From the IMG/VR virus record IMGVR_UViG_2778261454_000004: a DNA stretch of 4,372 bases, one strand, 5' to 3'. Of the stretch, positions 1-4,372 are shown one piece after another. The translations under genes and the position numbers were made by a program. This stretch comes from a virus (Duplodnaviria > Heunggongvirae > Uroviricota > Caudoviricetes). Under the pieces are notes generated by a model. That model was not told where the DNA came from and ran no database searches. It saw only the letters and a program-made list of their open reading frames with translations. How positions within the stretch are numbered: the stretch's first letter is position 1; the number at the start of each line of letters is the position of its first letter.

Positions 1-283
1 GGTTGAGAAGCGGTGTAAGTGAACTGCAGTTGCCATGTTTTACGGCAGTGAGAGCAGAGATAGCGCTGATGTCCGGCGGTGCTTTTGCCGTTACGCACCA
101 CCCCGTCAGTAGCTGAACAGGAGGGACAGCTGATAGAAACAGAAGCCACTGGAGCACCTCAAAAACACCATCATACACTAAATCAGTAAGTTGGCAGCAT
201 CACCCGGGCCTTACGCTAATGTAACTTCTTTCCTTCTTCGAACCAAACCGTGTACACCATCCGTTATCTGCGGAGGTAAGGCT

Positions 284-499
284 ATGAAATCCATGGATAA
301 GTTAACAACGGGCATCGCCTACAGCACCTCTGCAGGCAGTGCTGGCTACTGGTTTTTACAGTTGCTCGATAAAGTCACGCCCTCACAGTGGGCGGCAATA
401 GGTGTATTGGGTAGTCTGGTATTTGGCATGCTGACGTATCTGACAAACCTTTATTTCAAGATTAAAGAAGACAAGCGTAAGGCTGCATGGGGAGAGTAA
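284..499 (+). CDS. essQ: Class II pinholin, phage 21 S-type, 71 aa with dual start (antiholin from ATG 284, holin from ATG 293)
   Basis: Translation [71 protein letters not shown]. Two predicted TMDs: a Gly/Ala/Ser-rich SAR-like TMD1 and a hydrophobic TMD2, then a charged C-terminal tail. The Met-Lys-Ser-Met N-terminus is the classic holin/antiholin dual-start motif. GGAGG at 267-271 sits about 12 nt upstream of ATG 284. The listed ORF 191-499 begins at an in-frame TTG; 284 is the first ATG. The Qin-paralog symbol is inferred from the neighbouring cspI/ynfN/gnsB/ydfO context, not from a search. Confidence 0.85.
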
Positions 500-503
500 T
501 TCA

Positions 504-818
504 ATGACTCAAAAATATGAACTGATTGTGAAAGGGATCCGCAATTTTGAGAATAAAGTTACGGTAACTTTAGCGTTACGGGACAAAGAACGCTTTGACG
601 GTGAAATTTTTGACCTGGACATCTCGCTGGACCATGTTGAAGGTGCCGCGCTGGAGTTTTATGAGGCAGCAGCCAGAAGGAGCATCAGACAGGTCTTCCT
701 GGATGTTGCTGCCGGGTTATGTGAAGGGGACGAGCTGTTGCCAGAAACGCGACCCTGTTCAGAGGCTCGGTATACCATAAAAATTAACAGTTCAGATAAC
801 TCGATTACGGGTTGTTAG
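504..818 (+). CDS. ydfR: YdfR-like protein of unknown function (DUF1327-type), 104 aa, between holin and endolysin
   Basis: Intact ORF starting 4 nt after the holin stop, with GGGGAGAG (490-497) 6 nt upstream of ATG 504. Acidic, no predicted TM segment. The position between the holin and lysozyme genes matches the Qin-type lysis cassette as I recall it. Function unknown. Confidence 0.7.
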   Translation: MTQKYELIVKGIRNFENKVTVTLALRDKERFDGEIFDLDISLDHVEGAALEFYEAAARRSIRQVFLDVAAGLCEGDELLPETRPCSEARYTIKINSSDNSITGC

Positions 819-873
819 CTTTTTGCAGTTGGCTTTCCAGTATCTTTCATTGGTAGCATCCTGATAAATATCC

Positions 874-1901
<1,028 letters not shown>

Positions 1902-2151
1902 GGTAATATTAAATCGGAACATTTACATCGCGGAATGTAAAATTTAAATAAAAAGGACTCTTCCATGAGCCAAAATTCCTGAAATCTTAAGGGTAAGATA
2001 AAAGGTCTTAATCAGAATGACACGTTTTATTAATAAATAAAGCTATTCTTTCATTGCTGTGTTTTTCTTTACAAAAGTAATCCTTGCTATGGGTGGTTAA
2101 TCATGCGTTAATGGTGTTCTGGTTTGTTACAAATTTATCTGAAGCAGTCAT

Positions 2152-2160
2152 TGTTATAAT
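2152..2160 (+). promoter_or_regulatory. Candidate extended -10 promoter element (TGtTATAAT) for cspI
   Basis: Perfect TATAAT at 2155-2160 preceded by TG at 2152-2153, inside an AT-rich block. It would give a leader of about 95 nt before cspI. A second candidate (TTGCTA 2084-2089, 18-bp spacer, GTTAAT 2108-2113) would give a longer leader. No experimental support. Confidence 0.4.
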
Positions 2161-2262
2161 TTTATTATTTGTACCTCTTGAGATTTCCTTGTTGGTTTTT
2201 CTCTCTGATATTTTTTTCGGACCATTCTGCCCAAGGGCTAATTTCTTCAAAAGGTAATAATT

Positions 2263-2475
2263 ATGTCTAACAAAATGACTGGTTTAGTGAAATGGTTTAA
2301 CCCTGAAAAAGGTTTTGGTTTCATCACGCCGAAAGATGGCAGCAAAGATGTGTTTGTCCATTTCTCAGCAATTCAGAGCAACGATTTCAAAACATTAACT
2401 GAGAATCAGGAAGTTGAATTTGGTATTGAGAACGGACCTAAAGGTCCTGCCGCTGTTCATGTAGTGGCGCTTTGA
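2263..2475 (+). CDS. cspI: Cold-shock protein of the CspA family (CspI), 70 aa
   Basis: Translation [70 protein letters not shown] carries the cold-shock-domain RNP1 (KGFGFI) and RNP2 (VFVHF) motifs. The AAGGTAATAATT-ATG initiation region resembles that of cspA. Preceded by a long AT-rich leader. Confidence 0.93.
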
Positions 2476-2563
2476 GGTAGACAATATTACAAACCATATT
2501 CACTTTAGATGCCCGTGTTGTCATGGTTCCCAGTATAGAACATCATCTTTTGATGTTTCTGAC

Positions 2564-2674
2564 ATGAATCCTTTCGGGGCAAAATGTATCTTTTGTAAAT
2601 CAATGATGATTACATTTGATAATATTTCACAATACTTAAATGCCAGCCGTCTGTCGTTGGATTTAAAAAAGTGA
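2564..2674 (+). CDS. Possible small zinc-ribbon-like ORF or gene remnant; only the ATG-initiated 36-aa part is annotated
   Basis: The frame is open from 2465 to stop 2672-2674 and reads ...CPCCHGSQYRTSSFDVSDMNPFGAKCIFCKSMMITFDNISQYLNASRLSLDLKK, i.e. two Cys pairs (CPCC and CIFC) about 22 residues apart. No ATG, GTG or TTG lies upstream of ATG 2564 in this frame, so the first Cys pair has no canonical start. Below the length cut-off of the ORF track. Confidence 0.25.
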   Translation: MNPFGAKCIFCKSMMITFDNISQYLNASRLSLDLKK

Positions 2675-2679
2675 AAATG

Positions 2680-2702
2680 AAGGCTCCTTCGGGAGCTTTT
2701 TT
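2680..2702 (+). terminator. Intrinsic terminator: GC-rich hairpin with UUCG tetraloop followed by a T-run
   Basis: Stem AAGGCTCC (2680-2687), loop TTCG (2688-2691), stem GGAGCTTT (2692-2699) with one G-U pair, then TTTTTTG; six T at 2697-2702. Lies about 200 nt after the cspI stop and before ynfN. Confidence 0.75.
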
Positions 2703-2820
2703 GCTTGGTGTCTATTCGATGGATACTCACATACTACGGTAACATCATGAAAAAAATCATAGTTTTTTTAACTCTGAACCAGCAGTGGTAGTGCCAGCGA
2801 TGACTGGAGTTAACACCATC

Positions 2821-2976
2821 ATGCGTGAATATCCAAATGGCGAAAAAACACACCTTACTGTAATGGCCGCAGGGTTTCCATCTCTGACCGGAGATCATAA
2901 AGTCATTTATGTAGCCGCGGATCGACATGTTACTTCAGAAGAAATTCTGGAAGCAGCAATAAGGCTCTTGAGTTGA
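2821..2976 (+). CDS. ynfN: YnfN-like small protein, 51 aa (alternative start ATG 2800 gives 58 aa)
   Basis: Translation MREYPNGEKTHLTVMAAGFPSLTGDHKVIYVAADRHVTSEEILEAAIRLLS. Length and position (between cspI and gnsB) match my recollection of the Qin-prophage cold-shock-induced gene ynfN. GGAG at 2806-2809 is 11 nt upstream of ATG 2821. Start choice is not verified. Confidence 0.6.
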   Translation: MREYPNGEKTHLTVMAAGFPSLTGDHKVIYVAADRHVTSEEILEAAIRLLS

Positions 2977-3093
2977 TTTGATGCTATTGCATTGATAATT
3001 CAGGAAAATTCTCTTTGTCTGTTTGTGTAAAATTTAGACTATCGTATGTTGATTATTGCGATGTTTCATCTTATCTTTTACACGTTTGCACCA

Positions 3094-3099
3094 TATAAT
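3094..3099 (+). promoter_or_regulatory. Candidate -10 hexamer (TATAAT) for gnsB
   Basis: Perfect TATAAT at 3094-3099, about 48 nt upstream of the gnsB start. The -35 is weak: TTATCT at 17-bp spacing, or TTTACA at only 11 bp. Confidence 0.3.
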
Positions 3100-3147
3100 C
3101 GACTTACTGTGTAACTGGAAAGTCATAACAGACTAAAAGAGGAAATG

Positions 3148-3321
3148 ATGAATATTGAAAACTTAAAAACAAAAGCAGAAGCAGATATTTCTGAATATAT
3201 AACAAAAAAAATTATTGAACTTAAGAAAAAGACCGGGAAAGAAGTTACCAGTATTCAGTTTACCGCACGGGAAAAAATGACGGGTCTTGAAAGCTATGAT
3301 GTCAAGATTAATTTAATCTGA
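3148..3321 (+). CDS. gnsB: GnsB (GnsA/GnsB family small protein), 57 aa
   Basis: Translation MNIENLKTKAEADISEYITKKIIELKKKTGKEVTSIQFTAREKMTGLESYDVKINLI closely resembles the GnsA/GnsB sequences I recall (MNIEELKK...TGKEVSEIRFTAREKMTGLESYDVKIKIM). AGAGGA at 3137-3142 is 5 nt upstream of ATG 3148. An additional in-frame ATG at 3145 would add one Met. Confidence 0.85.
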   Translation: MNIENLKTKAEADISEYITKKIIELKKKTGKEVTSIQFTAREKMTGLESYDVKINLI

Positions 3322-3347
3322 TGTATTCAATAATAAAATTTATCCAT

Positions 3348-3370
3348 AAACCTCGTTTTTACGGGGTTTT
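3348..3370 (+). terminator. Probable intrinsic terminator downstream of gnsB
   Basis: AAACCTCGT (3348-3356), loop TTTT, ACGGGG (3361-3366), then TTTTGTT. The stem has one G-U pair and is followed by a T-run. Confidence 0.5.
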
Positions 3371-3435
3371 GTTATATTTGAATGGTTCCGAATATCTAAA
3401 TCACAATTGTTGATGGTTTTTATTAAACCAATGCA

Positions 3436-3464
3436 GTCCGGCTCAGGAGTGAGAGAAGCCGGAC
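3436..3464 (-). terminator. Hairpin just downstream of the ydfO-like gene (minus strand); possible weak terminator
   Basis: Perfect 8-bp inverted repeat GTCCGGCT (3436-3443) / AGCCGGAC (3457-3464) with a 13-nt loop, starting 9 nt after the minus-strand stop. The following minus-strand sequence (TGCATTGGTTTAAT) is only moderately T-rich. Confidence 0.35.
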
Positions 3465-3472
3465 GTTATGGT

Positions 3473-3883
3473 TTAGCGTGGTAAGATCTGTGTAGTTTTC
3501 TGGATGCTTTCAGTAAATAGTAATGAATTATCAAAGGCATAGTAATATCTTTTTTGTTCGTGGATATTTGTAACCCACCGAAAAACTCCTGCTTTAGCAA
3601 GGTTTCTTCTGTATTCCTGAAATGTGATCTCTCTGGATTTCAGCTTATTAGAGGTCGTTTCTATAAGATGCCTATCCTTTGAAAATTTGACAGACACAAT
3701 GTTTTTTAGGCCCTTTAATAACACTGTATTATCATTTTTTAATACAATATGAACATTCTCTGTGGCTAAATAGTAAATGTAATGTGAGACATTGTGACGT
3801 TTTAGCTCAGAATAAAACCATTGATAGTTTAAATCGTTTCGAACTTTATCAAATATTTGTTTAAAAATGACTACCTGATCCAT
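3473..3883 (-). CDS. ydfO: YdfO/YbcV-like protein, DUF1398 family, 136 aa, function unknown
   Basis: Translation from [47 protein letters not shown]... matches the prophage YdfO/YbcV family as I recall it. Start set at ATG 3883 because GGAAGG lies 7 nt upstream on the minus strand; the listed ORF start at 3898 has no Shine-Dalgarno. Confidence 0.75.
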
Positions 3884-3940
3884 AGATAAACCTTCCATGT
3901 GATATGAGGGGGCGTAGTCTGCACGATTATCTAAATTGCT

Positions 3941-4174
3941 TCAATCTGGTCTGACCTGTTTTCTGAGCAATTCAGTAATGTCACTCTTTTCTTTGTTTGC
4001 TTCAGGAGAAACTCTTTTTTCTGAGCACAGTCTCCGGCGGCAGGCTTCAATGACCCAGGCTGAGAAATTCCCGGACCCTTTTTGATCAAGAGCGATGTTA
4101 ATTTGTTCAATCATTTGGTTAGGAAAGCGGATGTTGCGGATTGTTGTTCTGCGGGTTCTGTTCTTCGTTGACAT
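3941..4174 (-). CDS. Small basic ribbon-helix-helix (Arc/MetJ/CopG-like) DNA-binding protein, 77 aa; possibly YnfO-like
   Basis: Translation MSTKNRTRRTTIRNIRFPNQMIEQINIALDQKGSGNFSAWVIEACRRRL... shows a basic N-terminal segment (RTRRTTIRNIRF, beta-strand-like) followed by two short helices, the usual RHH pattern. It sits 57 bp upstream of the DUF1398 gene and is co-oriented with it. Fold is inferred, not computed. Confidence 0.6.
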   Translation of the reverse strand: MSTKNRTRRTTIRNIRFPNQMIEQINIALDQKGSGNFSAWVIEACRRRLCSEKRVSPEANKEKSDITELLRKQVRPD

Positions 4175-4321
4175 GAGGTTGTCCCGTATTTAGTGTCGCT
4201 GATTTGTATTGTCTGAAGTTGTTTTTACGTTAAGTTGATGCAGATCAATTAATATGATACCTGCGTCATAATTGATTATTTGACGTGGTTTGATGGCGTA
4301 GATGCACGTTGTGACATGCAG

Positions 4322-4338
4322 ATGATAATTATTATCAT
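4322..4338. promoter_or_regulatory. Perfect 17-bp palindrome ATGATAAT-T-ATTATCAT; candidate operator, Fur-box-like
   Basis: Positions 4322-4338 are exactly self-complementary around 4330. 4324-4342 (GATAATTATTATCATTTTG) matches the 19-bp Fur-box consensus GATAATGATAATCATTATC at 15 of 19 positions by hand alignment. It lies about 150 bp upstream of the RHH gene start. Confidence 0.4.
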
Positions 4339-4372
4339 TTTGCGGGTCCTTTCCGGCGATCCGACAGGTTAC

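Follow-up and report, generated by a model that had tools for sequence, protein, structure and literature searches.

The open reading frame at positions 504 to 818 was found to be ydfR, a real and conserved gene for a small soluble protein, and an ordinary member of the already catalogued YdfR/DUF1327 family. Among the possible molecular activities of its product, binding to the catalytic half of RNase E and/or to RNA is ranked first, with a probability of roughly 40%, since it has the sole direct functional evidence and this evidence maps to the conserved core of the protein. The DNA analysed here (the window) comprises 4372 bases and is a Qin-type lambdoid prophage segment of E. coli. We established the identity of the gene, its conservation, its position, the ribosome binding site that it shares, its accessory status and the predicted fold of its product. 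The gene itself was already known; the present analysis adds where core and tail meet, the ribosome binding site shared with the holin, naturally occurring cassettes that have or lack ydfR and a connection to the RNase E data, and its value lies in a sharpened question.

The ydfR gene and its neighbours

The first-pass annotation had described an intact 104-codon ORF for an acidic protein that ends in cysteine and has no transmembrane segment, and all these features were recovered. The ORF runs from ATG 504 to TAG 816-818. Its product has a pI of 4.75, with 19 Asp and Glu residues against 13 Lys and Arg, and cysteines at residues 73, 85 and 104, the last of which is the C-terminal residue. The maximum Kyte-Doolittle hydropathy over 19 residues was 0.75, in comparison to 1.6-2.3 in the neighbouring membrane proteins. 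The start lies 4 nt past the holin stop, as had been claimed (TAA at 497-499, spacer TTCA at 500-503), and the Shine-Dalgarno reported for the ORF is GGGGAGAG, located within the 3' end of the holin gene.

The same annotation had treated the family as an unknown one without a described function, and this needs updating. The HMM search that it proposed gave YdfR/DUF1327: the protein scored 132.1 bits with PF07041 (cut-off 25, E 8.6e-39), where its residues 1-96 aligned to positions 1-90 of a 93-position profile, and it matched PHROG 2735 over its full length (E 4.2e-54; residues 1-104 on a 105-position profile). The family is catalogued under both names, the gene has a name in K-12, and RNase E and RNA were connected to its product in a 2026 report (PMC13232886). 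Plaque-forming phages such as mEp460 and BP-4795, and many Stx-converting ones, carry intact copies of ydfR. These intact copies, the strength of the DUF1327 match and the low dN/dS of the core (given below) place the ORF far beyond chance.

Many E. coli chromosomes carry the region under study with 100% identity, and 4255 of 5426 complete E. coli genomes (78%) have some match to it, at up to 8 places per genome. The annotated gene order in an identical genome is holin (essD/essQ type), "YdfR family protein", rrrQ, rzpQ, cspI, ynfQ, ynfR, ynfN, gnsB, ydfO and ynfO. The cryptic prophage Qin of K-12 MG1655 has the same order, with ydfR as b1555. The coordinates of the features are collected in Table 1.

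Table 1. Features of the lysis region in the window, with the basis of each assignment.
Feature	Position	Strand	Basis
S21-type class II holin (pinholin) gene, essD/essQ homologue	284..499	+	PF04971, 117 bits; PHROG holin families; alignment with phage 21 S
Shine-Dalgarno GGGGAGAG inside holin 3' end, for the next gene	489..496	+	Sequence; motif and 4-nt spacing recur in PA2 (before R), BP-4795 and K-12-type loci (before ydfR)
ydfR-family gene (DUF1327), 104 codons and TAG	504..818	+	PF07041, 132 bits, E 8.6e-39; phrog_2735, E 4e-54; "YdfR family protein" in 100%-identical genomes
Conserved core, codons 1-76	504..731	+	Alignments; AF2 core model; dN/dS; matches K-12 fragment 1-72
Variable C-terminal tail, codons 77-104, predicted disordered	732..815	+	pLDDT <50; one among several unrelated tail types
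55-nt spacer between ydfR and lysozyme gene, without Shine-Dalgarno	819..873	+	Only last ~14 nt (ATAAATATCC) common to other cassette types
rrrQ-type 177-aa lysozyme with SAR-like N-terminal segment	874..1407	+	PF00959 Phage_lysozyme; phrog_7 endolysin; hydropathy, catalytic motif
rzpQ-type i-spanin (DUF2514)	1404..1901	+	PF10721; phrog_312 Rz-like spanin; 4-nt overlap with lysozyme stop
Embedded o-spanin, rzoQ-like lipoprotein, lipobox LTSC	1597..1851	+ (+1 frame of rzpQ)	ORF 1579-1851; phrog_11621 Rz-like spanin; K-12 annotation

The upstream neighbour was assigned by Pfam to Phage_holin_2_1, the P21 S family (PF04971). It aligns lengthwise with phage 21 S (84.5% identity to the phage 21 holin by tblastn) and has the dual start motif MKSM, in which ATG 284 gives a 71-aa antiholin form and ATG 293 a 68-aa holin form. 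The N-terminal segment of the downstream lysozyme is Gly/Ala-rich and weakly hydrophobic, and this segment together with the catalytic motif E-8-D-5-T would fit a SAR endolysin. Because of the S21 dual start, the alignment with phage 21 S and these two lysozyme features, the labels "pinholin" and "SAR endolysin" for the two neighbours appear reasonable. The location of the ORF between these genes, with spanins beyond, was borne out by the Pfam and PHROG assignments; the o-spanin start was assigned by analogy with the 84-aa K-12 rzoQ.

Two observations concern the more distal genes. The long 5' UTR of cspI (2118-2502, + strand) matched the Rfam cspA thermoregulator RF01766 (114 bits; gathering score 78), and the prophage cold-shock gene therefore bears a full cspA-type RNA thermosensor. 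In addition, ynfN (2785-2976, + strand) is an intact 63-aa ORF with a GTG start in the window, although its copy in a genome with 100% identity across the ydfR query carries a frameshift annotation. The window ORF appears to hold the whole 51-aa K-12 YnfN reading frame (MREYPNG...; the length of the K-12 gene was checked).

The holin junction and cassettes with or without ydfR

In total 93 loci were examined, from 5 phage records, 8 genomes and 80 viral contigs. At every locus whose upstream region was present, ydfR lay behind an S21-type holin, and no DUF1327 gene was found outside the holin-R slot in the 93 loci. The window gene thus occupies the slot of DUF1327/YdfR in lambdoid phages and prophages, between an S21-type holin and an RrrQ-type lysozyme. 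The gap between holin stop and ydfR start was 4 nt nearly everywhere, with 3 nt in one locus and an 8-nt overlap in one. The ORF was intact and its start conserved in all 93 loci, viable phages included, and the holins of these loci were 75-99% identical. Three kinds of spacing were seen between ydfR and the lysozyme gene: -4 nt, where the two overlap as ATGA in the K-12 manner, about 50-63 nt, and 319-370 nt. In a few loci no holin or no lysozyme could be detected, and these were contig ends or decayed cassettes.

The 8-nt overlap, instead of the usual 4-nt gap, belongs to a related viral contig (L088) in which 318- and 89-aa ORFs lie directly upstream of holin-ydfR-R (2189-3424). Judged by eye from size, order and sequence, these are presumably Shiga toxin A and B subunit genes. 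Two further loci come from metagenome-assembled genomes labelled Veillonella parvula (L010) and Bacillota bacterium (L012). Both carry an E. coli-type Qin lysis cassette, with holins 89-92% and lysozymes 92-94% identical to those of the window, and are probably mis-binned enterobacterial prophage contigs.

No sigma-70-like promoter site was found in a scan near ydfR. A terminator-like hairpin with a T-run at the ydfR stop (795-826, + strand; dG about -10 kcal/mol, z = -1.8) was not significant, as 13 of 200 shuffles folded equally well. The co-expression with the lysis genes that the annotation had suggested is supported by the holin-embedded Shine-Dalgarno, by the lack of a promoter-like site of its own and by the constant slot in the 93 loci. 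In the proposed scheme, ydfR would be an accessory late gene, co-transcribed with the lysis genes and dependent for its translation on the Shine-Dalgarno embedded in the pinholin 3' end; as this site lies within the pinholin gene, YdfR should be made together with pinholin.

Cassettes lacking ydfR use the same site for the lysozyme. In the Stx2a phage PA2, 4 nt separate the holin stop from the start of the 177-aa lysozyme gene, whose Shine-Dalgarno is also GGGGAGAG. A direct holin-lysozyme junction was found in 231 phage records, and R there uses the holin-embedded Shine-Dalgarno. In phage 21 and cdtI, S overlaps a distinct endolysin of the 165-aa R21 type. Overall, an S21-type holin was detected in 438 phage records and DUF1327 in about 101, and ydfR is an optional, accessory gene that is absent from about three quarters (approximately 77%) of the phage records with an S21-type holin.

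Where ydfR is present, it takes the holin-coupled start and R is left without a Shine-Dalgarno. We infer that the presence of ydfR lowers the translation of R relative to S. This would be a separate effect in cis, in which ydfR shifts the lysozyme gene from a holin-coupled start to a start without a Shine-Dalgarno and the R:S ratio is lowered. The conserved 14 nt before the lysozyme ATG (860-873) read CC-TGA-TAA-ATATCC, and the two stops, which are out of the ydfR frame, resemble the leftover end of an ORF that lay upstream in a different cassette variant.

Core, tails and selection on the protein

The structure prediction proposed earlier gave a confident model of the core (AF2; mean pLDDT 87.7, pTM 0.73), and no function was revealed by structural relatives. 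The predicted fold is a three-stranded antiparallel beta-meander (residues 5-14, 18-27 and 34-43) followed by a long helix (50-77). YdfR would thus be a small, soluble, cytoplasmic protein with a beta-beta-beta-helix core of about 76 residues and a mosaic tail under little constraint. Against PDB sequences, a profile search returned only Rab GTPase noise (E >= 0.8), Foldseek against viral predicted structures gave no match at E <= 0.001, and NCBIfam had no hits for the family. The likeness of the core to Rv1738 of M. tuberculosis (PDB 4wsp) and to dsRBD domains appears to be that of a generic beta-beta-beta-alpha unit. Membership among the dsRBDs, which would call for an alpha-beta-beta-beta-alpha fold and a sequence-profile match, was rejected. 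Structure assigns no function to YdfR, and no sequence relative does either.

The family proved to be very narrow in taxonomic range. Exhaustive phmmer among 1.84 billion cluster representatives detected 60 proteins at E <= 0.001, and a word-indexed search gave 259 relatives, in which all those with a source name came from Escherichia, Shigella or Salmonella. Four further PHROGs match the N-terminal core only, so that the family is spread over five PHROG groups. Two core subtypes, "MTQxYEL..." and "MKKKYEL...", are about 50-57% identical to each other. Two giant phmmer matches of 3128 and 2356 aa (P0149 and P0151; 6-8 stretches each, E about 1e-8 to 1e-9) were set aside as probable compositional matches to V/T-rich beta-strands. 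These are Ig-like repeat adhesins (G2F, Big_9, cadherin-like) without a DUF1327 hit.

Past the core, which ends near residue 76, the tails of the relatives are mutually unrelated and range from 0 to about 210 aa. The comparison with K-12 YdfR (b1555, UniProt P76160) is an example of this. The two proteins share the family, the slot in essQ-ydfR-rrrQ-rzpQ/rzoQ-cspI and the 4-nt spacing to the holin, and they have a near-identical core, with 65% identity overall. However, the K-12 tail is basic and unlike the acidic tail of the window protein, and the K-12 ydfR stop overlaps the lysozyme start (ATGA), whereas 55 nt separate the two genes in the window. At the nucleotide level, homology between the window and the K-12 allele is lost at codon 68-70 or thereabouts and returns only 14 nt before the lysozyme ATG; tail and spacer therefore form a mosaic joint. 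Some DUF1327 proteins have long C-terminal extensions that look rich in coiled coil by eye (287 aa in total in P0130, 206 aa in P0129), and in PhiR12_5 an antisense DUF1823 gene lies within the ydfR-R interval (L004, 3001-3830). The region past the core behaves as an insertion hot spot.

The core was found to be under purifying selection, 2-8 times weaker than that on the holin or the lysozyme. In well-diverged pairs (dS > 1) the dN/dS of the core was 0.22-0.33, and for the 104-aa type, 40 unique alleles gave a pN/pS of 0.47 in the core, 0.19 in the helix and 0.36 in the tail. When the same genome pairs were compared, dN/dS was 0.24-0.65 for the YdfR core, 0.07-0.15 for the holin and 0.03-0.15 for the lysozyme. 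These values contradict the proposal that the protein is irrelevant and that the ORF persists as a cis-acting spacer uncoupling lysozyme translation from the holin ribosome binding site, or as decaying prophage sequence. Such a role would agree with the missing Shine-Dalgarno of R, which lies 55 nt away here and -4 to +370 nt away elsewhere, and with the many ydfR copies in defective prophages. Set against the selection on the amino-acid sequence of core and helix, the intact ORF with a conserved start in every locus and the confident predicted fold, it is highly improbable.

The weaker constraint, in comparison to the holin and lysozyme, would fit YdfR as moron-like passenger cargo with a role outside lysis and RNA decay (such as host physiology, superinfection or anti-defence), its position reflecting only linkage to a recombination-cold junction. 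The variable mosaic tails, with relatives of up to 287 aa, and the narrow range point in the same direction, and unrelated inserts are tolerated nearby: ant lies between R and Rz in BP-4795 and PA2, besides the DUF1823 gene of PhiR12_5. A 3-fold rise of the streptomycin MIC with ydfR, seen when genes for antibiotic survival were screened genome-wide (PMC12924614), would also fit. Morons proper carry their own flanking promoter and terminator, and ydfR was rejected as one, since no sigma-70-like site was seen and the hairpin at its stop was no better than shuffled sequence. Its strict fidelity to the holin-R slot also argues against cargo, as does the lack of hits in the PADLOC defence models (E <= 0.1, four family members), though anti-defence genes would lie outside that library. 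We regard the cargo role, which the first-pass annotation had named as an alternative, as unlikely, though about as plausible as a role in lysis timing.

RNase E, RNA and lysis timing

Gopel et al. 2026 (PMC13232886) used RNase G and RNase E as baits in two-hybrid library screens and recovered residues 1-72 of K-12 YdfR three times. YdfR was grouped with cytoplasmic proteins that touched only constructs containing the catalytic domain. Rne(1-598)-FLAG co-purified from lysate with Strep-YdfR, and the YdfR eluates contained 150-330 ng/μl of DNase-resistant nucleic acid as compared to about 10 ng/μl in the controls (PMC13232886). The authors cautioned that the full-length YdfR fusion was positive only with Rne 1-597 and that a contaminating protein was not excluded. 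Overexpression of YdfR altered few transcripts, and ydfR was silent in standard culture (PMC13232886). The recovered fragment is the conserved core, and it is near-identical in the window protein.

Based on these experiments with the K-12 orthologue, the core may bind the catalytic N-terminal half of RNase E and/or RNA. During the late stage of infection, YdfR might then influence RNA metabolism, such as how stable late or host transcripts are or how they are translated. Our confidence is modest because the data come from one study, concern a variant allele with a different tail and were obtained outside phage development. Two phage proteins that act on RNase E are among the nearest known systems. 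T4 Srd stimulates the enzyme and binds to its N-terminal half. Dip (gp37) of phiKZ binds the RNase E scaffold and inhibits the enzyme, and its match to YdfR was at the noise level for a beta-beta-beta-alpha unit. In contrast to the effects of Srd and Dip on RNase E, overexpressed YdfR left the transcriptome nearly unchanged.

The invariant position and the tight coupling to the pinholin gene would also suit a soluble cytoplasmic regulator of lysis timing, antiholin-like or restraining the SAR endolysin, in line with the modulation of timing that the first-pass annotation had suggested. Such a protein would be made stoichiometrically with pinholin, bind a cytoplasmic part of pinholin or endolysin, and delay or sharpen triggering. 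P1 LydB offers a precedent, being an antiholin of unknown mechanism without a predicted transmembrane domain, encoded by a gene that shares 4 nt with the stop region of the holin gene lydA. LydB resembles YdfR in architecture only: both are small, with no predicted transmembrane segment and a gene coupled to the holin 3' end, in a phage with a SAR endolysin. LydB differs in its 147 aa, its pI of 7.8 and its demonstrated lysis-delay phenotype, and its partner LydA is a canonical holin, not a pinholin. Homology was rejected, as the family profile aligned to LydB with an hhalign probability of 0.1% (E 0.5). T4 RIII, described as a cytoplasmic antiholin (PMC8385771), also speaks for such a role. 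ORF52, a lysis-timing protein of Salmonella phage BSPM4, was set aside by description as a membrane-disrupting protein of a different phage.

A role in timing would also agree with the Keio ydfR deletion, which was envelope-leaky in a CPRG screen run at 30 °C on salt-free LB (Paradis-Bleau et al. 2014, supplement). However, this result is confounded because in K-12 the stop of ydfR and the first bases of the SAR lysozyme gene overlap, and read-through from the kan cassette into that gene could explain the phenotype. Co-variation of YdfR subtype with holin allele, sought as a sign of physical interaction, was not found in the 93 loci; the same YdfR allele (95-97% identical) occurred with holin alleles of 76-99% identity. 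The C-termini of the holins were alike in cassettes with and without ydfR, the holin already supplies its own antiholin from the dual start, and most phages with an S21-type holin manage without ydfR. We hold a timing regulator to be a tentative alternative, of lower probability than binding to RNase E and/or RNA. In the scheme preferred here, YdfR would not be a lysis effector, and the pinholin/SAR-endolysin pathway would work without it.

A broader formulation spans both activities. With YdfR, pinholin/SAR-endolysin cassettes could have a soluble accessory factor of a new class, one that is produced in parallel with pinholin and tunes lysis timing, either as an antiholin without a transmembrane segment or through the catalytic half of RNase E by setting the stability of late lysis mRNA. 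We consider this doubtful. Any effects on phage RNA, R expression or lysis timing would be open to direct assay, as the targets are defined: the conserved 76-aa core, the dispensable tail, the shared holin ribosome binding site, and natural cassettes with and without ydfR whose S and R are otherwise near-identical.

The question matters since a protein under purifying selection occupies the single most tightly coupled position of the pinholin cassette, and its gene has a match in about 78% of complete E. coli genomes and is found in many Shiga-toxin phages. If YdfR controls lysis timing or RNase E in late development, this would bear on phage burst timing and on lysis-dependent Stx release; if not, YdfR is one more small accessory gene. 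Among the DUF1327 records were 41 Stx1a- and 15 Stx2c-converting phages, and the direct holin-lysozyme junction was dominant in Stx2a phages (117 records). Since most Stx1a and Stx2c phages have ydfR and most Stx2a phages lack it, YdfR could, under the broader formulation, contribute to differences in lysis-dependent toxin release, but the correlation with toxin subtype may simply reflect phage lineage.

Follow-up and report, generated by a model that had tools for sequence, protein, structure and literature searches.

Why does the late region of a lambdoid prophage carry a row of small genes of its own between the lysis cassette and a leftward gene pair, and do these genes serve the cell at low temperature, as an earlier note on this DNA proposed? 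The question was examined in the window, i.e., the whole 4,372-nucleotide stretch of viral DNA that was analysed. The segment is almost certainly the known cspI-ynfQ-ynfR-ynfN-gnsB stretch of Qin-type lambdoid E. coli prophages: window positions 205-4372 show 99.7% identity to many E. coli chromosomes, in which these gene names are annotated. As such, the cassette is already known. The K-12 annotation includes all five genes, and an earlier study has called cspI and ynfN morons of a Qin-like phage (PMC9928086). Taken as a whole, the segment is best explained as one AT-rich moron module of about 1.36 kb with a likely value for host fitness (probability roughly 0.7).

The features are listed below. 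Promoter assignments are consensus readings backed by conservation, and promoters and terminators are predictions from sequence. A2 denotes an alignment of eight Escherichia/Citrobacter modules.

1404-1901, plus strand: rzpQ, Rz-type gene (Pfam DUF2514, 133 bits; annotation), last of the lysis cassette and left flank of the module
2064-3420, plus strand: conserved csp / ymcF-like / ynfN / gns module, the moron cassette (homology limits, G+C)
2084-2112, plus strand: cspI promoter, -35 TTGCTA (2084-2089), 17-nt spacer, extended -10 TGcGTTAAT (2104-2112)
2118-2262, plus strand: cspI 5′UTR of about 144 nt, cspA-type RNA thermoregulator (Rfam RF01766; near-invariant in A2)
2263-2475, plus strand: cspI, CspA-family cold-shock protein of 70 aa (Pfam CSD, 108 bits; annotated in MB19 and K-12)
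2486-2674, plus strand: ynfQ, YmcF-like CxxC...CxxC zinc-ribbon small protein of 62 aa with an ATT start (PF23641, 109 bits; K-12 and MB19 annotation)
2677-2742, plus strand: ynfR, 21-codon ORF running through T1 (annotated in K-12)
2679-2702, plus strand: T1, intrinsic terminator with hairpin and T-run (-12.4 kcal/mol, nine pairs and then the T-run)
2747-2976, plus strand: ynfN, frameshifted allele, with a 14-codon stub (2747-2791) and a C-terminal frame from GTG 2785 or ATG 2821 to 2976
3049-3099, plus strand: candidate gnsB promoter, -35 TTGATT (3049-3054), 17-nt spacer, -10 TATCTT (3072-3077)
3094-3099, plus strand: perfect TATAAT upstream of gnsB, found in E. coli only, a candidate promoter element
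3148-3321, plus strand: gnsB, GnsA/GnsB family, 57 aa (Pfam PF08178, 120 bits)
3348-3379, plus strand: T2, intrinsic terminator after gnsB (terminator scan; nine pairs, z=-2.5)
3473-3898, minus strand: ydfO (DUF1398), right flank (Pfam)
3941-4174, minus strand: ynfO (DUF3950), right flank (Pfam), followed by the cos-proximal region

Position, limits and inheritance

Three plus-strand genes had been proposed within 2041-3321. The three, cspI, ynfN and gnsB, are present at the coordinates listed above, but the annotated records have five; those missed were ynfR and ynfQ, the latter being invisible to an ORF scan because of its ATT start. The proposed extent is close to the limits obtained from related loci, since homology to Citrobacter modules starts at 2064-2071 in three cases and at 1950 in two, and homology to phage 2H10 and two species-level loci (L010 and L011) stops at 3420; it omits, however, the gnsB terminator. 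DLP12 DNA homology resumes at 3454.

On the left the module adjoins the Rz-type gene rzpQ, and on the right the leftward ydfO/ynfO unit (3473-4174), which has homologues in DLP12 (ybcV and ylcI) and in the p78 region of lambda, just as the earlier note had placed it. Its statement that bor occupies this position in lambda also proved correct: in both lambda and DLP12, bor follows Rz, with the DUF1398 gene on its other side. Lambda bor and DLP12 borD thus share the slot between Rz/Rz1 and the DUF1398 gene, and are likewise cargo expressed from the prophage. The content differs: bor, for which the lambda record mentions serum resistance, is one lipoprotein gene reading leftward, whereas the window has five genes that read rightward, in the direction of late transcription, and have functions unrelated to bor. 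Related phages carry other cargo in this slot and its right neighbour varies (ydfO, ybcW or cos), as is typical of a moron site. The composition is also that of a moron, with a G+C of 35% in the module compared to 47% in the lysis genes (holin-Rz stretch); the drop occurs at about 1900, and low G+C extends into ydfO. The AT-rich composition, together with a conserved predicted promoter and predicted terminators of its own, agrees with the description of the segment as cargo within the phage late region.

The complete cassette was found in 2094 of 5426 complete E. coli genomes, the ynfR-ynfN part in 2119 and the gnsB part in 2116, and about 99% of the genomes with any part have the parts together. 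The gene order (csp, ymcF-like, ynfN or ymcE, gns) is kept in all 23 species-level loci and all 80 IMG/VR contigs, i.e., 103/103 overall across three genera and viral contigs, where the loci and viral contigs counted were those with a Gns homologue. Isolated phages Tritos, PhiR42_1, 2H10, mEp460_ev081, HannyBb and PhiR63_1 carry the whole block. The same module occurs without prophage surroundings in some Citrobacter; in Citrobacter meridianamericanus it lies between phoPQ and purB-hflD-mnmA, outside any prophage. The module has been inherited and has moved as a unit, both in phages and, in Citrobacter, outside them. Comparative data had been named as the means of exposing three unrelated insertions, but co-occurrence and constant order speak for a single module, as the note had supposed. 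The genes represent one conserved, mobile four-gene module with a common regulatory anatomy, which is a reason to study them jointly; ynfQ, ynfR and ynfN continue to be catalogued as uncharacterised. The practical value of the finding is small.

The Qin prophage of K-12 has the same genes in the same order (cspI-ynfQ-ynfR-ynfN-gnsB; b1552, b4724, b4749, b1551, b1550) between the same flanks (rzpQ; ydfO and ynfO). It shares the T7 frameshift allele of ynfN, and a 339-column alignment over ynfR-ynfN is identical to the window. The differences lie outside the cassette: the window departs from K-12 at the ydfR-rrrQ junction, and ahead of the holin gene it has an IS1 end instead of the K-12 sequence. 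No functionally relevant difference was seen within the cassette. The IS1 junction itself (204/205) was found in none of the complete E. coli genomes searched.

Genes, signals and a possible course of expression

The CspI translation shows the RNP motifs KGFGFI (RNP1) and VFVHF (RNP2), and the Pfam CSD match covers 1-65 of 66, placing the protein in the CspA family; the nearest NCBIfam models are CspG and CspA, with scores slightly below the equivalog cut-offs. Defence-system libraries gave just a weak generic CSD match for CspI, and a defence function was rejected.

All bases of both cspI promoter elements are invariant in A2. The downstream RF01766 match (2118-2502) scores 114.2 bits, above the gathering score of 78 (E=1.3e-29), extends over the full model length (positions 1-428), and includes the cspI coding sequence besides the leader. 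The model starts at the cspA transcription start, and the match begins at 2118. The gene therefore has the long cspA-type 5′UTR that marks the cold-inducible subset of CspA proteins. The resemblance of leader plus coding region to the cspA mRNA thermosensor is known here as a sequence match; the isolated cspI leader folds no more stably than shuffled sequence (z=-0.56), and the same is true of the gnsB leader (z=+0.67), so folding energy alone supports no structural claim. Cold induction of cspI is reported in the literature.

A generic promoter scan of the window returned two sites, neither convincing, compared to 6.0 expected in shuffles, and the promoter calls therefore rest on conservation in A2. 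The proposal that each gene has its own candidate promoter and terminator held for the cspI promoter, and for gnsB with its candidate promoter and T2, but not for ynfN, which has no recognisable promoter or terminator of its own in the window.

The Shine-Dalgarno sequence of ynfQ (GAGG) overlaps the cspI stop, and both it and the ATT start are conserved in A2. YnfQ belongs to the PF23641 family (match over 1-61 of 62), with two CxxC pairs (CPCC and CIFC), and is 66% identical to YmcF; a ymcF-like gene adjoins the csp gene in 23/23 species-level loci. T1 begins 4-5 nt past the ynfQ stop, which suggests that it is leaky, and it is probably an attenuator of this kind. It follows the ymcF-like gene in 12/12 modules examined, the chromosomal cspG-ymcF included, and the differences among modules change G-C to G-U, so that pairing is preserved only in plus-strand RNA. 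The overlapping ynfR appears to be lineage-specific, because its ATG is absent in Citrobacter.

The ynfN reading frame (stub at 2747) lies 45 nt downstream of the conserved T1; in K-12 the gene is annotated at 2821-2976. The T-run at 2763-2769 is T7 in the window, as in K-12, and T8 restores a 76-aa frame, the form seen in MB19, phage 2H10 and Citrobacter. Among 96 loci, 80 have T8, 15 have T7 and one has T9. The N-terminus of the 76-aa form (MKKVIVFFN) is near-invariant; PHROG 3425 corresponds to this form and PHROG 4911 to one of 51 aa. Since ynfN is frameshifted in both the window and K-12, at least one member of the cassette is dispensable here. The K-12 gene is broken, and work on function should use the T8 allele.

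In a lysogen, the sigma-70 promoter would produce a cspI-ynfQ mRNA, and the long leader, by analogy with cspA, might stabilise this mRNA and raise its translatability after a temperature downshift. Translation of ynfQ would start from the weak ATT codon beside the cspI stop. Read-through of T1 would then allow expression of ynfR and ynfN, possibly favoured by ribosomes stopping on ynfQ. Antitermination activity is known for CspA-family proteins, and this may also promote read-through. Expression of gnsB would be separate, from its own weak promoter, and would shift membrane lipids toward unsaturated acyl chains. During lytic growth, Q-modified late transcription should traverse the whole co-oriented module.

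Expression and the question of cold

Published data on low temperature concern several of the genes. Tagged YnfR (YnfR-SPA) rises strongly after cold shock (PMC6001520), although the ynfR ORF spans T1, and ynfQ is listed as cold-shock induced in a published study. In a microarray time series, gnsB clustered with cspB, cspC and cspI. The literature search found no direct measurement of cold induction for ynfN or gnsB, the key primary papers being outside its scope, and no cold phenotype of the cassette was found in the literature searched. A role in cold is supported for cspI, ynfQ and ynfR, is indirect for gnsB and is hypothetical for ynfN. Cold adaptation, as the earlier note had it, is a plausible role for the cassette as a whole that is only partly documented: the thermoregulator leader of cspI, the cold induction of YnfR and the listing of ynfQ agree with it, but induction of cspI, ynfQ and ynfN occurs at 37 °C as well.

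The data at 37 °C are considerable. In an LF82 lysogen of Tritos, the cassette of which is 99.7% identical, cspI and ynfN were expressed 93-fold and 27-fold over the prophage background (PMC9928086), and the same study found strong expression of both in overnight LB cultures grown at 37 °C. As gnsB was missing from the list of genes that exceeded background 5-fold or more (PMC9928086), the module is not simply co-expressed. AZT induced cspI 6.5-fold, ynfQ 5.9-fold and ynfN 5.8-fold in a published study, with similar SspA dependence (38, 42 and 51, respectively) and with LexA dependence as well. In long-term stationary phase at 37 °C, cspI and ynfN reached their highest expression with parallel profiles, and a cspI mutant lost competitions under these conditions.

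A broader stress role is possible because of this induction at 37 °C. The module might mainly help lysogens through long starvation, replication or DNA damage and translation limited by RNA folding, cold being one inducer among others. The stationary-phase peak and the outcompeted cspI mutant, the roughly 6-fold response to AZT through LexA and SspA, and the strong expression in overnight cultures all fit such a role, but the cspA-type leader, the cold induction of YnfR and the low-temperature phenotypes of gnsA/gnsB overexpression point to temperature, and as the principal explanation it is rather unlikely. The two roles are compatible with each other. The module most likely owes its selective value to a gain in host fitness in the cold and under related stress on translation or RNA folding; for a benefit specific to cold, the odds are about even.

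The beneficiary could also be the phage, with the Csp chaperone/antiterminator and membrane remodelling aiding late expression, lysis or packaging at low temperature. The module is co-oriented with the late genes, directly after the lysis cassette and before cos, it is retained in isolated, viable phages, and many Qin-type phages have a second csp pair (cspF and cspB) immediately upstream of the holin gene. Against this, the module has a predicted promoter of its own that is invariant, it is expressed while the prophage is repressed, and defective Qin remnants, for instance the one in K-12, have kept it. It is also present in Citrobacter chromosomes that lack phage genes, and a derived form exists in the Escherichia chromosome. 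All of this makes a service to the phage improbable.

gnsB, the toxin label and the chromosomal relative

GnsB matches PF08178 over 1-54 of 54 and is a member of the GnsA/GnsB family. It is 67% identical to GnsA, the crystal structures of which (4XO1 and 4XO2) it matches with E=5e-20. The blocks of the candidate gnsB promoter are the sole conserved parts of the otherwise divergent ynfN-gnsB spacer in A2; they score under the threshold of the generic promoter scan. In Citrobacter, a different hairpin with a T-run occupies the place of T2. Overexpression of gnsB is said to increase unsaturated fatty acids. An effect of GnsA/GnsB overproduction on unsaturated fatty acids had been mentioned in the earlier note, and measurements on gnsA agree with it: its expression restored 16:1 and 18:1 fatty acids in a study of relA fadR strains. 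Such strains are rescued at 25-30 °C by gnsA or gnsB carried on ASKA plasmids. The reported effects of gnsB are effects of overexpression.

The same family carries a different label. The Pfam title of PF08178 is 'GnsA/GnsB toxin of bacterial toxin-antitoxin system', NCBI annotates gnsB as 'addiction module toxin', and ymcE-gnsA has been listed among type II pairs, with Wei 2015 cited. Accordingly, GnsB could be a toxin and the product of the upstream ynfN its antitoxin, the pair stabilising the prophage. A type II antitoxin gene is adjacent to the toxin gene, usually overlaps it, and is retained with the intact toxin, but ynfN and gnsB are separated by 171 nt with a conserved promoter-like block between them, and ynfN is frameshifted in 15/96 loci, including K-12 and the window, where gnsB is intact. 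YnfN has no detectable similarity to YmcE, the two giving no alignment even at E<=100; the ynfN and ymcE modules, though paralogous, therefore have non-homologous genes in the middle. Plasmid-expressed gnsA and gnsB rescue growth instead of stopping it, and no PADLOC match was obtained. The toxin label suits this locus poorly, and an addiction module is very unlikely. That three unrelated small genes were inserted independently and became neighbours by chance can practically be dismissed: the poorly conserved ynfN-gnsB spacer, the apparently separate regulation of gnsB and the exchange of the middle gene (ynfN or ymcE) would suit this view, but it is refuted by the joint occurrence of the parts and the gene order described above, and the block is also present outside phages.

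The single moron module has a chromosomal relative in Escherichia/Shigella, cspG-ymcF-ymcE-gnsA, which likewise comprises a csp gene, a CxxC small protein gene with a terminator directly after it, a 76-codon ORF and a gns gene. DNA identity is 74% over cspI-ynfQ (window 2259-2622) and 73% over gnsB. In contrast to the window, its middle ORF is the unrelated ymcE, the distance from ymcF to gnsA is 194 nt rather than 473 nt, gnsA, which overlaps ymcE, lacks a spacer of its own, and the surroundings are not those of a phage. The leader of cspG is cspB-like (76.5% identity, compared to 45% for cspI).

With the neighbouring cspH included, the chromosomal locus (cspH-cspG-ymcF-ymcE-gnsA) resembles a fossil of a Qin-type late region.

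A tentative and somewhat doubtful extension of the moron reading would join these elements into an ancient stress operon, complete in itself, that moves back and forth between lambdoid phages and the chromosomes of enterobacteria, with T1 as a built-in attenuator and the Escherichia locus as a domesticated fossil. Read-through of T1 into ynfN would then be set by ynfQ translation, by antitermination through the module's own Csp protein, or by both. The fossil could have arisen by recombination between the cspB-like and cspI-like genes of a phage, deleting the lysis cassette from holin to Rz, with ynfN lost later. If the cspG-gnsA locus does descend from a prophage, it would be an example of phage cargo turned into core stress machinery.

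Genomic setting and gene content

Positions 205–4372 are 99.7% identical to many E. coli chromosomes. The best match is strain MB19, in which the RefSeq gene order is essD-type holin, YdfR-family gene, rrrQ lysozyme, rzpQ, cspI, ymcF/ynfQ, ynfR, ynfN, gnsB, ydfO and ynfO (both leftward), nohA and terminase. The same gene run is present in the cryptic prophage Qin of K-12 MG1655, and the Pfam assignment of every protein is consistent with the annotation (P21-type holin, DUF1327, phage lysozyme, DUF2514, CSD, YmcF-like, GnsAB, DUF1398 and DUF3950). On this agreement between the MB19 and K-12 annotations and Pfam, the window is, by sequence, the late region (lysis to cos) of a Qin-type lambdoid prophage, and the cassette within it does exist, although it had been described and annotated before. 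An IS1 copy contributes its outer end as the first 204 nt (93% identity to the IS1 beside cspH); in other Qin-type phages this position is occupied by cspF, cspB and the Q region. Phage DNA takes over from IS1 80 bp before the holin gene, at a junction absent from all complete E. coli genomes searched.

Two minor features lie to the left of the cassette. An ORF embedded in the +1 frame of rzpQ (1579–1851), with a lipobox-like LTSC, is the counterpart of K-12 rzoQ, which encodes the Rz1-type outer-membrane spanin. The AT-rich stretch separating rzpQ from the cspI promoter contains a terminator-like hairpin and T-run on the minus strand (1956–1971). None of the window's leftward genes ends at this point; in phage 2H10 a small leftward ORF is annotated near it.

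All three genes named in the earlier note (cspI, ynfN and gnsB) were found where it had placed them, but two more annotated genes, ynfQ and ynfR, lie between cspI and ynfN. The position also agrees with what it says of phage lambda: both lambda and DLP12 carry bor after Rz/Rz1, followed by a DUF1398 gene, and the window has the cassette in that slot. Eight modules (those of E. coli and phage 2H10, and those of six Citrobacter species) were aligned to locate conserved non-coding parts. The main features are:

2084–2112, + strand: probable cspI promoter, TTGCTA (2084–2089), 17 nt spacing, TGcGTTAAT (2104–2112); all bases invariant in the alignment
2486–2674, + strand: ynfQ, 62-aa CxxC...CxxC protein of the YmcF-like family (Pfam, 109 bits)
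2677–2742, + strand: ynfR, annotated, 21 codons; the ORF passes through T1
2679–2702, + strand: T1, hairpin and T-run (−12.4 kcal/mol), beginning 4–5 nt past the ynfQ stop
2747–2976, + strand: ynfN, frameshifted, with a T7 run at 2763–2769
3348–3379, + strand: T2, probable terminator after gnsB

Carriers and boundaries of the cassette

The whole segment (2041–3420) is present, at ≥80% coverage, in 2094 of 5426 complete E. coli genomes, usually as one copy per genome; 2119 genomes have the ynfR–ynfN part and 2116 have the gnsB part. A scan for GnsB relatives, using one genome per bacterial species, gave 23 loci from Escherichia, Shigella, Citrobacter and two metagenome bins labelled as other genera, and the order csp, ymcF-like, ynfN or ymcE, gns is the same in all 23. 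The IMG/VR viral contigs examined (80/80) carry RzpQ, CspI, YnfQ, YnfR, YnfN and GnsB as far as each contig extends, followed on the right by ydfO and then either ynfO–nohA or ybcW. Isolated phages also carry the whole block, at 99.7–99.9% identity in Tritos and PhiR42_1, and at about 91% in 2H10, mEp460_ev081, HannyBb and PhiR63_1. The four-gene module of Citrobacter meridianamericanus (L013, 3860–5290), with a full-length ynfN, is situated between phoPQ and purB-hflD-mnmA, with no phage genes within 5 kb. Three further Citrobacter loci (L012, L018 and L019) likewise have a chromosomal csp/ymcF/ynfN/gns module without phage genes nearby, and in other Citrobacter copies the module follows lysozyme and Rz genes.

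Co-occurrence, constant order, and the presence of both phage and Citrobacter chromosomal copies indicate that the cassette passes between phages and chromosomes in one piece. The idea of a cargo unit, or moron, was borne out, and co-occurrence and gene order identify one cassette rather than unrelated independent insertions. Homology with the chromosomal Citrobacter copies begins at 2064–2071. On the right, homology with 2H10 and with two species loci having a different right flank ends at 3420, and DLP12 homology picks up again at 3454. The limits proposed earlier (2041–3321) were close, but left out the gnsB terminator. The module has a G+C content of 35%, lower than the 47% of the lysis genes.

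Signals, expression and possible function

The cspI leader (about 144 nt) is as conserved as the coding sequence. The Rfam cspA thermoregulator matches 2118–2502 over the full model, with 114 bits where the gathering score is 78; this match takes in the coding region. Folded by itself, the leader has an energy that does not stand out. The ynfQ gene appears in an ORF scan only as a 36-aa fragment because it begins with ATT (2486–2488). This start lies 10 nt past the cspI stop, which is overlapped by a GAGG Shine-Dalgarno sequence, and both are conserved in the alignment. ATT start codons are rare and are discriminated against by initiation factor IF3, and this one could make ynfQ translation responsive to the condition of the translation machinery.

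T1 was found in 12/12 modules inspected, the chromosomal cspG–ymcF among them. The G-C to G-U changes between modules keep pairing only in the plus-strand RNA, a pattern that favours a genuine terminator or attenuator acting on that strand. The ynfR ATG is absent from the aligned Citrobacter copies, so this ORF is a lineage-specific reading of the spacer. Downstream, ynfN begins 45 nt past T1, and no conserved promoter-like element for it was found in the alignment, making the earlier description of genes with their own signals inaccurate. The T7 allele of the window and K-12 splits the gene into a stub of 14 codons and a C-terminal part in a frame of its own. In MB19, phage 2H10 and every Citrobacter copy a T8 run gives a 76-aa YnfN starting MKK(I/V)IVFFN, and the N-terminus lost in T7 is nearly invariant across the family; the 51-aa K-12 "YnfN" is probably a remnant. 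Over all loci compared, a T8 run was counted in 80, a T7 run in 15 and a T9 run in one. Sixty-two protein clusters make up the family, with Escherichia and Citrobacter as the source whenever an organism is named; among curated families the family matches only two PHROGs of unknown function; a confident structure model predicts five strands and a helix.

The ynfN–gnsB spacer is divergent except for TTGAT(T/A) at 3049–3054 and TATC(T/G)T at 3072–3077, 17 nt apart, a candidate gnsB promoter; E. coli additionally has a perfect TATAAT at 3094–3099. At the position of T2, Citrobacter has a different hairpin and T-run.

In a Tritos lysogen of LF82 in LB, cspI is expressed 93-fold and ynfN 27-fold over the prophage background, and gnsB is missing from that study's list of genes with 5-fold or higher expression over background (PMC9928086). 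AZT raises cspI 6.5-, ynfQ 5.9- and ynfN 5.8-fold, with similar SspA dependence (PMC11228462). The cspI and ynfN profiles run parallel in long-term stationary phase, where a cspI mutant is outcompeted (PMC7406224). Tagged YnfR, whose ORF spans T1, is strongly increased by cold shock (PMC6001520), although this may merely reflect T1 read-through. These data fit together if a single transcript from the cspI promoter partially reads through T1 into ynfR and ynfN, and gnsB is controlled separately. As T1 is so near the ynfQ stop, a ribosome ending on ynfQ would cover its 5′ arm, and ynfQ translation could suppress termination. CspA-family proteins are known antiterminators, and such antitermination could modulate read-through. 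From established lambda biology, Q-modified late transcription should run through the whole co-oriented module during lytic growth.

The cold-adaptation role first proposed is reasonable for cspI, ynfQ and ynfR and mechanistically attractive for gnsB, while for the whole module it is plausible rather than established; we give a cold-specific benefit about even odds. Against a cold role, a literature search turned up no cold-shift experiment that measured ynfN or gnsB directly, and no phenotype of a cassette deletion is reported. For gnsB, the original overexpression phenotypes reportedly go back to Sugai (2001). At 25–30 °C, relA fadR strains can be rescued by expressing gnsA or gnsB from a plasmid, and gnsA restores 16:1 and 18:1 fatty acids (bioRxiv 2024.03.27.586906); in one microarray series gnsB clusters with cspB, cspC and cspI. 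The main rival is a broader role in RNA-folding or translation stress, favoured by the clear induction seen at 37 °C in starved cells and in cells under replication stress. A toxin–antitoxin label for ynfN/gnsB fits poorly: YnfN is unrelated to YmcE, the genes are 171 nt apart with a conserved block of its own in the spacer, ynfN is frameshifted in 15/96 loci while gnsB is intact in the window and K-12, overexpressed gnsA and gnsB rescue growth, and PADLOC gave no match.

The chromosomal paralogue

The K-12 locus cspH (leftward), cspG, ymcF, ymcE, gnsA (L003, 3968–5242) is colinear with the Qin cspF–cspB unit joined to the cspI–ynfQ...gnsB unit; in Qin the cspF–cspB unit lies upstream of the holin gene. 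Its ymcE ORF (4848–5078) starts inside ymcF, crosses the conserved T1 terminator and overlaps gnsA. From cspH through the intergenic region and cspG leader to the first part of cspG, identity to cspF–cspB is 76% over 635 nt; the rest of cspG with ymcF is 74% identical to cspI–ynfQ, and gnsA is 73% identical to gnsB. The cspG leader is 76.5% identical to that of cspB and 45% to that of cspI. Within cspG, informative sites favour cspB 10 to 5 in nt 1–72 and cspI 30 to 12 in nt 73–216 (Fisher p = 0.014, in one three-sequence comparison), and the gene looks like a cspB-5′/cspI-3′ hybrid. This, together with the colinearity, suggests that the cspH–gnsA core locus is a prophage fossil without lysis genes. 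The labelling of ymcE as a conserved gene that encodes a protein, and as an antitoxin, may need re-examination. Most simply, the two csp paralogues of a Qin-type prophage would have recombined with each other, with loss of the holin-to-Rz cassette, and ynfN would have been replaced by an unrelated ORF, ymcE, which has no similarity to it.

Follow-up and report, generated by a model that had tools for sequence, protein, structure and literature searches.

Between the stop codon of the spanin gene rzpQ and the ATG of cspI in a lambdoid prophage of E. coli lies an unusually AT-rich spacer, and it raises the question of what this DNA does: whether it carries the promoter of cspI, specifies a regulatory RNA, or is acquired filler. 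A sequence-only reading of the locus had pointed to an extended -10 element (TGtTATAAT) as the cspI promoter and to a second promoter-like pair (TTGCTA/GTTAAT), and had proposed that the entire 360 bp are probably cold-sensing regulatory RNA rather than spacer, with an AT-richness typical of H-NS targets. Here we analysed the spacer within the window, that is, the whole 4,372-nt stretch of DNA taken from the virus record IMGVR_UViG_2778261454_000004. All positions are those of the window.

Genomic context of the cspI spacer

The window was identified from its open reading frame (ORF) list and by comparison with annotated E. coli genomes, and it is the late lysis and moron region of a Qin-type lambdoid prophage of E. 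coli (Table 1). The flanking gene order matches that of Qin in K-12, where cspI (b1552) has rzpQ upstream and ynfQ/ymcF, ynfR, ynfN and gnsB downstream. The window prophage differs from K-12 in carrying IS1 upstream of the holin gene. What is seen of this IS1 is its insA end, read on the minus strand, with a boundary about 60 bp upstream of the holin gene; the IS1-holin junction was covered in 3 of 5426 complete E. coli genomes, at 95-98% identity.

Table 1. Coordinates of the genes and control features in the window. Allele differences refer to the comparison of the K-12/window allele with the mEp460/O91 allele.
Feature	Position	Strand	Remarks
IS1 end	1 to about 226
Holin gene essD/essQ	284-499
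ydfR	504-818
Lysozyme gene rrrQ	874-1407
Spanin gene rzpQ	1404-1901		stop codon 1899-1901
Spanin gene rzoQ	1597-1851		embedded in rzpQ
rzpQ-cspI spacer	1902-2262		361 nt, from the rzpQ stop to the cspI ATG (2263)
Distal spacer	1902-2060	.	29.6% GC; poorly conserved; 18/159 allele differences (11.3%)
Promoter region	2061-2118		1/58 allele differences (1.7%)
A/T-rich tract in UP-element position	2061-2083	+	directly upstream of the -35 hexamer; 0 allele differences
-35 hexamer TTGCTA	2084-2089	+	TTGC invariant in cspA, cspB, cspG and cspI
Extended -10 element TGcGTTAAT	2104-2112	+	TGn at 2104-2105; GTTAAT at 2107-2112, 17 bp from TTGCTA
Putative transcription start	C2119	+	placed to within 1 nt
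cspI 5′ untranslated leader	2119-2262	+	144 nt, 46% U; putative cold-sensing regulatory RNA; 4/144 allele differences (2.8%)
Cold-box region	2121-2133	+	invariant GGTTTG, then mini-palindrome TTTGTTACAAA
Leader strand of the long-range leader:CDS helix	2139-2156	+	CUGAA, CAGUCAU(U), UGUUA; MFE prediction
TGtTATAAT, letters TGTTATAAT	2152-2160	+	leader positions +34 to +42; 33 nt past the start
Predicted anti-Shine-Dalgarno UACCU	2172-2176	+	predicted to pair with AGGUA 2252-2256
T-run	2211-2217	+	T7 here, T8 in K-12 and the mEp460 allele; predicted apical loop
Small conserved hairpin GCCCAAGGGC	2229-2238	+	GCCGAAAGGC in cspA, cspB and cspG
Shine-Dalgarno AAGG	2251-2254	+	8 nt before the ATG; direct sequence reading
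cspI CDS	2263-2475	+	70 aa; 8/213 allele differences (3.8%)
Codons 2-10	2268-2293	+	3′ strand of the predicted closing helix; includes downstream-box region AATGACTGG (2274-2282)
ymcF/ynfQ-like gene	2486-2674	+
ynfR-like gene	2677-2742	+
GC-rich hairpin GGCTCCTTCGGGAGC, then T6	2682-2702	+	sequence reading; the scan lists the other strand
ynfN and gnsB	downstream of the ynfR-like gene
ydfO-like and ynfO-like genes	3′ part of the listed order	opposite strand

The spacer was found in 2142 of the 5426 complete genomes (about 39%). Together with cspI it is also present in the isolated phages mEp460, 2H10, HannyBb, Tritos, PhiR42_1 and PhiR63_1, and in mEp460 it lies directly 3′ of the lysis cassette. 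In strain NT1N31 (NZ_CP075480.1) a 574-bp query made of the spacer and cspI gave two matching pieces, both 100% identical, that are spread over 1351 bp. An IS1 transposase is annotated between them, which places an IS1 insertion somewhere in 1902-2475. The copy of strain HS-01 lacks 4 nt of the leader (CGG and an adjacent base) beside the T-run, and its cspI and rzpQ are annotated as frameshifted pseudogenes, reflecting either decay of the cassette or an assembly error.

Downstream of cspI, the ymcF/ynfQ-like frame for a 'cold shock small protein' has 62 codons and begins 10 nt past the cspI stop. Its start codon is ATT and not ATG, GTG or TTG, so that it was missed by the ORF list; the product, which is annotated in RefSeq, has two Cys pairs (CPCC...CIFC). 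The ynfR-like frame has 21 codons (MKAPSGAFLLGVYSMDTHILR) and overlaps the GC-rich hairpin of Table 1. Judged by its sequence, this hairpin with its T6 tract probably serves as an intrinsic terminator for the cspI-ymcF(ynfQ) transcript. A strong terminator-like hairpin of 9 pairs, followed by a T-run, was also seen at 3348-3369 (+), directly past gnsB.

Composition and conservation of the spacer

At 31.0%, the GC content of the spacer is below that of the lysis genes at 284-1901 (47.3%) and that of the window as a whole (41.1%). Its AT-richness and all of the motifs named in the sequence-only reading were confirmed. The next 1.4 kb (2476-3900) are also low in GC (34.5%), so AT-richness marks the whole cspI-ymcF-ynfN-gnsB-ydfO moron block and not the spacer alone.

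Compared with the rzpQ-cspI spacer of K-12 MG1655, the spacer is identical but for one T in the T-run. For an estimate of constraint we used the second natural allele, mEp460/O91, and compared it with the K-12/window allele. The differences are distributed unevenly (Fisher p = 8e-4): of the 202 positions in promoter and leader together (2061-2262) 5 differ, compared with 18 of 159 in the distal spacer, and these proximal 202 nt are better conserved than the cspI coding sequence itself. Excess structure was absent in 1902-2105, where the fold did not stand out from those of shuffles (z = -0.14). From its 5′ end, the spacer comprises an unconstrained stretch (159 nt), the promoter (58 nt) and the leader (144 nt). 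The proposal that all of it is regulatory RNA fails for 1902-2060, in which neither conservation nor structure was found.

The scan listed no plus-strand terminator in the spacer, and for this reason late transcription of the phage would presumably continue across it into cspI. In the distal half, on the minus strand, a match to the Hfq-binding sRNA rseX (2036-1948) extended over the full length of the Rfam model at a sub-threshold 25.8 bits (gathering score 50), with an E value of 0.2-0.4 even in a tiny search space. It has the blocks GTGTCAT and CCTTTTATC in common with K-12 rseX and ends at a terminator-like hairpin with a T-run (1971-1956), the stem of which is made perfect by C1970T in the mEp460 allele. 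We saw no promoter and no annotation for this match, and it is located in the less conserved part of the spacer; it is probably due to chance.

The cspI promoter and its transcription start

When the control regions of K-12 cspA, cspB and cspG were aligned with that of cspI, one common layout emerged: a -35 hexamer TTGC(T/A)(T/A) followed by TG-n-(G/C)TTAAT, a start two nt ahead of the invariant GGTTTG, a GCCnAAnGGC hairpin, then AAGG, the ATG and the AAAATGACTGG downstream-box region. In the cspI spacer GTTAAT occurs twice, at 2096-2101 and 2107-2112, and it is the latter copy that is preceded by TGn. cspB, cspG and cspI have the same -10 region, ATGCGTTAAT, of which cspA shares TG..TTAAT; a TGn motif has been reported for the cspA, cspB, cspG and cspI promoters in a published source. 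The gap from TGcGTTAAT to C2119 is 6 nt, the TG stands at -15/-14 with one base between it and the -10 hexamer, and the TGn motif, the -35 hexamer and the spacing to the start are all as expected. On this alignment, the working cspI promoter is TTGCTA, a 17-bp spacing and TGcGTTAAT, a promoter of the extended -10 type. The pair TTGCTA/GTTAAT had been rated only as a second promoter; it is present as described, but it is the working promoter and has a TGn of its own.

A simple sigma-70 scan gave 0 sites in the spacer (5 in the whole window vs. 9.9 in shuffles). It missed the working promoter because no more than 8 of the 12 hexamer positions match. Ahead of the -35 hexamer, AAAAGTAAT within 2061-2083 aligns with AAAA(T/G)TAA(T/A) of cspA, cspB and cspG (invariant columns A35-A41), and by analogy with what is known of cspA the tract may act as an UP element.

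The length of the K-12 cspI 5′UTR is given as 145 bases by two papers that cite Wang, Yamanaka & Inouye (1999). Allowing for the one T that is missing here, this length leads to a start at C2119 and a leader of 144 nt. By alignment, C2119 is the counterpart of the +1 of cspA, which likewise lies two nt ahead of GGTTTG, and the Rfam cspA model has its position 1 next to C2119, at 2118. The start is thus put at C2119 on the length quoted by two secondary sources together with homology, both of which point to the same place.

H-NS binding and the promoter island

Among the 78 'promoter islands' listed by Panyukov & Ozoline (2013; PMC3661553) is the cspI/ydfP intergenic region of K-12 (entry 1636643_433, U00096.2), which by approximate transfer maps to about 1880-2311 of the window. 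It is bound by H-NS in all three ChIP-chip data sets used there (Grainger, Kahramanoglou and Oshima; PMC3661553), in agreement with the suggestion that this region is an H-NS target. The sequence itself favours H-NS binding only by its low GC (31%), as the H-NS consensus TCGATAAATT was not enriched (8 matches vs. 8.06 expected). Promoter islands are dense in promoter-like signals, and most of them are transcriptionally silent and covered by H-NS (PMC3661553); the cspI island differs from most in having a working, cold-inducible promoter.

Such a setting invites the view that the spacer is horizontally acquired AT-rich filler, silenced by H-NS and with no RNA-level function of its own. The published H-NS binding, a GC content as low as that of the adjacent moron genes and a distal half that is unconstrained and unstructured would all follow from it. 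The proximal 202 nt, however, are conserved beyond the cspI coding sequence and align block by block with the control regions of cspA, cspB and cspG, and the leader is more structured than shuffles and has published thermometer behaviour. As an account of the whole spacer we consider filler very improbable: it is contradicted for 2061-2262, and we accept it for 1902-2060.

The TGtTATAAT motif lies within the leader

The motif proposed as the cspI promoter, TGtTATAAT, lies inside the leader, downstream of the start given above. It is a perfect match to the extended -10 consensus, and promoters of this kind need no -35 hexamer. One can therefore ask whether it is a working extended -10 element, as the main or as a second, internal promoter, which would start transcription at about 2167. 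The leader would then be about 96 nt long; it would retain the anti-Shine-Dalgarno but have neither the cold box nor the closing helix's 5′ strand. By sequence alone TGtTATAAT surpasses the upstream promoter with its 8/12 match, which the scan did not list; it is kept in both the E. coli and the phage alleles, and the region is a published promoter island (PMC3661553). Yet the authors of that study call promoter islands silent and H-NS-covered, and the 145-nt UTR, in the form quoted by the citing papers, fits the upstream promoter and not TGtTATAAT.

The occurrence of the motif also speaks against such a role. The pattern TGNTATAAT was found once in the window vs. 0.24 expected, and 46 of 200 dinucleotide shuffles (23%) contained it at least once; this is no more than chance would give. 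Nothing like it stands at the aligned position in cspA, cspB and cspG, where the sequence is unrelated. Among cspI-like leaders, those of Scandinavium (two), Pluralibacter and Enterobacter are without it, and that of Citrobacter carries TGAAATAAT in its place. These leaders were collected by a pattern scan of species-representative genomes for this promoter type; most of what it gave were chance matches outside Enterobacterales, and a csp gene lay downstream in 20 of 120 loci. Conservation of TGtTATAAT between the E. coli and phage alleles does not exceed that of the rest of the leader. Altogether, we regard a working promoter at TGtTATAAT as unlikely.

Folding of the RNA offers a simpler reason for these bases, as they belong to a leader strand predicted to pair with the start of the coding sequence. 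In the minimum free energy (MFE) structure of the leader with the CDS, UGUUA 2152-2156 pairs with UAACA 2268-2272, and in the 10 °C optimum UAUAAUU 2155-2161 pairs with AAUUAUG 2259-2265. In this model TGtTATAAT would be transcribed RNA on the strand predicted to face the CDS start, and not a promoter. A latent internal promoter, silenced by H-NS or occluded by the upstream promoter, is in our judgement decidedly unlikely. If it existed, the same nine bases would be both a DNA promoter and an RNA structural strand, and the leader of about 96 nt would leave the partner strand in the coding region unpaired, opening a cold-independent route to CspI synthesis; it might also bear on the induction of cspI, ynfQ and ynfN by replication stress (PMC11228462).

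Sequence and predicted fold of the cspI leader

At the position of TTTGTTACAAA in the cspI cold box, cspA has a GGUUUG...CAGACC hairpin. GGTTTG is present in cspI, but the CAGACC arm is absent from cspI and the cspI-like leaders; cspI has instead a mini-hairpin of 4 bp (UUUG-UUA-CAAA) as well as CGGACC (2218-2223), a distal complement. A distal complement of GGUUUG with the form C(A/G)(A/G)(A/G)CC was observed 41-52 nt before the AUG in 17 of 22 cspA-family leaders, and the variants CGGACC, CAGACC, CAAACC, CAAGCC and CAGGCC all preserve pairing with GGUUUG. The cspI-type leaders have the distal partner only, without a local CAGACC, whereas those of the cspA type have the local arm and an imperfect distal one.

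The leader and the first 60 nt of the CDS were predicted to form one long stem-loop of -45.7 kcal/mol (z = -2.80), and 2 of 200 shuffles folded as well. In this thermodynamic prediction the leader at about 2133-2156 pairs with 2268-2293, the Shine-Dalgarno (SD) sequence has a paired probability of 0.75, and CAGUCAU(U) 2145-2152 faces (A)AUGACUG 2274-2281 in the MFE structure. cspB, one cspG-like leader and the cspI-like leader of Citrobacter were predicted to have the same architecture. The long stem-loop also matches the DMS-MaPseq description published for cspB, cspG and cspI.

Equilibrium folding did not reproduce a temperature switch, as the SD was not freed at 10 °C. Since it stays paired in these folds, the cold form is presumably a kinetic, co-transcriptional one. 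Covariation gave no support for the predicted helices: RNAalifold yielded, for 7 cspI-like sequences, a weak consensus of -15 kcal/mol with a covariation term of -1.2, which did not recover the long-range helix of the single sequence, although pairs 129-138 of the small hairpin are kept in 6-7 of the 7 sequences. Between the two E. coli alleles there are 3 leader substitutions and no compensatory pair. Two of the three (2134 and 2242) would break predicted pairs, and the sole indel in the leader, the T-run, lies in the apical loop.

A leader of this length could also encode a small peptide, either from the plus-strand ORF 2169-2270 or from the minus-strand ORF 2101-2250, the second of which is annotated as a hypothetical protein in phage mEp460_ev081. 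Both frames do exist, but both have a TTG start and no Shine-Dalgarno sequence, and the T7/T8 difference at 2211-2217 shifts the frame of either, so that the products differ between alleles. In none of the 25 RefSeq records listed is any feature annotated under the spacer. A peptide-coding role of the leader is, in our opinion, extremely improbable.

Relation to the cspA family and cold response

The Rfam model of the cspA thermoregulator (RF01766) matched 2118-2502 (+) with 114.2 bits and an E value of 1.3e-29. The match is above the gathering score of 78 and spans model positions 1-428 of 428, although the coding part contributes much of the 114 bits and many non-canonical pairs occur in the alignment of the cspI leader. 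With the sequence ahead of the coding region alone (1902-2262) there was no RF01766 match at E<=10, which fits the published remark that the cspI leader 'diverges' (Borovska et al. 2025).

Besides this end-to-end match, cspI has in common with cspA the TGn promoter, the 5′ GGUUUG, the GCCnAAnGGC hairpin, an SD in AAGGUAAU context and the downstream box. Its leader is 15 nt shorter than that of cspA, and the CAGACC arm is replaced by UUUGUUACAAA. The leaders of cspB and cspG measure 161 and 156 nt. In cspB, cspG and cspI a leader motif C(U/A)AAAGCAG faces AUGACUGGUUUAG of the CDS in the predicted long stem-loop, and all three have been described as changing register between 37 °C and 10 °C (Borovska et al. 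2025). The mid-leader sequence of cspI, in contrast, is unrelated to that of cspB and cspG, and TGtTATAAT is specific to cspI.

Borovska et al. (2025) used DMS-MaPseq to probe transcripts of cspB, cspG and cspI that had been synthesised at 37 °C and at 10 °C. The cspI 5′UTR was found to be a protein-independent RNA thermometer, in which the site of ribosome binding (RBS) is hidden along with the AUG at 37 °C; at 10 °C a register-shifted, shorter stem-loop within the 5′UTR frees both (Borovska et al. 2025). The idea of a long cold-sensing leader therefore stands as far as the 144-nt leader, with its published thermometer behaviour, is concerned, but not for 360 bp, as only 2119-2262 is transcribed from the cspI promoter. 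A start next to the ATG and a lack of temperature dependence, which together would have refuted the first reading, are contradicted by the literature. The UTR reportedly lowers cspI expression at 37 °C, the cspI mRNA is said to be unstable at 37 °C and stabilised in the cold, and induction of CspI is reportedly limited to about 15-10 °C.

Discussion

The spacer very probably holds the native control region of cspI, that is, a promoter with its start at about C2119 and a thermosensing leader. A sigma-70 promoter with weak hexamers, helped by TGn at 2104-2105 and by the A/T tract at 2061-2083, would direct transcription from about C2119 and produce a U-rich leader of 144 nt. At 37 °C the full mRNA would fold into one long stem-loop, with the leader at about 2133-2156 on codons 2-10 and UACCU 2172-2176 on the Shine-Dalgarno sequence; translation would be poor and the mRNA short-lived. 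In the cold (15 °C and below) the register would shift to a shorter fold within the 5′UTR that leaves the RBS and AUG free; the mRNA would be stabilised and CspI made. The part at 1902-2060 would be an unconstrained AT-rich spacer, coated by H-NS together with the rest of the region in K-12, and in intact phages of the Qin type late transcription would read through it.

A response of another kind has been described for this locus: cspI, ynfQ and ynfN are induced 6-fold by AZT replication stress (PMC11228462). The induction needs LexA cleavage and SspA, and there is no LexA box (PMC11228462). This would be a non-cold regulation of the cspI promoter region.

The spacer finding is real, ordinary and already described, and its first interpretation was partly right. 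The cspI promoter, the 145-nt leader, cold induction and thermometer behaviour have all been published for a sequence that differs by one T. The relevance of the present analysis is therefore little beyond correct annotation. It illustrates that a perfect TGnTATAAT in AT-rich, H-NS-bound DNA of horizontal origin can arise as a side effect of composition and of constraints on RNA structure, and that a real promoter with poor hexamers can show up only in its conservation among paralogues. The spacer and cspI travel as a moron cassette in intact lambdoid phages, among them mEp460, 2H10 and Tritos.

Follow-up and report, generated by a model that had tools for sequence, protein, structure and literature searches.

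An AUU-initiated YmcF-like gene, ynfQ, downstream of cspI in a Qin-type prophage and its putative CxxC metal module

The window, by which we mean the whole stretch of 4,372 nucleotides that was analysed, represents the late region of a Qin-type lambdoid prophage. The holin gene, ydfR, rrrQ and rzpQ are followed by the cold-shock gene cspI with its long leader and by ynfQ, past which ynfR, ynfN, gnsB and, on the minus strand, ydfO and ynfO are arranged in this order (Table 1). Comparison with E. coli K-12 revealed 98.4% identity over positions 864-4372 and 86% over positions 255-703, the holin region. Positions 1-204 are the end of an IS1 element encoding on the minus strand the N-terminus of InsA, itself a CxxC...CxxC finger. 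This end adjoins the prophage at the place occupied in K-12 and IAI39 by the ynfU side of the region upstream of the holin gene. The IS1-end sequence gave about 82,700 matches in E. coli genomes, while the exact junction was found in only four genomes, at no more than 96% identity.

Table 1. Features of the window with their coordinates, strand and supporting evidence.
Feature	Position	Strand	Description and evidence
Holin gene	284-499		
ydfR	504-818		
rrrQ	874-1407		Lysozyme gene
rzpQ	1404-1901		
cspA-type thermoregulator	2118-2502	+	Long 5' leader and cspI coding region; Rfam RF01766
cspI	2263-2475	+	70-aa CspA-family cold-shock protein; ORF list, NCBIfam CspG/CspA (E 1e-40), RefSeq
Shine-Dalgarno core GAGG of ynfQ	2474-2477	+	Shares nucleotides with the cspI stop codon; spacer of 8 nt to the ATT; sequence
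ynfQ (YmcF-like) CDS	2486-2674	+	ATT start, 62 codons, TGA; RefSeq WP_071524604.1, K-12 b4724, Pfam PF23641
First Cys knuckle, C9-P-C11-C12	2510-2521	+	C9, P10 and C12 invariant
Second Cys knuckle, C34-I-F-C37	2585-2596	+	C37 invariant, C34 at least 90% (34-sequence alignment)
ynfR	2677-2742	+	21 aa, MKAPSGAFLLGVYSMDTHILR; starts 2 nt past the ynfQ stop codon; RefSeq and K-12 annotation
Intrinsic terminator of cspI-ynfQ	2679-2702	+	9-bp stem with UUCG loop (2679-2700) running into T6 (2697-2702)

Overlapping the end of cspI, a frame with a translation of 69 residues is open from position 2465 to the TGA at 2672-2674 and is bounded upstream by an in-frame TAG at 2462-2464. An earlier note, made from the letters of the window, had described this frame as carrying a CPCC and a CIFC pair, as having no ATG, GTG or TTG before the first pair, as containing a single ATG (2564) that would give a 36-aa product with one Cys pair, as offering two in-frame ATT codons at 2486 and 2498, and as ending 5 nt before a strong terminator. 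These readings proved correct throughout: both pairs appear in the translation, none of the 15 codons ahead of the first Cys is ATG, GTG or TTG, the ORF list holds 2564-2674 as the sole ORF of the frame with a canonical start, both ATT codons are present, and a stable hairpin begins 4-5 nt past the TGA. With regard to the nature of the frame, the note had named a non-canonical start, a gene remnant and chance as options, and it had tentatively mentioned the zinc-binding protein YnfU.

The identity of the frame was established by comparison with annotated genomes. A megablast search found positions 2400-2760 in 2145 of 5426 complete E. coli genomes, in which the features annotated under this segment are cspI, 'ynfQ' or 'ymcF' (cold shock small protein YmcF), ynfR and ynfN. 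In strain IAI39, the RefSeq CDS WP_071524604.1 occupies locus positions 2587-2775, which at an offset of 101 correspond to 2486-2674 of the window, so that RefSeq places the start at the first in-frame ATT. These positions are 100% identical to K-12 ynfQ (b4724, 189 nt); the gene itself is without any difference, whereas the surrounding prophage differs from that of K-12. The product matched Pfam PF23641 (YmcF-like) with 109.9 bits at a gathering score of 27, and its residues 1-62 covered the profile from 1 to 62 of 62. In K-12 MG1655, ynfQ lies 10 nt past cspI and its paralog ymcF (b4723) lies 10 nt past cspG; the two genes share the ATT start, the 10-nt gap behind a CspA-family gene and equivalent downstream partners, which are ynfR, ynfN and gnsB past ynfQ here, and ymcE and gnsA past K-12 ymcF. 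Searches of two other family collections gave no family in PHROGs for the YnfQ protein and, in NCBIfam, only a sub-threshold match, with 17.8 bits at a cut-off of 37, to the CxxC family ECs_2282. The nomenclature is not uniform: some RefSeq genomes carry WP_071524604.1 under the name ynfQ and others under the name ymcF, and VanOrsdel et al. 2018 used 'ynfQ' for a different sORF of 37 aa between ydfJ and ydfK. We consider it very probable that 2486-2674 is the known YmcF-like gene ynfQ, with an AUU start, cotranscribed with cspI and encoding a putative CxxC metal module.

The mention of YnfU did not lead to the right gene. YnfU and YnfQ are both small proteins of the Qin prophage with two Cys pairs, and Weaver et al. 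attribute to YnfU two zinc knuckles of the CPxC type. The YnfU family (NF038384) thus resembles YnfQ in its small size, its two Cys knuckles, its occurrence in Qin-type prophages and its presumed zinc binding, but it differs in locus, strand and family, and YnfU has a canonical ATG start. The K-12 gene ynfU (b4776, 56 aa) is found upstream of the holin gene (essQ/essD), on the opposite strand, and not past cspI, and its site is taken by the IS1 end in the window. Moreover, BLASTP gave no alignment between YnfU and YnfQ, and the NF038384 model, which scores YnfU with 79 bits, did not match YnfQ at E values up to 0.01. That the frame encodes YnfU can therefore be given practically no credence.

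To follow the start codon and the reading frame through evolution, we fetched 80 of the 277 loci found, one genome per species. The codon aligned with position 2486 is ATT in 60 species, ATG in 16 and ATC in four, so that ATT or ATC stands at the start in 64 of the 80. The ATG codons of Klebsiella, Raoultella, Silvania and Citrobacter sedlakii fall exactly on codon 2486, which gives strong comparative support for a start at this position. An AAGG/GAGG-type tetramer is located 6-8 nt ahead of it in all 75 unique homologous loci. As in the window, no in-frame ATG, GTG or TTG occurs between the upstream stop codon and the first Cys in 20 of the 59 unique loci without ATG. The alignment of homologs, which the earlier note had proposed as a check, thus bore out the non-canonical start at ATT 2486, the start annotated in RefSeq and K-12, with ATT, ATG or ATC conserved at this codon together with C9, C12 and C37 (invariant) and C34 (at least 90%). 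On these comparative grounds, translation of ynfQ is taken to begin at ATT 2486.

A start further downstream, either at ATG 2564 (36 aa, one Cys pair) or at ATT 2498 (58 aa), is very unlikely. The former is the sole canonical start in frame, and the latter is in frame and ahead of both Cys pairs. Against the former, the corresponding codon 27 is ATG in just one of 75 unique loci and AAA, CGA, AGC or others elsewhere, and the most conserved part of the protein lies upstream of it. Against the latter, which the earlier note had listed as an alternative, codon 5 shows the variation usual for an Ile/Leu codon (ATT 50, ATC 13, CTC 9, ATA 3) and stands about 20 nt from the Shine-Dalgarno core. In addition, the PF23641 profile begins at residue 1, that is, at position 2486.

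AUU start codons are familiar from E. coli. The classic examples are infC, which encodes IF3, and pcnB, and for infC the AUU makes translation inversely sensitive to IF3. These genes have the AUU initiator in common with ynfQ and are unrelated to it in sequence; in ynfQ, as against infC and pcnB, the Shine-Dalgarno core overlaps the stop codon of the upstream gene, suggesting coupling. D'Lima et al. 2017 (J Proteome Res 16:3722) reportedly observed both YmcF and YnfQ in a comparative proteomic study of cold-shocked cells, and they are said to have identified the ATT start codons of both by molecular genetics. The part of PMC10191623 dealing with AUU start codons in bacteria cites D'Lima et al. 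2017.

The frame carries a clear protein-coding signature. Among 5.8 billion proteins searched, 131 relatives were found, all of them from Enterobacteriaceae or their phages and most of them 62 aa long. In the 80 species, the frame is intact and its length is kept (62 codons in most). For the core codons 2-47 of 74 unique sequences, the Nei-Gojobori method gave a mean pS of 0.78 and a mean pN of 0.11 (pN/pS 0.14), and the median dN/dS of the core was 0.065. At third codon positions, variability amounted to 0.38, and the first and second positions reached 0.11 and 0.05. Constraint is far weaker in the C-terminal tail, codons 48-62 (pN/pS 0.64). An alignment of 34 sequences revealed the invariant residues F7, C9, P10, C12, G14, S15, Q16, R18, S20, D23, P29, G31, F36, C37, K38 and M41. 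This substitution pattern indicates that the core of ynfQ is under strong purifying selection.

It follows that the options of a gene remnant and of chance, the latter two considered in the earlier note, can be put aside. A decaying remnant, or a frame open by chance in the cspI 3' UTR with coincidental Cys pairs, would fit the missing canonical start codon, the length of 69 codons, which alone is not extraordinary, and the lack of annotation in most phage records. It does not fit an intact frame of conserved length in 80 species, the low pN/pS of the core, the three-base periodicity of variation, Cys ligands that are invariant or nearly so, an AUG at the same codon in one clade, and a full-length match to a curated Pfam family. 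Frameshifts or stops in homologous regions, which the note had expected of non-coding sequence, were not seen in any of the 80 species. Strong purifying selection together with the full-length family match effectively excludes both options, for which we see only a minute probability.

The conserved core of the family, HFRCPCCHGSQYR...GAKCIFCK with four ligand cysteines, is present in YnfQ. Its two CxxC knuckles (C9-x2-C12 and C34-x2-C37) have the arrangement on beta hairpins that is expected for a zinc ribbon or rubredoxin-like fold. C9 and C12 are the presumed metal ligands of the first knuckle, and C11 is dispensable: it is nearly invariant and replaced by R, H or Y in a few species. The AlphaFold2 model of YnfQ reaches a pLDDT of 87-90 in the core and shows short strands at residues 17-19 and 32-34. 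Comparison of this model with solved structures yielded, as the best and still weak matches, the zinc ribbons of TFIIE-alpha, IleRS and eL43. The zinc ribbons of TFIIE-alpha and eL43 and the zinc module of IleRS have in common with YnfQ two CxxC knuckles about 21 residues apart that sit on short beta hairpins. A 2026 review (PMC13348028) modelled YnfQ with a rubredoxin-like metal site. The term 'zinc-ribbon-like' used in the earlier note is hence reasonable as a description, with a basis limited to the motif and the weak fold matches. YnfQ would fold as a small module in which C9, C12, C34 and C37 are most likely the ligands of a single metal ion, probably zinc; behind this module comes a predicted, poorly conserved C-terminal helix.

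The search for a sequence relative of YnfQ with a solved structure found none and matched, with E values of 0.05 or worse, only a short string like Rieske box II. The invariant CPCCHGSQY (2510-2536) resembles box II, CPCHGSQY, of the iron-sulfur subunits of cytochrome b6f complexes. A Rieske [2Fe-2S] protein was rejected as a candidate: the likeness is confined to the box-II-like string, with E values of 0.02-0.2 far below the family cut-offs, and box I is absent. The likeness is probably a coincidence. Our best guess, held with low confidence, is that YnfQ binds nucleic acid, the ribosome or RNA polymerase during cold adaptation; it derives from the association with Csp RNA chaperones and from the weak likeness to zinc ribbons associated with nucleic acids.

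The organisation of the locus points to joint expression of cspI and ynfQ. The cspA-type thermoregulator was matched by RF01766 with 114 bits (gathering score 78, E 1.3e-29) over the full model, 1-428 of 428, and the match runs into the start of ynfQ. The cspI stop codon is the TGA at 2473-2475; 10 nt separate the two genes, and a promoter scan found no promoter-like site in this gap. As is typical of the family, ynfQ directly follows a CspA-family gene, a like arrangement being found in 52 of 81 loci, and in 50 of the 81 the stop codon of a 70-aa csp falls within the Shine-Dalgarno sequence, leaving a gap of 9-10 nt to the start. Past the ynfQ stop codon, the hairpin folds with -14.9 kcal/mol (z -3.2 against dinucleotide shuffles) and runs into its T tract, as expected for a rho-independent terminator, and a hairpin with a T run is located directly past the ynfQ stop in most orthologous loci. 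Direct folding revealed the plus-strand hairpin at 2679-2702, which a scan for consensus terminators had missed, probably because the stem is extended by A-U pairs that consume some of the T run. The conserved csp-ynfQ geometry and the hairpin past the stop codon indicate that cspI and ynfQ form a two-gene cold-shock transcript. Expression of this operon at 37 °C is very low.

Published RNA-seq data describe concerted changes of these genes. Upon AZT treatment, ynfQ was induced along with cspI and ynfN (PMC11228462), and ymcF and ynfQ moved with cspG, cspH and cspI in response to butanol (PMC11728337) and to yaiX overexpression (PMC13058169). We propose that cspI and ynfQ are transcribed jointly from the cold-inducible cspA-type promoter and leader and that this transcript would terminate at the hairpin 2679-2702. 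The GAGG core 8 nt upstream would direct initiation at the near-cognate AUU 2486. Owing to the overlap of the Shine-Dalgarno core with the stop codon of cspI, ribosomes that complete cspI would be released on top of the ynfQ ribosome binding site. Such ribosomes probably reinitiate at the adjacent AUU, a coupling that may help this weak start to work, and the AUU probably, by analogy with infC, keeps the output of YnfQ low relative to CspI and sensitive to IF3.

In Salmonella enterica subsp. diarizonae, the Rfam sRNA STnc220 (RF02077, 102 bits) was found at positions 2147-2226 of locus L016, where it coincides with the 3' end of the ymcF homolog and its terminator. STnc220 as an 'sRNA' could represent a piece from the 3' end of the csp-ymcF mRNA. 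The corresponding Rfam search of the window gave no match to STnc220 at E values up to 0.1.

The type of start codon varies with the position of csp. In the 52 loci with a csp directly upstream, the start is ATT in 47, ATC in four and ATG in one, whereas the 28 loci without such a neighbour have ATG in 15 and ATT in 13; these counts are raw and reflect only a handful of independent evolutionary events. Exceptions exist in both directions, namely Pseudescherichia with ATT and no csp and Citrobacter sedlakii with ATG and a csp. In the ATG lineages without an adjacent csp, csp and its leader are found several hundred nucleotides off, or there is no csp within 2 kb. In Klebsiella/Raoultella loci with ATG (L030, L033, L034, L036 and related ones), the sequence GTTGTAGCAAAAAGAGGCTAA, located some 30 nt ahead of position 2001, is similar to the 3' end of csp, and one such upstream ORF ends with ...PAVENVVAKRG. 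This resemblance suggests that the sequence upstream of these loci is a degraded csp remnant and not an unrelated context.

The close contact of the two frames could also be read as a sign of +1 ribosomal frameshifting towards the end of cspI, which would produce a CspI-YnfQ fusion instead of independent initiation. The frame does share 11 nt with the end of cspI, relative to which it is in the +1 frame, and in many species it is open for at least 29 codons reaching back into csp. The length of this open stretch varies, though, from 3 to 94 codons and is thus not conserved, and in the window the TAG at 2462-2464 leaves only three overlapping codons. Furthermore, a well-spaced Shine-Dalgarno sequence is conserved in all loci, and stand-alone copies with ATG and without csp exist. 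We reject a fusion, whose probability we judge to be negligible, because the upstream stretch is not conserved and because of these stand-alone copies. Returning to independent initiation at AUU, one can speculate that the AUU together with a Shine-Dalgarno sequence inside the csp stop codon is a conserved regulatory device which, in cold acclimation, ties the synthesis of YnfQ and YmcF to Csp termination and to the activity of IF3, with AUG tending to replace AUU upon loss of csp. We regard this as possible and rather doubtful, and the link of the AUU start to csp adjacency is offered as a hypothesis only.

The small genes past ynfQ show peculiarities of their own. The first codons of ynfR constitute the terminator hairpin, so that translation of ynfR needs read-through of the terminator; SPA-tagged YnfR was detected after cold shock, and PMC6001520 reports its induction under this condition. 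RefSeq flags the ORF equivalent to ynfR as a 'too short' pseudogene in strains with about 95% identity. The ynfN gene (2747-2976) is split by a difference of one base in a T run, which is T7 at 2763-2769 in the window and T8 in IAI39. The 76-aa YnfN of IAI39 (MKKIIVFFNSEPAVV...) is consequently frameshifted here as in K-12, for which only the C-terminal part of 51 aa, starting at ATG 2821, is annotated.

The occurrence of ynfQ is not restricted to prophages, as complete lambdoid phages, among them Tritos, PhiR42_1, 2H10 and mEp460, carry it too. The phage block past the lysis cassette comprises S, ydfR, R, Rz, cspI, ynfQ, ynfN, gnsB and a DUF1398 gene. Its presence in complete lambdoid phages identifies the ynfQ block as a phage-borne accessory (moron) module. 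In most of the complete phage records which carry ynfQ, the gene is unannotated, presumably because of its ATT start.

Nothing about ynfQ as a gene, about its start at ATT or about its regulation by cold shock is new. With ynfQ present in the K-12 reference annotation as b4724 and its family in Pfam as PF23641, the window contains no discovery in this respect. It represents a calibration case, in which a reading of the raw sequence spotted a genuine protein-coding gene without a canonical start codon, and genes of this kind, such as ynfQ, are still missed by standard gene finders. [quoted passage not shown]

Follow-up and report, generated by a model that had tools for sequence, protein, structure and literature searches.

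The palindrome found near the right end of the DNA analysed here (the window, a stretch of 4,372 nucleotides from the caudoviricete record IMGVR_UViG_2778261454_000004) is, judged by its sequence, the already known nohB/nohA Fur box of the Escherichia coli K-12 prophages DLP12 and Qin. It is probably a high-affinity operator of the host iron sensor Fur (ferric uptake regulator) that is predicted to occlude rightward transcription across cos, and not an operator of the neighbouring DUF3950 gene. As a Fur site it is a re-discovery, for lists of the E. coli Fur regulon have included this sequence since 1994-2007. Iron-responsive control of a prophage gene, one of the possibilities raised by the first-pass annotation, is plausible as a prediction; no benefit of iron control over a terminase gene is evident. 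The question is sharpened to why one of the strongest Fur boxes of the genome sits at prophage terminase genes. The box travels with the packaging subsite cosQ and not with the neighbouring genes, it is found in both lambda and phi80, and it usually lacks a promoter.

The palindrome (ATGATAATTATTATCAT, window 4322-4338) had been described as exactly self-complementary. It is indeed a perfect 8+1+8 inverted repeat in which 8/8 outer pairs are complementary about the central T, although the centre base of a 17-mer is always unpaired. What stands out is the identity of the sequence, a perfect Fur consensus, and not the size of the palindrome. Chance levels were estimated by simulating the window 1000 times with a first-order Markov model; 300 of these runs served for the palindrome count. 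A palindrome with 8-bp arms is unremarkable on its own, at least one being present in 30% of the simulated windows. The window itself contains another perfect 8+1+8 palindrome, AAAGTTACGGTAACTTT, at 555-571 within the ydfR-like ORF (504-818), indicating that palindromes of this size arise by chance in this DNA. A match of at least 16/19 to the classical Fur consensus GATAATGATAATCATTATC was found in 0.3% of the 1000 simulated windows, and a 14/14 match to the 7-1-7 repeat TGATAATnATTATCA in none of them (the best was 13, reached twice). The 19-bp Fur consensus is formed by two overlapping 7-1-7 repeats, and the 7-1-7 inverted repeat is the minimal unit for one Fur dimer (PMC11353095, PMC2189734). 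Both the 19-bp consensus match and the 7-1-7 inverted repeat are present at the window site. The overlapping 19-mer that had been reported to match the consensus at 15 of 19 positions was located at 4318-4336 (+), and a second register, 4324-4342, matches GATAATGATAATCATTATC at 15/19 positions on the plus strand and at 16/19 on the minus strand. The coordinates of these and other features are collected in Table 1.

Table 1. Position of the Fur box and of the features associated with it in the window.
Feature	Position	Strand	Remarks
Fur box, 8+1+8 palindrome ATGATAAT-T-ATTATCAT	4322..4338	.	homologue of the K-12 nohB (DLP12) and nohA (Qin)/lambda 48451-48467 sites
Core 7-1-7 Fur recognition unit TGATAAT-T-ATTATCA	4323..4337	.	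14/14 specified bases match TGATAATnATTATCA
Overlapping 19-mer registers against the classical Fur consensus	4318..4342	.	flanking, weaker, overlapping sites
Sigma-70 promoter-like site GTGACA-16 nt-TATCAT (10/12)	4311..4338	+	consensus match only; directed toward cos and nohA
cosQ (GGGTCCT), packaging-termination subsite	4344..4350	+	lambda 48473-48479; the homologous 7 bp are annotated as cosQ in the phage 434 record
cosQ-to-cosN-nick segment (left half of cosN)	4351..4372	+	ends 1 nt before the nick, at lambda 48501
ynfO/ylcI-type gene, DUF3950, 77 aa ('RHH gene' of the first-pass annotation)	3941..4174	-	Pfam DUF3950, E = 5.8e-21; annotated as ynfO in E. coli genomes

Over the 19 bp around the palindrome centre, the window is identical to the DLP12 site of K-12. 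Widening the comparison with the ylcI-nohD spacer of DLP12 to 25 bp adds a single difference, outside the 19-mer. The nohB site was placed at 579824, with 25.3 bits, as the third-strongest Fur cluster in the K-12 genome, and a cluster of four Fur sites over 28 bp was described there, in a sequence identical to that of the window (Chen et al. 2007, PMC2189734). According to its citation in the same paper, the nohB site goes back to the Fur titration assay of Stojiljkovic et al. (1994). The nohA site, at 1634624, was given 22.3 bits, with a second site of 12.6 bits 6 bp off, and a nohA oligonucleotide, representing the lambda/Qin variant, was shifted in gels with 150 nM Fur (Chen et al. 2007, PMC2189734). 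A nohA fragment had earlier been recovered by in vivo Fur selection, and later papers include nohA and nohB among the Fur-repressed genes. The reading of the palindrome as a Fur site is borne out by the identity of its 19-mer with the nohB site found in the titration assay, and by the gel shift and in vivo selection of the lambda/Qin variant. A similar palindrome at the equivalent place in lambda, as suggested in the first-pass annotation, is indeed present: lambda 48451-48467 reads ATGATAATCATTATCAC.

The older K-12 coordinates were moved to NC_000913.3 by offsets of 777 and 1976, the latter derived from the nohA gene ends given in Chen et al. 2007. After conversion to 580601 and 1636600, the coordinates 579824 and 1634624 fall exactly on the centre bases of the homologues of the palindrome. 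The offset of 777, used for the nohB coordinate, follows from the genome-revision history and agrees with the total of 1976. Table 4 of Chen et al. 2007 lists the nohB site at -133, and the distance measured from the box centre to the nohD start in K-12 DLP12 (position 3602 of locus L126) is 233 bp, as for nohA.

The same position appears in a study of another regulator. An FNR ChIP-seq summit at 1634625 (old coordinates), 1 bp from the centre of the Qin Fur box, is included in a table of Fur-repressed operons, and the peak at the nohA site was interpreted as an FNR target masked by Fur (Myers et al. 2013). This summit lies in Qin at about 1636600 of NC_000913.3 (position 3601 of locus L005). 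The palindrome is unlikely to be an FNR site, as judged by eye from its TGAT...ATCA half-sites, which are 7 nt apart, and from the grouping of the peak by its authors with Fur-repressed operons. The FNR consensus, TTGAT-N4-ATCAA, has a half-site spacing of 4. An IHF site was also rejected, with no match to WATCAANNNNTTR at up to one mismatch on either strand of 4281-4372, and matches of the box region to T5-like phages (E about 0.9) were taken as chance.

The window can be assigned, by its similarity to sequenced chromosomes, to the right arm of a Qin/DLP12-like lambdoid prophage. Positions 205-4372 show 99.7% identity to a Qin-type lambdoid prophage arm present in many E. coli chromosomes, with the gene order essD, ydfR, rrrQ, rzpQ, cspI, ymcF, ynfR, ynfN, and gnsB, and with ydfO and ynfO on the opposite strand. 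Positions 1-204 are the end of a multicopy insertion sequence (IS1) adjoining the region upstream of the holin gene; this assignment follows from the genome matches to the remainder, which begin at 205, and from the IS1 transposase annotated alongside in some genomes. Window 4012-4372 aligns without gaps to lambda 48141-48501, so that the window stops 1 nt short of the cosN nick. In the homologous chromosome locus (L004), the sequence runs on past the window end as GGGCGGCGACCT, followed by cosB, and nohA, the Nu1 homologue (terminase small subunit), starts 190 bp past the nick. This puts the palindrome 5 bp to the left of cosQ and 34 bp short of the nick; nohA follows 233 bp downstream, and the palindrome lies 148 bp 5' of the start codon of the DUF3950 gene (4174, minus strand). 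The first-pass annotation had missed the context formed by cosQ, the nick and nohA because these features are at or beyond the window end.

Of 5426 complete E. coli genomes, 3376 (~62%) contain the 73-bp segment that comprises the box, cosQ, and the left part of cosN (window 4300-4372), in up to 7 copies per genome and nearly always in the chromosome. Scanning genome contigs for the exact cosQ-cosN pattern returned Escherichia/Shigella together with contigs of unrelated taxa, and added no diversity. The latter (L127-L145: Shewanella, Bacillaceae, actinomycetes, and MAGs) carry the exact lambda cosQ-cosN at contig ends, often with low coverage, and one of these suspect contigs has 48,542 bp. 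Contamination with lambda DNA accounts most simply for them, given the contig-end positions and the low coverage.

Cos sites were collected from viral contigs by means of a cosN pattern plus a cosQ pattern of a second family. A box matching at 12/14 positions or more is present 5-7 bp from cosQ in 14 of the 26 unrelated left-context clusters, and a further three clusters have a 10-11/14 match; the remaining 9/26 have no box. Matches of at least 12/14 elsewhere in the same loci numbered 15 in 2.38 Mb (6e-6 per position). When 17 unrelated left contexts are aligned, information content is low leftward of the box, rises sharply at box position 1, falls at the unspecified centre and is otherwise high onward through the T-run. 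The 113 lambda-type loci comprise 25 haplotypes; per column, 0.21 minor haplotypes fall on the 14 specified positions and 1.27 on the flanks, and the unspecified centre base has six (permutation p = 0.004, which is indicative only, the haplotypes being related). This test was not conditioned on the presence of the box, and its statistics overstate independence because of the relatedness of the haplotypes. Between the box and cosQ, both the sequence of the spacer and, within a few bp, its length are variable. The box also stands beside cosQ in phi80, mEp043, and VT1-Sakai, whose neighbouring genes are quite different. The isolated phage 4A7 and Gifsy-1 lack it, indicating that it is dispensable. 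The conservation pattern is that of a selected Fur site, and is indicative of purifying selection.

The absence of a convincing sigma-70 promoter around the palindrome, as stated in the first-pass annotation, holds for the minus strand, on which a promoter scan of 4100-4372 found no promoter-like site, at the box or elsewhere. On the plus strand, however, GTGACA-16-TATCAT overlaps it, the box overlying the spacer and the -10 hexamer; this site faces away from the so-called RHH gene. The lambda/K-12 Qin variant (GTGATA...TATCAC) failed the same scan. Binding of Fe2+-Fur dimers to the perfect 7-1-7 repeat TGATAATnATTATCA is shown by assays published for the identical 19-mer and for the lambda/Qin variant, which is nearly identical. 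In the DLP12-type variant, bound Fur would cover the spacer and -10 of the rightward promoter-like site; a transcript from this site would begin within or close to cosQ and read through cos into nohA. Such transcription would be kept off in iron-replete cells, and iron starvation would relieve this effect. A promoter-like -35 is present in only 29 of 58 distinct box-bearing contexts, nearly all of them with the lambda-type left flank GTTGTGA(C/T)A, and it is absent from phi80, mEp043, VT1-Sakai, and most other box-bearing contexts that are not of the lambda type. Since the promoter-like site is missing in so many box contexts, promoter occlusion cannot account for the conservation of the box. 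The box is kept beside cosQ rather than with the left-hand genes, which suggests that its role is perhaps linked to cos or to the terminase; on this comparison of phage sequences, its primary role in live phages may be tied to that side.

The palindrome had alternatively been proposed to be the operator of the adjacent RHH dimer, which would mean that the DUF3950 protein, a putative RHH protein, regulates its own leftward gene from it. The palindrome is located in the 5' intergenic region of this gene, inverted repeats are often bound by dimeric RHH proteins, and box and gene occur together in 111 of the 246 cos loci that have enough upstream sequence (91 of the 246 have neither). However, 44 of these loci, with 25 distinct flanks and including phi80, mEp043, and VT1-Sakai, contain the box and no DUF3950 gene within 1.5 kb. 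Conversely, BP-4795 lacks the box and has a DUF3950 gene whose upstream spacer is 41 bp long, and about 100 Stx phages match the gene alone and not the intergenic region. Box and gene thus separate in both directions, and neither a consistent co-occurrence of operator and repressor nor an overlap with the repressor's own promoter was found for the palindrome, the minus-strand promoter-like site being absent there and the start codon 148 bp away. A perfect Fur consensus also argues against an RHH operator, and the RHH fold is a putative assignment, Pfam giving DUF3950 only. A separate perfect inverted repeat lies nearer to the gene, with 8-bp arms, ATCAATTA and TAATTGAT, separated by 17 nt (4244-4251/4269-4276), between the DUF3950 start and the Fur box. 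It is also present in lambda and is a better-placed candidate operator for the leftward gene. The RHH operator was consequently rejected on co-occurrence and position, and we consider it extremely improbable. No relatives of the DUF3950 protein were found in the PDB, and no functional literature on ynfO, ylcI, or DUF3950 was found. The single-sequence AlphaFold model of the protein has helices and no strand, at low confidence (pLDDT 55.6).

Three further explanations concern the vicinity of cosQ. The box could be a cos-linked element of the phage DNA cycle rather than a means of promoter control, which we regard as unlikely. In one variant, the arriving packaging motor might be slowed or marked, ahead of the terminal cut, by Fur sitting immediately upstream of cosQ; in another, the box, 35-51 bp from the right DNA end of the virion, might act after injection in end protection or cyclisation. 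In two cos families, and next to many unrelated left flanks (those of lambda, phi80, mEp043, VT1-Sakai, and the 14/26 clusters), the element lies 5-8 bp to the left of cosQ, mostly without a usable -35, and it is essentially confined to this position in the loci examined. Packaging termination requires cosQ by a mechanism described as unresolved (PMC4856287), and the cos constructs of the Feiss laboratory begin at lambda 48442 or 48446, hence they always carried the box (PMC4856287). Nevertheless, cosQ is described as a 7-bp site, and the box, which ends at 4338, is outside the defined lambda cos subsites (cosQ, cosN, I2, and cosB). It is not shared by all phages using such a cosQ-cosN arrangement, being missing from 9/26 left-context clusters and from Gifsy-1 and 4A7. 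The variable length and sequence of the spacer argue against a stereospecific contact, and no paper linking Fur with cos or the terminase was found in the searchable literature. In the cos literature examined, no deletion of the box alone was found. It is similarly doubtful that Fur is an unrecognised accessory factor at lambda-like cos sites, through which iron status would be predicted to tune packaging termination, end protection/cyclisation, or terminase expression. The motor would then meet the box as its final protein-bound obstacle ahead of the terminal cut, no more than about 50 bp from the first-entering DNA end.

Alternatively, the box might bind Fur and have no function of its own, being an AT-rich palindrome carried along with the strongly selected cosQ-cosN core as modules recombine. 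We judge this quite improbable. It is true that the box is dispensable, that degenerate versions (10-12/14) are known, and that cosQ and cosN are conserved for terminase function, so that anything within a few bp of them would be co-inherited. However, on the left, conservation sets in at box position 1 in over 10 unrelated contexts, the spacer of 5-7 bp between box and cosQ varies more than the box itself, variation is concentrated at the single unspecified centre base, and the box is a perfect consensus site, which goes beyond mere AT-richness. The idea that the box is a transcriptional insulator, either as a Fur roadblock or as a weak hairpin-plus-T-run terminator that protects the terminase operon of lysogens from read-through out of moron genes, seems very improbable. 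A conserved T-run follows the box, and in at least three box-less contexts (L156, L162, and L159) the place of the box, abutting cosQ, is taken by a GC-rich hairpin plus T-run with a shared TTTTGC/TTTTAC junction. However, these terminators may merely end the upstream gene. The RNA stem at the box is A-U-rich with a single G-C pair, its folding is no better than that of shuffled sequences (z = -0.82), and the terminator scan gave no hit at the box; an intrinsic terminator or RNA structure was rejected on these grounds. Moreover, the upstream plus-strand genes appear to have terminator-like hairpins of their own, identified by eye at about 2676-2702 and 3340-3372.

Among the closest known systems is the nohB (nohD) Fur box of DLP12. 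DLP12 and the window share 97.5% identity between the DUF3950 gene and the cos nick, and both boxes are placed alike, at 5 bp from cosQ on its left side and 233 bp before the Nu1-like gene. Unlike DLP12, the prophage of the window is Qin-like in gene content (rrrQ, rzpQ, cspI, gnsB, ydfO, and ynfO) and has an IS1 end abutting the lysis genes. The nohA site of Qin, which corresponds to lambda 48451-48467, shares the homologous position and context and the perfect 7-1-7 unit with the window. It differs from the window in the change of the centre T to C and of the last T to C, which shortens the palindrome to 7+1+7, and in having GTGATA in place of GTGACA upstream, with loss of the rightward promoter-like site; its score is 22.3 bits versus 25.3 bits for nohB.

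The operators of classical Fur-repressed promoters, such as those of aerobactin, fhuA, fepA, and ryhB, have the same consensus overlapping -10/-35-like hexamers, with a predicted occlusion by Fe2+-Fur. In contrast to these, the gene downstream of the window box has no iron function, and the putative promoter is not conserved along with the box, whose conserved partner is a DNA-packaging signal. With respect to the subsites of lambda cos (cosQ, cosN, I2, and cosB, the latter composed of R3-I1-R2-R1), the box is contiguous with cosQ, co-conserved with it in many phages and included in the customary cos fragments. However, it falls outside the 7-bp cosQ, is missing from some phages with a functional cos, is not known as a site for terminase or IHF and has no IHF-like match. 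What modest interest remains is that lambda-like phages keep a consensus Fur operator paired with cosQ. If alteration of the box or loss of Fur changed nothing, the box would be a conserved passenger, and caution would be advisable with regulon lists drawn from binding data alone.

Some genes left of cos are also of interest with regard to iron. The phi80 gene 64 (L148 379-609), which has no Pfam match and lies about 0.9 kb left of cos, is labelled 'putative Fur-regulated protein' in its record. In the three loci L007, L011, and L048, which lack a DUF3950 gene, the box is degenerate (GTGATAATTATTCTCG). A lipoprotein gene encoding a TonB C-terminal domain (Pfam TonB_C, E = 7e-7) is found there, some 760-1090 bp to the left of the cos nick, and represents iron-related cargo near a Fur-like site.
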